Below are positions 1-64,000 of a stretch of 64,000 nt of DNA, in pieces. This stretch comes from Patescibacteria group bacterium (lineage in GTDB: Bacteria > Patescibacteriota > Minisyncoccia > Phycocordibacterales > UBA9973): positions 34,502 through 98,501 of the forward strand of contig JAZJXT010000003.1 of NCBI GenBank assembly GCA_040390725.1, written 5' to 3'. Made by a program: the position numbers and the translations under genes. Positions within the stretch are counted from its first letter, which is position 1. Every line of letters begins with the position of its first letter. The notes beneath the pieces were generated by a model. The model saw only the letters and a list, made by a program, of their open reading frames with translations. It did not search any database and had not been told where the DNA came from.

Positions 1-1
1 A

Positions 2-571
2 GAATTGGCTGATCGTCTAAAATCTCGCTTTGCTGCGGGGATGATAGTGGATGTTTCTGAGCCCGAGTATGAATCCCGCATGGCGATTTTAAAAATAAAA
101 TTAAAAGAATCCGATATTGAATTAGAACCGGAAATTCTTGATTATATTTCATCCGTAATTCAAGGAAACGTGAGGGAGCTCGAGGGTTGCCTTAACACCA
201 TAATATGTCAATATCGCCTTAAAAATAGGCCTTTGACACTAGCTGAAGTTAAAAACTTACTCAAAAACAGTATAAAACCAAAGAAAAACGTAGCCATAAA
301 AGAAGTGGTTAAAATAGTTAGCGATCATTATGATTTAGAAGAAGAATCAATTTACGAAAAAACAAGAAGGAAGGAGATAGTCAAAGCAAGACAGATTGTG
401 ATGTATTTATTGCGAGAAGATTTCAATGTTTCTTACCCGCTCATTGGACAAAAACTCGGGGGTAAAGACCACACCACAGTTATTCATTCATATTTAAAAA
501 TAAAAGAAGATTTAAAAACAGACCAGCAATTATTACAAGAAATAGAACAAATAAGAGTGATGTTTAAATAG
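2..571 (+). CDS. dnaA: Chromosomal replication initiator DnaA, C-terminal part (5' end cut by window edge)
   Basis: C-terminal AAA+ lid and domain IV HTH (…IVMYLLREDFNVSYPLIGQKLGGKDHTTVIHSYLKI…); followed by DnaA-box spacer and dnaN. Confidence 0.9.
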   Translation, partial: ELADRLKSRFAAGMIVDVSEPEYESRMAILKIKLKESDIELEPEILDYISSVIQGNVRELEGCLNTIICQYRLKNRPLTLAEVKNLLKNSIKPKKNVAIKEVVKIVSDHYDLEEESIYEKTRRKEIVKARQIVMYLLREDFNVSYPLIGQKLGGKDHTTVIHSYLKIKEDLKTDQQLLQEIEQIRVMFK

Positions 572-574
572 TGT

Positions 575-846
575 TGATAAGTTAATGATAAGTGATAAAT
601 AAACATAGAACAAAGTAGGAATAATTAAATTATAAAGTGTTGGTAAAAAAACAAAAATGTGGATAAATTTTTACACCAAAGAATAAATTATCAATTATTA
701 AAAGTTATTAGATTAAAATTAAAATTAAAAAATAGAATTAAGTAATAATTATAATATTAAAAACACTTATCCACTTATCCACAACACTAATAGTATTAAT
801 AATTTAAATATATAAGATATACACATTAACATAATAAAACAAAAAT
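575..846. promoter_or_regulatory. oriC candidate: AT-rich dnaA-dnaN spacer with DnaA boxes
   Basis: TGTGGATAA (reverse complement of TTATCCACA) at about 658-666; tandem overlapping TTATCCACT/TTATCCACA at about 767-783; >80% AT spacer typical of a DNA unwinding element. Confidence 0.7.
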
Positions 847-1944
847 ATGAAAATAGAATTAAGTATTGATAAAATTAAAAACGCAATAAATCAAGTAGAG
901 AAGATAACTGGCAAGAATTTAACACTTCCTGTTTTAAGTTCTATATTATTCACAGCTTCAGGTAATTCATTAAAACTTCGAGCTACTAATTTAAGTCTTG
1001 GAATTGAAATAGAAATACCGGCGAAAATTGAAAATGAAGGAGTAATGGCTATTTCCGGTGGAGTACTCGCAAATGTTTTTTCTAATATTTTACAAAATGA
1101 TAATATTTCAATAGAAGGAGAAGACGGTAATATAATAATTAAAACAAAGAAAAGTAGGATAAAATTAAAAGGCCAACCCCATGATGATTTTCCTACAATT
1201 CCACTAGTTTCAGGGGTTACTTTTGAAATAGAATCAAAGAAATTAATAGACGGTATAAAATCAGTTTATTATAGTTCTTCCGTTTCTGATATAAAACCGG
1301 AAATATCAAGTGTTTATATTTATTCAAATGAAGATAATTTGGTTTTTGTTTCCACTGATTCATTTAGGTTAGCTGAAAAAAAAGTAAAGGTTAAAAATTT
1401 AGTTGAAATACCTGGTATACTTATTCCTTTTAAAAATATTCCGGAAATATTAAGAGTTTTTGGAGATTTCCAGGGTTCTATTAAGGTTTGTTTTAATAAG
1501 AATCAAATTTCATTTTCTTCTGATAATATTTACCTTACATCTAGGGTTATAGACGGAGTGTTTCCAGACTATCGACAAATTCTACCAAAAGAATCAAAAA
1601 CAGAAGCGGTAATATTAAAACAAGATTTATTAAACGCATTAAAACTTTCAAATATATTTTCTGATAAATTTAATCAAGTTAATTTAACAATAAAACCAAA
1701 AGAAAAACTTTTTGAATTGTCTTCACAAAATAATGATATAGGAGAAAATAAAACCACACTTGATTCCGCTATTTCAGGGGAAGAGATAGAGCTTGGTTTT
1801 AATTATAAATATTTCTTGGACTGTTTTCAGTCAATCACGACCGATAGTGTTTCTATTAAGTTTAATCAAGCTTCGCACCCCATTGTTGTTTCTGGGGTTT
1901 CCGATTCTTCTTTTTTATATCTAATAATGCCCATGAATAGATAG
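847..1944 (+). CDS. dnaN: DNA polymerase III beta sliding clamp
   Basis: 365 aa, three-domain clamp-like, N-terminal MKIELSIDKIKNAINQVEKI…LPVLSSILF typical of DnaN; immediately downstream of dnaA/oriC. Confidence 0.9.
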   Translation: MKIELSIDKIKNAINQVEKITGKNLTLPVLSSILFTASGNSLKLRATNLSLGIEIEIPAKIENEGVMAISGGVLANVFSNILQNDNISIEGEDGNIIIKTKKSRIKLKGQPHDDFPTIPLVSGVTFEIESKKLIDGIKSVYYSSSVSDIKPEISSVYIYSNEDNLVFVSTDSFRLAEKKVKVKNLVEIPGILIPFKNIPEILRVFGDFQGSIKVCFNKNQISFSSDNIYLTSRVIDGVFPDYRQILPKESKTEAVILKQDLLNALKLSNIFSDKFNQVNLTIKPKEKLFELSSQNNDIGENKTTLDSAISGEEIELGFNYKYFLDCFQSITTDSVSIKFNQASHPIVVSGVSDSSFLYLIMPMNR

Positions 1945-1959
1945 GTATTAAAATCACTC

Positions 1960-2217
1960 ATGATAGAAATTAAAGATTTACTTTTAAGATTTAGTAATAT
2001 TCTTCTTTCTGAAGAATTAAAAAAACAAGGAATTCGAGATACTATTTGTGAAGTAATAGGCGTAGAAATAAAAACTGAAGACATTAAAATAAAAAATGGT
2101 ACGGTTTTTTTAAACATAAAACCAATCTATAAAAACGAAATCTTTTTAAAACAAGATAAAATATTACAAAAACTTTCCGAACAACTAGGCAAAAAAAGCC
2201 CACAGAGTTTAAGATAA
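1960..2217 (+). CDS. Small DUF721-like protein (YaaB/DciA-type gene often found after dnaN), hypothetical
   Basis: 85 aa ORF directly after dnaN; size and position match DUF721 proteins; no catalytic motif seen. Confidence 0.35.
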   Translation: MIEIKDLLLRFSNILLSEELKKQGIRDTICEVIGVEIKTEDIKIKNGTVFLNIKPIYKNEIFLKQDKILQKLSEQLGKKSPQSLR

Positions 2218-2232
2218 TATAATTAGGTTCTA

Positions 2233-4740
2233 TTATTGTGTTTTAAAAACAGAAGTAATCTCACTTTGGTTGTATGCAGTATCGTAAAATATTATTTTTA
2301 TTTCGTTTTCATTTTTTAGATTATCTAATTCAGACGGAGTAAAGGAAAAATCAAACGGAGGCTTGGATGTTCCTAGGTACACATCATTTATAAATATATC
2401 CATTTTTTGTAAAGGGAAGTGGCTGGAACTATTTATTTTTAAATTTATTTTTTGGTCAGATGGATAAATTGTATTTGTGTCCGGGGTGATGATAGAAATC
2501 ACGGGCTTCATCGCGTTGGTGTGCACGTCGTCTAATGCTACAGGCTTGCTAGCCCATGTAGTCACGGGATATTTATAACTATTTTGTGCCCACCAATTTT
2601 GTACAGGTATTTCCCAGTGGGAGAATTGCGGGTCGTTGTATGGATTTACTGGAGAGGGCCCCAGGATGTTGTCTTGGTCTACCCAGTAAAGAATCGAATG
2701 CACGTTTGTAATAATCCTTTCTTCTTTTGTTTCTTTTGGTGTTTGGTCTGTAGCCAGTTTCCCAGAAATTTTATCAATGAAATAATGTTCATTGCCGAGC
2801 CATGACCCACGCAGTGCCGGGCTTACTTTTTCCGGGTCAGTAGACAGGTCAGGCTTTTCAAATTTTTCAGCGGGGACAGTTTGCATTGCTTCCGTAATAA
2901 ATTTATTCCAAATCGGTCCAGCCAAAGCCGCACCTCCTTTTTTCATAGATTTATTATCATTATTTCCTGCCCATACACCGACGACAATAGATGGTGTATA
3001 ACCTATAGTCCACGCATCCTTGTCATTGTTTGTTGTTCCGGTTTTTACTGCTGTGTTTGGAATATTTAACGGAGAATTTGCGCCAAATGTAGGAGTACGA
3101 GCTATGTTGTCAGAAAGAATATCAGAAATAGTCAAAGCCGTATTTTTTGGCAATATTTCTTTTGGGTTTGGTGTATATTCTTCTAAAACATTTCCGTTAT
3201 TGTCTTCGACTTTTAAAATACCCGTGTAAGGATTCCTTACACCGTCATTTGCGAAAACCCCATAAGCCGAAGTGATGTCTAAAAGTTTTACTTCTCCGCC
3301 TCCGATAACGAGAGTGAGTCCGTATCGGCTCGGGTCAGCCAGAGTAGTGATACCCATGTCTTCGGCAGTTTTTAGTGAATCTTTTGTACCGGCAAGATAA
3401 AATAATTTTACCGCCGGGATGTTTATGGATTGTGCCAAGGCGTACCTGAGGGTCATAGGTCCGCGGAATTTTCCATCATAGTCATCAGGCATATAACAAT
3501 CACTTTGGTTGTGACCTGGTAGTGCTTTGCCATAAGCATCACAGGTTGTTTGGAATTCTGTAGGCAGGTCAAAGAGCACTGCGTTTTGTGTAAAGCCTTT
3601 GTTGAAGGCTGTAGCGTAAATAAAAGGCTTGAATGATGACCCAGGCTGGCGAGATGCAGTAGCCACGTTAAAATTACCATCTATTTTTTTATCAAAATAA
3701 TCTCGTGAGCCGACCATTGAAAGTATTTGCCCTGTTTTTGGGTCGATAGCTACGAGTGCTGCATTTGATCCGCCCCAATCTTTTTCATTTTCTAATGCTC
3801 CTTCTTTTACAAATTGTTCTGCTTTTTGTTCCAAGTTATAATCTAGGGTTGTGGTGATTTTTAATCCATTTTGTTCCACCATATCTGTTCCGTACTTTTG
3901 TTCCAAATAATCCTTTATGAAAAATACAAAATGAGGAGCTTTGATGCCCATGGTTGCTTGAGGCTGAAATACAACAACTTCATTTTTTGCATTATTATAA
4001 TCTGTATCGGAAATAAATTTTAATTCATGCATTCTAGAAAGCACAAAATTTTTCCTGTCGTCGAGTTTTGTTTTATTTTTCCCATAAGGCGAGAGTGATG
4101 TCGGGGATTGCGGGATAGAAGCCAAATATGCCGCCTCGGCCAGAGTTAAATCCCCGGCGTCTTTATCAAAATAAGTTTTACTTGCTTCTTCGATGCCGTA
4201 AACATTTCCGCCATAAGGCGCTTCATTCAGATAATATTCCAATATTTTTTCCTTTGGCATTGAACGGTCTATTTTTATTGCGAGTATCCATTCTTTTATT
4301 TTTCTACCCAGGGTTCTTTTGGAATTTAATAAAGTATTTTTTACCAACTGTTGAGTGATAGTGGATCCGCCTTGTGTTTTTCCTATATGTAAAAAGTTTG
4401 AAAGGGTGGCGCGTATTATGGAAGTTATTTTTATTCCGCTGTGATTATAAAAATCAGAGTCTTCCACGGCAACAGTAGCATTTTTTATATTTATGCTCAT
4501 TGCTTCAAATGGTACGTTTGTTCTTTTTACATCTTGGTGTATATCGTATAAAAGGATTTTCCCCGTGCGGTCATATATTTTAGTAGAATTGACGACTTTT
4601 CTGTCTTCAAAAGAGTGAAAATCCGGAATTTTAATAAGCGAAAGCCAAATAAGGAAAATACCAACAAGCACAACAAAGCTTCCGGCGCCAAAAAGCACCA
4701 GATTCTTTAAAAATATTTGTTTTTCATGTTTTTTTCTCAT
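2233..4740 (-). CDS. Class A penicillin-binding protein (glycosyltransferase + transpeptidase, PBP1A-like)
   Basis: N-terminal TM helix; GT51 motifs (QGGSTITQQLVKN); transpeptidase SxxK (SSFKPF) and KTGT motifs; long C-terminal extension. Start taken at MRKKHEK (longest ORF starts at 4776). Confidence 0.9.
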   Translation of the reverse strand: MRKKHEKQIFLKNLVLFGAGSFVVLVGIFLIWLSLIKIPDFHSFEDRKVVNSTKIYDRTGKILLYDIHQDVKRTNVPFEAMSINIKNATVAVEDSDFYNHSGIKITSIIRATLSNFLHIGKTQGGSTITQQLVKNTLLNSKRTLGRKIKEWILAIKIDRSMPKEKILEYYLNEAPYGGNVYGIEEASKTYFDKDAGDLTLAEAAYLASIPQSPTSLSPYGKNKTKLDDRKNFVLSRMHELKFISDTDYNNAKNEVVVFQPQATMGIKAPHFVFFIKDYLEQKYGTDMVEQNGLKITTTLDYNLEQKAEQFVKEGALENEKDWGGSNAALVAIDPKTGQILSMVGSRDYFDKKIDGNFNVATASRQPGSSFKPFIYATAFNKGFTQNAVLFDLPTEFQTTCDAYGKALPGHNQSDCYMPDDYDGKFRGPMTLRYALAQSINIPAVKLFYLAGTKDSLKTAEDMGITTLADPSRYGLTLVIGGGEVKLLDITSAYGVFANDGVRNPYTGILKVEDNNGNVLEEYTPNPKEILPKNTALTISDILSDNIARTPTFGANSPLNIPNTAVKTGTTNNDKDAWTIGYTPSIVVGVWAGNNDNKSMKKGGAALAGPIWNKFITEAMQTVPAEKFEKPDLSTDPEKVSPALRGSWLGNEHYFIDKISGKLATDQTPKETKEERIITNVHSILYWVDQDNILGPSPVNPYNDPQFSHWEIPVQNWWAQNSYKYPVTTWASKPVALDDVHTNAMKPVISIITPDTNTIYPSDQKINLKINSSSHFPLQKMDIFINDVYLGTSKPPFDFSFTPSELDNLKNENEIKIIFYDTAYNQSEITSVFKTQ

Positions 4741-4779
4741 AACTATAATCATAGCAGAATATATGTTATAATTCACCTT

Positions 4780-5973
4780 ATGTCAAAAGTTATTACGGAT
4801 AAAGATAAAATTAAAAAATTATTGGACAGAGGGGTGGAAAATATTTTTGTAAAAGAAAGTCTGGAAAAAAAACTTTTATCTGGTAAAAAGTTAAGAGTTT
4901 ATCTCGGTATTGATCCCACCGGTCCGACTCTTCACATGGGGCATGCAATACCTATTATGAAGTTGAGGCAATTTCAAGATTTAGGACATGAGGTTATCCT
5001 GTTAATGGGTGATTTTACCGCGATGATTGGTGACCCGACAGATAAAACTGCCACCCGCAAACAACTGACCCATAAAGAAGTTTTAAATAATTTAAAAAAA
5101 TATAAAAAACAAGCTTCAAAATTTTTAAATTTTACCGGCTCAAACAAGGCTCAATTTAAATTTAATTCAAAATGGTTAAAGAAAATGAATTTTCAAGAAG
5201 TTTTAGAGCTCGCCTCAAAGACAACTATTGATCAAATGTTAAAGCGTGATATGTTTGTACGTCGCCAAGAAGAAGGTAAACCAATTTTTGGACACGAGTT
5301 TTTTTATCCATTGATGCAGGGCTATGACAGTGTAGCTATGAATATTGATGTTGAAGTGGGAGGTAATGATCAGACCTTCAACATGTTGGTGGGCAGGGAT
5401 TTGGTTTCAGAAATTCTTAAAAAAGATAAATCAGTTATTGCCATGAAATTACTCGAGGATAATACCGGCAAGAAAATGGGTAAGACTGAAGGCAACATGG
5501 TTTCACTTGAGGACACTATGGAAGAAGTTTTTGGCAAAGTTATGAGTTGGAATGATTCGTTGATTGAGAAAGGTTTTGAACTTTGCACAAATTTGGATGA
5601 AAAAGATTTTCCAAGTATGGATAATCCGCGTGATGCTAAAATGAAACTGGCTCATGAAATAGTAAAAATTTATCACGGAGAAAAGAAGGCCAAGGAAGCA
5701 GAGGTGGGTTGGGAAAAGACTTTTTCTAAAAAAGAAGTGCCGGATGAAATGGAAGAAGTGAAAGCCATGAATGGAGAAATTCTTGCGGATGTATTAGTAA
5801 AAAATAAAATTTTAAGCTCAAAAGGTGAGTGGCGCAGGCTGGTCGAGCAAAATGCGATTCATGACTTGGAAAATGATACTAGGATTTTAGATGCGAATTT
5901 AAAAGTGAATAAAAACTTAACTCTCAAGATAGGTAAAAAAAGATTTTTGAAAATAATAGCAAATAATATATAG
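4780..5973 (+). CDS. tyrS: Tyrosyl-tRNA synthetase
   Basis: Class I HIGH variant (GPTLHMGH), KMSKS variant (KMGKT), C-terminal S4-like domain; start at MSKVITDKD (longest ORF starts at 4717). Confidence 0.85.
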   Translation: MSKVITDKDKIKKLLDRGVENIFVKESLEKKLLSGKKLRVYLGIDPTGPTLHMGHAIPIMKLRQFQDLGHEVILLMGDFTAMIGDPTDKTATRKQLTHKEVLNNLKKYKKQASKFLNFTGSNKAQFKFNSKWLKKMNFQEVLELASKTTIDQMLKRDMFVRRQEEGKPIFGHEFFYPLMQGYDSVAMNIDVEVGGNDQTFNMLVGRDLVSEILKKDKSVIAMKLLEDNTGKKMGKTEGNMVSLEDTMEEVFGKVMSWNDSLIEKGFELCTNLDEKDFPSMDNPRDAKMKLAHEIVKIYHGEKKAKEAEVGWEKTFSKKEVPDEMEEVKAMNGEILADVLVKNKILSSKGEWRRLVEQNAIHDLENDTRILDANLKVNKNLTLKIGKKRFLKIIANNI

Positions 5974-5993
5974 TAAGTTAAAAGTTAAATTAA

Positions 5994-6026
5994 AAACCCC
6001 CGACATAAAAGTCGGGGGTTTTTAAT
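5994..6026. terminator. Bidirectional rho-independent terminator
   Basis: aaaaacccccgac-ataaaa-gtcgggggttttt: 8-bp GC stem, A-run upstream and T-run downstream; serves tyrS (+) and the small ORF at 6028-6159 (-). Confidence 0.8.
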
Positions 6027-6027
6027 T

Positions 6028-6159
6028 TTAGTGAAACCTATCATCCGGATCTTCATCATTGTCCTCGTCGAAGTTGAAGTTCCCCGGTTCATCCAAGGGT
6101 TCATCTAGGTCCACATCAGAATCATCGTCCATATTTATTATGTCATCATCGTAACTCAT
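6028..6159 (-). CDS. Hyper-acidic 43-aa micro-protein (below the 60-aa ORF-track cutoff)
   Basis: Hand translation: MSYDDDIINMDDDSDVDLDEPLDEPGNFNFDEDNDEDPDDRFH*, 20 of 43 residues D/E; bounded by the terminator at 5994-6026. Confidence 0.35.
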   Translation of the reverse strand: MSYDDDIINMDDDSDVDLDEPLDEPGNFNFDEDNDEDPDDRFH

Positions 6160-6280
6160 AATTACAAGATTTTTATTTTTCTAAAAAACGACCTTTTTAA
6201 AATTAATTTTACTTATGCCAATACTTTTTATCAAATCTAGAATTGTTTGGCAATAGCTAAAAATTTAAACTGTGGATAAC

Positions 6281-6784
6281 TCATAAACCCTTTGTTTTTA
6301 AGCACGTAAGGCCTGTCAAAGCTATCGCAATAGCATCCATTTCATCGTCTGATTTTTTTGAATTATCTATATCTACCAGCATTTTCACCATTTTTATCAT
6401 TTGAGCTTTGTCAGCCTTGCCATACCCGGTAGTGGCTATTTTTATTTGAGGAGGGGAAGCCTCGAAAACTTTGAGCCCCGCGCATGAGGCTTCGTATATA
6501 ACCACCCCACGTGCTTCTGCTACATGCATCACTGTTTTTTGGTTAGTGGTCAGGAAAAGAGTTTCTACCGCCAATACCTCCGGTTCGTATTTTTTAATTA
6601 CATTTCTAACTTCTTCACCGATAAGTTTTAACCTTTCCGAAAATTCCAATTTTGCCGAAGTTTTAAAACATTCAGAATAAATTACTATATTTTTATTTAC
6701 CTTACCGTAGCCTTGTATAGAGGGGGATTCCAACACCGCCACCCCCAACCTCTCAAAACCCGGGTCTATGCCTAAAATTTTCAT
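6281..6784 (-). CDS. ruvC: Holliday junction resolvase RuvC
   Basis: MKILGIDPGFERLGVAVLE… RNase H-like fold with catalytic D/E positions; start taken at MKILGID (track ORF extends to 6877). Confidence 0.85.
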   Translation of the reverse strand: MKILGIDPGFERLGVAVLESPSIQGYGKVNKNIVIYSECFKTSAKLEFSERLKLIGEEVRNVIKKYEPEVLAVETLFLTTNQKTVMHVAEARGVVIYEASCAGLKVFEASPPQIKIATTGYGKADKAQMIKMVKMLVDIDNSKKSDDEMDAIAIALTGLTCLKTKGL

Positions 6785-6837
6785 AAGTTTATTATACATT
6801 ATATATAGGTTAATTTTAGTTTTTAAGATGTATTTAT

Positions 6838-9800
6838 TTGTCACACAAAAAAACATACTCTTTAGACAAAAAAGCATTTTTATGCCAGTATATAGGTATG
6901 GAAAGAATATATAAACCAGTTACACAACCGCCTATTGTCCCTAAAAAGAAAGCGGATGTTGTTTCTAATAAAAAAGAAAAATCTGTTAAAAAGAAGGATA
7001 ATATAGAACTGTCAGTTGTCTCTAATCTTAAAAAAATATTAAACTCTCAGATAAGCCCAACTGCTGCGCAAATTTTTGTGTTTGAAAATGTGCATACAAA
7101 AGAAGAATTTGAAAGTGTGTTAAATTATCTTGTAAAAAATGCATCTGATAAAAAATTAGAACCCTACATAGGTAAACTTATAGATGCTATTGGTCAAAAT
7201 GGACAAAGGGTTAGCCCAGAAGTTTGGATTGAAAATATGTCGGACCTTTTTTCAGTCGCAGGTGTTTCCGGAAACATAAAAGATTCTGCGCTTTCTGCTA
7301 CTAATTATATAATGTCATTTTATGAAGGGCATATTCCTGAAATTTTAAAAAAAGCAACCCTTGAAGACATTTCTGATTATAACAAAACAGGTAAATTGAT
7401 TAAGTTTCTTTTTTACTTAGGCAGGGAAGCCAAAGGTCAGGGGTTTTCAGAAAAACTTTCTGAAAGTATAAAAGAAACCTTAGGTAAAATAGCAGAGCCG
7501 AAATTGGAAAAAAATTATTTATTAACAAAATTCGCTGGTGGTGCCTTAGAGGGGTTAGAAAACAAACACAATCCAAATGCTTCTGGCACACTTTGGTTTG
7601 CCATCCAAAAAGATCAATATGGGGCTGTGTATGAGGATGGATTTTTGCACATTAGTGATGCTGGAACAAAAAATGACATTGACTCTAAAACAGAAAAAAT
7701 TCATGAAATGTTTAAAATAAAGATGTCGTCTGAAGACGGGGAAAGATTGTCTGAGATAGAAAAAGAACTTGCAGAAATTAAAGAAGAGCTGTTCCCATCA
7801 AATAAAAAGATAATTACTGAAATTAATGAAAAAAATAATAAACTTATTAAAAAAATAAATGAACTTCATGATGAAAATGTAGAAATTTTTAAACGCAATA
7901 ATCCTGATTTTCGTGCCTTAGACAGAGAAAGGGTAAAAAGGGTTATTGAAATTGAAGATATTGTTTCAAAAAATACAATAACACCAAAAGTACTTATTGA
8001 TATGGTCCCTGGAGTAAGTCCTGAAGAAGTTAAAAAATTATATCCAGATTACTTGTTTATGTTGGATGGCATCATGAGACCAATTTTGGAAACAGACTTT
8101 CAAAAAGATATTTTTACACTTTCAATACCAGAGCAATTATATTTTTTAAATTACTTGAAAACAATAAATAATAAACAAGCTGAACAGATGAAGAATTTCT
8201 GTAAAACTAATGGCTTAAATGGTCTTCGAACATTTCTTTCAATTGCCCATGGTGGAAAGGAAATGGGAGACAAGATTATAACTATAGGGGAAAGGTTGCC
8301 GGAAGAATTGGCGGAAAAGGTTTTTCAAATTTACAGCGAACATGTGGAAAAAGTTGCAGTGGTGGCTGGAAAGGTTTTTTCTGATTTAAAACAGGAATTT
8401 CCAAATTTATTAATAGATGAAGATACTATTACTCAATCATTGTTGGTTCGCGCAAAAGATTTTTTGGTTGAGCTTGAAGCGGAATTGCAATCCAATCCGG
8501 AAGGAATAAAAAGTTTTGTTAATAAATTTATTACTGAAATTAAAAAAGAGTCACCTCAAGAGCAGGTGGTGCGAGCTCAATTTAAGACGATTGCAAATTT
8601 GTTAAATCATGAAAATGTTGATCTTAAAAATTTTGAAAACAATCAGGATTTGATTTTACATTCATTGGGCACGGGTGAGCAGAAAGCTTTGATGTTTAGG
8701 GCATTAAACAGGATGAATCGGTTGAGCCCTGTGCCTGAAATACATTGGCGAGTCGATCGTTCCAGTGAAGAATATGACAGACGTTTAGGAATAAATGTAA
8801 ATAAATTTTTACAAGAAAGGTCAGGCATTTTAGGCAGAAAACAGATTTTATTGGAAATTGGTCCTGGGAGTGGGGTTGCAAAATCAGGCAGGACAGACCT
8901 GGGCCTTTCTGAAAATTATCAAGACATAGCTCTTTCAGATAAAATTTATTATCCCTTGTCTTCAGTAGTTGAAAAACTTATTGATTACTCTGAATTAGAA
9001 AAAATAATGGGTAAGGAGTCAGGTTCGAACGATAATCTTCCACTTTCAGCAGAAGAAAAAAGCCAATTGGCGGATTTTATTTATAAAACAATAGTTATTA
9101 AGCAAGGAGAAACTTCATTCGATACTTTCACATACGACGAGCAAAACCAAATGAATTTAACTGAAGATATAAATAATTTAAAAAATATTTTAGGTGAACA
9201 GCTTGGTCAAAGATTAAAATCGGCAAAAGAAGTCCCCGACACTGTCAGCATGCATCGCGACGGCAAGGTTGTTTACCCGAATAAAATAAAAGTCGAATCA
9301 TGGTCGCCAAAATTACAAATGGCAAAAAAATTACTTGAAGAAAACCCAACAAACTTCTTGAGATCAGATTGGGAGCAAGTTGATTATTACGATTTGATCG
9401 AAGCTTTTCCTGCGAATGTTATGGTCGGGGACTTGGATCAAATTTCTCAATTGCGTTCAGACCAAGTCGATGTGGAATTGGCCGTCAGGTCCACTGTGTA
9501 TAAAAAGGGAGAAGATTATGTTCAATTCTTAGGGCAATTATTTAATACTCTGAGCGAAGGCGGTGTGGCCATAGATGACAGCATCAGGGACAATGACGGT
9601 TGGTATTATCGCATAGCGGAAGTTTTAGAGGCGCAAGAAAAATTTGGAGATAATAATGAAGTTTTAGTTATATTAGGCCCAGGTTTTCAAGGTGAAGACA
9701 AAAGGCAAGACAAAGTGCCTTTATCATTAGTCATTACAAAGAAAGGTAGTTCTATAGAATTGATAAAAAAGAATTTATTACCGGGGTATGAAATAGTTAG

Positions 9801-9897
9801 TCTTGAAAATTTATCTGGTGATCAAGATTATTTATTGACCTTAGATGATACAGGGTTAACAAAAAAGAAAGTAAATCAATCAGCTTTGGCAGCGTAA
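6838..9897 (+). CDS. Large (about 1000 aa) hypothetical protein: Lys/Glu-rich coiled-coil N-terminal half, C-terminal region with a SAM-methyltransferase-like GxGxG motif
   Basis: Uninterrupted 1019-codon ORF; …GRKQILLEIGPGSGVAKSG… resembles MTase motif I; no other recognisable family; alternative start at 6898 (MERIYKP). Confidence 0.5.
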   Translation: MSHKKTYSLDKKAFLCQYIGMERIYKPVTQPPIVPKKKADVVSNKKEKSVKKKDNIELSVVSNLKKILNSQISPTAAQIFVFENVHTKEEFESVLNYLVKNASDKKLEPYIGKLIDAIGQNGQRVSPEVWIENMSDLFSVAGVSGNIKDSALSATNYIMSFYEGHIPEILKKATLEDISDYNKTGKLIKFLFYLGREAKGQGFSEKLSESIKETLGKIAEPKLEKNYLLTKFAGGALEGLENKHNPNASGTLWFAIQKDQYGAVYEDGFLHISDAGTKNDIDSKTEKIHEMFKIKMSSEDGERLSEIEKELAEIKEELFPSNKKIITEINEKNNKLIKKINELHDENVEIFKRNNPDFRALDRERVKRVIEIEDIVSKNTITPKVLIDMVPGVSPEEVKKLYPDYLFMLDGIMRPILETDFQKDIFTLSIPEQLYFLNYLKTINNKQAEQMKNFCKTNGLNGLRTFLSIAHGGKEMGDKIITIGERLPEELAEKVFQIYSEHVEKVAVVAGKVFSDLKQEFPNLLIDEDTITQSLLVRAKDFLVELEAELQSNPEGIKSFVNKFITEIKKESPQEQVVRAQFKTIANLLNHENVDLKNFENNQDLILHSLGTGEQKALMFRALNRMNRLSPVPEIHWRVDRSSEEYDRRLGINVNKFLQERSGILGRKQILLEIGPGSGVAKSGRTDLGLSENYQDIALSDKIYYPLSSVVEKLIDYSELEKIMGKESGSNDNLPLSAEEKSQLADFIYKTIVIKQGETSFDTFTYDEQNQMNLTEDINNLKNILGEQLGQRLKSAKEVPDTVSMHRDGKVVYPNKIKVESWSPKLQMAKKLLEENPTNFLRSDWEQVDYYDLIEAFPANVMVGDLDQISQLRSDQVDVELAVRSTVYKKGEDYVQFLGQLFNTLSEGGVAIDDSIRDNDGWYYRIAEVLEAQEKFGDNNEVLVILGPGFQGEDKRQDKVPLSLVITKKGSSIELIKKNLLPGYEIVSLENLSGDQDYLLTLDDTGLTKKKVNQSALAA

Positions 9898-10673
9898 CTT
9901 TCTTTTGAGGAATTATTTTTTTCCAATTCCCAAATTAAGTTGAAAAGTTTTTCAAAGTTTTTTGCTATCTCTTGGTTGTCAATCAAGATACCTACAGCAT
10001 TATTTTTCTGAAATGTAATAATTGAAGTTAGTTGCTCGGTGATTTTTATATCCATACTGAAAGGGAAGATAGAATTTTGGAAAAATTTCGTTTCTCGCAG
10101 TTCTGATTCGGAATTGATGTTGATTTTATTGTCTGCCGGGGCGATAACCCTGTTTTTTATATTTAATTTTATTCTTTTCTTAATAAATTGCGGAAAGTAT
10201 TCAGGAATAAAAGATGCCATTTCCCCGCCATCTTCAAAACTGTCTATAAATTTACTTTTACTATTTAGGATTTGTTCGTATATATTTATAATACCTTCTT
10301 TACCCTCAAAAAATCTGACATTTGGTTTGCCTACTATTAAATTGTATTTAGAGGAAAGTGCACCGATGCCCGCGCCGACTATTTCTTTGGCGAGGTCTAG
10401 ATTCTTTTTATCCCTATCCATTTTATCTAACAATATAGAAGGGTGGGCGGGGTAGAATACCGCCACCGTGCCGGTACCGCCCTTTTTCTCTACTAAACCC
10501 ATATTTTCCAGCTGTTCTAGTATTTTATAAACCAAACCTCTTTTTATACCCGTCCAAGTTGAAAGCGGGCTGGCTTTTTGAGGGCCTTTATCCAGTAGGG
10601 ATTCATACACGATTGCTTGTTCTTCTGAAAGCCCCGCTTGTTTTAAAATATTTTCTTGATTTATATCTGTCAT
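9876..10673 (-). CDS. TrmB-family transcriptional regulator
   Basis: N-terminal winged HTH …AGLSEEQAIVYESLLDKGPQKASPLSTWTGIKRGLVYKILEQLENMGLVEKK… matches TrmB HTH; C-terminal effector domain. Confidence 0.75.
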   Translation of the reverse strand: MTDINQENILKQAGLSEEQAIVYESLLDKGPQKASPLSTWTGIKRGLVYKILEQLENMGLVEKKGGTGTVAVFYPAHPSILLDKMDRDKKNLDLAKEIVGAGIGALSSKYNLIVGKPNVRFFEGKEGIINIYEQILNSKSKFIDSFEDGGEMASFIPEYFPQFIKKRIKLNIKNRVIAPADNKININSESELRETKFFQNSIFPFSMDIKITEQLTSIITFQKNNAVGILIDNQEIAKNFEKLFNLIWELEKNNSSKESYAAKAD

Positions 10674-10696
10674 GTTTATAGCATAACATTTCTGTT

Positions 10697-10717
10697 TTTG
10701 TCATGCAAATATGACAA
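10697..10717. promoter_or_regulatory. Palindromic operator candidate upstream of the TrmB-family gene
   Basis: TTGTCAT-gcaaat-ATGACAA perfect 7-bp inverted repeat about 25 nt upstream of the regulator start codon; a DnaA-box-like TGTGGATAA follows at about 10718-10726. Confidence 0.4.
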
Positions 10718-10786
10718 TGTGGATAACTTTTATAACCTTATAAATAAAGGTTTTTTGTCTATTTATAAAATCTTTATCATGTCTTC

Positions 10787-10815
10787 TTGACATTTCTAAA
10801 CTAAAATGCTATACT
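10787..10815 (+). promoter_or_regulatory. Near-consensus sigma70-type promoter
   Basis: TTGACA-17 nt (…aaatgc)-TATACT; the same aatgcTAtACT architecture recurs at 17749 and 22353. Confidence 0.7.
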
Positions 10816-10819
10816 ATCC

Positions 10820-11215
10820 TCAGAAGGTTCGTTAAGGAGATTTCAGAAGATTGATGCCCACCTCTGATCCTGAGCATTGTTTCAACAAAGCACAGGACGG
10901 TACCTAAGCCGGTAAGTTAGGAAAGAGGAGAGAGTGAGCTGAGAGACAATCCTTTGAAATCTGTTTGCACCGCGGATTGCATAAATTGATATTGAGGCCG
11001 CAAACCCCAAATCAATGAAGCAACAAAGTCCGCAACCGTGTATACATCACTGCAAAGTGGTGAAGACATAGGCAGGTCGGAAGAGTCTAACCCTCTCTTG
11101 TGATCTGAAATGTCTTTATGAAGGAGCTGAATGTTTGAGGAGAAATATTCGGAGCACAAAGAGGAGAGAGACTTGCTTTGTGATAAAGATAAATTCATTG
11201 ACAACAAAATATTCT
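10820..11215 (+). ncRNA. Candidate non-coding RNA or long structured leader
   Basis: About 400 nt of GC-rich sequence after a consensus promoter with no ORF longer than 27 codons on this strand; internal direct repeat AAGAGGAGAGAG (about 10919 and 11160) and complementary CCCTCTCTT (about 11092). Confidence 0.35.
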
Positions 11216-11383
11216 GAAAGCGATTTCTTTTTTCTTAGTTGAATTAAAGAAATGGTATTTAGATATGCCTTATGAAGAAATTCGTGAGGGGAATATAAGT
11301 TTTTTCTTTTAACTTTTCTTTTTTGAGAGATATTTGTATATAAAATATTATATGTAAGTACCTCTCACAATAAAGAGAGTTAC

Positions 11384-11563
11384 ATGACAGATCAAAAAAT
11401 TTTAGCTCTGCGCGCGGCAGGGATAAATGTTATCGGGAAGATAGTTCTTCCTGGTGATAAAAAAACCGCCACCAAGAAGGTGGCAAAAAAACATTTTAAA
11501 CCTTTTTTCGGTGGTTATACCATCGGAGAAGTTTTGAAAGCTCAGGGTATCTCTTTGGGATAA
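11384..11563 (+). CDS. Small basic protein, 59 aa (below ORF-track cutoff), hypothetical
   Basis: Hand translation: MTDQKILALRAAGINVIGKIVLPGDKKTATKKVAKKHFKPFFGGYTIGEVLKAQGISLG*; purine-rich aaagagag 8 nt upstream; followed by an AGGGTTAA-hairpin module. Confidence 0.4.
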   Translation: MTDQKILALRAAGINVIGKIVLPGDKKTATKKVAKKHFKPFFGGYTIGEVLKAQGISLG

Positions 11564-11782
11564 GCTGAGTAAAAGTGTGAGTATCACTTTCAAAAAACTG
11601 CTCACTAGGGGTTAGGGTTAAAAACTAAAATGCTGAATTATTACAATTCAGCACCTTATTCAGTTCATTATTTTAAATGGTGGATTGATAGGGAAACATT
11701 TTCGTTCCTTTTTCATTCTTGCGGGATATTTTTACATATTAATTTGTGTATGAATACCCCGCAAAAATTTAAACGGGTTAAA

Positions 11783-12157
11783 ATGAATTATTTAGAAATT
11801 ATTGGCTACATTTCGGACATGGCCGGAGCCATTGGTGGAATAGTTTCCGCCATTGGAATTTTTACGCTTTTAGCGCAGAAAAGACGCGAAGAGCAAAATA
11901 TTTCTGTCTTCTTTAGGGTGATTGAAGAAGACCGGAATATTTTATTGCCCTTCGAACTTGTTCGGAGGGATATTTCCCGAGCTGAAATTCTTGGGAGAAT
12001 GGGCATGTTGCCCATTCAAGAAAAATCAGGAAGATTTTCTATTCGAGGGCTACTGTCTTCGGAGTTTTTAAAAAATCTAAATGAAATTCGCGAGGGTAAA
12101 ACCTCGGTTCTTCATATTTCTATCACCCAAAAGGAATTGGAGCAGTTTGTGCTTTGA
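11783..12157 (+). CDS. Hypothetical protein: N-terminal TM helix plus about 90-aa soluble domain (ORFan)
   Basis: MNYLEIIGYISDMAGAIGGIVSAIGIFTLLAQKRR… hydrophobic helix then charged domain; GC about 45% versus about 30% in flanks; conserved leader module upstream. Confidence 0.5.
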   Translation: MNYLEIIGYISDMAGAIGGIVSAIGIFTLLAQKRREEQNISVFFRVIEEDRNILLPFELVRRDISRAEILGRMGMLPIQEKSGRFSIRGLLSSEFLKNLNEIREGKTSVLHISITQKELEQFVL

Positions 12158-12247
12158 TTCTTTTTGAAAGGGTTACTGTTAGACCTAAAAAACAGCGCAG
12201 AACCTGTAGGGCGTAACACGAAAGGAGATTTTTTTAACCATTCAAAA

Positions 12248-12553
12248 ATGGCAAAAAAAATTATTGACTTGTCTTTAACGACAGAAAATCCTTTGTATAA
12301 AGGATGCTCTGTAGAAGAGGTTGCAGGTCGTCAAACTTTAACCACTCCCTTGGAGGAGGCGGTGAATATTGTGGGCAGAAATGCTGATGCAATAGTCAAA
12401 GCCGACACCGAGAGAGACGAGGTAGTTCTGACTGGCCCTATGGCTATTTGGAGCTACCTTATAGTATTTCACGCGGTCGTTCATGCTTACCGTCGTGTTT
12501 ACTATAGTGACGGTAGAGGAGGTAAAGACCTTCTCATCGCTGCTCACGGTTAG
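12248..12553 (+). CDS. Hypothetical protein, about 100 aa (ORFan)
   Basis: MAKKIIDLSLTTENPLYKGCSVEEVAGRQ…VVLTGPMAIWSYLIVFHAVVHAYRRVYYSDGRGG…; likely cotranscribed with 11783-12157. Confidence 0.45.
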   Translation: MAKKIIDLSLTTENPLYKGCSVEEVAGRQTLTTPLEEAVNIVGRNADAIVKADTERDEVVLTGPMAIWSYLIVFHAVVHAYRRVYYSDGRGGKDLLIAAHG

Positions 12554-12638
12554 GAAAAGACAAAACGAGGGAGCAGGCATGCGTTAAAACCTCAAATGAA
12601 AGTTGTACTGATACATGCGACAAAGATGCAAAGTATTA

Positions 12639-12763
12639 AGGGTTAATTTTGGAGGACGAAGGTTAAAAACTTTCGCGCCTCCTCTTTATTCAGATTTTTA
12701 CGCTTTAAGCGTAGAAGTTTGATAGGGAGACTTATTTTTTGTCTTTGTGGGATATTTGTACAT
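12639..12763 (+). repeat. Intergenic module copy A: AGGGTTAA, hairpin, TCTTTATTCAG, TTGATAGGGAGA, GGGATATTTGTACAT
   Basis: Shares ordered blocks with copies at 11611-11737, 14770-14870 and 15464-15565; hairpin ggaggacgaaggttaaaaactttcgcgcctcc followed by a T-rich tract. Confidence 0.6.
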
Positions 12764-12816
12764 TATGTAAATTGTATTTATTTTGTGTGTAAGTATCCCT
12801 TAAAGACGGGAATTAG

Positions 12817-13614
12817 ATGAATCCAGAAAAGTTTAAAGACCTCGTTCAAAAAGCGAGGATACTCTATCCTGACAACAGGGTGGAGGAAAGCGGGGATACT
12901 AACCCCGCGCCATATGTTTTTCTTACAGAGGAGGACAAAAAGGCGGGACCCACCGCTGTGGCAAAAAAATATAAAATGACGAAAGGGGTCGCGTATCGCG
13001 CTCTGAGTAGTTACGGATTTTTCCGTCCGTGGTATTTAAACACCAAAGAGGAAAAAAAACGTACTCCGGCTCACCATCGGAGAAATCAGGTATTCATGCC
13101 TAGTCAATGGGCAATGGAGAATCCTGAGATAATAATTAAGGCAGCTCGCCAGGCTGCCCAAAGAGAGCTTCGTTCTCGTTTTGGCTCGTTTCGTTTTACT
13201 CATGATGAATTTCAAGATATCGTGAGTGAGACAATAGTTCGCATGTATGCGAACTCGAGCAAGTGGGATCGGAGCAAGTATAGTTCCGATTTTGCGATGG
13301 CGTTGTTCGGTGGTTTTAGACATGTACGATCTGCAATAAATTTCGTACTGTTCAGAAAGGCTGAACAGCAAATCCCTTTTTCTACTTTCCTTGGAGCGGA
13401 AGGCGGTGAAGAAAAATGGTCGGCGCTTGAAGACGAAGCGTCGCTTGATGCCCAATCTCTTTTGGAGACAAAGGAGATTTTGAAAAATGTTGAACAAGCT
13501 ATTGTTGCCACTTACGGCCCAAAAACTTGGACAAAAATTTGGAGATGGGCAAACTCCAACAGGGTAAACATGCCGGAGGAGTATCGCAAGATACTAGAGA
13601 CATGTTTAAACTGA
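12817..13614 (+). CDS. Hypothetical protein, 265 aa (ORFan); weak resemblance to sigma-70 region 2
   Basis: Segment EFQDIVSETIVRMYANSSKWDRSKYSSDFAMALFGGFRHVRSAINFVLFRK loosely follows the sigma r2.1-2.4 pattern (DLVQETFLKAW…FSTWLYRIARN); no clear region-4 HTH. Confidence 0.45.
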   Translation: MNPEKFKDLVQKARILYPDNRVEESGDTNPAPYVFLTEEDKKAGPTAVAKKYKMTKGVAYRALSSYGFFRPWYLNTKEEKKRTPAHHRRNQVFMPSQWAMENPEIIIKAARQAAQRELRSRFGSFRFTHDEFQDIVSETIVRMYANSSKWDRSKYSSDFAMALFGGFRHVRSAINFVLFRKAEQQIPFSTFLGAEGGEEKWSALEDEASLDAQSLLETKEILKNVEQAIVATYGPKTWTKIWRWANSNRVNMPEEYRKILETCLN

Positions 13615-14309
13615 AAACAATTTTGCCTTTATCCGCTCCAGGAGTGAATAAGGTAAAACTCTCTGCCAAGGAGGGTGCTGTATATCAGCGAATACTTGGA
13701 CTTGCTCAGAAAGCGTGTATGCGCGCGCTTTTAAGTAAAGACATAGACGGCGCGTATTTCAATGCTGTCTATTTAGAGGATCGCTGTTTCCAGATTAAGG
13801 TGAAGCCGAAAATTGGGCTGAAGTTTAATCTGAACATATATTTGTTTCAGTTTTTTTCTTGCTGGTCGGACAACAATGTCGCCAACAGGGCTGAAGTGAA
13901 TATAAAAAACGATGACGAGGAGGAAGAAATTCTTCGCGTTCTCGTTGAAGCGATCAGAGCCAAAACGACTTCTTTCCGCGCGGGCTTTATGGCGGAAGAA
14001 GTTGTTGGAAATATGCTGGCGGACATGGCTGGTAAAAAAATGATTATCAAATACAAAAAATCTTTCCAGTTGGAAGATTTGGCGGGAGTTGATTTTTATT
14101 TTTCCGTTTTGGACTTTTTGGGATTTGTGGTTGAAATTCCACTACAAGTAAAAAGTTCAGTGGGGGGTCAAGCAAGGCATGAAAAAAAGCATGCTGACAT
14201 TCCCTCGCTCGTAGTCCGTCCTGAAACTTCCGAAGAAGAGTTGCAGGAAAAAATCATGAAAATTGCCGGCGCATATTCGGCAAAATTCAAAAAGGTTCTT
14301 CATGTTTAA
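13602..14309 (+). CDS. Hypothetical protein, 236 aa (ORFan)
   Basis: Start ATGTTTAAACTGA overlaps the upstream stop by 13 nt, suggesting translational coupling; track ORF starts at 13527. Confidence 0.45.
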   Translation: MFKLKTILPLSAPGVNKVKLSAKEGAVYQRILGLAQKACMRALLSKDIDGAYFNAVYLEDRCFQIKVKPKIGLKFNLNIYLFQFFSCWSDNNVANRAEVNIKNDDEEEEILRVLVEAIRAKTTSFRAGFMAEEVVGNMLADMAGKKMIIKYKKSFQLEDLAGVDFYFSVLDFLGFVVEIPLQVKSSVGGQARHEKKHADIPSLVVRPETSEEELQEKIMKIAGAYSAKFKKVLHV

Positions 14310-14340
14310 TTTGTTTTTGTTCACTTAAATTTTTTTCATT

Positions 14341-14706
14341 ATGGCAGTTATCACCGCAAAAAAACTTACGGATTTTTTTATTCGTAAGTCAGACAAAGGG
14401 GAGGTCCTCTTTGCTGATGGACAAACCGGCATGCGTTGTCGGCTCGGATTGTGCATTCGCACAATTTGGGAAAGTCCCAACGGGTTTGTTCCACAACCCG
14501 AGAAACATATTTTTGCAGTCAGTAGTGGAAGACTGGCTGACTTCGGAGTGGCATATGTCACATCTGAAACCCGTTCCATTGATCCGGACTTGCCAGGCAA
14601 GCCGGTAATGGTGGATTTTCTTGAAATTGGTGGTGTGTTTTATTACACCATTATTTTTGAGAAAAAAGAGCGACCACGGGCGCTCGAAAAAAGAAACTGG
14701 AATTAA
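14341..14706 (+). CDS. Hypothetical protein, 121 aa (ORFan)
   Basis: Intact ORF with island-type GC; followed by module copy B. Confidence 0.4.
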   Translation: MAVITAKKLTDFFIRKSDKGEVLFADGQTGMRCRLGLCIRTIWESPNGFVPQPEKHIFAVSSGRLADFGVAYVTSETRSIDPDLPGKPVMVDFLEIGGVFYYTIIFEKKERPRALEKRNWN

Positions 14707-14769
14707 TTCAGTTTTTTTTGCAATAGCTCTTGCCTATGAAGGTCGGCTTTGCCAGCAAGAATGTATCCT

Positions 14770-14870
14770 AGGGTTAATTTATTTGGGAGGAGTGGAATTG
14801 AACTTCACTCCTCCTCTTTATTCAGATTTTCAATTTTTAAATATTTTAAATTGGAAGTTTGATAGGGAGA
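14770..14870 (+). repeat. Intergenic module copy B: AGGGTTAA, hairpin, TCTTTATTCAG, TTGATAGGGAGA
   Basis: agggttaattta…gggaggagtggaattgaacttcactcctcctc-tttattcagatttt…ggaagtttgatagggagatg; identical block order to copy A. Confidence 0.6.
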
Positions 14871-14945
14871 TGCCGAAACCCAAAGAAAAAGTAGGAGAAT
14901 TAAAAACTTATTAAGTCCCCCGATGTCGTAAGGGGGCAGAAAAAA

Positions 14946-15464
14946 ATGGAATTTCTTGAAAAAGAAAAACCCCAACACGGTATCTCTTCTGGAGAAACTG
15001 TGTTCGGGTATTTTGCCCCTGACAAAACTTTACAAAAAGTTACGGGGTCAAAATTCGCCGAAATTTTGAAAAACTCTTCTTGGAAGAGTCAAGCCGGATA
15101 TTTCGGTGATGTCGATGAAGGGAACTGGGTCTCTTCCAAAAATAAGGAGGAAGTAACTCAACAGGTTCTTTCTGCGTGGAAAGAACTTGTTGGGGATAAA
15201 TACCCACATCCAAATGGGTATTGCTTATCCCTAGAAAAAGCCGTTAAGGTTTTAAAAGGGACCCCCGTCATTTATGAGGGGGAGGATAATTTTTTCATTT
15301 CCGGTAAGCCATATTATGGGCAGGGGAAGTGGAAATATTATAAAAACCTGAAAATGGAGGATATTTTTTGTCTCCCATTTAATGGGTATTACCCGGAGAA
15401 ATTATTTTTTTCGAGAGAAGAAATTCTCTCTGTCTGCAACACAAATTTGCAGTTTCCGGGGTAG
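14946..15464 (+). CDS. Hypothetical protein, 172 aa (ORFan, Gly/Tyr/Lys-rich)
   Basis: Intact ORF; small hairpin gtcccccgatgtcgtaagggggc just upstream of the ATG. Confidence 0.4.
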   Translation: MEFLEKEKPQHGISSGETVFGYFAPDKTLQKVTGSKFAEILKNSSWKSQAGYFGDVDEGNWVSSKNKEEVTQQVLSAWKELVGDKYPHPNGYCLSLEKAVKVLKGTPVIYEGEDNFFISGKPYYGQGKWKYYKNLKMEDIFCLPFNGYYPEKLFFSREEILSVCNTNLQFPG

Positions 15465-15478
15465 GGGTTAATATTTCA

Positions 15479-15515
15479 GAAAGGTTTGATAATTTCAAAC
15501 CTTTCTAACTTTTTC
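15479..15515 (+). terminator. Rho-independent terminator ending the island's last gene
   Basis: gaaaggtttgataatttcaaacctttc hairpin then taactttttcagttt; preceded by AGGGGTTAA overlapping the stop codon. Confidence 0.6.
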
Positions 15516-15722
15516 AGTTTATTATTTAACAGCTTACAAGCTTGTTGAATAGTGGATTGATAGGGCCCAGAAATTTTAAAAAAGTTTTTTAAAATTTCTG
15601 GGCGGGAAAAGCCCGGTTCAAAATTAAAATAACGTGCTGTTCTTTCTCGTCTCACAACAGAAAGAACAGCAAAAATCTCTCTCCTCTCGTTATTTGTTTT
15701 TTGAGCCGGACTTTTCTTTAGA

Positions 15723-16715
15723 TTATTTCTTCATCTCTCTTAAATCCGCCACTTCGTCCGTCTCGTCCATTATTTCGCCGACGAGCTGTTCGACGACGTC
15801 TTCGAGGGTGACGATGCCGGAAGTTCCGCCGAATTCGTCTTTGACTACTGCCATGTGGTTTTTACTTTTTTGGAATATCGGCATCAAGTGGTCGAGTTTT
15901 ATATTTTCTTTTACTTTTATTATATTTTTAGCAAATTCTTCTATTTTTTTATTTTCTTCTCCACGGATAGAGGCTTGTAGTAAATCAAGAGTGCGCACGA
16001 ATCCTATAATTGTGTCAAAGTTTTTATCATATACAGGGTATCTGGAGAAAGGAGCATTTTGTAGTCTTGGAATTACGTCAGCCAAAGTCTCACCTTGTTT
16101 TAAGCATTCCATTACTGTGCGCGGTGTCATGATGTCTTTTGCTGTCAGATCATTCATTGTAAAAGCTTTTTCAATAATTTCTCTTTCGCCTTGTTCTATT
16201 GAGCCTTCCATGTGTCCTACTCGCGAAAGTATTTTTAACTCTTCTTCTGAAGTTGTTTTTCTGACTTCCGCGAAGTTTTTAGTGAAAAGTTCCACAAACC
16301 AAGCAATAGGGGTAAATATTTTTGATAAAAAAAGTATAGGCCTCGCAGTTGTTAAGGAGATGATTTCCGAGTATTTTTCTCCTATTGTTTTTGGTATTAT
16401 TTCTGCGAAAAGAATTATAGATATTGTGACTACTGCAGATATTGCACCTACAAACTTATGGTCATATATTTTTGCCGCATAAAAACCGACGAATATACTG
16501 CCGGCAATACTTACGACATTGTTTAATATAACTAAGGTAATTATGGGGCGATTTATCTTATTTTTTATTTTCAAAAGAGTATTTGCCCCAAAAACTTTCT
16601 TGTCTTTTAATGCTTCGGCGCGCGTGGCGGAAATTGTAAAAATAGCCGCTTCGGACATAGCGAAAATTCCCGAAAGAAAGATTATTAGTAAAACTATGAT
16701 AATTAAAAGTCCCAT
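15723..16715 (-). CDS. CNNM/CorC-HlyC family protein (DUF21 TM domain + tandem CBS), putative Mg/Co efflux
   Basis: N-terminal multi-TM DUF21-like region, two CBS-like repeats (…LTAKDIMTPRTVM…), C-terminal CorC_HlyC-like tail. Confidence 0.7.
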   Translation of the reverse strand: MGLLIIIVLLIIFLSGIFAMSEAAIFTISATRAEALKDKKVFGANTLLKIKNKINRPIITLVILNNVVSIAGSIFVGFYAAKIYDHKFVGAISAVVTISIILFAEIIPKTIGEKYSEIISLTTARPILFLSKIFTPIAWFVELFTKNFAEVRKTTSEEELKILSRVGHMEGSIEQGEREIIEKAFTMNDLTAKDIMTPRTVMECLKQGETLADVIPRLQNAPFSRYPVYDKNFDTIIGFVRTLDLLQASIRGEENKKIEEFAKNIIKVKENIKLDHLMPIFQKSKNHMAVVKDEFGGTSGIVTLEDVVEQLVGEIMDETDEVADLREMKK

Positions 16716-16723
16716 AATGTTTT

Positions 16724-17755
16724 TTAAATTAATTTATTTTGTACATTCTCTGGTAAGTCGAAACCCAAATGTGTGTAAGCTTTTTCTGTGGCGACGCGTC
16801 CGCGGGCGGTGCGTTCGAGTAGTCCGAGTTGTATAAGGTACGGTTCGATGACTTCTTCGACTGTGGCTTCTTCTTCGGAAAGTGCCGCGCAGATTGTTTT
16901 TAATCCTACTGGTCCACCGTTGAATTTTTCAATTAAAACTTCTAAGAATTTTCTATCTGATGCATTCAAACCTATTTCATCTATCGAGAGCATGTCGAGA
17001 GCTTCTTTAACCGTTTTTTTATCCAAGCTTTTTTTGTGTACTTGCGCATAGTCACGAACTCTTTTTAGAAAATAATTCGCAGTACGAGGAGTGAACCTAC
17101 TTCTTTTTGCAATTTCTTTTAATCCTTCTTCTTCGAGTTCCGTTTCTAAAAGCTTGCTTGAACGTTTTACTATTTCCGCAATTTCTTCATTTGAATAAAA
17201 TTCTAATCTGAAAACTCCGCCGGAAAATCGGGAACGAAGAGGGGAGGATATTAATGCCACACGCGTCGTCGCTGCTATCAAAGTAAAAGGAGGCAAGTCG
17301 AGCTGAATAGTTCTTGCCGAAGGGCCCTTGCCTATGATGATATCCAGCACTCCGGACTCCATTGCTGGATAAAGTATTTCCTCCACCATTTTATTTAGTC
17401 TGTGAATTTCGTCTATAAAGATAATATCGCCTGGGGAAAGGTTGGTCAGGATGCTTGCCAAGTCACCGACTTTTTCAATTGCCGGGCCGGAAGTTATTTT
17501 CATTTGTCTGCCAGTTTCTTTGGCTATGAGGTGTGCCAAAGTGGTTTTGCCGAGCCCTGGGGGGCCATAAAAAAGGATGTGTTCGGGTATGTGCCCGCGT
17601 TCTTCCGCAGCTCGTAATAGGATATTTAGGTTGTCTTTTATGTGTTTTTGGCCGATATAGTCGTCCCAACGGCTAGGGCGCAAGGCCTGGTCGAGGATTA
17701 CATCCTCGACTCTTGTTTTCTCTTCTTTGTTTTTGTTGTTATTTTCGCTTGACAT
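16724..17755 (-). CDS. ruvB: Holliday junction branch-migration ATPase RuvB
   Basis: Walker A GPPGLGKTTLAHLIAKE, AAA+ and winged-helix C-terminus; 343 aa. Confidence 0.92.
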   Translation of the reverse strand: MSSENNNKNKEEKTRVEDVILDQALRPSRWDDYIGQKHIKDNLNILLRAAEERGHIPEHILFYGPPGLGKTTLAHLIAKETGRQMKITSGPAIEKVGDLASILTNLSPGDIIFIDEIHRLNKMVEEILYPAMESGVLDIIIGKGPSARTIQLDLPPFTLIAATTRVALISSPLRSRFSGGVFRLEFYSNEEIAEIVKRSSKLLETELEEEGLKEIAKRSRFTPRTANYFLKRVRDYAQVHKKSLDKKTVKEALDMLSIDEIGLNASDRKFLEVLIEKFNGGPVGLKTICAALSEEEATVEEVIEPYLIQLGLLERTARGRVATEKAYTHLGFDLPENVQNKLI

Positions 17756-17776
17756 TTATTTTTAATATGCTATACT
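17749..17776 (+). promoter_or_regulatory. Plus-strand sigma70-type promoter overlapping the ruvB start codon
   Basis: TTGACA-16 nt (…atatgc)-TATACT, firing into the 340-nt ruvB-pilB spacer. Confidence 0.5.
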
Positions 17777-18023
17777 CTCCCAAGTGTTCGTTTGGAGCTA
17801 TTCACACAATATCCACATTATAGCATTTACAGGATTTTGAATATAGTATAATAGATAGGTAAGAGATCACTAATCTCTAAGCAATCAGCCCCTGGTTATA
17901 CAGGTTTGCGTAGGACGTCTTGGCACTTTTATTAGTTCGCTGGCACCATCCTTCAAGAATTTGTTACTTTTGAAGCTCAGTTTTAAAAGGATTGTTTAGA
18001 GATTAGTGTTTTTTTATTTTTAG

Positions 18024-18095
18024 GAACTTAATTATGAAAAATTTTCTGGCGGACAAAACGGGGCCAGTGCCCGCAGGCGAAAATCTTTATAATTA
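18024..18095. repeat. Long inverted repeat/hairpin (13-bp outer stem)
   Basis: ggaacttaattat…(45 nt with inner ctggcgg/ccgcagg pairing)…ataattaagttcc; directly downstream of the pilB-like stop. Confidence 0.5.
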
Positions 18096-18100
18096 AGTTC

Positions 18101-19801
18101 CTACTCTTCATTCAAGTCCACCACGCTCTGCACTTCATCAATAGAAGTAACTCCGTTTATTATTTTTACTACACCGTCTTGGCGCATTGAGAGGATGCCT
18201 TGATGTGAAGCTATTTTTTTAATTTCTCGCTCGCTAGGATTTTGCGGAATTATTTTTTCAATAGCTTCATCTGTTTTGATCGCTTCGAAAATTCCCATTC
18301 GTCCTTTGTACCCGGTCATGTTACATTTTTCACAACCGACAGCCGAGAACATTTTTATCGGAGCATTAGGATCTATATTATATTTTGATAAATCTTTTCC
18401 TTCATTTTTTATACTGTCCATAACTATTTTTAAAGTTTTAACTTCTTCTTCTGTCGGAGCTTTTTCTTTTTTACAGAATTGGCAAAGCTTGCGCACTAGG
18501 CGTTGAGCTATGGATAGAGTCAAAGCGGAAACCATAATTTTTGGATTGACTTCAAGATCGATAAGGCGAGGGATAACACCGGCCGCATTGTTTGTGTGAA
18601 GAGTGGAAAAAACCAAGTGTCCGGTCAAAGCAGATTCTACGGCTATTTTTGCTGTTTCTGCATCACGTATTTCTCCCACCATCACTACATCAGGGTCTTG
18701 GCGGAGTGCGCTACGCAAACCTTCCAAAAATGTGTATCCTTTTTCAGAATCTGTTTGTGTTTGTGTTATTCCCGTTAAATGATATTCTATCGGGTCTTCG
18801 ATAGTTATGATTTTTATTTCAGAAGAATATATTTTATTTAAAAATGCGTAAAGCGTGGTGGTTTTACCGGACCCAGTCGGACCGGTGACCAATATCATGC
18901 CATTTGGTTTTTTGATTTCGGCTTCGATTATTGCAAAGAGAGAATTTTCTATTCCCATGTCTTCGAGTTTTACTTGGATGGATTTTGGATCCAAGATACG
19001 CATCACCATTGATTCCCCATATGCACCCGGGATGAGTGAAGTACGAATACTTATTTCTTCTTTTTCTTCCATAATACTAAACCTTCCGTCTTGGGCTGTC
19101 CTTGATGTCAGTTTCATTCCCGAAAGAAGTTTTATGCGGGAATTTAATAAATGATAAATACTTAAATCAAAAAACATTACGTCTTGGAGTACTCCGTCCA
19201 GGCGGAGTCGTAGTCTTCCGCGATCTTTTTCTGGTTCGATGTGTATATCAGAAGCTTGTATCGCTATAGCTCCAGCAAGAATTATTTCAAGAATATGAGA
19301 AATTTTATGAACTTGAGCACCCTCTATTGCTCCCGTTATTAATTTTTCTATATCTTGCATTTTTCCAATATTTTTTGCAGTCTCTTTCAAGATGTCACCG
19401 GAGATGTCTATTCCTCCGACTTTGGAACTTTCTGCCAGTGAGATTTCCCCATATCTTTCCCAGACTTTATTTAGGCTCGCTGTTGATGCCATATAAAAAA
19501 CAGGGATTAAATTTTCTCTTTCTACTTGATCTTTTACCTTACCTGTAAGTTCTTCGGATGGTGAACGCATTGCGATGGAGACTTTTTTCCCGGAAAGTTT
19601 AAATGGCGCGACCTTCATTTCACGCGCTTCTTTTTCAGGTATTGCTCGAAGTGCCTCATTGTCTACCCCTAGGCGGGTGAGGTTGATATATGGCAGGCCG
19701 TATTTTGATTCTGCTAACGTTGCTACCAGTTCTTCTTCTTCTTGTTTATGCAGATCTTCCAGGTCTTTATTTTCTTTTTCTTCATCAAACTGTTGAATCA
19801 T
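18101..19801 (-). CDS. Type IV pilus / type II secretion assembly ATPase (PilB/GspE family)
   Basis: Walker A LVTGPTGSGKTTTLYAFL, Asp box and His box; N-terminal GspII_E-like domain; C-terminal tetracysteine. Confidence 0.85.
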   Translation of the reverse strand: MIQQFDEEKENKDLEDLHKQEEEELVATLAESKYGLPYINLTRLGVDNEALRAIPEKEAREMKVAPFKLSGKKVSIAMRSPSEELTGKVKDQVERENLIPVFYMASTASLNKVWERYGEISLAESSKVGGIDISGDILKETAKNIGKMQDIEKLITGAIEGAQVHKISHILEIILAGAIAIQASDIHIEPEKDRGRLRLRLDGVLQDVMFFDLSIYHLLNSRIKLLSGMKLTSRTAQDGRFSIMEEKEEISIRTSLIPGAYGESMVMRILDPKSIQVKLEDMGIENSLFAIIEAEIKKPNGMILVTGPTGSGKTTTLYAFLNKIYSSEIKIITIEDPIEYHLTGITQTQTDSEKGYTFLEGLRSALRQDPDVVMVGEIRDAETAKIAVESALTGHLVFSTLHTNNAAGVIPRLIDLEVNPKIMVSALTLSIAQRLVRKLCQFCKKEKAPTEEEVKTLKIVMDSIKNEGKDLSKYNIDPNAPIKMFSAVGCEKCNMTGYKGRMGIFEAIKTDEAIEKIIPQNPSEREIKKIASHQGILSMRQDGVVKIINGVTSIDEVQSVVDLNEE

Positions 19802-19864
19802 AATTTAAAATTATAGCTTATTTTTTACATAAATAATAGGGGGTCTTTATGTTATAATTTTGTT

Positions 19865-22321
19865 ATGGAAAAAGGAAAAATAAAGACTTTAGTTTTGCTT
19901 GACTCACATGCGATAATACACCGTGCTTATCATGCGTTGCCTGAGTTTTTGTCGTCGAAAGGCGAGCCGACTGGAGCTTTGTACGGGCTTTCGACGATGA
20001 TAATGAAAATTATTTCTGACTTAAAGCCGGATTATATTGTGGCTTGTTATGACCTTCCGCAGAAAACTTTTCGCCATGAGGCATACGAAGCATATAAAGG
20101 TGGCAGAGCAAAAACAGATGACGCACTTATTTTACAATTAAAACAATCTCGCGCGATTTTCGAAGCATTCAATATTCCCATTTATGATGCGCCGGGTTTT
20201 GAAGCTGATGATATTTTAGGGACTATTGCGGAACAGTTTAAAAAAGAAAAAAATATAAAAATAATTATCGCATCGGGTGATATGGATACGATGCAATTGA
20301 TTGATGACAAAAAAGTGCAAGTGTATACTTTGAAAAAAGGAATCAATGATACTATTTTATATGATGAAGATGCAGTCGTTGCGCGTTTTGGTTTTGTGCC
20401 AAAACTTTTACCGGATTATAAAGGTTTGCGTGGTGACCCGTCGGATAATATTATTGGCATCAAGGGCATTGGTGAAAAAACTGCGACGGATTTAATAAAA
20501 ACTTTTGGCACGATAGAAGATATTTATAAAAAGATTAAAAAAGATCCTGAGAGTTTTGTGAAAGCGGGCATCAAGCCTCGAATGGTGGAGCTTATAAAAA
20601 ATAATGAAGAAGAGGCATTGTTCTCGAAAGTTTTGGCGACGATACGCAAAGACGCGCCGATTGATTTTAAATTGCCAGAGAAAACTTTTTGGGAAAATGC
20701 GGATTTGAAAAAAATTGAGAAAATGTTTATGGAATTCGAATTCCGAAGTTTATTTACAAGATTAAAAAACTTTTTTAGTGGGGGTCAGCCGGAGAATCCT
20801 GAAAATTTTCAAAATAATCAGAATCCACCTGAGCATGCTCTCCAGAATTCGCACTCTGTCTTGGAAGGGCAAGGTCTTTCTGTTCGTAGCGAAGATTCCT
20901 CCAAGCATACTCAGGTAGATTCTGTGAAACTTCAAGAAGCTAGCATAGCCTTGTGGCTCATCAATTCTGATATGGCGAATCCGAAATTAGAAGATATTTT
21001 AATGTTTGCGAAGACGGACGACTTTGAAAAAGCGTATGAATATATTTTTAAGAAAATAAAAGAAGATAATTTAACTTTAGTATATGAAGAGGTGGAAAAG
21101 CCGATAATGCATATAGTAAAAGAGATGCAGGATTACGGTATTTTGATTGATCAAAAATATTTTGAAAATTTATCGGCAGAATATCATAAAGAGCTTGATA
21201 AATTAACAAAAAAAATATACGAAATGGCGGGAACGGAATTTAATATTAATTCCCCGAAACAATTAGGCGAAGTTCTTTTTGTGAAGCTCGGTCTTAAAAC
21301 AAAAAAGAAAAATGCGAGCGGGAAATTTTCTACAAATATTTCCGTATTGGAAGAACTTGAAGAAGAAAATTTAATAATTTCTGAAATTATGGCATACAGA
21401 GAATTACAGAAATTGCTCTCTACTTATATTGATGTGATTCCAAAAATGGTAGGAGAGGACGGCAGACTGCATGCGAAGTTTTTACAAAATGGCACGACGA
21501 CAGGCAGGTTTTCTTCACAAGATCCAAACCTTCAAAACTTGCCGACTAAGACGGAATTAGGAAAAAGAATTCGCAATGGTTTTGTGGCGCAAAAAGGATA
21601 CAAGCTTTCCGCTTTTGATTATAGTCAAATAGAACTCCGCGTTTGCGCTTTGCTTTCTGGTGATAAAAAAATGACGGATATTTTCCGTGAAGGCAAAGAC
21701 ATTCATGCGGGTGTTGCTTCATTTGTTTTCGGTGTTCCACAAGAAAAGGTGGACAGTGAAATGCGACGAAAAGCGAAAGTTATAAATTTTGGAATTATTT
21801 ACGGTATGGGAGTTTCCGCTTTAAAGAAAAATCTTGGAGGTACTCGCGAAGAAGCGCAAAAGTTTTACGATAATTATTTCTCTCAATTTTCTCGTATCAA
21901 AGAATATTTAGATAGTGTAAAAGAATTTGCAGTGAAGCATGGTTATACAGAAACTTTATTTGGTAGGCGTAGGCGTTTCCCAAATATAAATTCTAGAATT
22001 CCATTTTTAAAAAGTATGGCAGAGCGTACTGCTATCAATGCACCTATACAGGGAACAGCCACTGCCGATATTATTAAGCTTGCCATCAGATATGCCGAAG
22101 AAGATTTAAAAAAAGCCGAACTTCTCGACCGAGCGCATTTAGTCCTCCAAATTCACGATGAACTGGTGTATGAAATAAAAGAAGACATTCTCGATGAAGC
22201 GGAAAAAATAATAAAAAATGCGATGGAAAGCGTCCTCGCTCGCTCATTCCTCCACTATAAAACCGACATTCCCCTAGAAGTCCACTTTGGCCACGGCGAC
22301 CATTTCGGGAATGTAAAATAG
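19865..22321 (+). CDS. polA: DNA polymerase I
   Basis: 5'-3' exonuclease domain N-terminally; motif A (DYSQIELRV), motif B (RRKAKVINFGIIYGMG), motif C (QIHDELV); 818 aa suggests a reduced 3'-5' exo domain. Confidence 0.92.
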   Translation: MEKGKIKTLVLLDSHAIIHRAYHALPEFLSSKGEPTGALYGLSTMIMKIISDLKPDYIVACYDLPQKTFRHEAYEAYKGGRAKTDDALILQLKQSRAIFEAFNIPIYDAPGFEADDILGTIAEQFKKEKNIKIIIASGDMDTMQLIDDKKVQVYTLKKGINDTILYDEDAVVARFGFVPKLLPDYKGLRGDPSDNIIGIKGIGEKTATDLIKTFGTIEDIYKKIKKDPESFVKAGIKPRMVELIKNNEEEALFSKVLATIRKDAPIDFKLPEKTFWENADLKKIEKMFMEFEFRSLFTRLKNFFSGGQPENPENFQNNQNPPEHALQNSHSVLEGQGLSVRSEDSSKHTQVDSVKLQEASIALWLINSDMANPKLEDILMFAKTDDFEKAYEYIFKKIKEDNLTLVYEEVEKPIMHIVKEMQDYGILIDQKYFENLSAEYHKELDKLTKKIYEMAGTEFNINSPKQLGEVLFVKLGLKTKKKNASGKFSTNISVLEELEEENLIISEIMAYRELQKLLSTYIDVIPKMVGEDGRLHAKFLQNGTTTGRFSSQDPNLQNLPTKTELGKRIRNGFVAQKGYKLSAFDYSQIELRVCALLSGDKKMTDIFREGKDIHAGVASFVFGVPQEKVDSEMRRKAKVINFGIIYGMGVSALKKNLGGTREEAQKFYDNYFSQFSRIKEYLDSVKEFAVKHGYTETLFGRRRRFPNINSRIPFLKSMAERTAINAPIQGTATADIIKLAIRYAEEDLKKAELLDRAHLVLQIHDELVYEIKEDILDEAEKIIKNAMESVLARSFLHYKTDIPLEVHFGHGDHFGNVK

Positions 22322-22352
22322 GCTTATTTTATAAGGATTCCTAGTATTTTAC

Positions 22353-22381
22353 TTGACTTTAAGGTTTAAAAGTGCTACACT
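22353..22381 (+). promoter_or_regulatory. Sigma70-type promoter
   Basis: TTGACT-17 nt (…aagtgc)-TACACT upstream of the ORF at 22466. Confidence 0.5.
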
Positions 22382-22465
22382 TTATACAGGGTTAATAGGC
22401 ATAGTTTTTGAGTTTAGGCTTTGAAAAATTACTTATTATCTTTTGTTCTTCTTAAAAAAGAAAGT

Positions 22466-22951
22466 ATGAGGAATATAAAGAAAGTCCGTAGGGAACTCGA
22501 TGTTCCTCGGCATGTGGCAATTATTGCTACCAGGTTGGGAATAAAATTTCAACCAAATTCTGGGAGCTCAATGTATAAGTTGCCTCCTAAGGAAAAAATA
22601 ATTCCAGGTCAGGAAGATTGGAATTGCCCCTTTGGTACTCTTCGTTTGAGTGATCACTGGGGAATATTAAAATGTTCTTGTTATGAAGAACAAAATAGTG
22701 GTGAGTGCAATTGTCCAATTGTTTTTCAAACGGACGTGCCTGTCCCAACAGGAAGTTGGGTTTTAGCCGTCAATAATGACGGTTGGAAGGTTGTACATAT
22801 CTTTCAATTAAAAAAAAGTAATATAATATATTCTCTTGATTTTAATAAAATAAAATTTGAAGTAGAGAAAGCATGTTATATGAATGAGGCTATGGTCATC
22901 AAACCGAATCAGCATGGACAATTATCAATCCTTTTACGGGATTTGATTTAG
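22466..22951 (+). CDS. Hypothetical protein (Cys/His-containing)
   Basis: ORF starting MRNIKKVRRELD…; no recognisable family; track ORF begins at 22421. Confidence 0.4.
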   Translation: MRNIKKVRRELDVPRHVAIIATRLGIKFQPNSGSSMYKLPPKEKIIPGQEDWNCPFGTLRLSDHWGILKCSCYEEQNSGECNCPIVFQTDVPVPTGSWVLAVNNDGWKVVHIFQLKKSNIIYSLDFNKIKFEVEKACYMNEAMVIKPNQHGQLSILLRDLI

Positions 22952-22974
22952 TCACATGTAGCCGTAAATTGAAG

Positions 22975-23226
22975 ACAGAAACAATACAGACAATTACCCA
23001 CCAAAGATGCATTGGGTGGATCTGCTCACAGGTTGAGCAGCCCCACGGATTGTCCCTGCACCGCGCAGGCGTTATTCAATAAGATGACAAGTGTGTTTTG
23101 AGTATGGATTAAGTTCATGCTCTAACACAAAGTAATTAAAAAAAATGTCGTGGAAATCCCAATTTTGTGGGGGAATTACGACCAATCATGACAGGTTCCA
23201 ATGGGGCCTGTCATATTTTTTTGTGC
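22975..23226 (+). ncRNA. Candidate structured small RNA / 3' UTR element
   Basis: GC-rich 250 nt without an ORF: hairpins acccacc…ggtgg, ctgctca…gagcag, cctgcaccgcgcagg, then atgacagg-ttccaatgggg-cctgtcat + TTTTTTT terminator. Confidence 0.3.
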
Positions 23227-23238
23227 TATAATAATCAA

Positions 23239-23688
23239 ATGGAAAAGAAGAACTCACATCACAAGGTCATGGCGCATTCTTATGTCTTTTATTTTGTTTT
23301 GTTTTTGTTGGGTATTTTTATGGACTTGGTTTTTCCTATGAAGATTTTTAAGCACGATTCACTCATATCAGTAGGTGTAGTAGTTTTAGTACTTGCCACT
23401 ATTTTAATACTTTGGGAACAAAAAACTGCCAGAAAACTAAGCAAGGAAAATATAAATAAAGAATCTTTTTTACACGGACCTTATAGATACACCAGCAGTC
23501 CGGCGCACTTAGGGCTTTTTCTTTTAATGTTTGGTTTCGGCATGATCGTGAATGGATTTTTTATAATGTTATTTTCTGTAATTTCATTTGTAATTTCTAA
23601 ATTTTCTTTTATTAAAAAAACGGAAAAAATGCTAGTTGAAAAATACGGCGAACATTATGCCGAATATAAAAAGTCAGTTAAATTTTAA
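23239..23688 (+). CDS. Isoprenylcysteine carboxyl methyltransferase (ICMT)-like membrane protein
   Basis: Multi-TM; C-terminal motif …HGPYRYTSSPAHLGLFLLMFG… resembles the ICMT/PEMT SAM-binding region; start taken at MEKKNSHHK. Confidence 0.5.
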   Translation: MEKKNSHHKVMAHSYVFYFVLFLLGIFMDLVFPMKIFKHDSLISVGVVVLVLATILILWEQKTARKLSKENINKESFLHGPYRYTSSPAHLGLFLLMFGFGMIVNGFFIMLFSVISFVISKFSFIKKTEKMLVEKYGEHYAEYKKSVKF

Positions 23689-23691
23689 TTT

Positions 23692-24336
23692 ATGATTTAT
23701 CTTTTTTCCGGAGACGATGCAAAAAATAAAAGACTTGCGTACGATAAATTCTTAAAACAATACAAAGATATTGAAATTTTCTATATAAACAAAAGCGATT
23801 TTAATGAAATGCAAATAGAAAGTTTTTATTCCGGCGCGGGGCTTTTTTTCTCGAAATGCTTGGTTGTTTTTAACAATGTTTTTGAAAAAGAAGAAATACA
23901 AGATTTTATTTTAGATAAACTTGATTTGATAAAAGAGTCAGCTAATGACTTTGTTTTTTTGGAAGGGAAATTAAACAAGCCTGTTTTAGACGCTTTTAAA
24001 AAAGCTCGCGCAGAATTGAATATTTTTGAGTTATCAAAACAAGCCAAAGAAAAATACGACAATTTTATTTTAGCTGATGATTTTTACCGGAAAGATAAAT
24101 TGAATTTATGGATACATTTCCGGCAAGCGATGGACGTGGGGGTAGGAATGGAGGAGCTCATAGGAGTATTGTTTTGGAAGGCTAAAGATATGCTTTTAAA
24201 AAAGAATTTAGGCAAATTCTCCGAAACAGAATTAAAAAACTTCGCATCTAAAATATCATACCTTCTGCCTGAGGCTAGAAAGTATGGCAAAGATGACGAG
24301 TCTGTTTTCGAGCAGTTTTTATTAGAAGCTTTTTAA
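23692..24336 (+). CDS. DNA polymerase III delta subunit-like (HolA-like), short form
   Basis: N-terminal MIYLFSGDDAKNKRLAYDKF… pattern typical of HolA; 214 aa is shorter than canonical. Confidence 0.4.
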   Translation: MIYLFSGDDAKNKRLAYDKFLKQYKDIEIFYINKSDFNEMQIESFYSGAGLFFSKCLVVFNNVFEKEEIQDFILDKLDLIKESANDFVFLEGKLNKPVLDAFKKARAELNIFELSKQAKEKYDNFILADDFYRKDKLNLWIHFRQAMDVGVGMEELIGVLFWKAKDMLLKKNLGKFSETELKNFASKISYLLPEARKYGKDDESVFEQFLLEAF

Positions 24337-25001
24337 TCTTCATTTTTTAAATTAGATTTTTGATGGAGTTCGGAGAAGAGGAGGACGGATTGGCTGAAAT
24401 CTTTTTCAGCTATGACGAAAATGAGCTCGGTGTAAGTCGAGACTATTTCAGTGATGTTTATGCGGGCTTTTGCCAGTACGGAAAGCAGGGAAAAAATAGT
24501 ATTTGGTTCACTAAATTGTTCTGTGTTGAAAGACACACCCACAGCAGCTAGATTATTTATGGTAAGTTTTGGTTTTACCTTGAAATATTTAATAATTTTT
24601 CCGGCAATATTGGATGAGCATACTATAGTGAGTTCAGCCGTGCCGATAGTAGTGGTAAAAAAATCTTCGCGCGTAATAGAAATGTTTTTATGCAATGCCT
24701 CGAGTTTTTCTATTATTTGATTTGTATTTTCATAAACAATTTCTGATAGGGGAAGCTTGGTTGTGATATTGGTAATAGGCACAGCATGAATGAGAGGTTT
24801 TGTTTTTTTGAATTCTTTGCGTAGGCGCGAAAGGGAAACGACCAAGCTCGTAATAGTAGTTTGTTTTTTAGCGCGAGCTTGCACCAGGGGACGAATGCGA
24901 TAAGCATAACTGCTCATATTCATATAGCCCTCAGTGAGGGAAGTGTAAGCTTCTGGTTCGCCCAATACTATATCTCGCACAATTGGTTGTATTTTGATCA
25001 T
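24333..25001 (-). CDS. ACT-domain-like protein (resembles an aspartokinase regulatory region)
   Basis: Two beta-alpha-beta-beta-alpha-beta-like segments (…LAAVGVSF…IFSLLSVLAKARINITEIVSTYTELIFVIAEKD…); divergent from lysA. Confidence 0.35.
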   Translation of the reverse strand: MIKIQPIVRDIVLGEPEAYTSLTEGYMNMSSYAYRIRPLVQARAKKQTTITSLVVSLSRLRKEFKKTKPLIHAVPITNITTKLPLSEIVYENTNQIIEKLEALHKNISITREDFFTTTIGTAELTIVCSSNIAGKIIKYFKVKPKLTINNLAAVGVSFNTEQFSEPNTIFSLLSVLAKARINITEIVSTYTELIFVIAEKDFSQSVLLFSELHQKSNLKNED

Positions 25002-25094
25002 ATTATTATTCTAACAGATTTTACAAAATGTCGCAAATATTAAGATAATGTTAAAAAACTTCACTTTATCTTGTGTTTCTTTTATTATGCAAAA

Positions 25095-26339
25095 ATGGAT
25101 AATAATTTTATATATAAAAATAATAAACTTTACTGCGAACAAGTGCCGATAAAAACTTTAGCCGAAAAATTCGGTACCCCTTTGTATTTGATGAGCTCGA
25201 ATAGTATGCAAAATCAATATGATTATTTTGAAAAGGCTTTTTCAAAGCTTAATCATTTGACGTGTTATGCAGTAAAGGCGAATTTTAATCTTTCAGTTAT
25301 TAATTTATTTGCGCGTGCTGGCAGTGGGGCGGATGTAGGCTCAAGGGGTGAGCTTTTTAGAGCCTTAAAGGCAGGGATTCCTTCGGAGAAAATAGTTATG
25401 TCTGGAGTGGGGAAAAGTCATGCTGATATAGAGCATGCGATAAAAAGTAAAATTTTGTTATTGAGTACTGAATCACTTTCTGAATTAAAATATATTAACC
25501 AAATTGCAAAAAAATTAAATACTGTTGTGGATATTACTGTGCGGGTGAATCCTTCCGTAAAGGCTTTGACGCATGCACATATTTCTACCGGCGGGCATAT
25601 ACATAAGTTCGGCATAGATGAGGTTTTACTGCCGGAAGTTTTTCGCTTGGCAAAAAGTTTATATAATATAAAAATAGTTGGACTTGATGTTCATATCGGG
25701 TCTCAGTTAAACAGTACGGCACCTTATATAAAAACTATTAAAAAACTTCTCGTAATAAAAAAGAATTTTGAAGATCATGGCTTTAATATTAAATATCTGG
25801 ATCTAGGCGGAGGGTTTCCCGTCACTTATGATCCATCAAAGCCTAAAAAGGATTTGAAAGTTTTTGCAGATACCATTATCCCACTTTTGCAAAATTGCGG
25901 AGCGAAAATTATTTTTGAACCTGGCAGGTATTTCGTCGCCAATGCCGGGGTGTTGATTACTCAAGTTTTATATTTAAAAGAAAATAGCAGTGGCAAGAAA
26001 TTCGTGATAGTAGATGCAGGTATGAGCGAGCTTATTCGCCCGGTTCTTTATGATGCGTATCATCATATTATTTCAGTAAATTATTCTAGTAAAAAAATAG
26101 TTGCAGATGTCGTTGGTCCTATTTGTGAATCTGCAGATTTTTTTGCGAAAGACCGAGAGATGCAGACTGTGAGAGAAAAAGATTATTTAGTAGTACTTTC
26201 CACCGGGGCATATGGAGGAGTTATGGGCAGTAATTATAACGGACGTCTTCGTCCGACGGAAGTTTTAATTGACGGCAAGAATTTTAAGGTAATTAGAAAA
26301 AGGGAAACACTGGAACAATTTATTCAAAATGAAATTTAA
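25095..26339 (+). CDS. lysA: Diaminopimelate decarboxylase
   Basis: Fold-III PLP decarboxylase: …CYAVKANFNLSVINLF…, GGG motif, C-terminal beta-barrel; start at MDNNFIYK. Confidence 0.85.
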   Translation: MDNNFIYKNNKLYCEQVPIKTLAEKFGTPLYLMSSNSMQNQYDYFEKAFSKLNHLTCYAVKANFNLSVINLFARAGSGADVGSRGELFRALKAGIPSEKIVMSGVGKSHADIEHAIKSKILLLSTESLSELKYINQIAKKLNTVVDITVRVNPSVKALTHAHISTGGHIHKFGIDEVLLPEVFRLAKSLYNIKIVGLDVHIGSQLNSTAPYIKTIKKLLVIKKNFEDHGFNIKYLDLGGGFPVTYDPSKPKKDLKVFADTIIPLLQNCGAKIIFEPGRYFVANAGVLITQVLYLKENSSGKKFVIVDAGMSELIRPVLYDAYHHIISVNYSSKKIVADVVGPICESADFFAKDREMQTVREKDYLVVLSTGAYGGVMGSNYNGRLRPTEVLIDGKNFKVIRKRETLEQFIQNEI

Positions 26340-26459
26340 CAGATTTAACAAATAGTTAAAAATACAAGGTGAATATTAAAAAACTTAACTTTCTAAAACA
26401 AAGAAGGTATTGTATAGGTTGATAAATTAGTTTTTTTATACACATTTACCCTCATTGAT

Positions 26460-26657
26460 ATGATCTCAGAAGAAAGAAAAGAAGCCATAAGTGAATTGGC
26501 TAAAGCTGAGCTTGCCAGAAGAGACAAGCAAAATTCCAATGACTTTCACAGAAGTCAATTAGATGCACAGACTGCGTTGGCCAAATTGGTCAATCAAGAA
26601 GAAAAAGATTTTTATCAGGAACAACTTTGTTCTCAAAGAACGCCTGACGGGTGCTAA
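26460..26657 (+). CDS. Small hypothetical protein, 65 aa
   Basis: ORF followed immediately by a hairpin terminator; no homology recognised. Confidence 0.3.
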   Translation: MISEERKEAISELAKAELARRDKQNSNDFHRSQLDAQTALAKLVNQEEKDFYQEQLCSQRTPDGC

Positions 26658-26678
26658 AATCATCCACCATTAAAATAT

Positions 26679-26710
26679 TGCCCAACAAAATAGTTGGGCA
26701 CTTTTTTTGT
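26679..26710. terminator. Bidirectional hairpin terminator
   Basis: gcccaacaaaatagttgggc + actttttttg. Confidence 0.6.
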
Positions 26711-26718
26711 TAATTCTG

Positions 26719-26791
26719 TGCGTCCGGTTGGGATCGAACCAACGACCTTATCCTTAAAAGGGATCTGCTCTACCGACTGAGCTACGGACGC
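26719..26791 (-). tRNA. tRNA-Lys (anticodon UUU)
   Basis: Minus-strand GCGTCCGTAGCTCAGTCGGTAGAGCAGATCCCTTTTAAGGATAAGGTCGTTGGTTCGATCCCAACCGGACGCA: 7-bp acceptor stem, D-arm GCTC/GAGC, anticodon loop CTTTTAA, T-loop TTCGATC; CCA not encoded. Confidence 0.9.
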
Positions 26792-26845
26792 GAACTTATA
26801 TATGCGGTCTAATGAACTTTTGTAAGTAGTCAGTTGGATCCGCTA

Positions 26846-26863
26846 CAACTGAGCTACGGACGC
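26846..26863 (-). repeat. Partial duplicate of the tRNA-Lys 5' end (16-18 nt) with adjacent hairpin
   Basis: GCGTCCGTAGCTCAGT repeated 72 nt away from the tRNA 5' end; the sequence between does not fold into a cloverleaf. Confidence 0.6.
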
Positions 26864-26900
26864 GTGTTCTAAAATTATCACATTTTAAGTATAAAATCAA

Positions 26901-28595
26901 TTACCCAACTTCTTGTTGGTAACATTTCTCACAATAAACTATTTCTGGTCTTTCAGGGGCATAGGCTGTGGTGATGGGTGTATTGCATTTCATACAATTT
27001 CTTTTCCATAATTTCATCGGGTTTAGTCGGGAGAAATTATATTTCATTCTGCATTTTTGACAGGAATGAGGTACGGGCATATTCATTTTTCTTAAAAGCG
27101 AAAGTTCCATCAAGCCTATTTTGTATCCGCGATTGCATTCACTGCATTCTATAACTCCATTAAGTATTTCATCATTAGTATCGGAAATTTTATCCGGCAA
27201 ATTCTTAGCATTGATTGTTGTTTTATATTCTATTGGCTGTTCGTCGTACCAAGTAAAGCCCTCTCTTACACATTCTTCTTTTGTTTTTGGAAAAAATTTG
27301 TAGCTAGTAGTTTCATTGTATCCGAATAGGCTCATTTTTAACGGGAAAGTTTCTCCATAAGTCCATACTCTGCCTTGCGGGTCTATGTAGGGATTTTTCT
27401 TCATGTCCTCTATAATTTTTATTTTTAATTTTTCATATTCTTCTTTTGCGTATTCTTTGTTTAAGATGCAGTATTTTTTTCTTTTTAAATTCACGCAACC
27501 GAAATTATTTTTTCCGGCGATAGTCCAAATGGAATATTCTACATCCATACTTTCTGTATAAGCGCAATAAGAGAATTTTACATTACTGACATTTTCTCCG
27601 CTGGAGTGCGCTTCATAAATATTTTCAACATTCGCGCCCCAGCCGGAATAATCATAACAGCCTTTGGCAGGCTCTACAGTGATAAATTGGCAATAACTGC
27701 AATCTTCCGCGCCTTCACAAATATATAACTCTCTAGAATTTTTACATTCATAAATATATTCTCCTGTCGTGTTTACATTTAGAGTACTGCCGGTATATTC
27801 TCGGACTGGTTTTGTCATCCAAAATTCATGTGCTTGTTTTTCAAGTTCTCTTAATTTTATCCAAGAATCCAAACCAAGTTCCTTTATTTTTTTCTCATAT
27901 TCTTCTTTTGAATATTTAACATTAAAAATGCAATACGAAGCTCCGCGCATATTTACACAACCGATGCAATCATTGCAGTTGTAGCAATTTTTAGAAAAAT
28001 AAACATTTACACAATTTCTACATAATTCTGAAAAATATGTTTGATAGCATTTATAAATACCATTTGATTCGTAGCATAATTGTGATTCCCGTGCACGCAA
28101 GCAATCAGATGAGTCTTTCATTTTTAAAAGTATTGAAGAGTTATTTACATTTTCGCAATAATCCGCCCAAAAGGTGAGATAACAATTCCTCAAATACGAT
28201 GCGCCGTTGCAGTATTCAGAATTTATCATTGTTGGAGCGATTACTTCTTGGGCTACCCAAGGGGTTTTTCTAGAGAGCTCATAAATTTGTTCAAAGAAGT
28301 TTTTATTTGGGTCGTAGTCCATAGCGTATTCTGTGCCATCCCAATCATCCGCCCACCAGCAATCAGGGCAATACACTGCCACCGGTACATCTTTGTTGTA
28401 CATTGAAAGAACTTTCTTTTGGCATTTATTGCAGTTCCTCCAATACACATTCCATACGTTGTGTGTGGAAAGCCTGCGCACGATACGACAAATCGAGCAC
28501 CAAGTCGGGTGAGGGACATTTATTTTTTCATAATAAAGCTGGTCACGTTCGTCTATCACGAAGTCATTTTTACAGTTTTGGCATACGCCGTTCAT
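26901..28595 (-). CDS. Cysteine-rich protein (about 10% Cys, dozens of CxxC pairs), function unknown
   Basis: 564 aa; CQNCKN, CSICRIV, CNKCQKK, CPDCWW, CRNCVNV, CYNCNDCIGCVN, CSECNRGY, CQKCRMK, CMKCNTP, CEKCYQQ and others; no enzymatic motif recognised. Confidence 0.6.
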   Translation of the reverse strand: MNGVCQNCKNDFVIDERDQLYYEKINVPHPTWCSICRIVRRLSTHNVWNVYWRNCNKCQKKVLSMYNKDVPVAVYCPDCWWADDWDGTEYAMDYDPNKNFFEQIYELSRKTPWVAQEVIAPTMINSEYCNGASYLRNCYLTFWADYCENVNNSSILLKMKDSSDCLRARESQLCYESNGIYKCYQTYFSELCRNCVNVYFSKNCYNCNDCIGCVNMRGASYCIFNVKYSKEEYEKKIKELGLDSWIKLRELEKQAHEFWMTKPVREYTGSTLNVNTTGEYIYECKNSRELYICEGAEDCSYCQFITVEPAKGCYDYSGWGANVENIYEAHSSGENVSNVKFSYCAYTESMDVEYSIWTIAGKNNFGCVNLKRKKYCILNKEYAKEEYEKLKIKIIEDMKKNPYIDPQGRVWTYGETFPLKMSLFGYNETTSYKFFPKTKEECVREGFTWYDEQPIEYKTTINAKNLPDKISDTNDEILNGVIECSECNRGYKIGLMELSLLRKMNMPVPHSCQKCRMKYNFSRLNPMKLWKRNCMKCNTPITTAYAPERPEIVYCEKCYQQEVG

Positions 28596-28622
28596 TTTTT
28601 GATTATAGCATTTTTATGTATA

Positions 28623-29108
28623 ATGAAGCATATGCAAGAAAACCAAAACATTTTAATACTAAATGACATTCGGAGCGTGGAGAATGTCGGGGCGATGTTT
28701 CGTACGGCTGATGCGGCGGGGATAGAAAAGATTTATTTGGTGGGTGTGACGCCTGCGCCTATTGATAGGTTTGGGCGGAAACGAAATGATTTGGCAAAGT
28801 CGGCGCTCGGAGCGGAAGAATTTGTAAAGTGGGAACAGGCGGAAGATATTTTTTCTTTATTGGAAAAATTAAAAAAAGAAAATTTTAAAATAATTGCGAT
28901 AGAGCAAGATGAAAAGTCTATTGATTATAAAGATATAAAAATAGGGGAGAAGAATGCTTTTTTAATGGGCACGGAAGTTTCTGGAATTCCAAAAGAAGTT
29001 TTAGAAAAATGTGATCTTATTGCTGAGATACCGATGCTCGGCAAAAAAGAATCGCTAAATGTTTCCGTGGCGCTAGGTGTGGCCTTGTTTAGAATGTTGC
29101 AGATTTAA
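28623..29108 (+). CDS. SpoU/TrmH-family RNA 2'-O-methyltransferase
   Basis: …LNDIRSVENVGAMFRTADAAGIEKIYLVG… SPOUT motif 1; motifs 2-3 near the C-terminus (…LMGTEVSGIP…ESLNVSVALGVALF); longer ORF reaches back to 28419. Confidence 0.8.
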   Translation: MKHMQENQNILILNDIRSVENVGAMFRTADAAGIEKIYLVGVTPAPIDRFGRKRNDLAKSALGAEEFVKWEQAEDIFSLLEKLKKENFKIIAIEQDEKSIDYKDIKIGEKNAFLMGTEVSGIPKEVLEKCDLIAEIPMLGKKESLNVSVALGVALFRMLQI

Positions 29109-29114
29109 AGGGTG

Positions 29115-29321
29115 CTATTGTTGGTGTGAGTAGTAATTGCTCGTGTCTATTGTCGTTGTCGTTGTCGTTGTGGATTGTTTATTTTCTTGATTTGTTACAA
29201 ACCAAGCTAAAAATAGCAATGCTAGTATTAAAATAAAACCTTTCAGGTGGCCTGTCGCAGAGTGCTCTTCTTCTGACATATTATTTTTGATGATTAGGGC
29301 AAAAGTGACTGCTTCTGCCAT
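29115..29321 (-). CDS. Small membrane protein with poly-Thr tract (uncertain)
   Basis: 68 aa, one TM helix, TTTTTTT encoded by a hexanucleotide repeat; overlaps the 3' end of mutM by about 40 nt. Confidence 0.3.
   Translation of the reverse strand: MAEAVTFALIIKNNMSEEEHSATGHLKGFILILALLFLAWFVTNQENKQSTTTTTTTIDTSNYYSHQQ
29148..29174. repeat. Hexanucleotide simple-sequence repeat (TGTCGT, about 4 units)
   Basis: tgtcgttgtcgttgtcgttgtgg; in-frame within the small ORF (Thr codons on the minus strand). Confidence 0.7.
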
Positions 29322-30198
29322 TTATAATTTTTCTTATTATAACATTCTTATTATTTTTCTTGCAATCTTTATATCTGCATTGCTCACCATTTCTTCGATA
29401 AGCTTCATGGTGAAGCTGAAATTTACCCGGTAGCCCATAAATATTGCGATAGTCTGACATCGAGTCTCCGCCAAAATTTATGCCTTTTTTCAATAGTTCT
29501 TTTGTTGCTGTATATATTTTTTTAAATTCCAATTCTTTTATTTGTGAGACTTTTCTTTCCGGGTGGATGCTGGCACGCCATAGTATCTCATCGGAATAAA
29601 TATTGCCGATGCCGGCTAGGATACTTTGATCCATTAAAACTGTTTTTATTTTGCCATTTGGTTTTTTGGAAAGTCTTTCTTTTAATACTTTTAAAGTGAA
29701 ATTTTTATCCAATGGGTCTGGGCCGATGTTATTTAAATGCTTGGTATCGTGAGCAGTTTTTGTGTCGAGTAAAGTTATCTTGCCGAACTTTCGCGCATCA
29801 CTAAAAGCTAAGTTTTTATTGTTTGAAAGTGTAAAAACAACATGCACGAATCTATTGTACGGGTCTGCTAAGGGGGAGTTTTTGTCATTCGGAATCCATT
29901 TTTTACTGATAAGGTGATATTTTCCATAAAGCAAATGCCCGGTCATTTTCATGTGGATTAAAATAGTTTTGCCACCAGATAAATTTATCAAAATATTTTT
30001 TGCGCGTCTTTCTGTCGATATTATTTTCTTTCCGGAAATTTCTTTTTTAAAAATAGGAAAATACTTTGCATTGGCAATATTTTCTTTTTGGCGTTTGTCT
30101 TTGGTATTCAAATCAGTCCAAACTTCTTTTATTTTGAGGCCGACGATTTCTTTGCGCAGGCCTCGTGTTGTTGTTTCTACTTCTGGTAGTTCAGGCAT
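29281..30198 (-). CDS. mutM: Formamidopyrimidine-DNA glycosylase (Fpg/MutM, or Nei)
   Basis: N-terminal MPELPEVE with catalytic Pro2/Glu3, H2TH region, C-terminal zinc finger (…CRYKDC…HFCPNHQK). Confidence 0.88.
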   Translation of the reverse strand: MPELPEVETTTRGLRKEIVGLKIKEVWTDLNTKDKRQKENIANAKYFPIFKKEISGKKIISTERRAKNILINLSGGKTILIHMKMTGHLLYGKYHLISKKWIPNDKNSPLADPYNRFVHVVFTLSNNKNLAFSDARKFGKITLLDTKTAHDTKHLNNIGPDPLDKNFTLKVLKERLSKKPNGKIKTVLMDQSILAGIGNIYSDEILWRASIHPERKVSQIKELEFKKIYTATKELLKKGINFGGDSMSDYRNIYGLPGKFQLHHEAYRRNGEQCRYKDCKKNNKNVIIRKIINGRSSHFCPNHQK

Positions 30199-30212
30199 GG
30201 TATGATTATAAT

Positions 30213-31052
30213 ATGAAAAAGTTTTTATTCATATTATTTATTTTCACAATAATTTTTGCGCCATTTGTAAGCTTAAGGGCAGAAAGTATAAATATGCAAC
30301 CCGTTAAGATATTGCTTGTACCGGGGCATGATGATGAATTTGGGGGTGCGCAGTATGGAAATATTAAAGAAGCTGATATGAATTTAGCATTAGCTACTCA
30401 AATTTATAATATCTTTAAAAAAGATAAAAGATTCAAAGTATATATTACTCGTGATTATTCCGGGTATACGAAAGAATTTAAGGATTATTTTTCTGATATG
30501 TCTTTGATTTCTTCTTTTGAAGAAAAAGCTAAAAAAAATATGCAGGCCGAAGTAGAAGCCGGAACTTTTATTGAAAAGGCGGGTGCTCCGCATGCTACTG
30601 CTAAAAAGGGAATGGCTCTTCGATTATATGGTTTTAATAAATGGGCAAATGAAAATAAAATTGATGCCATGATTCATATTCATTTTAATGATTATGTGCG
30701 TTTGCGAAAAGAGGGAACAGGTAAGTATAAAGGTTTTGCTGTTTATATGCCTGACCCGCAGATGCCGAACGCAAATACAAGTGATGCCTTTGCAAGTAGT
30801 ATTTTTAAAGAACTTTCAAAAAAGTATTTAACTAGTAATTTTGGTAAAGAAAAAGGTGGTCTTATCTCAGATCAAAAACTTATTGCCCTAGGTGCTTATG
30901 ATACGCTTGAGTCATCTGTGCGATCTGTTCTTGTAGAGTATGGCTATATTTATGAAAAAAAATTTAGAACTTATGCTCTACGTAAAAAAGCTTATGCGAG
31001 CATGGCGCAGCTGACTTCTGCAGGAATAAAAAATTATTTCTTTAGCCAGTAA
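30213..31052 (+). CDS. N-acetylmuramoyl-L-alanine amidase family 3 (Amidase_3/CwlD-like), secreted
   Basis: Signal peptide; …ILLVPGHDDEFGGAQYGNIKEADMNLALA…DAMIHIHFNDY… matches Amidase_3 zinc-site spacing; start at MKKFLFILF. Confidence 0.6.
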   Translation: MKKFLFILFIFTIIFAPFVSLRAESINMQPVKILLVPGHDDEFGGAQYGNIKEADMNLALATQIYNIFKKDKRFKVYITRDYSGYTKEFKDYFSDMSLISSFEEKAKKNMQAEVEAGTFIEKAGAPHATAKKGMALRLYGFNKWANENKIDAMIHIHFNDYVRLRKEGTGKYKGFAVYMPDPQMPNANTSDAFASSIFKELSKKYLTSNFGKEKGGLISDQKLIALGAYDTLESSVRSVLVEYGYIYEKKFRTYALRKKAYASMAQLTSAGIKNYFFSQ

Positions 31053-31078
31053 TTATTTTTTGTCTAACTTGCGGCCTA

Positions 31079-31639
31079 TTATTTCCCTAAAATTTGTAAA
31101 GCTTCTTTTATTTTTGCATTAGTATTTTCAGATTTGGTTTGTTTTAATGCTTCACGCGCTTCGTTTTGGGAGTAGCCGAGGGATTTTAATGCTTCCAGGG
31201 CGTCGAGTTCTTCTTTTAGGGATCCATCTTTTTCTTCACCCTTAAATTTGTCTCTTAAATCTATGACTATTCTTTCCGCAGTTTTTTTGCCGATGCCGGA
31301 TATTTTTGTAAGGTATGAAGTATCACCCGTACCTATGGCTTTGCGCAAAGTTTCAATGCTCGCTATTCCTAAAATAGCTAGAGCAGATTTTGGTCCGATG
31401 CCGGATACTCCGATTAACATTTCAAAAAATTCTAATTCTTGTCTTTCTAGAAATCCATAAAGGTCCATGGCGTCTTCGCGTACGTGCAGGTGCGTCCAAA
31501 GGAAAATTTCATCCCCGTGTTTGGGGGATTTGGATAATGTGTCAGGGGAGACGTTTATTTTATAGCCGACACCATTTGCCTCTGCTACTAAAAATTTATC
31601 TGTTTTTAGGGTTATTATACCTTTTATGCTTGCTATCAT
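31079..31639 (-). CDS. ruvA: Holliday junction DNA helicase subunit RuvA
   Basis: MIASIKGII…GVGYKINV (OB domain I), two HhH motifs (GIGPKSAL, GIGKKTAER), C-terminal domain III. Confidence 0.88.
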   Translation of the reverse strand: MIASIKGIITLKTDKFLVAEANGVGYKINVSPDTLSKSPKHGDEIFLWTHLHVREDAMDLYGFLERQELEFFEMLIGVSGIGPKSALAILGIASIETLRKAIGTGDTSYLTKISGIGKKTAERIVIDLRDKFKGEEKDGSLKEELDALEALKSLGYSQNEAREALKQTKSENTNAKIKEALQILGK

Positions 31640-31746
31640 TTCTATATCATAGCAGTTTTTCTATAAATTATTTGCTTGACTATATATAACTAAAATGCAA
31701 TAATATAGGCTGTTCTTTTTACCTTAAACCTTAACCGCACAAAGAA

Positions 31747-32223
31747 ATGGAAAAAACAGTTATTGTTATGGAGCATCTCAAGTTTATCGGGAAATTTAAT
31801 TTGTCCGCAGTAAATCAACAAAATTTACGAATTACGGATTTTAATCCGAAGGTCGTCTCTTTTGATGATCACCTAAAGAGTGAATTAAAGGATATTAATA
31901 ATTTATCCTTGCCGTTTCATTGTTTAGAAATTTGTAAATCGAAGATAGTAAAACCTGCTTCCATTTATGAAATAAAAAATAATTTTTCTAAACTTCCCAT
32001 CATTCCTTTTTCCCAGTTTCTGTCACAAACCTTCTTGATGATAAATAAAGAAGGATTTTTAGAAACAAGGAAAAATAATCTTTTTTTTGTTGAGATGAGG
32101 GAGGGTAGTAATATTCCTATTATTGTTGGCAAAAACACTAGCAGCAGTAAGAGTATTTGGCGTATTCGGCGATTGGCCGTTGACTCCAGCCCCTTGTCTG
32201 TAGGCATGGGAGTTTTTCATTAA
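31747..32223 (+). CDS. Hypothetical protein, 158 aa
   Basis: Intact ORF followed by a terminator; no recognised domain. Confidence 0.4.
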   Translation: MEKTVIVMEHLKFIGKFNLSAVNQQNLRITDFNPKVVSFDDHLKSELKDINNLSLPFHCLEICKSKIVKPASIYEIKNNFSKLPIIPFSQFLSQTFLMINKEGFLETRKNNLFFVEMREGSNIPIIVGKNTSSSKSIWRIRRLAVDSSPLSVGMGVFH

Positions 32224-32237
32224 AGATATTATATATA

Positions 32238-32278
32238 GGCATGAGTTCTAAAAGAACTCATGCCTATTATTTTTTTAT
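32238..32278 (+). terminator. Rho-independent terminator
   Basis: ataggcatgagttc-ttttag-aactcatgcctat + TTTTTTT. Confidence 0.75.
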
Positions 32279-32313
32279 TTGCTTTTTTTATGGTTTTCTG
32301 TTAAATTACTTTT

Positions 32314-32565
32314 ATGCCAATAACACAATCAGCTAAAAAAGCTATCCGCGGGTCCCTTAGGAAAAAGGGCTATAATGACCGCAGGAAAAAAGCTATGAAG
32401 GAAGTAATAAAGAAGATTGAGAAAACTGTAAAGGCTGATAAAGCCGGTGCAGAAAAAATGCTCTCAGCTGCATTCAAAGCTATAGATAAAGCAGCAAAAA
32501 CAGGCGTTATAAAGAAAAATAACGCTGCTCGCAAGAAGTCTCGACTTTCTAGGTTAGTTAAGTAA
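32314..32565 (+). CDS. rpsT: 30S ribosomal protein S20
   Basis: 83 aa basic helical protein MPITQSAKKAIRGSLRKK…AARKKSRLSRLV typical of S20. Confidence 0.9.
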   Translation: MPITQSAKKAIRGSLRKKGYNDRRKKAMKEVIKKIEKTVKADKAGAEKMLSAAFKAIDKAAKTGVIKKNNAARKKSRLSRLVK

Positions 32566-32680
32566 AAACAAGAATTAACTTTTACTGGGTCGCTGTCTGT
32601 GCCTGCTGGCACAGCGCTCACTCTCGGCTCGTCAGCCTGCTAGAGACCCATTAAAAGTTAATTCTTGTTTTTTTATTTGT
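32566..32680. repeat. Composite inverted-repeat element / elaborate terminator after rpsT
   Basis: Perfect 19-bp AT-rich inverted repeat (aaacaagaattaactttta … taaaagttaattcttgttt) enclosing a 67-nt GC-rich core with nested stems (tgggtc/gaccca, ctgtgcc/ggcacag), then TTTTTTTATTT. Confidence 0.6.
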
Positions 32681-32694
32681 GATATAATATTTCT

Positions 32695-32973
32695 ATGAGC
32701 CATTTATTAGAATTTTATGGAACAGAGTGTCCGCATTGCGTGCGTATGCATGAGCTTGTGGAGCGCTTAGAAAAAGAAGAAGGGATAAAAGTTGAAAGCC
32801 TGGAGACTTGGCACAATGCTGAAAATGAAAAACGTTTGAATGAAATAGATAAAGATATGTGTGGAGGAGTGCCTTTTTTCTATAATACTGAAACCAAGAA
32901 ATTTATTTGCGGAGAAGCTGATTATGAAACTTTAAAAGCTTGGGCTACGGGCGCACCATTTACTCAAGAATAA
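32695..32973 (+). CDS. Thioredoxin-fold small redox protein (glutaredoxin-like, CPHC active site)
   Basis: 92 aa, N-terminal …YGTECPHCVRMHEL… CxxC motif in thioredoxin-fold position; second Cys pair CGGVP…CGE. Confidence 0.6.
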   Translation: MSHLLEFYGTECPHCVRMHELVERLEKEEGIKVESLETWHNAENEKRLNEIDKDMCGGVPFFYNTETKKFICGEADYETLKAWATGAPFTQE

Positions 32974-32987
32974 ACGTATAAAAAACC

Positions 32988-33785
32988 GTGAATATTATTG
33001 AAGTTAAAAATTTAACAAAAAAGTTTGGAGATTTTATCGCAGTTGACGATATTTCTTTTTCTGTGGAACAAGGAAAAATTTTTGCATTTCTTGGTCCGAA
33101 TGGTGCGGGTAAAACCACTACTATAAAAATGCTTACTACTCTTCTCGAGCCGACGAATGGTGAAGTAAGAATAAATAATTTTAATTTAAAAAATGAACGT
33201 GACGATGTGCGCAGGTCTTTCGGTATTGTTTTTCAAGATCCGAGCCTCGATGATGATTTGACTGCTTATGAGAATATGGAATTCCATGCCATTTTATATG
33301 GTGAAAATAAAGCGACTCGTGTAAAAAGAATCGAAGAGCTTTTGAAATTGGTGGAATTGTGGGACAGAAAAAAAGATTTTGTGAAAACTTTTTCCGGTGG
33401 CATGAAGCGTCGTCTCGAAATAGCACGTTCCCTGATTCATACACCAAAAATTATTTTCCTCGATGAGCCGACCGTCGGCCTCGACCCACAAACTAGGAAT
33501 CATATTTGGTCTTATGTTGTGAATCTTTCCAAGAAAGAAGGTGTGACGGTATTTTTAACGACGCATTATATGGAAGAAGCGGATAAAATGGCGGATGAAG
33601 TGGTTATTATCGACCATGGAAAAATAATCGGCTCAGGCAAGCCGGAAGAATTGAAAAAAAATACCGGGACAAATTCATTGGAAGAAGCATTTTTAAAATT
33701 AACAGGTAAAGATATACGCGCAGATGAAGCCAGCTCGATGGATGTTTTGCGTTCACACGCAAAAATGTGGGGCAAAAAAAGATAA
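32988..33785 (+). CDS. ABC transporter ATP-binding protein (ABC-2 exporter type)
   Basis: Walker A GPNGAGKTT, signature FSGGMKRRL, Walker B IFLDEPTVGLD, H-loop. Confidence 0.88.
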   Translation: MNIIEVKNLTKKFGDFIAVDDISFSVEQGKIFAFLGPNGAGKTTTIKMLTTLLEPTNGEVRINNFNLKNERDDVRRSFGIVFQDPSLDDDLTAYENMEFHAILYGENKATRVKRIEELLKLVELWDRKKDFVKTFSGGMKRRLEIARSLIHTPKIIFLDEPTVGLDPQTRNHIWSYVVNLSKKEGVTVFLTTHYMEEADKMADEVVIIDHGKIIGSGKPEELKKNTGTNSLEEAFLKLTGKDIRADEASSMDVLRSHAKMWGKKR

Positions 33786-33815
33786 GAATTTTAAAATAAA
33801 AAAACAAATAAAATT

Positions 33816-34562
33816 ATGAATGCAATTTATATCCTTTGGATAAGACAATTAAAAAAATATTGGAGATCAAAAGCGAGAATCGTTGGCTCTTTAGGGCAAC
33901 CGCTTTTATTTCTTTTAGTTTTCGGCTTTGGCTTCGGCGGAATTTTCCAAAAAGCCGGGGGAGGGGATTATATTCAATTCCTTGTGCCTGGAATAGTTGC
34001 GATGGCGATAATTTTCACTGCGATTTTTGGAGGCATTGAACTCATTTGGGATAGACAATTTGGTTTTCTGAAAGAAACGATGGTGGCGCCGGTGTCACGT
34101 TTTAATATTATGCTCGGGCGTACTTTTGGCGGGGCGAGCGTAGCAGTTATTCAAGGTATCGCTGTTCTGATCATTTCATTTCTTGTCGGTTTTAAAATGC
34201 ACAATCTTTTGATGCTTTTTCCTGCGTTAGTATTTATGTTTTTAATCGCATTTCTTTTTACTGCTTTAGGCACGGCTATAGCTTCCAAGCTCACCGATAT
34301 GCAAGCTTTCCCTATAATTATGAATTTCCTAGTGATGCCTTTATTTTTCCTTTCCGGTTCAATTTTCCCACTTACAACTGCACCGAAAGCTTTGCAAATT
34401 TTAGGAAAAATGGATCCGCTTTCTTACGGCATAGACGGCTTGCGTTATGCATTTATCGGCACCTCAACACTTAATCCTTGGGTTGATCTTTTAGTTTTAA
34501 TTTTATTCTCTGTCGTAATCCTTTTCATTGGCCGATACCTATTCGAAAAAATGGAAGCATAG
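33816..34562 (+). CDS. ABC-2 family transporter permease
   Basis: 6 predicted TM helices, 248 aa, immediately downstream of the ABC ATPase. Confidence 0.75.
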   Translation: MNAIYILWIRQLKKYWRSKARIVGSLGQPLLFLLVFGFGFGGIFQKAGGGDYIQFLVPGIVAMAIIFTAIFGGIELIWDRQFGFLKETMVAPVSRFNIMLGRTFGGASVAVIQGIAVLIISFLVGFKMHNLLMLFPALVFMFLIAFLFTALGTAIASKLTDMQAFPIIMNFLVMPLFFLSGSIFPLTTAPKALQILGKMDPLSYGIDGLRYAFIGTSTLNPWVDLLVLILFSVVILFIGRYLFEKMEA

Positions 34563-34635
34563 TTTTAAATTTTTATTTTTCTACTAACTTTTACATATGC
34601 ATAAGATAGTAGAATAATTAAAAAAGGCAATAAAA

Positions 34636-34670
34636 AAACACCCCATTGCTGAGGTGTTTTTTTATTGAAA
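34636..34670. terminator. Bidirectional hairpin terminator
   Basis: aaacaccccattgctgaggtgttttttt between the permease (+) and cspA (-). Confidence 0.6.
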
Positions 34671-34671
34671 A

Positions 34672-34869
34672 CTATGCGCGTTGAACGTTCACAGCATTCA
34701 ATCCTTTTGGAGACTCTTCTGTTTCGAAAGAAACATTATCGCCTTCCTTAAGTTCATCAAAAGATACGCCTACAAGTGCATTGCTGTGGAAGAATAAATC
34801 CTTCGCCAAGCCTTCTGCAACTATGAAGCCGAAACCTTTATCAGTGAGTCTTTTTATAGTACCAGTCAT
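34672..34869 (-). CDS. Cold-shock protein (CspA family)
   Basis: 65 aa, RNP1-like KGFGFI and RNP2-like FFHSN motifs. Confidence 0.9.
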   Translation of the reverse strand: MTGTIKRLTDKGFGFIVAEGLAKDLFFHSNALVGVSFDELKEGDNVSFETEESPKGLNAVNVQRA

Positions 34870-35017
34870 TGATTTGATTTGTTTAATTTGTTAAATGAAA
34901 AATAAAGTGTATGTCGACTACTTCTAACCCCTAAATTCCTTACATTAAGTATAGCAAATTACATTTCATTTGTCAAGCAAAGTGGCTATTTTCCCTTAAA
35001 TAGGCTAGTCTGTATCA

Positions 35018-36487
35018 ATGGCAGGAGAAACTATAGTTAGATTTGATAAGGTGTCGTTTGAGTTCGGCGTAAACAAGCCCATTTTAGATGAGGTGAGTTT
35101 TTCTATTCGTAGGGGTGCCAAGCTGACATTGATGGGGCAAAATGGCGCGGGGAAGAGTACTATATTTGGGCTTATTTCAGGAATTAACAAGCCAGAAAAT
35201 GGAATCATAAATATTGTGAATAATGTGAGCATCGCTTCAGCAAAGCAAGTAATTCCACGTGCGGATTTGGAATTAACCGTGCGAGAATTTTTTGAAAAAT
35301 GTTTCAAGGATAAAGTGTATGACATAGATCCAAAGATCGATGAAATTTTGGAAGTGGTGAATCTAAAAGGTCACGAAAAAGTGCATGACAGAGTTATGAA
35401 AACTTTTTCTGGCGGGCAGCAAGCGCGTTTGCTTTTGGCGTCCGCACTCATTCAAAATCCTGATTTGCTTTTACTCGATGAGCCGACGAATAATCTAGAC
35501 AAAGCCGGTATCGCGCATCTGACTAAGTTCTTGGTGAATTACAAAAAAACAGTTCTCGTTATTTCTCACGATGCGGAATTCTTGAATGCTTTTACAGAAG
35601 GCGTTTTGTATTTGGATGTTTACACTAGAAAAATAGAACAATACGTCGGTAACTATTTTAATGTTGTGAAAGATATCACTGCGCGAGTGGAAAGAGAAAA
35701 TATGAAAAATGCGCAATTGGAAAAAGAAATTCAAGCAAAGAAAGATCAAGCGAATGTATTTGCGCACAAGGGAGGACGCTTACGACTCGTCGCGCGACGA
35801 ATGCGCGAGAAAGCTGAAGAACTCGAAGAAGATATTGTCGAAGTGCGAAAAGAAGACAGGACGATACGACCTTTTACTATTCCGGCTCAGCCTGATCTGA
35901 TAGGGGAGATTTTAAGCATTTCGGAATTTACGACGATGAAGAATGGAAAAATAGTGAAACATAAAACAAAAATTTCTTTGAATAAAAATAAGCATTTGCT
36001 TTTGCAAGGTCCGAACGGAATAGGTAAAAGTACATTACTCGAGAGGCTGGCATCGGGGCACGCGAAAGGCGAAACGATAAAAGAGGGGACGCGCATCGGG
36101 TATTATAGGCAAGATTTTTCGACGCTTAATTTTGATGATACTGTGTATCAATCTCTCGCGTCTGCGATGCTCGACGGCGGAGAAAAGTTAGACGAAGAAA
36201 GAATGCGCGCTATTGCTGCAGGGTTTTTAATCACCGGAGAATTTATTCGCACAAAAATTGGAAGTTTATCCGAAGGGCAAAAAGGCTTGGTAGCTTTTGC
36301 TCGCTTGGTCCTCCAAAAACCCGGCCTTCTCATCCTCGACGAGCCGACAAACCACATAAATTTCCGTCACTTACCCATCATCGCCGAAGCACTCGATAAA
36401 TACACCGGTACGATGATACTAGTTTCCCACGTGCCCGAATTCGTTAGTCAAATTAGGATTGATGAAGTACTTGATCTAGAGAAGTAA
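35018..36487 (+). CDS. ABC-F family ATPase (two tandem ABC domains, no TM domain)
   Basis: Two NBDs: GQNGAGKST / FSGGQQARL / LLLDEPTNNLD and GPNGIGKST / LSEGQKGLV / LILDEPTNHIN, with charged linker between. Confidence 0.85.
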   Translation: MAGETIVRFDKVSFEFGVNKPILDEVSFSIRRGAKLTLMGQNGAGKSTIFGLISGINKPENGIINIVNNVSIASAKQVIPRADLELTVREFFEKCFKDKVYDIDPKIDEILEVVNLKGHEKVHDRVMKTFSGGQQARLLLASALIQNPDLLLLDEPTNNLDKAGIAHLTKFLVNYKKTVLVISHDAEFLNAFTEGVLYLDVYTRKIEQYVGNYFNVVKDITARVERENMKNAQLEKEIQAKKDQANVFAHKGGRLRLVARRMREKAEELEEDIVEVRKEDRTIRPFTIPAQPDLIGEILSISEFTTMKNGKIVKHKTKISLNKNKHLLLQGPNGIGKSTLLERLASGHAKGETIKEGTRIGYYRQDFSTLNFDDTVYQSLASAMLDGGEKLDEERMRAIAAGFLITGEFIRTKIGSLSEGQKGLVAFARLVLQKPGLLILDEPTNHINFRHLPIIAEALDKYTGTMILVSHVPEFVSQIRIDEVLDLEK

Positions 36488-36546
36488 GAATTTAAAATAT
36501 ATTAACTTAATAAACATTTATGAAATTTTTTAGTTATAATATAAAT

Positions 36547-37506
36547 ATGAAAAAAATAATATACGCTTTATGTTTGATTATGATTGTTTATCTGATTTCA
36601 CCTGTAGTGGCTGAGGCTTCTTGGTGGAATCCAGTTTCTTGGTTTAAAAAAAGTACTCAATTACAAAAAACAATGTCTGTAAATAAAACAGCACCTATTG
36701 GTAAAGACACAGGGAAAGATTATGGAAAAATTGTAAATGACAGAAAGGAAAGTTCTAAAAAAGCGCTTAACACTTTACAGAAATTTTATAAAAATGAGAC
36801 TAAGGTTAAGTCTCAAGAGTCAGCTAATAAAAATACTGAACAGCAAGATATAAGTGATTCCAAAGAAAGTAAACCTAGTATTAAATTACTTTCCCCAAGC
36901 GGTGGAGAGGTGTTTTACTCTTACGATGATGATATAGAATTTAAATGGCAAACTCAAAATATTTCTCCAGAATCTGATGTGTGGGTGGGGGTTCATTTTC
37001 CTGGTACAATAATATATAGCTTAGTTACATCATCAAAAAATGATGGCATTGAGAAGATTTTTGGAACAGCTAATGAATTTAACGAAGGACCCGCAATTAT
37101 ATCTATAGAAGCTACAGACTCAAAAGGTAATGTTATTGCTAGGGATGAATCTACAGTTTCATATAAAATAAATAAACGTACTTCTTCGGGTATTGTAAAT
37201 ATAATTTCTCCAACACCAGGAGCTGTGTATAATCAGGGAGACCAAATCACTATTGATTTTAACACAGATAGCAGGCTTTTAGATTATGGATATAATAAGG
37301 TAAGTGTGGATTTAGGCAGTCCAGATACCTCTTTTAATAAAATATATTATTTTCCTTTTTCAAATTCTATAACTCTTACTGTGCCAAATTATTCAGGTAG
37401 GATTAATGTTGGTATTTTTGTTAGCAAAGACGGTAAAAGTACTGAAAACGTTGATTTTAATAAAGGAATGGTTGCAATAGGAGGAACATTTATTAATGTA
37501 AATTAA
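36547..37506 (+). CDS. Secreted hypothetical protein (signal peptide, Ser/Thr/Asn-rich, beta-rich)
   Basis: MKKIIYALCLIMIVYLISPVVAEA signal peptide; no known domain recognised. Confidence 0.45.
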   Translation: MKKIIYALCLIMIVYLISPVVAEASWWNPVSWFKKSTQLQKTMSVNKTAPIGKDTGKDYGKIVNDRKESSKKALNTLQKFYKNETKVKSQESANKNTEQQDISDSKESKPSIKLLSPSGGEVFYSYDDDIEFKWQTQNISPESDVWVGVHFPGTIIYSLVTSSKNDGIEKIFGTANEFNEGPAIISIEATDSKGNVIARDESTVSYKINKRTSSGIVNIISPTPGAVYNQGDQITIDFNTDSRLLDYGYNKVSVDLGSPDTSFNKIYYFPFSNSITLTVPNYSGRINVGIFVSKDGKSTENVDFNKGMVAIGGTFINVN

Positions 37507-37563
37507 GAATTAGCGAGGGATATCTTTCTGTCACTATTTTATAAATAGGGGATATGGTTAATT

Positions 37564-38211
37564 TTATTTCAAAACTTGACTCAAAAAAGTAGTTAATTCT
37601 TCGCCTTTGATTTCACGCAATTGATTTGGGGTGAGTTTGGCGAGTTTTATGTTCATAATTCTAACACGTTTAAGGTCAGCGACTTCTTGGAATAAGGCAG
37701 AGCACATGCGACGGATTTGGTGTTTCTTGCCTTCGGTTAAAGTGACTCTAAAAGTATTTTCGTTTACTATTTCCACTTTGCATTTTTTTGTATTGTAGCC
37801 TTCGATATTTACGCCGGCTTCCATTTTTTGTTTGAAATTTGAGCGTAGATTTTTGGAAGTTTTGACGACGTATTCTTTTTCGTGAACATATTTTGGATTT
37901 AAAAGTTTGTCGGTTATGCGTCCGTCATTTGTCAGAATCATCAACCCATGTGAAGCTTTGTCGAGCCTGCCTAAAGGGAAGAGGTCTTCTCTGGGTGAGC
38001 CTGTTTCAATACCGACTGGTTTATTGTAAGCATAGTACATATAAACTTTAGGATTTTTGTTTCCTTTTACTTCTACTTTGTCAGATTCATTTACTTTGTC
38101 GCCGAGTTTGGCTATTTTGCCGTTGATAAAAACGAGCTTTTTTTCTATAAGCTCGTCTGCGCCTCGACGTGTGCTTATATTTTTATAAGCCAAGTATTTA
38201 TTTATTCGCAT
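37564..38211 (-). CDS. rRNA pseudouridine synthase (RsuA/RluB family)
   Basis: N-terminal S4 domain (MRINKYLAYKNISTRRGADELIEKKLVFINGK), catalytic motif GRLDKASHGLMILTNDG. Confidence 0.8.
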   Translation of the reverse strand: MRINKYLAYKNISTRRGADELIEKKLVFINGKIAKLGDKVNESDKVEVKGNKNPKVYMYYAYNKPVGIETGSPREDLFPLGRLDKASHGLMILTNDGRITDKLLNPKYVHEKEYVVKTSKNLRSNFKQKMEAGVNIEGYNTKKCKVEIVNENTFRVTLTEGKKHQIRRMCSALFQEVADLKRVRIMNIKLAKLTPNQLREIKGEELTTFLSQVLK

Positions 38212-38231
38212 TGGGTAAATGTTTTCCATTG

Positions 38232-38303
38232 TGCTCCCGTGAGGAATCGAACCTCAATCACAAACTCCGCAAGCTTGCATTCTATCCGTTGAACTACGGG
38301 AGC
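38232..38303 (-). tRNA. tRNA-Arg, anticodon GCG as read from the anticodon loop
   Basis: Minus-strand GCTCCCGTAGTTCAACGGATAGAATGCAAGCTTGCGGAGTTTGTGATTGAGGTTCGATTCCTCACGGGAGCA: 7-bp acceptor stem, anticodon stem CAAGC/GTTTG, loop TTGCGGA, T-loop TTCGATT. Confidence 0.7.
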
Positions 38304-38372
38304 AGTACCAACCTTTAGAGATTAGCAGTTTTCGGGAATAAAATCCACTTTAATTTATTTTTGGTTTAAAGT

Positions 38373-38837
38373 TTAGAAACCCAAAGAGTCCATTATTTTT
38401 TCGGAAATGTGCCCCTTCATTTCTTCTTCGGGTATATTTTTTGATAGCATGAGATTTTTTATTTTTTCTATTTGAGTGTATTCTAGCGTGATTGTCATTA
38501 CCGGCATAAACATGCGTCCTGATTTTAGAAAAAGAGTAGGTTTTGTCTCGGTACTTATATAGAAAGATTTTATTTTTTCATAAGGATAAAAATCGGTGTT
38601 TATTTTTAAACCTTTTTCTCCCAATTCATAAAAAATCATGTCGGGTTTTTTGATAGCAAAATATCCTAACATTAGTCCGCCTAGAACGAGAAGAATTGCA
38701 AAAAAATAATTTTCATAAATAATAGCTGCTGCACTACTGGCAATAACTATAACTCCGAGCGCCCAAAACCAATCAGTGCTTCGTTTTTTGTCTTCGTATT
38801 CTAGCTCTTGCCATTTTATTGTTTCACCCTCATTCAT
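38373..38837 (-). CDS. Hypothetical membrane protein (2 TM)
   Basis: 154 aa, hydrophobic helices near N-terminus; no known domain. Confidence 0.4.
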   Translation of the reverse strand: MNEGETIKWQELEYEDKKRSTDWFWALGVIVIASSAAAIIYENYFFAILLVLGGLMLGYFAIKKPDMIFYELGEKGLKINTDFYPYEKIKSFYISTETKPTLFLKSGRMFMPVMTITLEYTQIEKIKNLMLSKNIPEEEMKGHISEKIMDSLGF

Positions 38838-38867
38838 AATTTAATTATAACAAATGCATTTTATTTA

Positions 38868-38905
38868 CACAAACAAAAACCCCGCTATCTAGCGGGGTTT
38901 TTGTT
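38868..38905. terminator. Bidirectional rho-independent terminator
   Basis: aaaaaccccgctatctagcggggtttttgtt. Confidence 0.75.
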
Positions 38906-38914
38906 GATTATTTA

Positions 38915-39766
38915 TTAATTACCATCATGAGTGCCAGTCGGCTCTTTTTCATTATCATGATCAGTGTCTCCTTTTATTTCTGTTGGCTGATTTTGCATTG
39001 ATTGTTTTAACGTTGCTTTAGCTTGTTCGAGGCCTGTTTTAAAAGCGTCTTGAGCTGTTTTTATCGCTTGTTTTCTGGTTTCCATTAATGCTTTTTGAGT
39101 ATCGTTACTCTTAGTAGCGTTGAGGGTAGTTCTGTCTGTTTTCATTTTTTGGTCGGCAGTTTTTTTAGCTAAATCAAAATTTGTTTTTACTGTTTTTGCG
39201 TCAACTCCTCCTGCACAGTCTGTTTTAGCTTTTGCTAAAGCATCAGTGATTGCAGTTTTGTGTGCTGTTGTTATTGCTAGCAATGCTGTTTTTCTATCAT
39301 TCATAGATACTGTTGCTCCATCACGGAAAGCTTTAACTGCGGCATCAACTGCGTCTTTTCTAGTTTTTATTAATGCATCTACTGTTGTTTGAAAAGTATT
39401 TAATACAACAGCGTTTACATTTACTTTATTACCCATCTTTGCCATTTTGCTTGCTCTTTTTGCATCAGCTTGCGCGCGTCTATCATCAAGCTTACTGTCA
39501 TTATTTGTCCAGTTGTCCTTTATTCTGGACAATGCTTCGTCTTTTCTAGAATTTATTTTTGCATTTTGGTCTTCTGTTTTAGTAAGCCTGGTTTCAAGCA
39601 TTGATAAGTTGTCGCAAAAATTTCCCTTCACTTCTTTTTTGCCCATATCCATGCTTTGTACATCAGTAGTACCTTCTGCTAATGCAAAAGCCGGGCTCAT
39701 AATGGAAAGCATCATCATACCTGAAACACCCACACCTACAAATTTTTTATAATTTTTGTAATTCAT
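38915..39766 (-). CDS. Secreted alpha-helical Ala/Lys/Thr-rich hypothetical protein
   Basis: Signal peptide (…MMMLSIMSPAFALAEG), repetitive KTA-rich helical sequence. Confidence 0.45.
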   Translation of the reverse strand: MNYKNYKKFVGVGVSGMMMLSIMSPAFALAEGTTDVQSMDMGKKEVKGNFCDNLSMLETRLTKTEDQNAKINSRKDEALSRIKDNWTNNDSKLDDRRAQADAKRASKMAKMGNKVNVNAVVLNTFQTTVDALIKTRKDAVDAAVKAFRDGATVSMNDRKTALLAITTAHKTAITDALAKAKTDCAGGVDAKTVKTNFDLAKKTADQKMKTDRTTLNATKSNDTQKALMETRKQAIKTAQDAFKTGLEQAKATLKQSMQNQPTEIKGDTDHDNEKEPTGTHDGN

Positions 39767-39889
39767 AATATTTTTTAAGTTATTTTAATAATTTTTTTTT
39801 AATAAAACTAAATTAAGCTTATAATTTCGACTATTTAAACGGTAAAAATACCTATTTTCTATAATAGCACTTTGTAAATTTTTTGCGAG

Positions 39890-40690
39890 TTATTTCCTGT
39901 ATTGCCTTATTTCATCGCGTAATTTTTGCGCTTCTTCTTTTGGATTTTCAGAGAAGATAATATTGCGGGCGGAGTGGATTATTAACCCTCGTCCTTTACT
40001 ATTTTGTCCTGCTTGCATAATTTCTTTTATGCTTCCTCCTTGTGCACCTATACCAGGCACGAGGAAAGTCATATCACCGGTAATTTCACGAATTTTTTTC
40101 ATTTCTTCGGGATATGTAGCACCAACAGCTAGTATGCAATTTTGATTAGTGTTCCATTTATTTGTTACGCTTTCCGCCATTATTTGCCAAAGAGGTTTAC
40201 CGTCAATTATTAGATTTTGGAATTCTCTGGAATCAGGATTGGAATTTCGACACATTATTATGCAACCTTTTTCTTTTCTTTCCAAGAATGGCATAAGCGA
40301 TTCGATGCCTAAATAAGGATGTAATGTAATAGAGTCAAAATTTAGCCAATCAAAAGCGAATGCCACATAGCCATTGTTGGTATTGCCTATATCTCCGCGC
40401 TTGGCGTCAAAAATTGTAAAGATGCTAGGATGATTTTGGTTTAAATAGTCAATCGTCATTTTGAGCTCGTGTATGCCTTGTTCTCCACGTGCTTCATAAA
40501 AAGCGCTATTTATTTTAAAACTCGCTGCATATTCATTTGTTTCTTCGATAATCCATTTATTAAATTCAAATTGCGGAAATTGCATATCTAAAAAACGTTT
40601 TGGAATTTTATTGAAATCAGCATCGAGGCCCACACAGAGGAGGGAATTTACATCTTCTACTCTTTTATCAAATTTTTTTATTGGATTCAT
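39890..40690 (-). CDS. pyrF: Orotidine 5'-phosphate decarboxylase (type 2)
   Basis: Active-site motif FDAKRGDIGNT (DxKxxDI); 266 aa consistent with long-type ODCase; adjacent to pyrE. Confidence 0.8.
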   Translation of the reverse strand: MNPIKKFDKRVEDVNSLLCVGLDADFNKIPKRFLDMQFPQFEFNKWIIEETNEYAASFKINSAFYEARGEQGIHELKMTIDYLNQNHPSIFTIFDAKRGDIGNTNNGYVAFAFDWLNFDSITLHPYLGIESLMPFLERKEKGCIIMCRNSNPDSREFQNLIIDGKPLWQIMAESVTNKWNTNQNCILAVGATYPEEMKKIREITGDMTFLVPGIGAQGGSIKEIMQAGQNSKGRGLIIHSARNIIFSENPKEEAQKLRDEIRQYRK

Positions 40691-41310
40691 ATATTTTTTT
40701 CTAAAAATTTTTTACCATGTCCAACTTTTATATTTATTGGTACACCATTTTTACATAATGGACATTCTTCTGCTGTGTACATTGTTATTTCATATTCACT
40801 TAATGAATCAAAAGTATCTCCCAGCATTTTTTTGTTTACAACTGTTGGATTTTTGTTTACCATCACGCATACGCCTACTATTATTCCGTCATTTTGTTTT
40901 ACTGCATTGATTGTTTTTAAAACCGATCCACCGGTGGTGACTATGTCTTCGATAATTAAAACTTTTTTTCCTTTTACGTATTCGTCATATCCTCGGGTGA
41001 AAACCTGATTTTTTTCTGCATCTTTTTCTGTATAAATTCCTAAGACTTCTTTGCCGGTTAATTTTGTCAGATGATACGCAGTCCATTGTGATAAAATTAT
41101 CCCGCCCAAAGCCGGCGCGACGACTATCTCCACATCAGCATCTTTGTATTTTTCCGCGAAAAGTTTACCCATTTCTGAAGCGTATTGTGTGTGCGGATAC
41201 AAAGCGTCTTTATTTATATAAGTATCAAAATGAAGCCCTGAAGTACCCACAAAATGACTATTTTCTAGCATTGCTCCAGATTTCTTTAATATTTCGATTG
41301 CTTCATTCAC
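40687..41310 (-). CDS. pyrE: Orotate phosphoribosyltransferase
   Basis: PRPP-binding motif VLIIEDIVTTGGS; stop overlaps the pyrF start; C-terminal CPLC extension. Confidence 0.8.
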   Translation of the reverse strand: MNEAIEILKKSGAMLENSHFVGTSGLHFDTYINKDALYPHTQYASEMGKLFAEKYKDADVEIVVAPALGGIILSQWTAYHLTKLTGKEVLGIYTEKDAEKNQVFTRGYDEYVKGKKVLIIEDIVTTGGSVLKTINAVKQNDGIIVGVCVMVNKNPTVVNKKMLGDTFDSLSEYEITMYTAEECPLCKNGVPINIKVGHGKKFLEKNI

Positions 41311-41474
41311 AGATGTATTATATTAGATTTATGAAAAATATCGCTCTTGACAAATTTATGTATTTATATAGACTTATAAATGAATTTCCAGCTTATATAT
41401 TATATTATGCTGGAGCTCAAAAGGAGTTAGCTGAAAATCCTTTAAAGAGTAAGCATGTTCATTAATTTATCGTT

Positions 41475-41927
41475 ATGGCCGTAAGAGTAGCTATGTTTGG
41501 TGCCGGGAATTCCTGGCGCAAAAAATTTAAGTCGGAATATGAAAAACACGGTATTCCATTTTATGATATTTTGAAAAATTCAAAAAATATAATGAAATAC
41601 ATAGAATATCCTGTCATTGTTTGTCCTGTGTCCGGGGAGGACTATGGTTTTGATGCTATAGCTCAGGTGGATTTCTTTATTTCCAAACTAACGGAAATGC
41701 CGGGTGGGTACGGAAGAGATGTTTGTTTTTTTATTGAGAGAAAGCTCGACGAAAAATTAAAAAATACATTTCTAAGAAGGTTATCCGACCATGCTCGTGC
41801 CCGTGTTGTTCACACCTTAAAAAAAGTAATTACGAATAAGAAGGTAAACGTAAATGCTAATATTCATCTCATTGATTCAATGGATGAGTTGCTGGACTTT
41901 AGTATTCGTTTAGCGAACTATAGGTAG
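41475..41927 (+). CDS. Hypothetical protein embedded in the pyr gene cluster
   Basis: 150 aa, MAVRVAMFGAGNSWRK… Gly-rich N-terminus; no confident family. Confidence 0.35.
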   Translation: MAVRVAMFGAGNSWRKKFKSEYEKHGIPFYDILKNSKNIMKYIEYPVIVCPVSGEDYGFDAIAQVDFFISKLTEMPGGYGRDVCFFIERKLDEKLKNTFLRRLSDHARARVVHTLKKVITNKKVNVNANIHLIDSMDELLDFSIRLANYR

Positions 41928-41997
41928 TGAAAGAACTGTCTAAATAAAAAAACACGCATGGATTTTATTTCTATACGTGTTTTATTTTTGTAAATTT

Positions 41998-43029
41998 TTA
42001 AATTCCGTCCATCAATCCTTGACAGATATCGCGGACGATGCCTGGGCCTTCGTATATGAAGCCGGTGTATATTTGTACTAATGATGCGCCGGCGCGGAGC
42101 TTTTCTTCAGCATCAGTGGAAGTGAATATTCCACCGGAAGCGATGATAGTTATTTTGCCTTTGCTTTTTGTGTGGATATATTTTATTACTTCTGTGGAAC
42201 TTTCTCGTAGGGGTATTCCGCTTACTCCGCCATTGCCCATTTCTGCGACTTCTCTGGGTGGAGTTTTTAATCCTATTCTGTTTAGTGTAGTGTTGGTAGC
42301 CACGATGCCATGCAATTCTGTTTTTTCTACCACTTCGATAATGTCATCGAGTTGTTCAGGGGAAAGGTCGGGAGATATTTTTAATAAGATTGGCTTTAGT
42401 TTCGCTTGTTTTTTATTTAATTCTTGCAGTTTGCTCAGTAATTCTTGCAAGGGTTGTTTATCTTGCAGTTCTCGCAGGCCGGGAGTATTTGGACTGCTGA
42501 CATTTATTACAAAATAATCCACGACATCATATAATTCCAAAAAACATTTTTCATAATCTTCATACGCTTTTTCATTCGGTGTATTTTTATTTTTCCCGAT
42601 ATTTCCACCGATGATTATTTTTTCATTTTTATTTTTTAATCTTGATGCTATTTTTTTTACTCCATCATTATTGAACCCCATTCTATTTATGAGCGCTCGG
42701 TCATGAGGCAGTCTAAAAAGTCGAGGGACAGGGTTGCCATCTTGAGGTATAGGGGTGACAGTGCCTATTTCAATAAAACCAAAACCCAGGCATGACAAAG
42801 AATCAGTATGTCTGGCATTTTTATCAAAACCAGCAGCGAGCCCGACAGGGTTTGGAAAAGTTATACCCCACAATGTGCGCTCTAGGGTTTTGTCTTTTAT
42901 GTCAAAAGAAGACCTCAACCATGCGCGTCCAAATGGAAGATAATAAACAAAAGAAAGCATTTTCATTGCATAGTGATGGGCTCTTTCCGGGTCTGTTTTT
43001 AATAATATTTTATGAAAATACTTATACAT
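41998..43029 (-). CDS. pyrD: Dihydroorotate dehydrogenase (quinone, class 2)
   Basis: N-terminal membrane-association region similar to E. coli PyrD (MYKYFHKILLKTDPERAHH…), FMN-binding motifs GFIEIGTVTP and NVSSPNTPGLR; longer ORF to 43059. Confidence 0.85.
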   Translation of the reverse strand: MYKYFHKILLKTDPERAHHYAMKMLSFVYYLPFGRAWLRSSFDIKDKTLERTLWGITFPNPVGLAAGFDKNARHTDSLSCLGFGFIEIGTVTPIPQDGNPVPRLFRLPHDRALINRMGFNNDGVKKIASRLKNKNEKIIIGGNIGKNKNTPNEKAYEDYEKCFLELYDVVDYFVINVSSPNTPGLRELQDKQPLQELLSKLQELNKKQAKLKPILLKISPDLSPEQLDDIIEVVEKTELHGIVATNTTLNRIGLKTPPREVAEMGNGGVSGIPLRESSTEVIKYIHTKSKGKITIIASGGIFTSTDAEEKLRAGASLVQIYTGFIYEGPGIVRDICQGLMDGI

Positions 43030-43116
43030 GCTGCTTATTATAGCATGATATGTTTTCATGTGTTATGCTGTAATGGTTAAATTAGTTTATTATTATATTA
43101 ATTTTAAATATTTTTT

Positions 43117-43740
43117 ATGAAAAATAAAATTTCAAATAGTTTATCAATATGTATTGTTGTCGCAGTCGTCGTTTTGTTTTCTTATTTTTTTATTCATAAA
43201 AGTAAAAAAGAAGAAATGGCAATGAATCAAGTAGCATCACTAGCAGGAATGCAGACGGGGTATTTTCCATGGAAAGCAGAAAGAGAACACCTTCGTGAGC
43301 GCTTGGACAGCATAGGTTTGCCTGCATTATCAGAAGAGGGTGTGGCATTGCATATTCATCAACACTTGGATATTTTTATAGATGGAAAATCAGTATCTAT
43401 TCCTGAATACATAGGTATAGATGCTATGGAAAAGTTTATTTCTATAATTCACACGCACGATACTTCTGGAATGATTCACGTAGAATCACCAAAAGTTGAT
43501 AAATTTACATTAGGACAATTTTTTGATATTTGGGGTGTGAGTTTGACACAAAATTCTATTGGCGGATATGCAAATCAAAATGATAAAATGTTAAAAGTTT
43601 TTGTAAATGGAAAAGAAATCACAACAGACCCGCGTGAATTAGCGCTCGAAGCTCATCAAGAAATAGTGATAACTTATGGAACTGAAAAAGAAATTCCTAA
43701 TCCTATCCCAAGTAAGTATGATTTCCCAGAGGGGGAGTAG
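43117..43740 (+). CDS. Membrane-anchored hypothetical protein
   Basis: N-terminal TM helix then soluble His-rich domain (HIHQH…IIHTHDTSGMIH). Confidence 0.4.
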   Translation: MKNKISNSLSICIVVAVVVLFSYFFIHKSKKEEMAMNQVASLAGMQTGYFPWKAEREHLRERLDSIGLPALSEEGVALHIHQHLDIFIDGKSVSIPEYIGIDAMEKFISIIHTHDTSGMIHVESPKVDKFTLGQFFDIWGVSLTQNSIGGYANQNDKMLKVFVNGKEITTDPRELALEAHQEIVITYGTEKEIPNPIPSKYDFPEGE

Positions 43741-43908
43741 CATTTTAATCTAGGAAATAAATGATTGACTTTTGACGTGGAAACTGTAAAGTTACAGCAA
43801 ATGCTCTTTGAATGTGAGGTTAATAAGTTAAGAAATCGCCCTCGGTGTCAGTGCTTTAATCCAGCCTTGGTTCTTAGCGCGATTTTTTAACCTTTAATCT
43901 ATATAACA

Positions 43909-44427
43909 ATGAAAGACAAAACGTTTAAGATCAGAAACTCCCATGGAGAAGTGGTGGAATTTAGAGTTCCCCGTATGTTTAGTTTTAAAAAGGCCTACTC
44001 GAAGCTTTTAAAAAATTATACAAAAACAATCAGAGAACTTCGCAGTTTTCTGATTCAAGTTATGGAGGAATCCGGTATCGTTCTGCCAGAAAACAATGTT
44101 TCACTCTCCGATATTCGTGTTGATGATACGGGGTATTATTTTGAAATTTTTTCTTCTCTGGACGAAGGAACAATGATGATGAAGGTTTCGATAAATGAGT
44201 GGGGTGAATGTAAAATCCAATTCCTGAAGTATTTTTTTGATCCTGAGGAAAGAAAAAAGGAACACAAGTTTAAAATAAATGATGATTATATACAAAAAGT
44301 CTCTCAAATATTTTACCTGGAACAAAGCTTCAGGCCAATTGATACAATTATCTCTTTGGCTGGAGAAATTACAAAATTCTTCCAGCTCGAGATAGACAGA
44401 GTTGCTATTACAAGCAACTACAACTAA
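43909..44427 (+). CDS. Hypothetical protein, 172 aa
   Basis: Intact ORF; terminator aaatccgcg-attattaaa-cgcggatttatttttt at about 44446-44480. Confidence 0.4.
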   Translation: MKDKTFKIRNSHGEVVEFRVPRMFSFKKAYSKLLKNYTKTIRELRSFLIQVMEESGIVLPENNVSLSDIRVDDTGYYFEIFSSLDEGTMMMKVSINEWGECKIQFLKYFFDPEERKKEHKFKINDDYIQKVSQIFYLEQSFRPIDTIISLAGEITKFFQLEIDRVAITSNYN

Positions 44428-44509
44428 AAAATATTGTATTTTATTAAAAATCCGCGATTATTAAACGCGGATTTATTTTTTGTATTTTTAACAGTATAGT
44501 ATACTTAGG

Positions 44510-45130
44510 TTGTTAAGTTTTTATATAGTTTTCTTTTTTTATATGTATATTATTTTGCATCAAATAGGAATATTTTTAAGTTTTTCCAAGTATGTTTTGG
44601 TATTTTTAGGTTGTATAGTTGAAGGCCCGATAGTGATGATGACTAGCGGGTTCTTGCTTCGCACGGGTCAATTTAATTTTTGGCCTTTGTATTTTTGTTT
44701 AGTAGGAGGGGATTTTGTGGCGGATATCGGTTGGTATTTTGTCGGGCGTTATGCGGCTAGGAAAATGCTTTTTAAAATTGGTGGATTTTTTGGTATTACT
44801 CCAGAGATTGTTGAAAAAATAGAACATCGCTTTAGGAAACATCAGGATAAAATTTTATTTATTTCGAAAATTACAATGGGCTTTGGTTTTGCTCTGGCGA
44901 CATTGCTCGTAGCAGGTATTTTACGCGTGCCTTTCAAACGGTATGTTTTTCTAAATCTTTTTGGTGGTTTTATTTGGACGGCATTTCTGATAACAGTCGG
45001 GTACTTTTTCGGAAATGTTTACACACTTCTCTCCGGGCCGTTTAAAATTTTATTTATAGCAGTTATAATTTGCGGAGGTATATTATCCCTAAGGGCTATA
45101 AACAAATATTTAATTAAAAAAGATATTTAA
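44510..45130 (+). CDS. DedA/TVP38-family membrane protein
   Basis: Multi-TM; …EGPIVMMTSGFLLRTGQFNFWPL… and GxxxG-rich loops similar to DedA; start uncertain. Confidence 0.5.
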   Translation: MLSFYIVFFFYMYIILHQIGIFLSFSKYVLVFLGCIVEGPIVMMTSGFLLRTGQFNFWPLYFCLVGGDFVADIGWYFVGRYAARKMLFKIGGFFGITPEIVEKIEHRFRKHQDKILFISKITMGFGFALATLLVAGILRVPFKRYVFLNLFGGFIWTAFLITVGYFFGNVYTLLSGPFKILFIAVIICGGILSLRAINKYLIKKDI

Positions 45131-45192
45131 AAAATTATAAAATAGCAAAAAGAAAAACCTTAACAGAAGTTTTATTTTCTGTTAAGGTTTCA

Positions 45193-45465
45193 TTAGTCTT
45201 TTGACATTGTAAATGCTCCCGCGATGCATATTATAAAAAATATCACTACAAAAAAAATCCCCATTAACCCTACCCAATTTACTGGGGGATAAATGGTTAA
45301 ATGCCGAAAGTTTCGGCTTACCTCAGTGGGGAACAAATGGGGGTAGCCAAAAAATAGGGCAGACATGGTGGTAAGGCCACCAACGCCTATCACTAAAAAT
45401 ACTAACCTAGTGATGAGGTCTTTTATTGCTGACAACATATATATTGGGTTTAAAGATTTCCACAA
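45193..45465 (-). CDS. Small membrane protein, 90 aa
   Basis: Two hydrophobic helices; bidirectional hairpin at about 45158-45195. Confidence 0.35.
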   Translation of the reverse strand: MWKSLNPIYMLSAIKDLITRLVFLVIGVGGLTTMSALFFGYPHLFPTEVSRNFRHLTIYPPVNWVGLMGIFFVVIFFIICIAGAFTMSKD

Positions 45466-45605
45466 ATCTCAATAAAAGAGCTGTGGGAACCCTTAAAACC
45501 AATTTTTTAAAGAACTAAATCTACCTTTATATTATATACCCTTTTTGTAAAAAAGTCAAGGCTAAATAGGTAATACTATAAAATAAGCTTTAAAATAGAG
45601 GTCTT

Positions 45606-46226
45606 TTAGATATTTAAAATTGTAAAAAAAATGGAGCCCAAAGGTAGGCTCCAGTTGTTTTCGTGTTCTCTTTTTTTAAATTTCCACTCCGGGTGGTTTT
45701 TCTCAATCCATTTTCTTTGATCAAGACGTTCGTTAGCTCCATCGTAGATTACGAGTCCAGCCCATATTAATAATAAAAATAATCCAATTATTTTTTGTAA
45801 ATTATTTCCATAATGCCAATAGACAGGCAAGATGGTAATAATTAAATAAAGAAATATTTGTACTATGAATATAGCATGCCACAAATCCATGACTTCCTGG
45901 GGTTTTGTTGCGGCTGTATAAATCATGGACATTATGAAACCAAATAAAGCAACACCGAAATGAAATGCCTTGCTTTCCATCCAGTTAGCAGGGCTAAAAT
46001 ACCATTGCTTTATAATGTTTGTTGCTATCAAAATAAAGATAGCTAGTCCCATATCCCCAAATCTGGATGAATAGGCAACATCATAACCTGCGCCTTCAAA
46101 ATACCAGCGCCCTATCCAGAGCATTGAGTATAAAAGTCCATAAATTAATATTAGCACCCAAGTGGGGGTTGATTTTAGGAAGTAATGGCTTCCGAATAAA
46201 TCATTGCTTTTTCTGAGTTTTAACAT
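45606..46226 (-). CDS. Hypothetical integral membrane protein (about 6 TM)
   Basis: 206 aa hydrophobic ORF. Confidence 0.45.
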   Translation of the reverse strand: MLKLRKSNDLFGSHYFLKSTPTWVLILIYGLLYSMLWIGRWYFEGAGYDVAYSSRFGDMGLAIFILIATNIIKQWYFSPANWMESKAFHFGVALFGFIMSMIYTAATKPQEVMDLWHAIFIVQIFLYLIITILPVYWHYGNNLQKIIGLFLLLIWAGLVIYDGANERLDQRKWIEKNHPEWKFKKREHENNWSLPLGSIFFTILNI

Positions 46227-46419
46227 AAGGATTTAATTAAGTGGACGGAAAAGACTTTAATATATAAAATATAGAAAAAATCTACTCTGTCCACCCAATA
46301 AAATCAATTTCAAAGAGCTAATGCTGTTTTAAACATAGCATATTAAATATGCATTTGTCAACGCAGGCGCAAGTAAAAAATATGCTAAACTGAAGTGGTA
46401 TTTCAGTAAATCATTTTTT

Positions 46420-47463
46420 ATGAATCATCAAAAAACAGAACTTTATTTTTTATTTTTTCTACTAGCGGTGGTTTTTGTCCTTAGCTTTTTTATTTTTCAG
46501 CCATTTCTTTACGCTCTTGTTTTTGCAGTAGTTTTCACTACGGTTTTTGCCGGAGTGCACAAGAAAATTCTTTTTTTAACGCGTCAGAATAAAGGTTTGG
46601 CTGCATTATTATCCACCGTCTTAGTCCTAGCTATTGTCATCACTCCTTTGGTATTTTTAACCGTACAGATGTTTCGCGAGACGACATCCATTTATTCCTC
46701 TATAGCAACTAACGGCGGGCTGAATGATTTCTCAGGATTTATCACAAGTAAATTACATAGCTTGGAGAGATTTATCCACGTGCCTATCCATGTGCCGGCG
46801 GGAGTTTCATTGAATATGAATCAATACCTCAAAAATGGTCTTGATTGGTTGATACAAAATTTAGGATTTATTTTTTCGCATGCAATATTTATAATGGGTA
46901 GTTTTATAGTTTTTCTTATCGCGCTTTATTATTTATTTAAAGACGGAAAAGATTTAAAAGAATCTTTAATTAAATTAAGTCCGTTAAAAGATGTTTATAG
47001 TGAAAAGATTTTTACAAAATTAAGCATGGCGACTAATTCTGTCGTGATCGGCAGTCTTTTGATAGCCGTCATTCAGGGTATCTTTGCGACGGCGGGTTTT
47101 GCTATCTTTGGAGTTCCGAATGCCGTAGTCTGGGGCAGTATCGCATCTCTGGCGGCCTTGATACCGGGTGTCGGTACATCTTTAGTGGTGATTCCCGCTG
47201 TGATTTTTTTATTTTTCAAAGGAAACATGTTTCACACTTTCGGGCTTTTGATTTGGGGAGTCACTATTGTTACTCTTATTGATAACGGCCTAAAACCAAA
47301 ACTAATAGAAAGGGGAATGACGATACATCCGTTTTTGATTTTGCTTTCCGCATTGGGAGGTATAGTATTTTTCGGGCCGATTGGATTTTTGTTGGGCCCG
47401 TTGGTCTTGGGTTTACTTTTTGTTTTGCTTGAAATTTATTCTTCCATCCAAAAAGAAAGTTAA
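46420..47463 (+). CDS. AI-2E family transporter (PerM/UPF0118)
   Basis: 347 aa, 7-8 TM, N-terminal MNHQKTELYFLFFLLAVVFVLSFFIFQPFL and overall layout typical of AI-2E. Confidence 0.7.
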   Translation: MNHQKTELYFLFFLLAVVFVLSFFIFQPFLYALVFAVVFTTVFAGVHKKILFLTRQNKGLAALLSTVLVLAIVITPLVFLTVQMFRETTSIYSSIATNGGLNDFSGFITSKLHSLERFIHVPIHVPAGVSLNMNQYLKNGLDWLIQNLGFIFSHAIFIMGSFIVFLIALYYLFKDGKDLKESLIKLSPLKDVYSEKIFTKLSMATNSVVIGSLLIAVIQGIFATAGFAIFGVPNAVVWGSIASLAALIPGVGTSLVVIPAVIFLFFKGNMFHTFGLLIWGVTIVTLIDNGLKPKLIERGMTIHPFLILLSALGGIVFFGPIGFLLGPLVLGLLFVLLEIYSSIQKES

Positions 47464-47481
47464 TATTATTGTAAATAATTT

Positions 47482-49737
47482 ATGCGCAAATTTGAACTTT
47501 ACAGACGAGTACTGCCGAGCGTGGGGCCTATTATTTTTAGAAATATTTTTGTTTTAGTAAATGCGATTATTCTTATTGTGGTTGTATTGCTCGTTGTTTT
47601 TGGTAATGGGCAAGCAGGGTTATTTCTGGGTATTGTTTTTTCCTTAAATACATTGATAGCTATCACTCAAGACATTCGTGCACGAATACTTTTGGAAAAA
47701 TTACAGATGCTAACTGCTCTTAAGGTTGTCCGTATTAATAAAGACAAAACGGAAGAATTGATAATGGCGGAAGAAATACTGAGAGGTGATTTATTAAAAT
47801 TAAAACTTGGCGATCAAATGCCTTGCGAGGGAGTATTAATTTCTTCAGATAATATGGAAGTCTCCGAAGCATTAGTGACAGGTGAATCTGATTCATTTCC
47901 TAAAAAAATAGGGGACAAGGTTATAGCAGGGGCTATTATTACTTCTGGTTTTGGTATTGCGGAGGCGCAAGAAATTTTTCATCAAAGTAGACTTTCTGTG
48001 ATAGCTGAAGATGTAAAAAAATATGCGGCGAGTCCGAGCTCTATTCAGCGGGCTACGACAAATGTTATAAAATATTCCGGATATATTTTACTTATTGTTA
48101 TTTTATTTGTTATTTCGCGCGGAGTTTTGATGCATGCATCAAGGTTGGAAATAGTGAACAATATCGGTGCATTGGCCAGCACGATAGTGCCACAAGGCTT
48201 GGTGGTAGTTTTGACTTTGCTTTTTGCCATTGGGGCCGCCAGCTATTCCAGGAAAAATGTTCTTTTTCAGGAAATAAATGCGACGGAAAAACTCGGGCGA
48301 ATAAAAAATCTTTGCATGGACAAGACGGGCACTCTTACAGATAATGTGTTGGTTGTCGAAGATATGCATGTATTAAAAGAATTTCGAGATACGGACGCAG
48401 AGGCATTGGTGTTCTCATATATTTTAGGCTCCGGAGATTCATCGCAGACTATCTTGGCAGTAAAAAAATATTTAGAAAGTAAAAATGATAATTTAAATAA
48501 TAAAAAAATTGAAGTTGTCAGCGCACTACCTTTTTCTTCTTGGCGGCAATACGGAGCGGTGGAAATAATGGGAGATATGGGAAAGCAAGCTGTATTTGTG
48601 GGCACACCGGAGCTTTTTCTAAACAGTATTTCTGGGGTTGAAGAAAAAAAATTATTGCAAAAGATAGTTTTAGAAAATGCACGAGCGGGGAAAAGAGTTT
48701 TATGCGTGGCTCATTCCAGTGATGCAGAACTTCCAAAAGATTTATCCAACACAAGCCTGTCTATGGTGGCTATATTTGTTTTTAAAAATACTTTTAGGCA
48801 GGGAATAAATGATGCAGTAAAATTTTTCCAAAATCGAGGTGTACGAATACGAATACTTTCCGGAGATAATCCGGCTACTGTGTGCAGAGTCGCGGAAGAT
48901 GTGGGAGTAAATTGCGCCGGTGACATGGTGACCGGAGAAGAAATGGCAAAATGGAGCGAAAAAGATTTTGAAAATCAAGCACATAAATACACAATCTTTG
49001 CGCAGATTTTACCGGAACAAAAAGTGAAACTCATCGAAGCATTTAAAAAAGATGGATTTACGGCCATGGTGGGAGATGGAGTCAATGATGCCTTGGCAAT
49101 GAAAAAAGCAGACCTAGGAATAGCTATGTTTGACGGAGTTCCGGTGACTCGGCAACTTGCCGGAGTAATATTGATGACCAATAGTTTTGCAGATTTACCC
49201 GGCGCAGTGGAATTGGCAGATCATTTTATTCGGAGTATTGAAATAAGTTCCGGTACTTATATCAATCAAAGCTTTGCGGGCTTGTTATTTTTTGTGGTTA
49301 TTAGCATTTTCGGGTATGCATTTCCATTTACTCCGCTCAATATTACTTTTATGAATTATTTTACTGTAGGATTGCCGGGTATTTTGATTGCGTATTGGGC
49401 ATTGCGTCCTATGGGTAAAATATTACCAAAAAATAATAAATCTTTTTTAGGCAGAATAATGCCTTTAGTTATTTATTGCGGTATTATAGAAGCCATAGGT
49501 GTATCTTTTATATATATTTTAAGTTTACAATATATAAAAAATTCTAGTACATTGGCGGGACTTTCTTTTATTTTATTTGGCTTTGTGTTTTTATTTTTTG
49601 CTGTAAAAACGTATTGTGGTTCTATTACAAAAAGGGAGGTATTTCAGCTTCTCTTGCTTGTGTTATTTGAACTTGTAATTATTTACCTGGCTATTCATAT
49701 ATCATTTATTATTAAGTTCTTTAACATCATGCTTTAG
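47482..49737 (+). CDS. P-type cation-transporting ATPase
   Basis: TGES actuator motif, phosphorylation site CMDKTGTLT, hinge motif MVGDGVNDALAMKKADLGIAM; 751 aa. Confidence 0.88.
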   Translation: MRKFELYRRVLPSVGPIIFRNIFVLVNAIILIVVVLLVVFGNGQAGLFLGIVFSLNTLIAITQDIRARILLEKLQMLTALKVVRINKDKTEELIMAEEILRGDLLKLKLGDQMPCEGVLISSDNMEVSEALVTGESDSFPKKIGDKVIAGAIITSGFGIAEAQEIFHQSRLSVIAEDVKKYAASPSSIQRATTNVIKYSGYILLIVILFVISRGVLMHASRLEIVNNIGALASTIVPQGLVVVLTLLFAIGAASYSRKNVLFQEINATEKLGRIKNLCMDKTGTLTDNVLVVEDMHVLKEFRDTDAEALVFSYILGSGDSSQTILAVKKYLESKNDNLNNKKIEVVSALPFSSWRQYGAVEIMGDMGKQAVFVGTPELFLNSISGVEEKKLLQKIVLENARAGKRVLCVAHSSDAELPKDLSNTSLSMVAIFVFKNTFRQGINDAVKFFQNRGVRIRILSGDNPATVCRVAEDVGVNCAGDMVTGEEMAKWSEKDFENQAHKYTIFAQILPEQKVKLIEAFKKDGFTAMVGDGVNDALAMKKADLGIAMFDGVPVTRQLAGVILMTNSFADLPGAVELADHFIRSIEISSGTYINQSFAGLLFFVVISIFGYAFPFTPLNITFMNYFTVGLPGILIAYWALRPMGKILPKNNKSFLGRIMPLVIYCGIIEAIGVSFIYILSLQYIKNSSTLAGLSFILFGFVFLFFAVKTYCGSITKREVFQLLLLVLFELVIIYLAIHISFIIKFFNIML

Positions 49738-49803
49738 TTTTATATTTACGCACCAAGGTGATATAATATGGCGTATATATTAGTGTAAAAATTATTCGGA
49801 CTA

Positions 49804-50988
49804 ATGAAAAATTTAGAAGAAAAATTAAATATCGCGATGATTTGCGACCCTATCGGTGGCAATAAATCTGGCGTAGTAGTATCCACTATGCGTTTTTCTA
49901 AACTTTTAAAAGACAGGGGGCACAATATTATTTTTGTCGGAGCACGCTCTCTGGAGCACAAAGACCATAGTCATCACCATGGCATAAAAGCTTATCGTTA
50001 TCGGAGTTTACCTATTCCAAAATCCGGAGGCTGGAATCTTTCTTTTCCTACGGTCGGGGAATTAAAAAAAGTTTTTATAGAAGAGAAAATAAATGTAGTG
50101 CATATTGTTTTGCCGATGGCTAGCTCAATAGTGGCTATAAAGGCGGCGCGATCTTTAAATATAAAAATGGTGGCGCATTCGCATTCTCAGCCGGAGAATT
50201 TATTTATGGATATGCCAAAAATAATTCGTCCTACATTGGACAGTTTATGGAATAAATATTTAGCCTGGACTTATGGCAAAGCAGAATCATTAATTTATCC
50301 GTCAGAGATGGCGCGTAGCTTGCTCGATAAATTGAGCAAGAAAAACCAGCCTTCGTCTGTAGTGAGTAATGGAATAAATTTGCAAGACTTCCAGCCGAAG
50401 GGTGTGGGGGATTTTTATGAAAAATTTAATATACCGACAGATAGAGTAAAATTACTTTTTGTAGGCAGATTGTTTCCAGAAAAATCCATTGATACTTTAA
50501 TAAAAGCAATGCCATTTATAATTAAAAAACATCCAAAGACTCATTTAATGATAGTCGGCGGGGGACACTTGAGGTCAAGCTTGGAAAAGTTGGCGCACAA
50601 ACTAGGTGTCAGTAAACATATTACTTTTTTGGGCTTGATAAGTGAAGAAGATAAAATATCAGCTTATAATGCTTGCGATATATTTATTTTGCCGTCATTG
50701 GCGGAGCTCGAGGGGATGGTGGTGCTCGAGGCTATGGCTTGCGGTAAGCCTATCATTGTCTCTGATGCTGAGATGAGCGCATCGCGGTATTTTGTGGATG
50801 GCAACGGTTTTTTATTTAAAACACAGGATCATGAAGACCTGGCACATCAGGCGTTGAAACTGATTATTGATACGGATTTGCGCAATAAAATGGGCATAGT
50901 TAGTTTGGCAAAAATTCAGAATTATGATATAAATAAGAGCGTTGAATTACTGGAAGAAGTTTACTATTCTGCTTTAAATAAAAAATGA
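49804..50988 (+). CDS. GT4-family glycosyltransferase
   Basis: C-terminal EX7E-type region …EGMVVLEAMACGKPIIVSD…. Confidence 0.8.
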   Translation: MKNLEEKLNIAMICDPIGGNKSGVVVSTMRFSKLLKDRGHNIIFVGARSLEHKDHSHHHGIKAYRYRSLPIPKSGGWNLSFPTVGELKKVFIEEKINVVHIVLPMASSIVAIKAARSLNIKMVAHSHSQPENLFMDMPKIIRPTLDSLWNKYLAWTYGKAESLIYPSEMARSLLDKLSKKNQPSSVVSNGINLQDFQPKGVGDFYEKFNIPTDRVKLLFVGRLFPEKSIDTLIKAMPFIIKKHPKTHLMIVGGGHLRSSLEKLAHKLGVSKHITFLGLISEEDKISAYNACDIFILPSLAELEGMVVLEAMACGKPIIVSDAEMSASRYFVDGNGFLFKTQDHEDLAHQALKLIIDTDLRNKMGIVSLAKIQNYDINKSVELLEEVYYSALNKK

Positions 50989-51809
50989 AAGAACATTTTT
51001 GGGAAGAAAAAGGTATCTATTATAGAATGAATGAGTTCAAGCCGAATAGGTTGACCTTGGTTTTTATACATGGACTTTCGGGTTCTTCTTCGGCTTGGTG
51101 GCCTTATGAAAAAATATTTGAAAATAAATATAATATGCTGACTTACGATATTCGTGGACATGGAAAATCAAAAAAATTCTCAAATTATTCTGATTATGAA
51201 ATAAAAAATTTCGCCAATGACTTGCACGACCTATTTTCATATCTTAAAATATCCCCATTCGTTTTGGTGGGGCATTCAATGGGTACATTGATCGCAGGTG
51301 AGTATATTAAACGATACAGAGAAAGTGTATTAGCTGTTATTTTTCTTTCACCGATTTTTAATATGGAAAAAGAATTTTCAGGAAAAATTTTACGTTTATT
51401 GCTTAGGTTAAATAAAATTTTTAGCTTATTCCCATTTAATCCAAAACTGGGGCATCATGTTGACTATGCAAAATATCCAAATACGACTGATTGGAATATG
51501 AAAAGATTTTTTGCGGATAGTTTAAATACTACATTTCGCGTTCATCTTTATTGCTTGAAGCAGTCTATGATGCTAGAGCAAGAGTATTTTTTAGAAAAAA
51601 TAAAAATACCCACATTGATTGTTCATGGAGTTAATGACTCTATGGTGCCGGTAAAAAATGCAATTACTTTGTCTGGAAAAATAGAGAATGCAGAGCTCGT
51701 ACTCATACCGAATACCGATCATATAGTAGTATTAAATAATGTAAAAGAAATATCAAAAATTGTAGAAGATTTTATAGAAAAAAATAAAGAAATTTTTAAA
51801 AATAATTAA
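50985..51809 (+). CDS. Alpha/beta-hydrolase fold protein
   Basis: Nucleophile elbow VGHSMGT (GxSxG), HGxxD-like C-terminal motif; start overlaps upstream stop (ATGA). Confidence 0.75.
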   Translation: MKEHFWEEKGIYYRMNEFKPNRLTLVFIHGLSGSSSAWWPYEKIFENKYNMLTYDIRGHGKSKKFSNYSDYEIKNFANDLHDLFSYLKISPFVLVGHSMGTLIAGEYIKRYRESVLAVIFLSPIFNMEKEFSGKILRLLLRLNKIFSLFPFNPKLGHHVDYAKYPNTTDWNMKRFFADSLNTTFRVHLYCLKQSMMLEQEYFLEKIKIPTLIVHGVNDSMVPVKNAITLSGKIENAELVLIPNTDHIVVLNNVKEISKIVEDFIEKNKEIFKNN

Positions 51810-51818
51810 TAAATTTAT

Positions 51819-52463
51819 ATGCAACACTATAAAGAATATTTTTCCAATAAAAGTTTTGTAATCTCCTTTATTTTAGGAGTTTTGGCTTTAGTGGTCAGTT
51901 ATATGGCGCAATTTTATTCGAGTCTTTATGCGACATCTATGTCGAGTTCTCCCGTGACGGATATCATACTTAGTAATACCAGAGTGTATGATGTAGACGG
52001 GATTTTTGTTTACGGATCAGTGGCGTTAGTCCTTCTTGTTCTTTGCATAGGATTGACCAGGTTAAATTATGCGCCTTTTATCATGAAGAGTGTGGCACTT
52101 TTTACTTTTATAAGGTCAATTTTTATAAGCTTGACACACGTTAGTCCATTTCCGACTCATGTGATAATCAGTTCTGATTTTTTTAGAGACCGGTTATTTT
52201 ATGGTATTTTTACGGGGAACGACCTTTTCTTTTCCGGACACACGGGAGTGCCTTTTCTTTTAGCTCTTATTTTTTGGGAACATAAAATACTAAGGATAGT
52301 TTTCCTTTGTTTTTCTGGGATTTTTGCAGTAGTCGTATTGCTCGGACATTTGCACTATTCTATAGATGTTTTGGCGGCATTCTTTATTTCTTATAGTATA
52401 TATGAGATTTCCAATAAATTTTTCAAGAAAGATAAAGAGCTTTTTTTAAAAAAAGTAGTATAA
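51819..52463 (+). CDS. PAP2-like integral membrane protein (tentative)
   Basis: 6 TM; FFSGHTG and HLHYSIDVLAA resemble PAP2 motifs 2/3 (PSGH, SRxxxxxHxxxD). Confidence 0.35.
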   Translation: MQHYKEYFSNKSFVISFILGVLALVVSYMAQFYSSLYATSMSSSPVTDIILSNTRVYDVDGIFVYGSVALVLLVLCIGLTRLNYAPFIMKSVALFTFIRSIFISLTHVSPFPTHVIISSDFFRDRLFYGIFTGNDLFFSGHTGVPFLLALIFWEHKILRIVFLCFSGIFAVVVLLGHLHYSIDVLAAFFISYSIYEISNKFFKKDKELFLKKVV

Positions 52464-52471
52464 TATAAAAT

Positions 52472-52870
52472 ATGGAAGAAAAACCAGTCAGGCATTATTA
52501 TGGCGATCAAATAAGAATATTGTTTATGTTTGCGGGAGTGCTCTTGGTAGTCACTTTTCCTTTTTTCAGTGAACTTTTTCATTTGCCAATTTTAATTCCT
52601 TTAATTGCTATTCTTACTCTAGCCGTATTGGGCGGTTTTTTGAACCCGGTGCATAAGTGGATTATTTATATAGATACTCTCGTGGCATCAGTCGCTTTTC
52701 TTTCATGTGAATATTATGCTGTGAATACTTATGTGCGTGGAGTTTTTGAAATTTCTCAAAATGTTTATTTTTTTTGGCTTAATCAAATCTTAGCTTTGTT
52801 CTTTTTCTTTGCCGTATATTTATGCATTAAAACTTTACGTGGAAAGATTTTGAACCCGAATAATCCATAA
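52472..52870 (+). CDS. Hypothetical membrane protein (4 TM)
   Basis: 132 aa hydrophobic ORF; terminator aacgagtaaggggttaccttactcgttttttt at about 52871-52908. Confidence 0.4.
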   Translation: MEEKPVRHYYGDQIRILFMFAGVLLVVTFPFFSELFHLPILIPLIAILTLAVLGGFLNPVHKWIIYIDTLVASVAFLSCEYYAVNTYVRGVFEISQNVYFFWLNQILALFFFFAVYLCIKTLRGKILNPNNP

Positions 52871-52915
52871 AAAAACGAGTAAGGGGTTACCTTACTCGTT
52901 TTTTTATTTTCTATT

Positions 52916-53155
52916 TTAATAATCTTTTGAAGATAGTCTGCCGGCGATGATCTGGTCGATAACCCGGGCTATTTCTCGAAGACGATTACGCATGTATTCT
53001 CTGTTGCGGTCTTCAGCATCTGCTGAAGTTGGTGGACTGCTCCAGTAATAGTCAATTATATCCCTATTAAGAGGGTCACGTACAGTATTTCTAATATCTT
53101 CTAAGATTCTATTTTGTCTGGCTTTTGCATTTTCAATATCAAATTCATCTGACAT
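52916..53155 (-). CDS. Small hypothetical protein, 79 aa
   Basis: Charged helical ORF; no recognised domain. Confidence 0.3.
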   Translation of the reverse strand: MSDEFDIENAKARQNRILEDIRNTVRDPLNRDIIDYYWSSPPTSADAEDRNREYMRNRLREIARVIDQIIAGRLSSKDY

Positions 53156-53259
53156 ATATTTTTATAAGTTATTTATAATTTAATATTATAGCATGGTTTT
53201 AAATATGCACCATTTTTATTGTTTCCTCGTATATAAAAAGGGTGTATAATAAATGTATG

Positions 53260-53727
53260 AAAAAATTAACTTCATTTTTAGAACTTTATTCGCATAGCGT
53301 TCTTCGTATTGGATTGTCTATGGTTATTCTTTGGTTTAGTTCACAACAGTTTTTACACACCGATGCGTGGACGGCATATGTGCCGGATTCAGCTGTGGCT
53401 GTGACGCATTTGAGTGCAGTGACTCTCGTTTATTTTAATGCAGTGTTTGAATTGGTTTTCGGCATTATACTTTTATTCGGATGGAAAACAAGATTAGCCG
53501 CGTTTCTACTTTCTTTGCATCTTTTCGATATAATGTATGTCGTTGGTTATGGAGAAATAGGTGTGCGGGATTTTGGGCTCGCTGTCGCTACATTTACTGT
53601 ATTTATGAATGGACCGGATATGCTTTGTGCGGATCAAAAGAAAAATTATGATAATGTAGAAAGTATTAAAAATTTTTTACCCAAGGCGGATCAGCCTGTG
53701 GTTGAAAAAGTAAAAAAGTTTATTTAA
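53260..53727 (+). CDS. DoxX-family membrane protein
   Basis: 4 TM with …LRIGLSMVILWFSSQQF… pattern typical of DoxX/DoxD-like proteins. Confidence 0.5.
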   Translation, partial: KKLTSFLELYSHSVLRIGLSMVILWFSSQQFLHTDAWTAYVPDSAVAVTHLSAVTLVYFNAVFELVFGIILLFGWKTRLAAFLLSLHLFDIMYVVGYGEIGVRDFGLAVATFTVFMNGPDMLCADQKKNYDNVESIKNFLPKADQPVVEKVKKFI

Positions 53728-53746
53728 AAATAATTAAAAAAATAAA

Positions 53747-54211
53747 ATGCAAAAGAAAATAGGAATTTTTATAGGAATTATAGTTGTGCTTGGTGTAGGA
53801 TTTGTAACAATCTTTTCCGGAAAGAAAGATTCAACTAGCGCAGTTGTTCCTGTGGCGGATAATTCTACTGCGACACAATTGCCTCCTGCTGATAATGTGA
53901 AACGTACTTCTTCTGGGTATAAAGATGGCACATATTCTGCTACTGGTTCGTACATGTCTCCGGGCGGATATGATCAATTAGGTGTTTCGCTTACTTTGAA
54001 AGATGGAATTATTACTGATGTTTCTGTTACCAACATGGCTGGTGATGAAAAATCAAAGAAAATTCAAGATATGTTTATTGCTAATTATAAACAGTACGTC
54101 GTTGGTAGGAATATATCGGACTTAAATTTAACTAAAGTTTCCGGCTCTTCACTCACTCCACAAGGATTCAATGACGCTATTGAGCAGATAAAAACTCAAG
54201 CTCAAGCGTAA
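53747..54211 (+). CDS. FMN-binding domain protein (membrane-anchored, extracytoplasmic)
   Basis: N-terminal TM; …YKDGTYSATGSYMSPGGYDQLGVSLTLKDGIITDVSV… resembles the FMN_bind domain of RnfG/NqrC including the flavinylated Ser/Thr context. Confidence 0.55.
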   Translation: MQKKIGIFIGIIVVLGVGFVTIFSGKKDSTSAVVPVADNSTATQLPPADNVKRTSSGYKDGTYSATGSYMSPGGYDQLGVSLTLKDGIITDVSVTNMAGDEKSKKIQDMFIANYKQYVVGRNISDLNLTKVSGSSLTPQGFNDAIEQIKTQAQA

Positions 54212-54215
54212 CTAA

Positions 54216-55091
54216 ATGATACAGTTTAATTTCGAAGGCATAGGCACAGCTTGGGTTATAGATATATACAAAGACCTCACTAAAAGTAAGGAAGAAAATA
54301 TTCTTTCTAAAATAAAAAATAGAATAGAAATTTTTGATAAAAATTATTCTAGATTTCGTGATGACTCGTTAGTGACAAAAATGTCCAAAGATATAGGAGA
54401 TTTTTTATTGCCTGACGATGCGGAAGAAATGTTTTCACTTTATTATGATTTATATTTAAAAACTAATGGGTTATTTACTCCTTTAGTAGGCGACCTTTTG
54501 TCTGACGCCGGATATGATGCAAAGTATTCTTTGAAACAAAGAAAAGATTTAGAAATACCGTTGGCATGGGAAGAAGTGATGGAATATAAATTTCCAAATT
54601 TAAAAATAAACAAACCCGTACTTCTGGATTTTGGCGCAGGGGGCAAAGGCTATCTTGTTGATTTGGTGGCGAAAGTTTTGGAAGAAGATAATATTTTTGA
54701 GTATTGTATTGATGCGGGAGGAGATATACTACATAAAGGTAAAATGCCTATTCGTGTTGGGCTTGAAAATCCGGAAAACATAAAACAAGTTATTGGTGTT
54801 TATAATTTACAAAATAAAAGTATCTGCGGTTCCGCGGGGAATCGTCGTAAATGGGGCAATTTTACCCATATTTTTAACCCTAAAACCCTCACTTCTCCTG
54901 ATGAAATTATAGGTGTATGGGTCGTTGCTAAAACTGCACTTTTAGCTGATGCTCTGGCGACGTGTTTATTTTTTGTATCAGCAGAAAATCTTTTTGATTA
55001 TGAATTTGAATATATTTTAATTAAAAAAGATTTTTCAGTAGAAAAGTCTAAAAATTTTTCCGGAGAGATTTTTAGTGCGAATAATCTATAA
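54216..55091 (+). CDS. FAD:protein FMN transferase (ApbE family)
   Basis: …LLDFGAGGKGYLVDLVA…IDAGGDI… ApbE signature motifs; downstream of an FMN_bind substrate-type protein. Confidence 0.75.
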   Translation: MIQFNFEGIGTAWVIDIYKDLTKSKEENILSKIKNRIEIFDKNYSRFRDDSLVTKMSKDIGDFLLPDDAEEMFSLYYDLYLKTNGLFTPLVGDLLSDAGYDAKYSLKQRKDLEIPLAWEEVMEYKFPNLKINKPVLLDFGAGGKGYLVDLVAKVLEEDNIFEYCIDAGGDILHKGKMPIRVGLENPENIKQVIGVYNLQNKSICGSAGNRRKWGNFTHIFNPKTLTSPDEIIGVWVVAKTALLADALATCLFFVSAENLFDYEFEYILIKKDFSVEKSKNFSGEIFSANNL

Positions 55092-55679
55092 ACAATGTTT
55101 TAAAAAATGTTCGTGGAAAATAGGGGAAGTGAATTCAGGGTGGAAGCAAGTTGCTAAATAATATTTATTCCCGATTTTTTCTTCACAGGCTAGAATTTCT
55201 TTATTCTTTTCTGCGAGAATTGCGACGTTCTTACCTATTGATTTTATTTTTGGTGCGCGTATAAATACTGCATTTATGTTACCGAGTTTTGTTTCTATTT
55301 CTTCTTCGAAAGATTCGCTTTGTGTGCCGTAGGCATTTCTGTCTATTTTGATATTCATCAGTTCAAAAGTTTTTTGGTTTTTGGTTTTATGTAGGACTTT
55401 TTTGGCTAGGAGTATCGCTCCGGCGCAAGTGCCGAAGATATTTTTTATCTTTTTTATTTCGTTAAAAATCTTTGCCTCGTCGCAGAGTTTTTGCATAGTG
55501 GTGCTTTCCCCGCCGGGGATTACTAGCCCATCTAAATTTTCTAAATCTTTTTTTGTTCGCGTCCAAATAACATTTAAATTTATTTTTAAATTTTCTCCGG
55601 CTTTTTTGAGAGCTTGTTCATGCTCGATAACATCTCCATGAAAAGCTAAAATGCCTATGTTTAATGATTTTTTCACCAT
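55086..55679 (-). CDS. pdxT: Pyridoxal 5'-phosphate synthase glutaminase subunit PdxT
   Basis: Class I amidotransferase: IGILAFHGD…, catalytic GTCAG, C-terminal HPE. Confidence 0.85.
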   Translation of the reverse strand: MVKKSLNIGILAFHGDVIEHEQALKKAGENLKINLNVIWTRTKKDLENLDGLVIPGGESTTMQKLCDEAKIFNEIKKIKNIFGTCAGAILLAKKVLHKTKNQKTFELMNIKIDRNAYGTQSESFEEEIETKLGNINAVFIRAPKIKSIGKNVAILAEKNKEILACEEKIGNKYYLATCFHPEFTSPIFHEHFLKHCL

Positions 55680-55693
55680 AATTTAATAATGAA

Positions 55694-56620
55694 TTAGTTG
55701 CCTCGTTCCTCCATCCTGGTAGCGAGGGTAGCTATTTCCAAGCCTTTCATAGCATCACCCAGACCTTCACTCACATCAGCTATTATTTTTGCATCATTAT
55801 AATGCGCGACTGCGTCTACAATTGCCTTTGCCATTTTCTTTGGATTGGAACTTTTAAAAATTCCCGAGCCGACGAAAACTCCGTCTACTCCCATTTGCAT
55901 GCATAGCGCCGCATCAGCTGGAGTGGCTATGCCTCCTGCCGCGAAATTTACCAATGGCAAGCGCTCAAGCTTTGCAGTTTGTAAAACTAATTCTACCGGC
56001 ACTCTATATTCTTTCGCGAGTTCATTTAATTTTTTTGTATTTTTATTTTTTAATAAAGTTTGGAGTTCTGCAATACCTTCATTTAATGCGCGGATGTGTT
56101 TGACTGCTTCTACGATATTTCCCGTGCCGGCTTCACCTTTGGTGCGCATCATCGCAGCGCCTTCATTTATCCTGCGCAATGCTTCGCCTAAATTCCTGGA
56201 ACCACAAACAAAAGGCACTTTGAAATTATTTTTATTGATGTGGAATTTTTCATCAGCCGGAGTCAAAACTTCACTTTCATCAATATAGTCTATACCAAGA
56301 GATTCTAGGACTTGTGCCTCTACAAAATGCCCGATTCTGCATTTTGCCATCACTGGAATAGTAACTGCTTTTTGAATTCCTTTAATCATTTTAGGGTCTG
56401 ACATTCTGGCAACTCCGCCCATAGCGCGTATGTCTGATGGCACTCGTTCGAGCGCCATCACAGCCACAGCTCCTGCATTCTCGGCGATTTTAGCCTGTTC
56501 GGCATTTACGACGTCCATAATAACCCCACCTTTTAGCATCTGAGCCAATCCGGACTTTAAAGTAAAACCACCTTTCTTTTTTGGTTCTATTTTTTTCATA
56601 ATTTTATATGGGATTATCAT
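55694..56620 (-). CDS. pdxS: Pyridoxal 5'-phosphate synthase lyase subunit PdxS
   Basis: …[37 protein letters not shown]… highly conserved PdxS N-terminus; (beta/alpha)8 barrel length. Confidence 0.92.
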
Positions 56621-56668
56621 ATCATATTTTAATAAAAATAAATTTTTTTGCCTGCTTGAATGTTGTTC

Positions 56669-56697
56669 TTGATTTTATTCCCAAGCAGTGGTAGTCT
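56669..56697 (+). promoter_or_regulatory. Array promoter motif copy 1 (TTGATT-N17-TAGTCT, GTGGTAGTCT core)
   Basis: …cttgattttattcccaagcagtggtagtct…; same GTGGTAGTCT core as copies at 57795, 58769 and 60938. Confidence 0.5.
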
Positions 56698-56758
56698 AAT
56701 AAACGGATTTGTTCGGACGAACAGTTCAAAGATGTTTAACCTTTAAAAATTACATACC

Positions 56759-57160
56759 ATGAAAGTACTTCAAAGTTTAATTCAGACCCAGTCGAAATTA
56801 CATCCTCTTTTTGATAAATATTTTTCCGATGTAGAAGTATTTATTAAATTAGTAAAGCGAAAAGTCGGTACAAGTTTTATTTTTTCAGTGTCTTTTTTAA
56901 GGCCAAGCTTTAACTTTTTATTAACAATAAAAACCAAAGATGAAGAAGAAAGCAGGTTCGTAGAGATTCGTATACTCGAAAATGAAGTAAGCATCGAGTA
57001 TTTTCAAAGAGACAAACAAACTGTTAAAAAATCTTTACCCACTTATTCTACCGTTATGTTTAAGGTGGATGGAAACAATGTTGATGTTTTTGTCTTTGAA
57101 TTAGAATTTCAAGTAAAACATTTTCTACGGGGACAGCTTCCGTTCAAGTATCTGGACTAA
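56759..57160 (+). CDS. Hypothetical protein, 133 aa (array member 1)
   Basis: ORF about 60 nt downstream of array promoter copy 1. Confidence 0.4.
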   Translation: MKVLQSLIQTQSKLHPLFDKYFSDVEVFIKLVKRKVGTSFIFSVSFLRPSFNFLLTIKTKDEEESRFVEIRILENEVSIEYFQRDKQTVKKSLPTYSTVMFKVDGNNVDVFVFELEFQVKHFLRGQLPFKYLD

Positions 57161-57258
57161 ATATTATCGCTAAGTCCGAGACATGAAAGGCGGACATAAA
57201 AAATACCGAGTAGTATTAATTGTATTTTTTTTAGTTTTTTACCTTAAATTTTTAACTT

Positions 57259-57738
57259 ATGAGAAGAGTAATTTTTGCCCGAATTATTGGTGGTGATAAA
57301 GAAAGTTTGTCTACAAGAGATAAATTGAAATTAAAGTCTATGATGAAGAAAATTGAAAGTAGAATTGGTGAAAAATCTTCATTTTTGATTTTATTTGCCA
57401 CAGAACCATTAGCTCAACAAAATGCCGAAGCATTGTCTCAAATGAATTTTGGGAATTACCAACCATTAGAAGCATTGTGTATGAGTGAAGAAAGTGAACA
57501 AAAACTGGAGGAAATTTATTTAAAGGTAAAGGAGCTTGGGAAGACTTCGGATGCTGAGAATATTATTGTACTTACCCATGTACTTTATTGTAGGGATTTG
57601 CCACTTTTCTTTTTTGAAAAGATGTATAGTAAAAAAACTTACATGAATTTTAACTTAAATCAAAAGGCATGGATGTTAAAAGAAGGGCAAGCCTGGTTGA
57701 TGGATTGCATGTATGGAAAAATCTACAAAGTTGACTAA
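57259..57738 (+). CDS. Hypothetical protein, 159 aa (array member 2)
   Basis: Intact ORF; followed by terminator aaagccttggtaaccccatggcttttttatt. Confidence 0.4.
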   Translation: MRRVIFARIIGGDKESLSTRDKLKLKSMMKKIESRIGEKSSFLILFATEPLAQQNAEALSQMNFGNYQPLEALCMSEESEQKLEEIYLKVKELGKTSDAENIIVLTHVLYCRDLPLFFFEKMYSKKTYMNFNLNQKAWMLKEGQAWLMDCMYGKIYKVD

Positions 57739-57794
57739 AATAAAATGTTTTTTAAATAAAAGCCTTGGTAACCCCATGGCTTTTTTATTACCTC

Positions 57795-57824
57795 TTGTAA
57801 AATTTTAGCATTATGTGGTAGTCT
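57795..57824 (+). promoter_or_regulatory. Array promoter motif copy 2 (TTGTAA-N18-TAGTCT)
   Basis: cttgtaaaattttagcattatgtggtagtct. Confidence 0.5.
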
Positions 57825-57888
57825 AAAAACAGACGGAGTTACCGTTATTTGAAATATGAATAAAAAAGTCCTTAGGAGGGGCTGTAAA

Positions 57889-58710
57889 ATGAAGACTTTC
57901 GCTGATTTATTACTAAAGTATGCGGAAAAATACTTTATTGTGTTAATGATAGTAGTTGGTATTTTCATATTATTTTTTGGAATACTTGTTACTTCCTTGT
58001 TTGTATTGGGCATCCTGACTTTAAGTTTTTGTATTTATTCACTCATAGGTTACAAGAGAAAAATGGATACAAAAAAACTTAAAGAAAAGAATGAAGATAA
58101 GTTTTTCAAAGAGCTCGAATTATATCGAGTTGAAACCCGAAGTTTTATTAATTTTCTTGAAAGTAATAGAGAAAAATTTTACTCTCAGGAATCTTTAAAA
58201 AATATGAGTAGGCTTAATAGCGTTGCCCAGGAGGTTGAAAAAATACAAGAAAAATATATTAAAAAGGGTGCTTTTAAAAAACATCTTGAAGAAGTAGGAA
58301 AAGAAAGTTTGGAAGAATGGCGATTAAAAACTAATGTGATCGATCGATTTGTTAATGGATATGTAAACAAGCAAACAGTTAAATTTAACAATGAACTGAT
58401 TAATCAAAGTATGACCATACAGCTAAAACTTCAAACATCGCAAGCTGTTGCTCAAAGTTGGTATCCTTTATTTAACGATCTTCTTCCTGTTGCAAAAACA
58501 TCTCCAGGTTTTATCGAAAAATGTGAAGATTTTTTAAAAAAGTCACTTAATTTTTTTAGACTTACACGTGAATTAAATCTTGGAAATAAATCATTTGGCA
58601 TAGATTTGATTTTTGATTACCCTGAGGCTATTTTGAAATACATAAATTCTGAAAAGTTTGTTCATTATTCTTCTGAGCTTGAATCTCTTAAGGTAGTTTT
58701 ATGTAGGTAA
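57889..58710 (+). CDS. Membrane-anchored (2 TM) helical protein, 273 aa (array member 3)
   Basis: Start at MKTFADLL with AGGAGG 7 nt upstream; track ORF begins at 57856; terminator gacccggcaattgtcgggtttttt follows. Confidence 0.5.
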   Translation: MKTFADLLLKYAEKYFIVLMIVVGIFILFFGILVTSLFVLGILTLSFCIYSLIGYKRKMDTKKLKEKNEDKFFKELELYRVETRSFINFLESNREKFYSQESLKNMSRLNSVAQEVEKIQEKYIKKGAFKKHLEEVGKESLEEWRLKTNVIDRFVNGYVNKQTVKFNNELINQSMTIQLKLQTSQAVAQSWYPLFNDLLPVAKTSPGFIEKCEDFLKKSLNFFRLTRELNLGNKSFGIDLIFDYPEAILKYINSEKFVHYSSELESLKVVLCR

Positions 58711-58768
58711 ATGTGTGTAGTAATTTAGGTTTAAAGACCCGGCAATTGTCGGGTTTTTTATTACCCTC

Positions 58769-58798
58769 TTGTAAAATTCTAGTATTATGTGCTAGTCT
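58769..58798 (+). promoter_or_regulatory. Array promoter motif copy 3
   Basis: cttgtaaaattctagtattatgtgctagtct. Confidence 0.5.
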
Positions 58799-58799
58799 T

Positions 58800-58942
58800 T
58801 GAACAGATATGAGTTCGTTTTCTTCCTGAATCGAATTTGGCATTTTGGCACTTTTTTACTATAAACGGTCCTAAGATGCTGAATTTGATTATTTCCACGT
58901 ATGGTGGAGAGTCTTAGGAGGTAAACTTTTAAAATTTAAGTC
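58800..58942 (+). ncRNA. Conserved about 140-nt 5' leader (paralog of 60968-61112), candidate cis-regulatory RNA
   Basis: agttcgttttcttc…ggcattttggcactttt…ggtcctaagatgctgaatttgattat…ttaggaggtaaacttttaaaatttaagtcATG is about 85% identical to the leader of the gene at 61113. Confidence 0.4.
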
Positions 58943-59542
58943 ATGAAAAAGAACTCAAATTCACTTTTCTTAGTTTCAGTATTTTTATTTATATCCATGT
59001 TTGTAAGCTTTTCAAAATTAGAAGTTTCTACGTTAGATGGATACTATATTCTCGGTTTCTTATTGTTTTTATTTGGTATTTTTTTCCTTGGTAAAGCTTT
59101 TATTTTGACATTTACCGGAGAACCGGTAGGTAAGTCTTTGTTAGTAGAAGGGGCGGGGATTTCAGTTCATCGTGCTCTTTATGGCAAAGACGCAGAGAAT
59201 CTTTATTTTGCAACTCTTGAAGAAAGCGGGCAGGATATTATTTTAGAGGAAGAAATGCAAATACTGAGATCAGATAGACTATACTATCTTAGTTCTGAAA
59301 ATAAATGGAAAGAAACACCAGAGGAGGGAAGTCCTGCATTTGTTAAAAAATCTAAAAAATTTTTGAGTGCTCTTCGAGTAATTAAAAATCAGGACGCACG
59401 AATTGTTTTTCATGAACATGGTGGAAAACCATTTTATAAAAAAGTAAGTGAGGTGATCAAAAAAATTGAAAGTGGTGAACACCCTGGAGAAGAGTATGTA
59501 AAGTCTTGGGATAAATCAAAACAAAAAATAGTTTTTAAGTAA
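58943..59542 (+). CDS. 2-TM membrane protein with C-terminal soluble domain (array member 4; paralog of 61113-61640)
   Basis: Shares topology and motif ENKWKETPEEGS (versus NRWKETQKMKEPETGG) with the paralog; terminator atagcatcttttaaaagatgctatttttttt follows. Confidence 0.5.
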   Translation: MKKNSNSLFLVSVFLFISMFVSFSKLEVSTLDGYYILGFLLFLFGIFFLGKAFILTFTGEPVGKSLLVEGAGISVHRALYGKDAENLYFATLEESGQDIILEEEMQILRSDRLYYLSSENKWKETPEEGSPAFVKKSKKFLSALRVIKNQDARIVFHEHGGKPFYKKVSEVIKKIESGEHPGEEYVKSWDKSKQKIVFK

Positions 59543-59678
59543 GATATTTGATTTATAGCATCTTTTAAAAGATGCTATTTTTTTTACCCTTTGCTACTTA
59601 GAGAGGTTGTAGGCTTGAAAGAGTATGGTTGCCACTTAAAAACAAAAAAGCCTTCATTAATGAGGGCTTTTATTTATG

Positions 59679-59921
59679 TTATTCGCAACACTCAATGGCT
59701 CTGCCGTTTTTATAGACGTCATATTCATCTTGTGTCACAAAAACTCTTTTAATTTGACAGTCATCTAAAAATACCAAAGATGGAGCAGCAGGGTCCGCAC
59801 TAACTGCACTTTGTCCGCAAAAGTCTGTCAGTTTATTTGTATTTTTAGGGACAGACTCTATGAAAATACCACATCCATTTATTATTAAAATGATCGGCAA
59901 TAACAGAAATATTTTTTTCAT
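59679..59921 (-). CDS. Small lipoprotein, 80 aa
   Basis: Signal peptide with lipobox LIINGC; five further Cys; terminator aaagccctcattaatgaaggcttttttg downstream. Confidence 0.5.
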   Translation of the reverse strand: MKKIFLLLPIILIINGCGIFIESVPKNTNKLTDFCGQSAVSADPAAPSLVFLDDCQIKRVFVTQDEYDVYKNGRAIECCE

Positions 59922-60070
59922 TTTTAAGAACTAGATCTTTAGGTCACTAGTCTATTGTAAAGAATAGCAGACAATTAAAAGTATTACAATAATATTATTT
60001 GATGTTGTTGGAGGTATAAAAATAAAAAGTCCGGGATAACCAGGACTTTTAAAAATAGGCATAAGGTATA

Positions 60071-60451
60071 TTAAAATAGATCAGGGATAGGCTTAACTTT
60101 CACGAACTCCTCATTTTGTATTTCATACTTGCAATCATTTTCTAGAAGTTTGTTTGTAATAAAAAAACAAAATTTTACGTTTCTTATGGAGGCTTTACGC
60201 ATTACTGCATAATTACTTCCACTAAAAGCATAGGAGTAAACAACAATCCAACTAGTGCCATTGCTAAATTTTTTCACACTTGCCGGGCGACCTACGCTAA
60301 AAGTTCCTCCTGTAGCGATAGAGGCTCCGATTAAGCCACACATCATAACAAACAATACAAAGAATGTTCCAATATTAACATCTAAGTGTTGAGCAAGAAA
60401 AACTATACCTACAGCTGTAACCATAAGCATTATAATACTAATTGTTTTCAT
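60071..60451 (-). CDS. Hypothetical membrane protein, 126 aa
   Basis: Two N-terminal TM helices then soluble segment. Confidence 0.4.
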   Translation of the reverse strand: MKTISIIMLMVTAVGIVFLAQHLDVNIGTFFVLFVMMCGLIGASIATGGTFSVGRPASVKKFSNGTSWIVVYSYAFSGSNYAVMRKASIRNVKFCFFITNKLLENDCKYEIQNEEFVKVKPIPDLF

Positions 60452-60552
60452 AACTTTAAGAAGAACGGGGAAAAGACGTTCAAATAGATATTACTACATT
60501 TAAACTTTTTGGCAAATGTTTAAAATAAAAAGCACTGACTAAAGTTAATTAA

Positions 60553-60867
60553 TCAGTGCTTATGGTTTTGTCTTTTCTGAGTAAGTTTTACAAACTCATC
60601 GTAATCCATGTAACTTTTTGCAAAATTGCAAAACCTGCAAGCTAGCACTAAATTACTCAAAACATTGGCTCCGCCTTTTGAAGTTGGAATTACATGATCT
60701 CTTGTAATATTTTCCATCTTAAAAAGATCTCCGCAATAATGGCATTTATAGTATTCTATGCCTTCCACTATTTTTGGATTTTCAAAAAGCTCTGGAGGGG
60801 TTTTGCTTTCAGGGGAAAGCATTTTTAACATACTTAAGGCAAGGTATTGGTTCTTTTTCTTATCCAT
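60553..60867 (-). CDS. Stand-alone HNH endonuclease, 104 aa
   Basis: …CHYCGDLFKMENITRDHVIPTSKGGANVLSNLVLACRFCNFAKSY… canonical HNH beta-beta-alpha-metal motif (C-x2-C…DH…N…C-x2-C). Confidence 0.75.
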   Translation of the reverse strand: MDKKKNQYLALSMLKMLSPESKTPPELFENPKIVEGIEYYKCHYCGDLFKMENITRDHVIPTSKGGANVLSNLVLACRFCNFAKSYMDYDEFVKLTQKRQNHKH

Positions 60868-60937
60868 TTTTATATGATTTTAATGGTACAAACTCGTTAG
60901 GATTATAGTATACAGGTAGCGATAAGTCTATTTTTAC

Positions 60938-60967
60938 TTGTAAAATTCTAGCATTGTGTGGTAGTCT
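60938..60967 (+). promoter_or_regulatory. Array promoter motif copy 4
   Basis: cttgtaaaattctagcattgtgtggtagtct, followed by the conserved leader 60968-61112. Confidence 0.5.
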
Positions 60968-61112
60968 TTGTGCAGAATCTAGTTCGTTTTCTTCTTTAGT
61001 CGAGTTCGGCATTTTGGCACTTTGTTTAAAAATAAGGTCCTAAAATGCTGAATTTGATTATCTGCCAACTAGGGTCAGAGTTAAAGGAAGTAAACTTTTA
61101 CAATCATAAGTT

Positions 61113-61640
61113 ATGAGAAAGAATAATTCGATACCCTTTATAGTATTAGGGTTTGTTATGTTGATTTCAGTGTTTGTTGGAATTTATTATCAAGCAAAAG
61201 AAGTAAAAATAGGTAGCGAAATGCCAATAGTTTTTATGTGTATTATTGTCGCTATTTCTTACTGCAGTGCTTTTATCATTATTTATGGTTTTATGTCTCT
61301 TTGGGACAAAGTAAAAGTTTCTTCGGTGACTAAAAAGGATATTGTCCAATACACAGAAATTAAAGTTTTGCGTCATGTGGGGAGTAGTGATGGAAAAAAA
61401 TTACTTCATGTCTTTTCAATCGTTCCGGAAGATGGACCAAATGTGAGGCATACATTTCTTATTTCTTTTCAAAATGGAGACACTTGTTTTCTAAAAAATG
61501 AAAAGCGAAAGTTGGAAGTCGACACAACTTATTTTATTGATTGTAAAAATCGATGGAAAGAAACGCAAAAAATGAAGGAGCCTGAAACAGGAGGAACATT
61601 GAAAGAAAAGCAAGAAAGACTTTTGCAACATCTTCAGTAA
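61113..61640 (+). CDS. 2-TM membrane protein with C-terminal soluble domain (array member 5; paralog of 58943-59542)
   Basis: MRKNNSIPFIVLGFVMLISVFVGIYY…; conserved leader and promoter upstream; terminator aatggcaccttatacaggatgccatttttttt downstream. Confidence 0.5.
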   Translation: MRKNNSIPFIVLGFVMLISVFVGIYYQAKEVKIGSEMPIVFMCIIVAISYCSAFIIIYGFMSLWDKVKVSSVTKKDIVQYTEIKVLRHVGSSDGKKLLHVFSIVPEDGPNVRHTFLISFQNGDTCFLKNEKRKLEVDTTYFIDCKNRWKETQKMKEPETGGTLKEKQERLLQHLQ

Positions 61641-61864
61641 ATTGTAGATAAGACTGCACAAATTTCCATAGGGCACTCTACTTTTATAACAGTAGAGCAG
61701 TTAATTATTGAGGTTGAAAAAATGACTTCACTAGGCATGGAACACATTAAACGTTGGGATCAAACTTAAGTCGCTTTAAAATTTGTTGTGAAATGGCACC
61801 TTATACAGGATGCCATTTTTTTTACTTATTTTTTAAAACCAATAATATCTGAACTATTTATTTT

Positions 61865-62239
61865 TTAGAATTTTATCGAATATTTTCCCGCACCGGAGCC
61901 CAGGAGGGCTAAGATCGCGCCGAGCATAGCGAGGGGAGTGGAGTATACTTGAAAGCCCATTTTGTATGTGAAATAAATTGCGAATATCATAACTACTGCT
62001 AAGAAAATTTTTGCAATTTCAGAAAATAATCCCAAAACCAATAAAGCCCCGCACAAAACTTCTCCATAAGAAACTATGTAAGTTAAAAATGTTGGTATGT
62101 GCAAAGTACTAAAGAATCCGATAGTTTGCGCCATATCGGAAACTTTCATCCAACCAGCATATATAAAAATTCCCCCAATAATAAATCTGCTAATAAGTAT
62201 TGCGACGTCTCTGTGCTCATTTAAAAATTGTTTTATCAT
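61865..62239 (-). CDS. DoxX-family membrane protein
   Basis: 124 aa, 4 TM, …ILISRFIIGGIFIYAGWMK…YGEVLCGALLVLGLF… typical DoxX pattern. Confidence 0.5.
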   Translation of the reverse strand: MIKQFLNEHRDVAILISRFIIGGIFIYAGWMKVSDMAQTIGFFSTLHIPTFLTYIVSYGEVLCGALLVLGLFSEIAKIFLAVVMIFAIYFTYKMGFQVYSTPLAMLGAILALLGSGAGKYSIKF

Positions 62240-62304
62240 AATTTATTTATTTTATCAGGAATTGTTTCGAGGAGCAAATGTTATATAATAATAGGATGCA
62301 TAAA

Positions 62305-62520
62305 ATGCCAGATGACTTACGAAAAGCCCTTGCCTCTACTCCGGCAGCGCAAATAGCATGGGATGATATTACGCCACTCGCGCGCAATGAGTGGATATTC
62401 TGGGTCACATCCGGTAAAAAAGAAGAGACGAGAATAATCCGTATTGAGAAGGCACTTTCAAAACTAAAGGGCGGAATGCGCCGACCTTGTTGTTGGGCTG
62501 GTTGTATTCATCGATCTTAA
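62305..62520 (+). CDS. YdeI/OmpD-associated (DUF1801-like) small protein
   Basis: MPDDLRKALASTPAAQIAWDDITPLARNEWIFWVTSGKKEETRIIRIEKALSKLKGG matches the family pattern. Confidence 0.5.
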   Translation: MPDDLRKALASTPAAQIAWDDITPLARNEWIFWVTSGKKEETRIIRIEKALSKLKGGMRRPCCWAGCIHRS

Positions 62521-62547
62521 GCAAGAACTATTCTTGTTTGTTATTTT

Positions 62548-62967
62548 TTACCAAATTGCGATGATTGCTCCCATTGCGAGAAGTGTAAGCAGACTACTGA
62601 AAGATTCAAAAATCCAAAGCTTGAAAGATCTTTTCATCCAGATAACTTCCATAGAGCTGCCTGTGACTATAAAACCAATCCAAACTAAAAATGCGCAAAT
62701 TAATCCGTTTGAAATAGCTGACATACCCATAAACGGGGAAGTAGAAGTGAGTAAATAAATAACTGCTAAAACATAAGCCGTCACAAGGTTTGCGATTAAA
62801 TTCCAAACCATTTGTCCGTACATATCAGAAAATTTTTCATTGCCTGTAGGGTGCACATTTGCTAAACGCATCCAGAGTTTTCCAAAAACCGGACCGTGCA
62901 TTAAAAATCCTATAATAAAAGCCACAACTGCGGAAACAATAACTGCTAAATAATTTATTGGTAACAT
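62548..62967 (-). CDS. Hypothetical membrane protein (4 TM)
   Basis: 139 aa hydrophobic ORF. Confidence 0.4.
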   Translation of the reverse strand: MLPINYLAVIVSAVVAFIIGFLMHGPVFGKLWMRLANVHPTGNEKFSDMYGQMVWNLIANLVTAYVLAVIYLLTSTSPFMGMSAISNGLICAFLVWIGFIVTGSSMEVIWMKRSFKLWIFESFSSLLTLLAMGAIIAIW

Positions 62968-63084
62968 ATAAAAATAATTATATTAAATTAATAATGATTT
63001 AATCATAGCATTTTTGTTGTGGGTTGGAAACTATTTTTTAATTTAACAAATTTGCGGACCACTCGGGTCACTAGTTATTTTTTT

Positions 63085-63609
63085 CTATGCAGGAATATAT
63101 AAAAGTTTGAGTTTTTCCAGTCCGCGATGGAGTTGGACGGCTATGGAATTTTTCGTTTCTCCGGTGATGCCTGACATTTCTTTTAAAGATAAGTCTTTTA
63201 CGTATTTCATCAACATTATTTTTTGATATTTTATCGGCAGGTGTTTAATTAAAAGAATAATTTTTTTTGCGTCTAATTTATCGGCAAGGACATCAAGCGT
63301 GGGAATATTACTGACTTTAGGCTCGAAGCCTTTTTCTATCAATAAGTCTAGAGAGCTAGCTTTGTGTTTCCTGTATTCATCTACGATTAGATTATTCAGG
63401 ACGTGATAAAGAAAAGATTTCATTAAATCAATTTTCCCGCCTTTTAATAAATATTTCCAAGTTTTTAGAAATGTGTCTTGCACCAAGTCTTCGCCTGCCT
63501 CGTGATTATGAGTTTTATAGAATGCGTATAGATTAAGTCCCTTCTCATGGTCGTTGTGAGCCAATGTCATTATTGCCAGCCTTTCTGTCTTCTGTTTTAA
63601 CGTCATCAT
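63085..63609 (-). CDS. ECF-type RNA polymerase sigma factor (sigma-70 regions 2 and 4)
   Basis: Region 2: EDLVQDTFLKTWKYLLKGGKIDLMKSFLYHVLNNLIVDEYRKHK; region 4 HTH: LPIKYQKIMLMKYVKDLSLKEMSGITGETKNSIAVQLHRGLEKLK. Confidence 0.75.
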   Translation of the reverse strand: MMTLKQKTERLAIMTLAHNDHEKGLNLYAFYKTHNHEAGEDLVQDTFLKTWKYLLKGGKIDLMKSFLYHVLNNLIVDEYRKHKASSLDLLIEKGFEPKVSNIPTLDVLADKLDAKKIILLIKHLPIKYQKIMLMKYVKDLSLKEMSGITGETKNSIAVQLHRGLEKLKLLYIPA

Positions 63610-63685
63610 CTATATACACCATAGCACTATATGTATTTAATAGATAGCAAGGAAATTTAATCTATGTGATATGATAAATAGATTA

Positions 63686-64000
63686 TGAAAAAATACGCAT
63701 TTGTTGATGTACAAAATACTGAAACGACAACACTGAAAGTGTTGCGATTTGCTACTGATCACGAAAGACTTTTTGCGTATCTTAAAGACAAATGGAATTG
63801 TGAAAAAGTATTTTTTTATCCAGGTATACAACATGGGGATGAAGCTCGGGGAGAAATATTTTCAAAAATTACAGAGCTTGGCGCAGCTGTGAGACCAAAA
63901 TACTTTTCTACGTACAAGAATGAAGATAAAATTGTTAGTGCTAATTGTCCAAAATGTAATACTGAAGTCACGCAGAGAATAGAAACAGGATATTCATGGA
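63686..64000 (+). CDS. Partial ORF (3' end beyond window): possible NYN/LabA-like domain with C-terminal CxxC
   Basis: MKKYAFVDVQNTETTTLKVLRF…CPKCNTEV…; open reading frame runs off the window end. Confidence 0.25.

What the first reader, a model, noticed from the sequence alone, without database searches (positions are those of the whole stretch)
11611..15565. Four copies of an intergenic module, two of which extend into a roughly 150-nt conserved 5' leader
Copies lie at about 11611-11697, 12639-12731, 14770-14870 and 15464-15565. Each has AGGGTTAA, a perfect hairpin, (C)TTTATTCAG, about 25 nt, then GGATTGATAGGGA (or TTTGATAGGGAGA) about 90-100 nt upstream of the next ATG. Copies before P2 and P4 additionally share GGGATATTTKTACAT…TAYCCC…AAAnACGGG…ATG. 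The order is terminator-like hairpin followed by a conserved element that does not look like a sigma70 -35/-10 pair. It could be a promoter for a non-housekeeping sigma factor, a regulator binding site, or a processed or structured leader RNA. Two-to-four-copy private motifs like this are unusual in a streamlined genome.
Basis: seen in the sequence. Interest (0 to 1): 0.65.

Follow-up and report, generated by a model that had tools for sequence, protein, structure and literature searches.

The report
Two-hairpin RNA repeat punctuating defence cassettes
The four repeats are copies of a previously undescribed, strand-specific two-hairpin RNA element that closes every gene cassette of a variable, partly defence-related gene array found in many Patescibacteria, always behind a novel 400-nt structured RNA and a TrmBL2-like DNA-binding protein.

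Summary
The four copies are the only matches in 64 kb. A covariance model scores them 62-75 bits and finds nothing else at E<=1.

The motif is not private. I found 41 copies in 18 Patescibacteria loci, always on the gene strand of one array.

They are the two strands of the base of a second hairpin, hp2, of about 21 bp. It has a bulged U, invariant G-U wobbles and strong covariation. It abuts the GC-rich terminator-like hairpin hp1 with no gap. The sense strand folds better than the antisense strand in 40 of 41 copies, so the element works as RNA.

Upstream GGGUUA repeats (box 1) are complementary to the 9-nt apical loop of a conserved, Rfam-unknown ~400-nt RNA at the head of the array. Co-variation supports this only weakly (p=0.013, with exceptions).

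The cassettes include Csx23-like and Csx3-like genes here. Other arrays carry further type III CRISPR-ancillary families, an E1-E2 protein, MoxR/VWA and toxin-antitoxin pairs.

My best reading is a terminator, processing and stability "punctuation" element, possibly coupled to the leader RNA. An attC-like recombination role is not excluded.

The "150-nt leaders" exist in three copies, not two. They are private to this genome. They fold as long hairpins and also resemble sigma-70 promoters.

The parts
6838..9897 (+). Large ORFan protein (1019 aa) converging on and overlapping the TrmB-like gene. It is the syntenic partner of the locus.
   Evidence: No Pfam, PADLOC or PDB hit. Only 12 homologs, some with a GNAT domain. 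A large ORF sits at the same place in all TrmB loci fetched.
9876..10673 (-). TrmB/TrmBL2-like winged-helix DNA-binding protein, divergent from the array.
   Evidence: Pfam TrmB, E 1.3e-12. AF2 model with pLDDT 86.6; best PDB match is TrmBL2 chromatin protein, E 6e-15. 228 homologs, and those that carry a source name are named Patescibacteria.
10787..10815 (+). Near-consensus sigma-70 promoter (TTGACA-17-TATACT with TG) of the leader RNA.
   Evidence: 11 of 12 positions match. Conserved in L123, L126, L137-L142 and L146.
10822..11215 (+). Array leader ncRNA (~400 nt). The 3' domain is 11062-11215. Its 9-nt apical loop UCUAACCCU at 11086-11094 is complementary to box 1.
   Evidence: No Rfam hit. 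Alignments: 44 consensus pairs, 20 with compensatory changes in 13 genomes.
11268..11289 (+). Mini-hp2 (CCUUAU GAA GAAA UUC GUGAGG) at the head of the array.
   Evidence: Read. Conserved in L139, where a cassette shared with L138 starts 7 nt after it.
11318..11383 (+). Leader hairpin / promoter-like element L0 before the first gene.
   Evidence: TTGAGA-17-TATTAT, 10 of 12. RNA fold z = -3.95. Arms show compensatory changes relative to L1.
11384..11563 (+). Cassette 1: 59-aa ORF.
   Evidence: no family.
11606..11693 (+). Module 1: box 1 at 11606-11621, hp1 at 11631-11653, hp2 at 11654-11693.
   Evidence: (74.7 bits).
11719..11782 (+). Leader hairpin L1.
   Evidence: z = -3.85.
11783..12157 (+). 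Cassette 2a: Csx23-like membrane protein (cA4-binding effector family).
   Evidence: PADLOC Csx23, E 2.8e-23, near full length. PDB 8qjk csx23, E 1.2e-4.
12248..12553 (+). Cassette 2b: Csx3-like protein (ring-nuclease family).
   Evidence: PADLOC Csx3, E 8e-6 and 3e-6, C-terminal half only. 67% identical homolog in the L136 array.
12636..12728 (+). Module 2: box 1 at 12636-12646, hp1 at 12651-12682, hp2 at 12683-12728.
   Evidence: 63.8 bits.
12740..12816 (+). Leader hairpin L2.
   Evidence: z = -6.79.
12817..14706 (+). Cassette 3: three ORFs (265 aa, ~234 aa, 121 aa), all near-ORFans.
14768..14869 (+). Module 3: box 1 at 14768-14777, hp1 at 14785-14815, hp2 at 14816-14869.
   Evidence: flagged terminator-like; 70.6 bits.
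14863..14897 (+). Sub-threshold DUF805b-like 5'-UTR hairpin fused to the end of module 3.
   Evidence: RF02914 scores 20.8 bits against a gathering score of 35.6.
14946..15464 (+). Cassette 4: 172-aa ORF. Its stop codon TAG lies within box 1 of module 4.
15462..15565 (+). Module 4: box 1 at 15462-15471, hp1 at 15478-15506, hp2 at about 15509-15565. No downstream gene on this strand.
   Evidence: 61.7 bits.
15565..15603 (.). Perfect 19-bp palindrome that ends the array, facing the convergent CNNM gene.
   Evidence: I7.

Best explanation
Each copy is a cis-acting RNA element transcribed with the genes. It closes one gene cassette of a one-strand array.

Anatomy, 5' to 3':
- Box 1: one or two single-stranded GGGUUA units.
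- A short A/U spacer.
- hp1: a GC-rich hairpin of variable sequence, about 10 bp.
- hp2: a hairpin of about 21 bp that follows hp1 with no gap. Its base is conserved in sequence (YCUUAU-[bulged U]-CAG paired with UUG-AUAGGR). Its tip is free to vary.

Inferred mechanism:
1. hp1, together with the U-rich 5' strand of hp2, acts as an intrinsic terminator or attenuator and as a 3' stabiliser for the upstream cassette mRNA.
2. In read-through transcripts hp2 forms. It is a double-stranded, RNase III-sized, sequence-specific recognition site. It separates or insulates neighbouring cassette transcripts and caps the 5' end of the downstream one.
3. Box 1 base-pairs with the 9-nt apical loop (YYUAACCCW) of the ~400-nt leader RNA made from the strong promoter at the head of the array. 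This couples every cassette boundary to that RNA.
4. As a side effect, the repeated modules give the homology at which cassettes are gained, lost and exchanged.

Shown: the architecture, the RNA-level selection, the strand and array specificity, the synteny, and the cassette boundaries at the module.
Inferred: termination, processing, loop-box 1 pairing, and the identity of the factor that reads hp2.
For: hp2 helix: 18 pairs, 97.6% of cells paired against 41-58% when partners are slid. Eight pairs have changes on both sides. Covariation score is 0.429 against 0.177 in shuffles (0 of 500 shuffles reach it). The wobbles are invariant or near-invariant (U-G in 21 of 21; G-U or U-G in 17 of 21 at three more positions). 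Box 2 and box 3 switch together from UCAG/UUGA to UGAA/UUCA in four genomes. More divergent copies keep the helix with other sequences.

Folding of all 41 copies: hp1 averages 10.3 bp (4.9 GC pairs). hp2 averages 20.8 bp (4.1 G-U pairs). The gap between them is 0 nt in 36 of 39. Sense RNA is more stable than antisense in 40 of 41 copies (-1455 vs -916 kcal/mol summed; Wilcoxon p = 2.6e-8).

Specificity: there are only four hits in the 64-kb window. Every match scoring at least 29 bits is on the array strand and on the array side of the regulator; the one exception is a weak 28-bit hit in L147 on the far side of TrmB. Exact three-box matches in other phyla score only 15-23 bits.

Position: a module follows every cassette, including the last one, which has no downstream gene. 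Two of the four hp1 hairpins pass a terminator scan.

Context: the layout of TrmB-like gene, near-consensus promoter, structured ncRNA and array recurs in 13 other loci (window plus 13).

Loop-box 1 pairing: 7-9 nt of complementarity in most copies. Genomes whose loop ends in U have AGGGUUA; genomes whose loop ends in A mostly have UGGGUUA. L143 has loop AAUAACCCA and box GGGUUAUU. Own-genome complementarity exceeds that with permuted loops (p = 0.013).

Cassette boundaries: a cassette shared by L138 and L139 begins 2-9 nt after hp2, and its homology ends between box 1 and hp1.
Against: No transcript data exist, so termination, cleavage and the loop-box 1 duplex are all untested.

hp1 lacks a clean U-run, and only 2 of 4 copies pass the terminator scan.

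Loop-box 1 co-variation rests on few independent lineages. It fails in L137 and in two of three L147 boxes. Some modules have no box 1 at all (L127b, L147 7395, L148 6907).

No RNase III gene or other candidate reader was found in the window itself. RNase III and RNase Y are seen only in related contigs.

The strong sequence conservation at the hp2 base would also fit a DNA-level site.
Confidence: 0.5

Rival explanations
1. DNA-level cassette recombination site, analogous to attC. The module, folded as single-stranded DNA or read as duplex, would be the site where an unidentified recombinase inserts and excises cassettes. The mini-hp2 after the leader RNA would play the part of attI.
For: The array has a single orientation and fast cassette turnover between relatives. 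Window and L133 share ruvB at about 87% but share no cassette. L138 has two extra cassettes at the head relative to L139. Homology breakpoints fall exactly at the edges of hp1+hp2. hp2 has a conserved base, an extrahelical base and a variable tip, like attC. Toxin-antitoxin pairs lie at the distal end, as in chromosomal integrons.
Against: There is no tyrosine recombinase in the 64-kb window and none next to any array. The Xer-like genes in L142, L143 and L148 lie about 9 kb away among housekeeping genes. There is no RYYYAAC/GTTRRRY core pair. The better-folding strand is the sense strand, and the helix depends on about four conserved G-U wobbles. These are mismatch-like in DNA and become A-C on the other strand. 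hp1 and box 1 have no counterpart in attC.
Confidence: 0.17
2. One reading: TTATTCAG...TTGATAGGGA is a promoter for an alternative sigma factor, or a binding site for a regulator (for example the neighbouring TrmB-like protein), with transcription starting just downstream.
For: The module lies 79-90 nt upstream of three start codons. A wHTH protein is encoded next to every array. Cassette protein P3 has faint sigma-70 region 2 similarity (E 0.054 and 0.1).
Against: The two boxes are base-paired with compensatory changes. Their spacing ranges from 19 to 69 nt. Copy 4 and the last modules of other arrays have no downstream gene. Strand-asymmetric G-U pairs have no meaning for duplex DNA recognition. 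P3 is a near-ORFan, absent from the other genomes that carry the module.
Confidence: 0.05
3. Selfish or neutral repeat (MITE, REP or ERIC-like) that has spread in intergenic regions, with no role for the array.
For: It is multi-copy, about 100-200 nt long, forms hairpins and is intergenic. Copies within a genome are more alike than copies between genomes.
Against: It is restricted to one array and one strand, with no other copy in 64 kb. It has no terminal inverted repeats and no target duplications. It is kept across genomes whose TrmB proteins are only 41-72% identical, while the hairpins change by compensation.
Confidence: 0.06
4. Reloading site for processive antitermination. A hairpin followed by CUCUUUAUU resembles the boxB-boxA order of rrn and lambda nut sites, so NusB/NusE (or the leader RNA bound to RNA polymerase) would be recruited at every cassette boundary.
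For: This rests only on a resemblance recalled from memory: CUCUUUA in copies 2 and 3 compared with E. coli rrn boxA GCUCUUUAACAA. A long leader RNA lies directly behind a strong promoter. NusB and NusA genes exist in relatives.
Against: The boxA-like stretch is paired in hp2 and co-varies with its partner. Other copies read CCUUAU, CGUUAU or CCAUUU. No Patescibacteria rrn leader was available for comparison.
Confidence: 0.05

Closest known systems
Integron attC sites and cassette arrays, including CALIN arrays that lack an integrase
   Same: A one-orientation array of unrelated, mostly ORFan or defence-type cassettes. A ~100-nt structured repeat lies at the 3' end of each cassette, with a conserved stem base, an extrahelical base and a variable tip. 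A strong promoter sits at the head of the array. Toxin-antitoxin pairs are present. Cassette turnover is fast.
   Different: No IntI and no R''/R' GTTRRRY core. The structure is selected in the sense RNA (conserved G-U pairs), not in the bottom DNA strand. There is an extra GC-rich hairpin and a GGGUUA box. The head of the array carries a 400-nt structured RNA and a TrmBL2-like gene instead of intI and attI.
Intercistronic RNase III processing hairpins of phage T7 early mRNA, and other intergenic mRNA stabiliser hairpins (from general knowledge)
   Same: Hairpins of about two helical turns between genes of a polycistronic unit. They are conserved in shape rather than in tip sequence. They leave a hairpin at the 3' end of the upstream message.
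   Different: Cleavage is untested here. The base of hp2 is sequence-conserved across genomes. hp2 is always fused to a terminator-like hairpin and a single-stranded G-rich box.
REP/BIME, ERIC and other bacterial intergenic repeats
   Same: Short, transcribed, hairpin-forming intergenic repeats that can terminate transcription or stabilise mRNA.
   Different: Those repeats are dispersed genome-wide in both orientations. This one is confined to a single array and strand, and is linked to a specific leader RNA.
DUF805b RNA (Rfam RF02914)
   Same: A short Patescibacteria-type 5'-UTR hairpin. In some arrays it is fused directly to the 3' end of the module (L122, L133, L142). Copy 3 of the window is a weak match.
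   Different: It is a separate 35-nt unit. It occurs elsewhere in the window (41421-41455) without a module, and about 100 nt downstream of a module in L123. The module itself does not match the model.
CRISPR repeat/tracrRNA logic and rAID-1 immunity-gene arrays of Bacteroidales (from memory; not tested)
   Same: One RNA made at the edge of an array is complementary to a short box repeated at every unit boundary. The arrays carry immunity-type genes separated by conserved intergenic repeats.
   Different: The units here are whole genes, not spacers. Complementarity is only 7-9 nt. No cas gene or recombinase is adjacent.

Membership tests
Integron attC / cassette array | Integron integrase (IntI, a tyrosine recombinase) next to the array | tested here: not met
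   tblastn with three Patescibacteria Xer-like integrases finds nothing in the 64-kb window. No Phage_integrase gene is adjacent to any of 9 arrays.
Integron attC / cassette array | Inverse core RYYYAAC and core GTTRRRY forming the R box at the base of the hairpin | tested here: not met
   The base of hp2 is YCUUAU/AUAGGR with CAG/UUG. No GTT core is present at the 3' end.
Integron attC / cassette array | Hairpin selected in single-stranded DNA of the bottom strand | tested here: not met
   The sense strand is more stable in 40 of 41 copies. Conserved G-U wobbles are present.
Integron attC / cassette array | One-orientation array of variable cassettes, each ended by the repeat | tested here: met
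Intrinsic (Rho-independent) terminator | GC-rich hairpin followed directly by a U-tract | tested here: inconclusive
   hp1 averages 10.3 bp with 4.9 GC pairs. The tail is UCUUUAUUC or CCUUAUUC. Only copies 3 and 4 pass the scan.
RNase III processing site | About 20 bp or more of double-stranded RNA in a transcribed intergenic region | tested here: met
   hp2 averages 20.8 bp and lies on the sense strand between genes.
RNase III processing site | Cleavage by RNase III | not testable with these tools
   No transcript data are available. An rnc gene is seen only in a related contig and not in this window.
Sigma-70-type or alternative-sigma promoter at TTATTCAG...TTGATAGGG | Two hexamers at fixed spacing upstream of a gene | tested here: not met
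   Spacing ranges from 19 to 69 nt. The boxes co-vary as a helix. The promoter scan does not pick them up. Copy 4 has no downstream gene.
DUF805b RNA (RF02914) | Score at or above the Rfam gathering threshold (35.6 bits) | tested here: not met
   Only the region after copy 3 matches, at 20.8 bits. Copies 1, 2 and 4 give no hit.
MITE / REP-type dispersed repeat | Dispersed copies in both orientations, with terminal inverted repeats | tested here: not met
   All copies lie in one array and on one strand. The two ends (GGGTTAA and ATAGGG) are not inverted repeats of each other.
CRISPR array | Short direct repeats (about 25-40 nt) separated by short spacers, with cas genes nearby | tested here: not met
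   No tandem or spaced short-repeat array. No Cas protein apart from the ancillary Csx23-like and Csx3-like proteins.
Any Rfam 15 family | A covariance-model match | tested here: not met
   Nothing matches the module or the leader RNA in the window or in 14 related loci.

The most novel reading that the evidence does not exclude
The locus is an integrase-less, RNA-coupled cassette platform of Patescibacteria. The 400-nt leader RNA would use its UAACCC loop to recognise the GGGUUA box at the end of every cassette, and the hp1+hp2 joint would be the place where cassettes (many of them defence modules) are captured, exchanged or individually switched. That would be a functional analogue of an integron or of CRISPR-style array processing, built on RNA-RNA or RNA-DNA recognition.
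Probability: 0.15. Interest if true: 0.92.

Novelty: new variant of a known kind. Interest (0 to 1): 0.72.

Why it matters
Patescibacteria have tiny, streamlined genomes with almost no described regulatory RNA. Here a single locus holds three things: a ~400-nt structured RNA, a multi-copy structured RNA repeat, and a fast-turning-over array. Some of its identifiable genes belong to anti-phage or conflict families (Csx23, Csx3, a DHH/CorA-associated protein, E1-E2, MoxR-VWA, toxin-antitoxin pairs).

If the modules are processing or termination punctuation, they show how these organisms express and insulate horizontally acquired cassettes. If they are coupled to the leader RNA or serve recombination, this is a new way to build a cassette array without an integron integrase.

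Either way it yields two new RNA families, each with clear covariation. It also gives a simple marker (TrmBL2-like gene plus leader RNA) for finding variable defence islands in uncultured CPR genomes.

Tried and rejected
- Two-box pattern scan of viral contigs (TTATTCAG..TTGATAGGG): 120+ single hits, all at chance level. The three-box and subtype-1 patterns gave none.
- The nine non-Patescibacteria hits of the genome scan are chance matches, at 15-23 bits with the model.
- Pairing of the ncRNA segment AUCUGAA with the module's UUCAGAU: rejected. GUGAUCUG is the 3' strand of the well-supported helix P2 and is invariant while the module varies.
- Pairing of the purine-rich ncRNA loops with the pyrimidine-rich 3' arm of hp1: fits only copies 2 and 3 and L142. 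It is not general.
- Reading TTGATA as a -35 element, or TGATAGGGA as an extended -10: no partner hexamer at a fixed distance.
- attC core search by eye on both strands: absent.
- Telomerase-like templating of GGGTTA repeats by the UAACCC loop: no reverse transcriptase in the locus, and the repeats are only 1-2 imperfect units. Dropped.
- Self-cleaving ribozyme: no Rfam ribozyme hit even at E<=5, and the conserved nucleotides lie mostly within helices.
- Pfam, PHROGs and NCBIfam on the cassette proteins gave nothing useful.
- P3 as a sigma factor: only faint hits, and 3 relatives among 1.8 billion representatives.
- The large ORFan protein: no informative homology.
- Literature searches for a prior description found none. 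The DUF805b supplement is not held.

Full report
**1. The observation**

The window comes from a Patescibacteria MAG, going by the name a source gives to protein P0001. TTGATAGGG occurs exactly four times in 64 kb. All four are on the + strand within 3.9 kb, at 11685, 12719, 14859 and 15557.

Reading the sequence gives the same order in each copy:
- TAGGG(G)TTAA;
- a hairpin of copy-specific sequence;
- YTTWTTCAG;
- 21-39 nt;
- (G)RWTTGATAGGG.

The repeat finder also shows a third copy of the "leader" before the first gene (family D2). It was confirmed by pattern at 11323, 11719 and 12745 and found nowhere else in the window or in 14 related loci.

A covariance model built later scores the four copies at 62-75 bits. 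It finds nothing else in the window at E<=1.

**2. The motif is not private**

A scan of one genome per species with the three boxes gave 15 loci. Six are Patescibacteria: Paceibacterota, Minisyncoccia, Nomurabacteria, and one labelled Saccharibacteria whose RuvB is about 87% identical to the window's. These six show the full architecture, often in several copies. The other nine score only 15-23 bits with the model and are chance matches.

More loci were fetched through the neighbouring RNA and through homologs of the neighbouring regulator. In total I counted 41 modules in 18 loci. Every match of at least 29 bits lies on the coding strand of one array. The single exception is a weak 28-bit hit in L147 on the far side of TrmB.

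**3. What the boxes are**

RNAfold gives the same two-hairpin fold for every copy.

- hp1 averages 10.3 bp, is GC-rich, has a different sequence in each copy, and has loops of 3-17 nt.
- hp2 follows with a 0-nt gap in 36 of 39 copies.
CCUUAU pairs with AUAGGG, one U is bulged, and CAG pairs with UUG. The helix then continues to a mean of 20.8 bp.

On a 21-sequence alignment the 18-pair helix is paired in 97.6% of cells, against 41-58% when the 3' partners are slid. Eight pairs have changes on both sides (40 cells). The covariation score is 0.429 against 0.177 in shuffles, and 0 of 500 shuffles reach it.

Four genomes carry the coupled variant TTATTGAA/TTCATAGG. More distant copies keep the helix with other letters: CGUUAU/AUUGCG, UCCC/GGGA, UCCAU/AUGGA.

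Several G-U wobbles are fixed (21 of 21, and 17 of 21 at three more positions). The sense RNA is more stable than the antisense in 40 of 41 copies (-1455 vs -916 kcal/mol; p = 2.6e-8).

This is the signature of selection on an RNA of the gene strand. It is not the signature of a promoter or an operator. The distance between the boxes ranges from 19 to 69 nt.

**4. Position relative to genes**

A module follows each cassette. In the window:
- the 59-aa ORF is followed by M1;
- the Csx23-like and Csx3-like genes are followed by M2;
- three ORFs are followed by M3;
- the 172-aa ORF is followed by M4.

M4 is followed only by a palindromic terminator and a convergent gene. The same holds in L123 and L126. 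The element is therefore a cassette 3' / intergenic element, not primarily a 5' leader.

Copies 3 and 4 of hp1 pass a simple terminator scan. Copies 1 and 2 do not.

**5. Context**

In the window and in 13 related loci I identified the leader RNA beside the array. Where the locus reaches that far, the same order holds:
- a large, poorly conserved ORF;
- a TrmB-like gene;
- a divergent near-consensus promoter (window 10787-10815, 11 of 12 positions);
- a conserved non-coding RNA of about 400 nt;
- the array.

The 3' neighbour differs between lineages (ruvB, clpP, topA, pnp).

The RNA has no Rfam match in any locus. Its 3' domain folds into three hairpins, with 20 of 44 pairs showing compensatory changes in 13 genomes.

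The regulator models well (pLDDT 86.6). Its best structural match is the archaeal chromatin protein TrmBL2 (E 6e-15), over roughly its full length but at low TM-score (about 0.39).

**6. Link between the leader RNA and the modules**

The apical 9-nt loop of the first hairpin (window 11086-11094, UCUAACCCU; consensus YYUAACCCW) is the reverse complement of box 1.

- Complementarity is 7-9 nt in most copies.
- Genomes whose loop ends in U have AGGGUUA.
- Genomes whose loop ends in A mostly have UGGGUUA.
- L143, with loop AAUAACCCA, has GGGUUAUU.
- L137 (loop UUCAACCCG) is not compensated. Neither are two of three L147 boxes.

Own-genome complementarity exceeds loop-permuted controls (mean 8.10 vs 7.26; p = 0.013). 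This test is not corrected for phylogeny. I treat the pairing as a supported hypothesis, not a result.

**7. Cassette content and turnover**

PADLOC identifies:
- 11783-12157 as Csx23 (E 2.8e-23), backed by PDB 8qjk (E 1.2e-4);
- 12248-12553 as Csx3-like (E 8e-6; C-terminal half only).

Csx23 is a cA4-binding membrane effector (PMC11014256). Csx3 is a ring nuclease (PMC7371418).

Other arrays hold:
- Mvol_0529-family and DHH/CorA-associated proteins (L142);
- Unk_01/C3a69 plus Csx3 (L144);
- an E1-E2/ThiF protein (L140);
- bpMoxR plus VWA (L143);
- RelB/YafQ and HicAB pairs at the distal end.

Most cassette proteins match nothing. No Cas10 or other cas gene, no CRISPR array and no tyrosine recombinase lies in the window.

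Relatives with about 87% identical RuvB share no cassette.

In L138 compared with L139, a shared cassette starts 2-9 nt after hp2 (or after the mini-hp2 that follows the leader RNA). Its homology of about 90% runs through box 1 and stops at hp1. The hp1+hp2 unit therefore marks both edges of exchange.

**8. The leaders**

The three leader copies fold as long hairpins (z = -3.95, -3.85, -6.79). Their arms differ by compensatory changes: GAGAG/CUCUC against GCGGG/CCCGC. The 3' arm or basal stem overlaps the purine-rich stretch before the ATG.

L0 is also a 10-of-12 sigma-70 match. L2 can be read as TTGTGG-17-TAAATT. Which reading is functional remains open. These leaders are private to this genome.

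After copy 3 there is instead a sub-threshold DUF805b-like hairpin, at 20.8 bits against a threshold of 35.6. A true DUF805b lies elsewhere in the window.

**9. Interpretation**

What is shown: a conserved, strand- and array-specific two-hairpin RNA element at every cassette boundary.

My preferred mechanism has four steps.
- hp1 terminates or attenuates transcription and protects the upstream 3' end.
- hp2 is two helical turns long, with a sequence-conserved base and a bulged U. It is read by a double-strand-specific RNase or a dedicated protein, and it insulates and caps the downstream message.
- Box 1 contacts the leader RNA loop.
- The repeats double as recombination homology.

Confidence that the element is an RNA-level structure is about 0.8. 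Confidence in the specific punctuation mechanism is about 0.5.

The main rival is an attC-like DNA site (0.17). The cassette dynamics favour it. The absence of a recombinase, the absence of a core site, and the G-U-dependent sense-strand structure count against it.

The promoter or operator reading, a selfish repeat, and a boxA-like antitermination site are each unlikely (0.06 or less).

**10. Novelty**

I found no Rfam family and no paper that describes the module, the leader RNA or the array. In kind, it resembles known intergenic RNA punctuation and cassette-boundary repeats. It is a member of none of them. I rate it a new variant of a known kind, with a modest chance (about 0.15) that it is an RNA-coupled cassette platform of a new sort.

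Noticed in passing
window 10787-11215 (+): A ~400-nt conserved structured ncRNA lies behind a near-consensus promoter. It has no Rfam match. Its 3' domain has 20 of 44 pairs with compensatory changes in 13 genomes. It is found beside TrmB-like genes in many Patescibacteria.
   Followed up: partly
window 41421-41455 (+): A bona fide DUF805b RNA (RF02914, 40.4 bits) lies upstream of a small ORF, far from the array. The same motif sits inside the L123 array (49.2 bits).
   Followed up: partly
window 11783-12553 (+): Csx23-like and Csx3-like genes (type III CRISPR ancillary families) are present with no Cas10, other cas gene or CRISPR array anywhere in the 64-kb window. The source of any cyclic-oligoadenylate signal is unknown.
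   Followed up: partly
window 6838-9897 (+): A 1019-aa ORFan with a class-I methyltransferase-like motif (LLEIGPGSG). It overlaps the 3' end of the TrmB-like gene by 22 nt. A large, weakly conserved ORF (some with a GNAT domain) sits at this position in every related locus.
   Followed up: partly
window 9876-10673 (-): The regulator is structurally closest to TrmBL2, an archaeal chromatin or silencing protein, rather than to sugar-sensing TrmB. This suggests silencing of the neighbouring acquired array.
   Followed up: partly
L123 3925-4033, L127 1619-1711, L133 459-561 and 2375-2472, L148 6907-7005; window 15478-15506: One hp1 variant carries the same apical loop (G)GCGAUAAUUUCAAA in different genomes. 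Window copy 4 has UUGAUAAUUUCAAA. This hints that this loop has its own partner.
   Followed up: no
L126 6620-6700 and 7255-7335; L138 and L139 modules: In one clade the module is about 190 nt long. It has two further conserved 5' hairpins (CUGAC..GUCAG and AGAGG..CCUCU) before box 1.
   Followed up: no
L146 about 9400-9480 (- strand): The leader RNA of this genome carries an ~85-nt insertion with a GC-rich hairpin, between AUGUCUUUA and CGAAGGAG.
   Followed up: no
L149 756-776 (IMGVR_UViG_2893123043_000002): A contig filed as viral holds the leader-RNA core sequence. No module is present in the 6 kb held.
   Followed up: partly
window 15606-15634 / 15688-15716: A 29-nt inverted repeat (83% complementary, 53 nt apart) lies between the array's end palindrome and the stop of the convergent CNNM gene.
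   Followed up: no
window 14905-14945: The hairpin CCCCCGAUGUCGUAAGGGGG lies directly before the start codon of the last cassette gene. Its 3' arm holds the Shine-Dalgarno-like GGGGG, so it may sequester the ribosome-binding site, as the leader hairpins may do.
   Followed up: no

What the first reader, a model, noticed from the sequence alone, without database searches (positions are those of the whole stretch)
26719..28595. 564-aa cysteine-rich CxxC-repeat protein adjacent to tRNA-Lys and a partial tRNA duplicate
The protein has roughly 10% Cys arranged as dozens of CxxC/CxxxC pairs, implying many zinc-ribbon or knuckle modules or disulfide-rich repeats, with no catalytic motif recognised. 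Its 3' end abuts a 16-18-nt duplicate of the tRNA-Lys 5' end (GCGTCCGTAGCTCAGT), which is a possible integration scar, plus a hairpin. Giant or medium Cys-rich proteins are a recurring but uncharacterised feature of small-genome bacteria.
Basis: seen in the sequence. Interest (0 to 1): 0.6.

Follow-up and report, generated by a model that had tools for sequence, protein, structure and literature searches.

The report
Multi-zinc protein of a Patescibacteria-wide family
The gene encodes a soluble protein with zinc-finger modules at both ends, from a very large uncharacterised family of ultra-small (Patescibacteria) bacteria whose other members sit in old tandem arrays next to orphan VirD4/TraD-like ATPases; the nearby tRNA fragment is an unrelated local duplication, not an integration scar.

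Summary
The ORF (26901-28595, minus strand, 564 aa), the tRNA-Lys and a 16-17-nt copy of the tRNA 5' end are all real.

The protein has a fixed architecture. An ~80-aa double zinc-finger module (4 CxxC) sits at each end. Between them lies a ~375-aa core that is an internal duplication with a 9-residue Cys/Ser register. The core has no match in Pfam or the PDB.

The family is huge: 2,166 clusters at 50% identity with E<=1e-30. It is almost entirely Patescibacteria and is annotated only as "hypothetical".

In other genomes, paralogs form tandem arrays of up to 8 old copies. These arrays interleave, on the same strand, with soluble VirD4/TraD-like ATPases, and the long ATPase form carries the same CxxC-x17-CxxC finger. 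The link holds both ways: 25/83 family-anchored loci have the ATPase, and 64/80 ATPase-anchored loci have the family. The window's own gene is a solo copy with no ATPase within the 64 kb.

The tRNA fragment abuts the real tRNA (72-nt offset), lies outside the gene and is absent in relatives. The integration-scar reading is not supported.

The function is untested. The best guess is a zinc-dependent adaptor or scaffold for these ATPases.

The parts
26901..28595 (-). Complete ORF of 564 aa. A soluble protein with no signal peptide or transmembrane segment, and a member of the Patescibacteria Cys-rich family.
   Evidence: There are full-length homologs at 55-77% identity. Maximum Kyte-Doolittle hydropathy over 19 aa is 0.62.
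28353..28589 (-). N-terminal double zinc-finger module (residues 3-81): CxxC-x24-CxxC-x18-CxxC-x17-CxxC.
   Evidence: All 8 Cys are invariant in 119 sequences. There is a weak Pfam zf_Tbcl hit (E 0.001, below cutoff). It is homologous to the C-terminal module (hhalign probability 99.7%, E 4e-26).
27876..28226 (-). Core half A (residues 124-240). It has 9-residue repeats with Cys/Ser at a fixed register, includes CxxCxxCxxC (residues 204-213), and ends in the motif GCVNxR...YCIFN..YSKEEY followed by a helix.
   Evidence: Cys spacing of 9. C138, C183, C192, C207, C210 and C213 are >=90% conserved. It is homologous to half B (hhalign probability 99.5%, E 5e-23).
27414..27770 (-). Core half B (residues 276-394), a diverged copy of half A that ends in GCVNLKRKKYCILNKEYAKEEY followed by a helix.
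   Evidence: A trace of the duplication survives at DNA level: 27422-27473 vs 27884-27935, 73% over 52 nt. C367 and C376 are 92-97% conserved.
27153..27413 (-). Conserved connector domain (residues 395-481), with the motif PY.D..GR.Y.YGEFFP...S.F.YNET and a mixed alpha/beta fold.
   Evidence: Invariant or near-invariant positions Y403, D405, G414, N427 and W449. pLDDT is 82-96 in the second model.
26916..27152 (-). C-terminal double zinc-finger module (residues 482-560), with the same Cys spacing as the N-terminal module.
   Evidence: C558 is replaced by His in 17/119 sequences, a typical swap for a zinc ligand. There is a weak zf_Tbcl_2 hit here; homolog P0240 passes the Pfam cutoff.
26836..26864 (-). 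Partial copy of the 5' ~30 nt of tRNA-Lys. It is exact for 17 nt, then degenerate up to the anticodon-stem 5' strand. It lies immediately upstream of the real tRNA (72-nt offset).
   Evidence: Rfam does not score it as a tRNA. The rest of the 72-nt unit is not significantly similar to the tRNA: 57 of 500 shuffles score at least as well.
26826..26857 (-). Hairpin (11 bp, one bulge) formed by the D-arm part of the tRNA fragment and an inverted copy of it. There is no U-tract.
26718..26791 (-). Intact tRNA-Lys (anticodon UUU).
   Evidence: ARAGORN. Rfam tRNA at 70.5 bits.
26679..26700 (.). Bidirectional terminator-like hairpin just downstream of the tRNA. It probably ends the gene-to-tRNA transcription unit.
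28632..29108 (+). Divergently transcribed SpoU-type RNA methyltransferase gene. It is a neighbour only and is not conserved next to the family.
   Evidence: Pfam SpoU_methylase on the called gene in L001. Contexts differ in relatives.

Best explanation
The ORF encodes a soluble cytoplasmic metalloprotein with a fixed architecture. A double treble-clef/zinc-ribbon module sits at each end (inferred: 2 Zn each, 4 in all). Between them is a compact core of about 375 aa. The core is an internal duplication of a Cys/Ser-laddered repeat unit plus a connector domain.

The protein is one ortholog group of a very large, ancient, paralog-rich family that is essentially confined to Patescibacteria.

At family level the genes are co-directional with soluble VirD4/TraD-like (FtsK/HerA-superfamily) ATPases and usually adjacent to them. 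The long form of that ATPase carries the same CxxC-x17-CxxC finger.

My best inference is that these proteins are zinc-dependent adaptors or scaffolds. They would dock, through the shared finger modules, onto or alongside the hexameric ATPases and present or hold its clients. The diverged paralogs of an array would serve as specialised subunits. The window's copy would be a detached, solo member of that set.

The tRNA-Lys 5' fragment is a decayed local duplication upstream of the tRNA and has nothing to do with the protein.

Shown: the architecture, the duplications, the conservation, the family size and the genomic linkage.
Inferred: zinc binding, cytoplasmic location, interaction with the ATPase, and the adaptor role.
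For: Architecture and duplications: (hhalign probability 99.7% and 99.5%).

Metal ligands:
- The 16 terminal Cys are invariant, with a Cys-to-His swap at C558.
- The CxxC-x17-CxxC domain binds zinc by ICP-MS in Methanosarcina mazei small proteins (PMC12704099).

Fold:
- The AlphaFold model is confident and compact (pLDDT 85.3, pTM 0.86).
- It has no PDB or viral fold match and no PDB sequence match for the core even at E<=10.

Family size and uniformity: 2,166 representatives at E<=1e-30, nearly all 545-600 aa. At least 585 loci occur in species-representative genomes, almost all labelled Patescibacteria.

Arrays:
- 52 of 83 loci hold 2-8 copies.
- The paralogs are old: median 43% identity within a locus vs 58% to the best member in another genome. 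137 of 147 are closer to another genome, and none is >=80%.

Linkage to the ATPase:
- The ATPase is the commonest neighbour, present in 25/83 loci.
- In the reciprocal test, 64/80 ATPase-anchored loci hold the family, and 26/28 for loci >=15 kb. All 124 family genes there are on the ATPase strand. 38/60 end within 300 nt upstream of it.

Shared finger:
- The long ATPase hits zf_Tbcl_2 at E 5e-14 and TIGR04272 at 52.7 bits (cutoff 36).
- Its finger aligns to the second finger of both family modules (probability 96% and 91%).

Literature: Patescibacteria carry about 2 VirD4-like T4CP homologs per genome. Only 148 of 5,713 are near virB4, and the authors raise exaptation as a possibility (PMC12102498).

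Not mobile: there is 1 partial hit in IMG/VR and none in GenBank phages or plasmids.
Against: - The window itself has no ATPase homolog in 64 kb.
- The window gene's own ortholog group (>=50% identity) is rarely near the ATPase: 4/23 within 5 kb and 1 adjacent. For this gene the link therefore rests on family membership only.
- The ATPase-anchored loci come from closely related organisms (ATPase 85-94% identical), so they are not independent observations.
- Genomic adjacency does not show physical interaction.
- The short ATPase form lacks the finger (0/21).
- No experiment, expression data or solved structure exists.
- The window protein's own Pfam finger scores are below the curated cutoffs.
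Confidence: 0.4

Rival explanations
1. Nucleic-acid handling factor. The terminal zinc modules would bind DNA or RNA, and the protein would act in DNA uptake, translocation or repair together with the DNA-pumping TraD/FtsK-like ATPases.
For: - The ATPases match TrwB_AAD_bind/T4SS-DNA_transf, and weakly match the DNA-translocating CedD.
- An extracellular LTD+PKD membrane protein follows the long ATPase in several loci.
- DNA-metabolism genes lie near the solo ortholog group. In the window these are Fpg and RuvA. In close relatives they are a XerC/D-like recombinase and an Exo_endo_phos protein, and HU in L002.
- Zinc ribbons and treble clefs are common nucleic-acid binders (general knowledge).
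Against: - The zinc modules are near neutral and the family as a whole is acidic: median net charge -9; N module 0; C module +1.
- There is no hit to any known DNA- or RNA-binding family.
- The neighbouring DNA-repair genes differ from genome to genome, so this may be coincidence.
Confidence: 0.2
2. Metal/redox or chaperone-type protein. The conserved core cysteines (C138, C183, C192, C207-x2-C210-x2-C213, C367, C376) would bind extra zinc or an Fe-S cluster. The protein would act as a redox-sensitive holdase, a metal buffer or an electron carrier.
For: - Eight core Cys are >=90% conserved, including a CxxCxxC triad.
- A CutA1-like divalent-ion-tolerance gene lies inside the cluster in 8 loci.
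- In one clade the ATPase/Cys-rich cassette lies between dnaK and dnaJ, with DnaJ directly downstream of the short ATPase in 72/74 loci.
Against: - There is no Fer4, radical-SAM, SPASM or metallothionein hit at E<=1.
- Many register cysteines are freely replaced by Ser/Ala/Leu/Val, as expected for buried small residues rather than metal ligands.
- Half B keeps only two of the cysteines.
- The dnaK-dnaJ context comes from closely related genomes.
Confidence: 0.15
3. Exported cargo or effector. The arrays would encode substrates that the VirD4-like ATPases recruit for secretion to the host cell. This would be analogous to substrate arrays next to FtsK-like EccC/EssC in type VII systems.
For: - Tandem arrays lie next to a coupling-protein-like ATPase.
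- Membrane proteins (c23, c29) and a surface LTD/PKD protein occur in some clusters.
- Patescibacteria are commonly host-dependent (PMC12102498).
Against: - There is no signal peptide or disordered C-terminal signal. The extreme C-terminus is a conserved zinc finger.
- A tightly folded protein with at least 4 Zn is a poor secretion substrate.
- The paralogs are ancient and have a uniform architecture, with no variable toxin-like ends and no recent duplicates.
- The ATPases lack a membrane anchor and are almost never near virB4.
Confidence: 0.1
4. One reading: the gene is cargo of an element that integrated at tRNA-Lys, and the tRNA fragment is the scar.
For: - A non-chance 17-nt direct repeat of the tRNA 5' end lies next to the gene.
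- Similarity stops near the anticodon stem, which is a known integrase crossover region (general knowledge).
Against: - The repeat lies between the gene and the tRNA, 72 nt from the tRNA start, so it brackets about 40 nt and not the gene.
- It is a 5' copy, not a 3' copy.
- There is no further copy in 64 kb.
- There is no integrase, the flanks are housekeeping genes and the GC content is the same.
- The family is vertically conserved and absent from phage and plasmid collections.
- Orthologs sit elsewhere without a tRNA, and tRNA adjacency is found for 5/213 family genes.
Confidence: 0.04

Closest known systems
CxxC-x17-CxxC / zf_Tbcl_2 (PF23477, TIGR04272) and zf_Tbcl (PF13451) treble-clef zinc fingers, for example the small zinc-binding proteins of Methanosarcina mazei
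   Same: The CxxC...CxxC spacing and sequence pattern match. Family members (P0240) and the neighbouring long ATPase pass the curated cutoffs. Zinc binding has been shown for the domain type (PMC12704099).
   Different: Those are single-domain proteins of about 40-60 aa, or appendages. Here two double modules frame a 375-aa core that has no family assignment. The window protein itself scores below both Pfam cutoffs.
Type IV coupling protein (VirD4/TraD/TrwB) adaptor complexes, for example the zinc-binding DotN in the Legionella DotL complex (from my own knowledge, not tested here)
   Same: A Cys-rich zinc protein is associated with a VirD4-like hexameric ATPase, plausibly as an adaptor for clients.
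   Different: There is no sequence or fold similarity to DotN. The ATPases here lack the membrane anchor, score far below the TraD/VirD4 equivalog cutoffs (46-56 bits vs 250-650 bits) and are not near virB4. The partners come as arrays of 2-8 diverged paralogs.
Substrate arrays beside FtsK-like ATPases in type VII secretion (EccC/EssC with Esx/PE/LXG genes; analogy from my own knowledge)
   Same: The genomic logic is the same: tandem paralogs lie co-directional with an FtsK/HerA-superfamily ATPase.
   Different: The proteins here are large, zinc-rich and uniform in architecture, with no WXG or LXG features. No membrane channel components were identified.
LIM double zinc fingers (CRP, PINCH)
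   Same: Two consecutive zinc sites have similar spacing. This is the only sequence hit in the PDB (E 0.0085, C-terminal module).
   Different: The hit is marginal. LIM uses mixed Cys/His/Asp ligands and is eukaryotic. There is no homology outside about 55 residues.
Beta-solenoid repeat proteins (left-handed beta-helix acetyltransferases/gamma-carbonic anhydrases; RTX nonapeptide beta-roll)
   Same: There is a short-period repeat (9 residues) with a small residue at a fixed register, and short regularly spaced strands in the model. The non-significant Foldseek tail is enriched in left-handed beta-helix proteins.
   Different: All Foldseek E-values are above 1. There is no Hexapep or RTX Pfam hit. 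The repeat register carries Cys/Ser rather than Ile/Leu/Val or GGxGxD.

Membership tests
zf_Tbcl (PF13451) / zf_Tbcl_2 (PF23477) = CxxC-x17-CxxC (TIGR04272) zinc fingers | Score above the curated cutoff of the family model. | tested here: inconclusive
   The window protein scores 19.4 bits (cutoff 24) and 15.9 bits (cutoff 27). Homolog P0240 scores 32.7 bits on PF23477, above the cutoff, with 2 stretches. The modules align to the ATPase finger, which passes both cutoffs.
zf_Tbcl / CxxC-x17-CxxC zinc fingers | Two CxxC pairs about 17-25 residues apart that are invariant, as expected for metal ligands. | tested here: met
   All 16 terminal Cys are 86-100% conserved in 119 sequences, and C558 is replaced by His in 17 of them. 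The spacings 3/25/3/19/3/18/3 are identical in both modules.
zf_Tbcl / CxxC-x17-CxxC zinc fingers | Actual zinc binding. | not testable with these tools
   Shown only for M. mazei small proteins of the same domain type (PMC12704099).
Radical SAM / SPASM | A CxxxCxxC cluster motif and a Radical_SAM/SPASM model hit. | tested here: not met
   There is no CxxxC in the protein. No such hit appears in Pfam or NCBIfam at E<=1.
Ferredoxin-type 4Fe-4S proteins | A CxxCxxCxxxC(P) motif and a Fer4 model hit. | tested here: not met
   The protein has CxxCxxCxxC (residues 204-213), not the ferredoxin spacing. C204 is Leu in 40/119 sequences. There is no Fer4 hit.
tRNA-targeted integrative element / genomic island | A direct repeat of the tRNA (normally its 3' part) that brackets the island. 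| tested here: not met
   The repeat copies the 5' end, lies 72 nt from the tRNA start, and sits between the tRNA and the gene. No other copy of either tRNA half occurs in 64 kb.
tRNA-targeted integrative element / genomic island | An integrase or mobility genes, plus atypical base composition. | tested here: not met
   The neighbours are LysA, SpoU methylase, Fpg, amidase and RuvA. GC is 0.359 vs 0.353 for the window.
tRNA-targeted integrative element / genomic island | Variable presence at the same tRNA locus in relatives. | tested here: inconclusive
   No relative with the same tRNA-Lys context was found. The closest orthologs lie in other contexts without a tRNA.
Type IV coupling protein system (the VirD4/TraD neighbour, not the Cys-rich protein) | Score above the TraD/VirD4 equivalog cutoffs, an N-terminal membrane anchor, and proximity to virB4 or a relaxase. 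| tested here: not met
   Scores are 46-56 bits against cutoffs of 250-650. No hydrophobic N-terminus is seen in the sequences. PMC12102498 reports only 148 of 5,713 near virB4. The Pfam domain-level hits TrwB_AAD_bind and T4SS-DNA_transf do pass.
Known anti-phage defence systems (PADLOC) | A hit to a defence-system protein model. | tested here: not met
   The Cys-rich protein has no hit. The ATPase has only weak mad8/HerA hits.
Left-handed beta-helix (hexapeptide repeat) | A Hexapep model hit or a significant structural match. | tested here: not met
   There is no Pfam hit. The best Foldseek E-value is 1.8.

The most novel reading that the evidence does not exclude
The Cys-rich family is the missing functional partner of the 'orphan' VirD4-like ATPases of Patescibacteria. 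Together they would form a previously undescribed, lineage-wide ATPase machine that is not a type IV secretion system. It would be built from ancient arrays of multi-zinc paralogs (subunits or client-specific adaptors) that dock through a shared CxxC-x17-CxxC finger. The core domain of these proteins would be a new fold.
Probability: 0.3. Interest if true: 0.75.

Novelty: new variant of a known kind. Interest (0 to 1): 0.5.

Why it matters
Patescibacteria have genomes of about 1 Mb or less, yet many devote 5-14 kb of contiguous sequence to old paralogs of this one unannotated protein. That implies an important, lineage-specific function.

A 2025 survey found about two VirD4-like ATPases per Patescibacteria genome. 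They are unlinked to the type IV secretion genes, and the authors could only suggest that they were exapted.

The two-way genomic linkage and the shared zinc finger found here give those ATPases a concrete candidate partner. This makes the question testable by pull-downs, metal analysis, and Tn-seq or CRISPRi in the few cultivable strains.

For the window itself the result is more modest. The gene is a solo member of that family, and the tRNA fragment is a harmless local duplication.

Tried and rejected
- Pfam, NCBIfam, PHROGs and PADLOC scans of the protein gave only sub-threshold zinc-finger hits and one function-less PHROG.
- PDB sequence searches gave only marginal LIM hits for the whole-protein profile and nothing for the core-only profile at E<=10.
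- Phage, plasmid and IMG/VR searches gave essentially nothing, so I rejected a mobile-element origin.
- Searches for a paralog or an ATPase homolog elsewhere in the window found none.
- Rfam on the spacer shows only the true tRNA. The fragment is not a tRNA or any other known RNA.
- Five literature searches found no description of the family. PMC5424206 was checked and is irrelevant.
- I looked for informative domain fusions among long family members. The extra length is due to mis-called starts or an insert in the C-terminal module, not to added domains.
- I considered polymorphic toxin or arms-race arrays and rejected them, because the paralogs are ancient and uniform.
Full report
**1. Observation**

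The region holds a 564-aa ORF on the minus strand (26901-28595). An intact tRNA-Lys(UUU) lies at 26718-26791. The 16-mer GCGTCCGTAGCTCAGT occurs exactly twice in the 64-kb window: at the tRNA 5' end (26776-26791) and 72 nt upstream of it (26848-26863). None is expected by chance, and the exact repeat is 17 nt.

The protein has 38 Cys (6.7%), 13 CxxC and no CxxxC. The hairpin exists (26826-26857, 11 bp with a bulge). It has no U-tract, and the spacer as a whole does not fold better than shuffles (z = -1.24).

**2. Anatomy of the protein**

The cysteine spacing at the N-terminus (3/25/3/19/3/18/3) is repeated exactly at the C-terminus.
- Profile-profile comparison shows that residues 3-81 and 482-560 are homologous (probability 99.7%, E 4e-26).
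- The core is itself a duplication: residues 124-240 match 276-394 (probability 99.5%, E 5e-23). A trace of this is still visible in the DNA.
- Each terminal module is a pair of CxxC...CxxC fingers of the Pfam zf_Tbcl and zf_Tbcl_2 types. The window protein scores just under the cutoffs. Homolog P0240 passes.
- All 16 terminal cysteines are conserved across 119 diverse members, and one is swapped for His in 17 sequences. This is what metal ligands do.
- The CxxC-x17-CxxC domain type has been shown to bind zinc in M. mazei small proteins (PMC12704099).

In core half A, cysteines fall every 9 residues. Many of these positions are Ser/Ala/Leu/Val in paralogs, so they behave like buried small residues of a repeat fold. 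Eight core cysteines are >=90% conserved: C138, C183, C192, C207, C210, C213, C367 and C376. These could form further metal sites (inference).

The protein has no hydrophobic segment or signal peptide and is slightly acidic.

With a 119-sequence alignment AlphaFold gives a confident compact model (pLDDT 85.3, pTM 0.86).
- Foldseek finds nothing significant in the PDB.
- It finds only tiny phage 'zinc-ribbon' proteins in BFVD, matching the terminal modules.
- The core profile finds no PDB sequence at E<=10.
- There is no Pfam, NCBIfam or PADLOC family for the core.

**3. The family**

The window protein has more than 5,000 database relatives. The best 120 are full-length at 55-77% identity, and all are 'hypothetical' from Patescibacteria/Paceibacteria. 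A profile search of 1.84 billion representatives gives 2,166 clusters at E<=1e-30. The best 150 are almost all 545-600 aa. In species-representative genomes at least 585 loci were found. Nearly all are labelled as Patescibacteria lineages, with a few probably mis-binned. The family is essentially absent from viral contigs, phage genomes and plasmids.

**4. Genomic context: the unexpected part**

I called and clustered ORFs in 83 family-anchored loci.
- There are 213 family genes. 52 loci hold 2-8 copies in tandem on one strand.
- The paralogs are old. Median identity is 43% to the nearest neighbour in the array and 58% to the best member in another genome. 137 of 147 are closer to another genome, and none is >=80%.
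- There are no domain fusions.

By far the commonest neighbour (25/83 loci) is a soluble ATPase with TrwB/VirD4/TraD and HerA-type domain hits.
- It comes in a short form (about 500 aa) and a long form (650-920 aa).
- The long form carries a CxxC-x17-CxxC finger that passes the Pfam and TIGR04272 cutoffs.
- That finger aligns to the second finger of both modules of the Cys-rich family (probability 96% and 91%).
- The finger is present in 13/16 long forms and 0/21 short forms.
- Other recurrent cluster members are a CutA1-like protein, a cytidylyltransferase-like protein, DUF5674, two membrane proteins without a family, and an LTD+PKD surface protein after the long ATPase.

In the reciprocal test I fetched 80 metagenome loci with the short ATPase.
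- 64 contain the family, and 26 of the 28 loci >=15 kb do.
- All 124 family genes there are on the ATPase strand.
- In 38 of 60 loci with room upstream, a family gene ends within 300 nt of the ATPase start.
- In that clade the order is dnaK ... long ATPase - 1-3 Cys-rich genes - short ATPase - dnaJ.
- These loci come from related organisms (ATPase 85-94% identical), so they are not independent. The family-anchored set, however, spans many candidate phyla.

A 2025 survey reports 5,713 VirD4-like T4CP homologs in 2,918 Patescibacteria genomes. Only 148 are near virB4, and the authors suggest possible exaptation (PMC12102498). It names no partner in the parts I read. By NCBIfam these ATPases are far below the TraD/VirD4 equivalog cutoffs.

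**5. The window's own gene**

This gene is a solo copy.
- There is no paralog and no ATPase homolog in the 64 kb.
- Its ortholog group (>=50% identity) is seldom near the ATPase: 4/23 within 5 kb.
- Its context is not conserved:
  - In the window it is SpoU methylase/Fpg/RuvA on one side and tRNA-Lys/LysA on the other.
  - In the closest orthologs it is rpsO - XerC/D-like recombinase - Exo_endo_phos.
  - In others it is RNase Y/ClpP/trigger factor or HU.

The functional inference for this gene is therefore family-level guilt by association.

**6. The tRNA fragment**

The copy begins exactly 72 nt upstream of the tRNA start, so the 72-nt unit abuts the real gene.
- Similarity is exact for 17 nt and degenerate as far as the anticodon-stem 5' strand. 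After that it is indistinguishable from shuffles.
- Rfam does not score it as a tRNA.
- No copy of the tRNA 3' half exists elsewhere in the window.
- The fragment lies between the gene and the tRNA, so it cannot delimit an element that contains the gene.
- There is no integrase and no compositional shift.
- Relatives lack the arrangement.
- An independent assembly of the same organism shows both copies (L001).

The simplest reading is a decayed local tandem duplication. Its diverged 3' part now lies directly upstream of the tRNA; by eye it holds TTACAA-17 nt-TATATA, which could be the tRNA promoter, but the promoter scan did not list a site there. A terminator-like hairpin follows the tRNA.

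**7. Mechanism**

Shown:
- the architecture and the duplications;
- ligand-like conservation of the terminal cysteines;
- the family's size and taxonomic restriction;
- the ancient tandem arrays;
- the two-way linkage to VirD4/TraD-like ATPases;
- the shared finger domain.

Inferred:
- about 4 structural Zn per protein;
- a cytoplasmic location;
- action as a zinc-dependent adaptor or scaffold with the hexameric ATPases, with diverged paralogs as specialised subunits.

Rivals:
- Nucleic-acid handling. The DNA-pump-like ATPase and the DNA-repair neighbours favour it. The near-neutral or acidic modules argue against it.
- A metal, redox or chaperone role. The conserved core Cys, CutA1 and the dnaK/dnaJ context favour it. 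There is no cluster-family hit.
- Exported cargo. The array-plus-ATPase logic favours it. The folded zinc protein, the lack of a signal and the ancient uniform paralogs argue against it.
- The integration-scar idea, which is essentially refuted.

**8. Verdict**

The gene itself is an ordinary member of an extraordinary but unstudied family. Three things would interest a specialist: the array organisation, the linkage to the orphan VirD4-like ATPases through a shared zinc finger, and a core domain with no detectable relatives among solved structures.

I found no description of this in the searchable literature. That library is incomplete, however, and the fold could not be compared with AFDB.

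Noticed in passing
window 41421-41455 (+): A match to the Rfam DUF805b RNA motif (RF02914) scores 40.4 bits, above the gathering score of 35.6.
   Followed up: no
window 26679-26700: A bidirectional terminator-like hairpin (8 bp, 5 GC, T-runs on both strands) lies between tRNA-Lys and a convergent 65-aa ORF (26460-26657).
   Followed up: partly
window 27422-27473 vs 27884-27935: A 52-nt direct repeat at 73% identity lies inside the ORF. It is a DNA-level trace of the internal duplication of the core domain (the ...YCI[FL]N..Y.KEEYE... motif).
   Followed up: yes
L065, L072, L025, L046, L085 (family-anchored loci): These loci hold seven or eight family ORFs in tandem (L085: six), full-length or cut at a locus end, within 12-18 kb of a Patescibacteria contig. 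That is a very large share of a genome of about 1 Mb.
   Followed up: yes
L088-L167 (ATPase-anchored metagenome loci): The short VirD4/TraD-like ATPase is 85-94% identical across 80 metagenome contigs. It is followed directly by dnaJ in 72/74 loci, with dnaK upstream of the cassette in many. The ATPase/Cys-rich cassette therefore sits inside a dnaK-dnaJ neighbourhood.
   Followed up: partly
L041 6618-7964, L063 2982-4289 (cluster c23) and cluster c29: Two membrane proteins with no Pfam family (about 440 aa and about 190 aa) recur just upstream of the ATPase genes. An LTD+PKD surface protein (c22) recurs just after the long ATPase. These may be further parts of the same system.
   Followed up: partly
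L168-L171 (closest orthologs, 73-77% identity): The ortholog of the window gene lies directly downstream of an Exo_endo_phos (ExoIII-like) gene and a XerC/D-like recombinase gene, after rpsO. A second family paralog lies 1-2 kb further on in two of the four loci.
   Followed up: no
L010 (labelled Burkholderiales), L071 (labelled Gammaproteobacteria), P0169 (labelled Lentisphaeria): Family members occur on contigs assigned to non-Patescibacteria MAGs. These are most likely mis-binned Patescibacteria contigs rather than true occurrences.
   Followed up: no
window 28596-28631: Only 36 nt separate the divergent start codons of the Cys-rich gene and the SpoU methyltransferase gene. Both promoters must therefore overlap coding sequence.
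   Followed up: no

Follow-up and report, generated by a model that had tools for sequence, protein, structure and literature searches.

A shared promoter family and a structured mRNA leader in a tandem gene array of an uncultured Patescibacteria genome

We analyzed a 64-kb window (the whole stretch of DNA under study) of an uncultured Patescibacteria genome and found an array of transcription units that share a promoter family and, in two of the units, a long leader with a common RNA fold. On balance, we consider it probable that duplication within one Patescibacteria lineage produced this small set of lineage-specific units, that their promoters are of the sigma-A-like type, and that the folded leaders control the fate of the mRNAs that carry them. 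The locus sequence was identical over 14,779 nt in an independent Logan assembly. Its features are the following.

56669-56697, + strand: promoter copy 1, diverged, TTGATT-N17-TGGTAGTCT (exact GTGGTAGTCT, TGNTAGTCT, and four-copy alignment); predicted transcription start around 56704
56759-57160, + strand: g133, a soluble ORFan of 133 aa, not followed by a terminator
57259-57738, + strand: g159, a 159-aa soluble ORFan (AF2 pLDDT 49.5)
57758-57790, + strand: intrinsic terminator of the g133-g159 unit, with a U run after a hairpin of -11.4 kcal/mol (z -3.1)
57795-57824, + strand: promoter copy 2, TTGTAA-N18-TAGTCT with extended -10 TGG; predicted transcription start 57831
57889-58710, + strand: g273, an ORFan comprising a hydrophobic N-terminal region and a soluble, helical part
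58733-58764, + strand: intrinsic terminator of g273 (-17.9 kcal/mol, z -4.8)
58769-58798, + strand: promoter copy 3, TTGTAA-N18-TAGTCT with TGC; predicted transcription start 58805
58805-58942, + strand: leader A, a 138-nt three-helix RNA (MFE -44.6 kcal/mol, z -4.7; covariance model 168 bits)
58943-59542, + strand: paralog A, a 199-aa ORFan with two N-terminal TM segments plus about 140 aa of soluble sequence
59555-59587, + strand: terminator of A, homologous to that of B (82% identical)
59679-59921, - strand: putative lipoprotein, 80 aa, lipobox ..INGC, 5 Cys; interleaved, with no functional link to the array implied
60071-60451, - strand: 2-TM protein, 126 aa, interleaved in the locus
60553-60867, - strand: predicted stand-alone HNH nuclease, 104 aa (Pfam HNH_5 9.8e-14; PHROG HNH 2e-18)
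60938-60967, + strand: promoter copy 4, TTGTAA-N18-TAGTCT with TGG; predicted transcription start 60974
60974-61112, + strand: leader B, 139 nt, with the same three-helix fold as leader A (MFE -45.6 kcal/mol, z -5.5; covariance model 175 bits)
61113-61769, + strand: paralog B, annotated ORF of 175 aa, 218 aa with readthrough
61790-61825, + strand: terminator of the B unit (-14.1 kcal/mol, z -3.1; repeat family D3)

The four promoters are followed by the units g133-g159, g273, A, and B, and the genes preceded by motif copies start at 56759, 57889, 58943, and 61113. As g133 has no terminator and g159 no promoter copy, the two make up one bicistronic unit, in which g159 is probably co-transcribed with g133. 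The first-pass annotation of this DNA had given each gene its own terminator, which is correct for g159, g273, A, and B and incorrect for g133; its description of the genes as two-TM ORFans similarly fits A and fails for g133 and g159, neither of which has a TM segment. In g273, the sequence AGGAGGGG lies 7 nt before the ATG. The three minus-strand genes said to be interleaved with the array, encoding the 80-aa lipobox protein, the 126-aa 2-TM protein, and the 104-aa HNH protein, are all present, and the HNH gene is transcribed divergently from B.

The 30-nt motif TTGTAAAATTYTAGYATTRTGTGSTAGTCT was found on the plus strand at 57795-57824, 58769-58798, and 60938-60967, with an expected count of 0. 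The identity among these copies (2-4) is 87-93% over the whole 30 nt, spacer included (27 or 28 of the 30 nt), and together with the diverged TTGATT-N17-TAGTCT they account for the four motif copies originally claimed. A search of the 64 kb placed TGNTAGTCT at the four promoter sites and nowhere else, which marks the promoter family as specific to the locus and different from the promoter sequence in general use in the window. The layout of the motif is nevertheless an ordinary one: it consists of TGnTAnnnT with TTGnnn 17-18 nt upstream, and all four copies have the extended -10 TG one base upstream of TAnnnT (TGGTAGTCT or TGCTAGTCT). The same geometry characterizes the ordinary promoters of the window, in which TGnTAnnnT lies at most 15 nt from the gene start in 11 of 71 genes, ending exactly 6 nt before the ATG in nine cases and often having TTGnnn 17 nt upstream, and the leaderless promoters combine TTGCAT, TTGCGA, TTGCTT, or TTGTGT at N17 with TGnTAnnnT; in the array, a conserved A falls at the predicted start. 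Each unit would begin at an extended -10 promoter of the housekeeping (sigma-A-like) type, of the form TTGTAA, 18 nt, TG(G/C)TAGTCT, and the predicted transcription start, 7 nt past the hexamer, is the A of a conserved CAGA. With its TG, TAnnnT, TTGnnn at 17-18 nt, and predicted start 7 nt downstream, the array motif resembles the extended -10 promoters of sigma-70/sigma-A (TGnTATAAT) but differs from them in its hexamer, TAGTCT, and in a 30-nt conservation that exceeds the needs of sigma contact. The conserved spacer could reflect a dedicated regulator instead of plain sigma-A control.

The G and C within the TAGTCT hexamer are strictly kept in all four copies, in a genome of 35% GC, and the first-pass annotation had likened the GTCT to ECF -10 elements and drawn attention to an ECF sigma gene downstream of the array. 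Such a gene is present 1.2 kb away at 63085-63609 and is of ECF type (57 bits for TIGR02937, cutoff 42.9). With the motif confined to the locus and membrane proteins encoded by three of the driven genes, the four promoters might be seen as the regulon of this neighboring sigma factor and the locus as an envelope-stress module, an explanation that we judge to be improbable. ECF promoters of the GGAAC-N16-17-CGTC type share with the array a GTC in the -10 region, but the array lacks the AAC-type -35 element: the -35 position is TTGTAA or TTGATT, with no GGAAC or TGAAC at the right distance and no AAC core. The extended -10 TG found in all copies is recognized through sigma region 3.0, a region missing from ECF sigmas, and the geometry is identical to that of the ordinary promoters of the window. 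An examination of the upstream region of the sigma gene, proposed as a check, found no motif there either; the 76 nt upstream of 63609 contain TTGCTA ... TGCTATGGT instead of the array motif. No anti-sigma gene was recognized beside the sigma gene, the neighbor encoding a DUF1761 protein. Finally, the sigma family is conserved, with 62-70% identity among the best 120 of more than 2,500 matching proteins, and three orthologous sigma loci (L086-L088) contain neither the array nor TGNTAGTCT.

The proteins A and B are, as first described, diverged paralogs with a shared motif: BLASTP aligns them with E 6e-7 for the annotated ORFs and with E 4e-10 when B is read through its stop, and the motif NKWKET/NRWKET is present in both. 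The annotated ORF of B is closed by an in-frame TAA at 61638-61640, beyond which 42 further codons homologous to A extend up to a second TAA at 61767-61769; the terminator of B is positioned after the end of this extended frame (61769), not after the annotated stop (61640). B is probably a recent pseudogene. The two would be duplicates of a whole unit, comprising promoter, leader, coding sequence, and terminator, whose coding part drifted to 28% amino acid identity after the duplication while the regulatory parts were retained. A type I toxin-antitoxin system was considered and rejected: the proteins are 199 and 175 (218) aa long, in place of hydrophobic peptides of less than 60 aa, and no antisense element was identified.

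The high similarity between A and B begins abruptly at the -35 element and has faded by about the fourth codon past the ATG. The identity is 86.5% for the promoters and 82% when the promoter is taken together with the initial 95 nt of the leader. For the leaders, an identity of about 85% had been reported earlier; their pairwise identity is 74.3% (110 of 148 columns), the 85-87% "mean column identity" measuring something else. Differences between the leaders fall in 38 columns, representing 37 substitutions and one 1-nt indel. The accompanying claim that they are more conserved than the genes was upheld by a wide margin, the coding sequences being 50.6% identical in nucleotides (47% at third codon positions) and 27.8% in amino acids.

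Folded alone, each leader adopts the same structure. In leader A, helix H1 joins 58817-58828 with 58915-58926, with a CU-rich strand pairing with UUAGGAGGU; H2 joins 58829-58856 with 58863-58890, and H3 58892-58897 with 58905-58910. The corresponding helices of leader B are 60986-60997 with 61084-61095 (H1), 60998-61025 with 61032-61059 (H2), and 61061-61066 with 61074-61079 (H3). In this model, H1 is the closing helix, H3 a short variable hairpin, and H2 a hairpin of 26 bp, with 20 pairs in one uninterrupted run and the rest beyond two 1x1 internal loops. The consensus fold has 42 pairs, all of them formed in both leaders; 11 of them vary and 0 are broken. We carried out the covariance comparison of the two leaders that had been suggested and found that the 15 A/B differences in paired columns break no pair, an outcome seen in 0 of 200,000 Monte Carlo trials with random placement, in a comparison of two sequences only and with the structure derived from the same two sequences on which it was tested. 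Divergence affects 36% of the unpaired columns and 18% of the paired ones, and sliding the pairing partners by 1-3 columns reduces the pairing from 100% to 37-62%. The plus-strand leaders fold at -46 and -44 kcal/mol and their complements at -22 and -21 kcal/mol; the complement folds about half as well because six to seven G-U pairs exist only in the plus-strand RNA. A built-in shuffle control on the fold gave a weak result (36 of 500), and the covariation rests on a single pair, as there are only two leader copies and both are in one genome. With its conserved fold, structure-preserving substitutions, and strand asymmetry, the sequence comparison lends good support to the cis-acting RNA element put forward for the leaders in the first-pass annotation, and to selection on it.

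The fold could also be without function and the similarity of promoter and leader a mere leftover of duplication or gene conversion. The leader is known in just two copies, 2.2 kb apart in one genome, and leader patterns searched against viral or metagenome contigs, as well as a leader model searched against 275 kb of fetched genome loci, retrieved no related leader. Rfam 15 similarly gave no match for either leader at gathering scores, and the sole match at E <= 5 was a chance microRNA hairpin with E 3.2. A neutral leftover would nevertheless have to explain how 38 columns came to differ with no pair broken by the 15 paired ones, why divergence is half as high in paired as in unpaired columns, and why conservation stops abruptly at the -35 element and close to the ATG when the third codon positions are near saturation; we give it a slim chance. 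Even slimmer is the chance that the inverted repeat serves at the DNA level, for instance as a MITE or, if the genes form a cassette array, as an attC-like recombination site of an integron. The tandem ORFan genes, the long imperfect inverted repeat between genes, and the nearby HNH nuclease gene would be expected of such an element, but the stem needs its G-U pairs, the complementary strand folds only half as well, and direct reading of either strand shows no GTTRRRY / RYYYAAC core at the stem base. The repeat is, moreover, found in two genes only, between promoter and ATG; among ten locus proteins scanned against PHROGs and PADLOC, the HNH domain was the sole match, and a phage collection searched with the locus gave no match.

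Selection on an RNA fold, the reading that we prefer, leaves its role to be considered. In the predicted structure, the partner of the CU-rich 5' strand of H1 is a purine tract resembling AGGAGG, which lies 21-22 nt before the AUG. The mean unpaired probability from the AUG to +15 is 0.30-0.34 in A and B, a moderate degree of occlusion only, and 0.59 in g273 and g133. We propose that the fold keeps the ribosome-landing region closed and poorly translated and thereby sets the fate of the mRNA, and that cutting of the long helix by a nuclease specific for double strands, for example RNase III, or the action of another trans factor would then lead to release or decay. The modeled H2 looks like an RNase III substrate, its length being in the range of such substrates (about 20 bp or more of near-continuous double strand), and no RNase III gene signature was seen in the 64-kb window. 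The tract is too far from the AUG for a canonical Shine-Dalgarno sequence, and its pairing may therefore not control initiation. When the first codons were included, single-sequence folds paired the CU-rich strand with codons 1-5 instead, whereas the consensus fold did not.

The E. coli leaders of adhE, pnp, and rnc are RNase III-gated or structure-occluded, and the array leaders resemble them in having a predicted helix of at least 20 bp in the 5' UTR and a base-paired, purine-rich tract like a ribosome-binding site; they differ in showing no sequence relation and in the 21-22 nt between the SD-like tract and the AUG. A pyrimidine strand pairing with an SD-like tract in the 5' UTR is also a property of the SD-sequestering RNA thermometers ROSE and fourU, but the leaders have no Rfam match and, at about -45 kcal/mol and with a 26-bp helix, have a stability well beyond what physiological temperatures could melt; a thermometer would call for a marginally stable SD hairpin that opens at 30-42 C and was rejected on the MFEs of -44.6 and -45.6 kcal/mol.

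The fold might instead raise expression, acting mainly as a 5' stabilizer against 5'-end-dependent decay or as a ribosome standby site. The 5' hairpin of ompA and the STAB-SD element of cryIIIA are precedents for 5' stabilizers, and the structured domain of the leaders, which extends from about 13 nt past the predicted 5' end to about 15 nt before the AUG, would suit this role, as would the AU-rich stretch by the start, which is about half unpaired (mean unpaired probability 0.51-0.56), and the position of the SD-like tract, too distant to be a working ribosome-binding site. However, the tract is predicted to be paired, whereas it is free in STAB-SD, a 26-bp helix far exceeds what 5' protection needs, and the first nucleotides, from the AUG to +15, are less accessible than those of the neighboring genes. 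We consider a stabilizer unlikely, though less so than the other alternatives.

Phage "morons" are modules of promoter, gene, and terminator inserted together, and the units of the array resemble them in coding for ORFans under a promoter and a terminator of their own, but no prophage context was found here and the only protein matching a phage family is the HNH protein. Zero homologs of A, B, and g273 were found among billions of proteins, and neither family matches nor confident structure models were obtained for the proteins of the array units, which the first-pass annotation had taken for a possible toxin/immunity-like or surface-variation system. The control of these lineage-specific genes is real but local, and of a fairly ordinary kind.

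The plus-strand array, which the first-pass annotation described as 2-TM ORFan genes each with its own terminator and near-identical promoter, and the sigma gene beyond it comprise the following features, the number after g being the protein length in amino acids.

Features of the array and the neighbouring sigma gene
56669-56697 (+): promoter copy 1
56759-57160 (+): ORFan gene g133
57259-57738 (+): ORFan gene g159
57795-57824 (+): promoter copy 2
57889-58710 (+): ORFan gene g273
58769-58798 (+): promoter copy 3
58805-58942 (+): leader A
58943-59542 (+): paralog A
60938-60967 (+): promoter copy 4
60974-61112 (+): leader B
61113-61769 (+): paralog B
63085-63609: ECF-type sigma gene

The source of the window is a metagenome-assembled genome carrying the label 'Patescibacteria group bacterium' (NCBI record with protein MES2023530.1 and locus tags V4439_02495 and 02500) and uses the standard genetic code, with a TGA stop in 7 of 71 ORFs. 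Run SRR26324628, assembled independently by Logan, gives the same sequence across 14,779 nt, which means that neither the repeats nor the stop codon of B can be put down to one assembler. The GC content of the array is 29-32%, compared with 35% for the whole window.

Parts of the original description needed correction. Terminators are present after g159, g273, A and B as proposed, but none follows g133; because g159 in turn has no motif copy, g133 and g159 make up one bicistronic unit. Likewise, N-terminal hydrophobic segments were found in g273, A and B only, g133 and g159 having no predicted TM segment. The interleaved minus-strand genes are as reported and encode a lipobox protein (80 aa), a 2-TM protein (126 aa) and an HNH protein (104 aa). 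DoxX-family genes flank the array, one (53257-53727, +) about 2.9 kb upstream, past pdxS, pdxT and ApbE, and the other (61865-62239, -) adjoining its end.

We compared the units of A and B part by part and found the regulatory DNA to be far better kept than the coding DNA, as had been claimed, although the leader identity of about 85% given earlier is too high; the 'mean column identity' of 85-87% returned by the alignment tool is not pairwise identity. Conservation sets in at the -35 element and tails off some four codons after the ATG.

Pairwise identity between the A and B units
Promoter: 86.5%
Leader: 74.3% (110/148 columns)
Terminator: 82%
Coding sequence, nucleotides: 50.6% (third codon positions, 47%)
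Coding sequence, amino acids: 27.8%

The two terminators (59555-59587 and 61793-61825) are homologous, and their stems show matching changes on both arms, ATAGCATC/GATGCTAT versus ATGGCAC/GATGCCAT.

Each leader folds alone into the same structure (-44.6 and -45.6 kcal/mol; z of -4.7 and -5.5). In the consensus, 42 pairs make up three helices, namely the closing helix H1, the long hairpin H2 and the short hairpin H3, and all pairs form in both copies: 11 pairs vary, seven on one side and four on both, and none is broken. When the 15 substitutions in paired columns were placed at random within these columns, keeping the numbers of transitions and transversions, none of 200,000 trials kept every pair; the fold tests concern n=2 sequences and a structure derived from the same two, and the tool's own shuffle control was weak (36/500). 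Divergence is 36% in unpaired and 18% in paired columns, and sliding the pairing partners by 1-3 columns lowers the pairing to 37-62%. The fold of the plus strand is twice as stable as that of its complement (-46 and -44 versus -22 and -21 kcal/mol) because six to seven G-U pairs exist only in the plus-strand RNA, which favours an RNA element over a DNA palindrome. The cis-acting RNA proposed for the leaders is thus upheld, for n=2 leaders, by the common fold, the structure-preserving substitutions and the strand asymmetry, and we consider the interpretation as a structured 5' UTR, new and of a known general kind, well supported.

Searches for further copies were negative. The leaders had no match in Rfam, and the exact leader pattern had none in viral or metagenome contigs. 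A covariance model of the two leaders recovered no copy besides them in the window, nor any in 275 kb of other loci. Four metagenome matches to a looser pattern proved on reading to be unrelated GC-rich repeats. A conserved upstream ORF was dismissed, as MSSFSS* occurs in A only and none is common to both leaders. Elsewhere in the window, the Rfam DUF805b RNA matched 41421-41455 (+) at 40.4 bits (gathering score 35.6), just upstream of an ORF (41475-41927, 150 aa) showing no Pfam match at 1e-3.

H2 consists of 20 contiguous pairs, or 26 when two 1x1 internal loops are crossed, with an apical loop that is not conserved, and H3 is short and variable. The two paired strands of H1 are GUUUUCUUCCUG and UUAGGAGGUAAAC in A, and GUUUUCUUCUUU and UAAAGGAAGUAAAC in B. 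The leaders carry a Shine-Dalgarno-like purine tract, and the same UUAGGAGG is found in g273 at the normal 7-nt spacing; as the tract of the leaders lies 21-22 nt from the AUG, it is uncertain that H1 blocks a working ribosome-binding site. In single-sequence folds including the first codons, the CU-rich strand of H1 pairs with purine-rich codons 1-5 instead, and accessibility from the AUG to +15 is 0.30-0.34 for A and B versus 0.59 for g273 and g133; the consensus fold including these codons retains H1.

In our best reading, the fold would restrain the A and B mRNAs post-transcriptionally, with H2 as a plausible RNase III target, a candidate role for which the E. coli adhE, pnp and rnc leaders provide a model. 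A serious alternative is that the leader is a purely stabilising 5' structure. An RNA thermometer was rejected, the fold being much too stable. A further reading, which we regard as unlikely, is that the leader represents a new riboregulator class specific to this CPR lineage, with the CU-rich strand switching between the Shine-Dalgarno-like decoy tract and first codons rich in purines (AUGAAAAAGAA / AUGAGAAAGAA). RNase III, a protein or another signal would gate the switch, which would control 2-TM envelope proteins that evolve fast, in a genome with many apparently leaderless mRNAs.

The four promoter copies reported earlier are real, three being near-identical and one diverged. On the plus strand, three copies of the 30-nt motif TTGTAAAATTYTAGYATTRTGTGSTAGTCT are present (57795, 58769 and 60938; expected 0), and copy 1 (TTGATT-N17-TAGTCT) shares GTGGTAGTCT with the others. 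Since TGNTAGTCT is confined to these four sites in 64 kb, the motif is not the general promoter string of this window. Its layout is TTGTAA, 18 nt including TGG or TGC, and TAGTCT, and copies 2-4 have a conserved A exactly 7 nt past the hexamer. TGnTAnnnT is present no more than 15 nt from the start codon in 11 of the 71 window genes, in many cases with TTGnnn 17 nt upstream, and in nine of the 11 it ends exactly 6 nt before the ATG (starts 10673(-), 19865(+), 25001(-), 28595(-), 30213(+), 31639(-), 32314(+), 32695(+) and 38837(-)). This spacing implies leaderless mRNAs beginning at the A of the ATG, and at least 9 of the 71 window genes, and many mRNAs of the genome, appear to be affected.

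Judged by sequence, the array promoter is housekeeping-type and not ECF-type, its geometry being that of the window's leaderless promoters. The sigma region that reads the extended -10 TG is absent from ECF sigmas. The gene at 63085-63609 does encode an ECF-type factor, but the dedicated regulon suggested for it is not supported, given the TG at the extended -10, the ordinary promoter geometry, and the absence of the array motif both from the gene's own upstream region and from three orthologous sigma loci, which showed neither array nor synteny with it. Among the best 120 of more than 2,500 matching proteins, identity within the sigma family is 62-70%, and the named members among the matches listed are mostly Parcubacteria or Paceibacterota. 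Upstream of the sigma orthologs in three distant genomes (GC 38-57%; L086 9800-10000, L087 4995-5193, L088 9800-10000), two pairs of direct repeats GTAATA-N5-GTAAT(A/G) look like a putative conserved regulator-binding layout; the window's own sigma upstream region is without them.

The near-identity of copies 2-4 extends over the whole 30 nt, spacer included, which exceeds a sigma factor's need and could stem from shared ancestry, from a common regulator or from the two together. A candidate dyad operator in the spacer, the near-palindrome AATtCTAGcATT, is weak (10/12 matches in two copies and 8/12 in a third). Rejected were a sigma-54 interpretation of the leader's TGGCAC, which is without GC at -12, and minus-strand ORFs of 50-51 aa spanning the promoters, dismissed as by-products of DNA conservation. 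The promoter pattern had no match in the genome contig collection, and none of the loci found by PdxS-based synteny (closest relative, 72% identity) had the motif. A different, ATTTGTCAAGC-like motif recurs upstream of several unrelated genes (about 34965-35017, 41272-41330(-), 46360-46419 and 31640-31700(-)), at variable distance from -10 boxes.

Paralog A (199 aa) matches B with E 6e-7, or 4e-10 over 225 columns when B is read past its TAA (61638-61640). The annotated ORF of B ends there, the frame running on for 42 more codons (61638-61769) that align to the C terminus of A (...IKRWDQT* vs ...VKSWDKSKQ), and the terminator lies past the extended frame (61790-61825), none directly following the TAA. 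The TAA is probably a recent nonsense mutation, with readthrough as the alternative. A (K/R)W(K/D)(E/K/Q)(T/S) motif occurs twice in each paralog about 65 residues apart (A, 59300-59320 and 59505-59520; B, 61551-61568 and 61752-61766), hinting at internal duplication of the soluble part.

A and g273 had only self-matches among 5.8 billion proteins, and an A+B profile against 1.84 billion representatives recovered A, B and one low-complexity repeat protein, judged spurious. Searches of Pfam, PADLOC, PHROGs, NCBIfam and PDB sequences found nothing for the ORFans, and neither did DNA and protein searches of a phage collection. AlphaFold2 models of A and g159 (pLDDT about 50) were unusable.

To our knowledge, hardly any work has addressed how uncultured Patescibacteria (CPR) regulate their genes. 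The general importance of the leader element is limited by its being known from two copies in one genome, with no relatives. The locus nevertheless offers a natural contrast within one genome, between ordinary genes that are apparently leaderless, with the promoter abutting the ATG, and a few long-leadered, lineage-specific membrane-protein genes, two of them with a selected RNA fold. If regulatory, the fold would be among the few cis-acting RNAs documented in Patescibacteria and would indicate tight control of fast-evolving envelope proteins.
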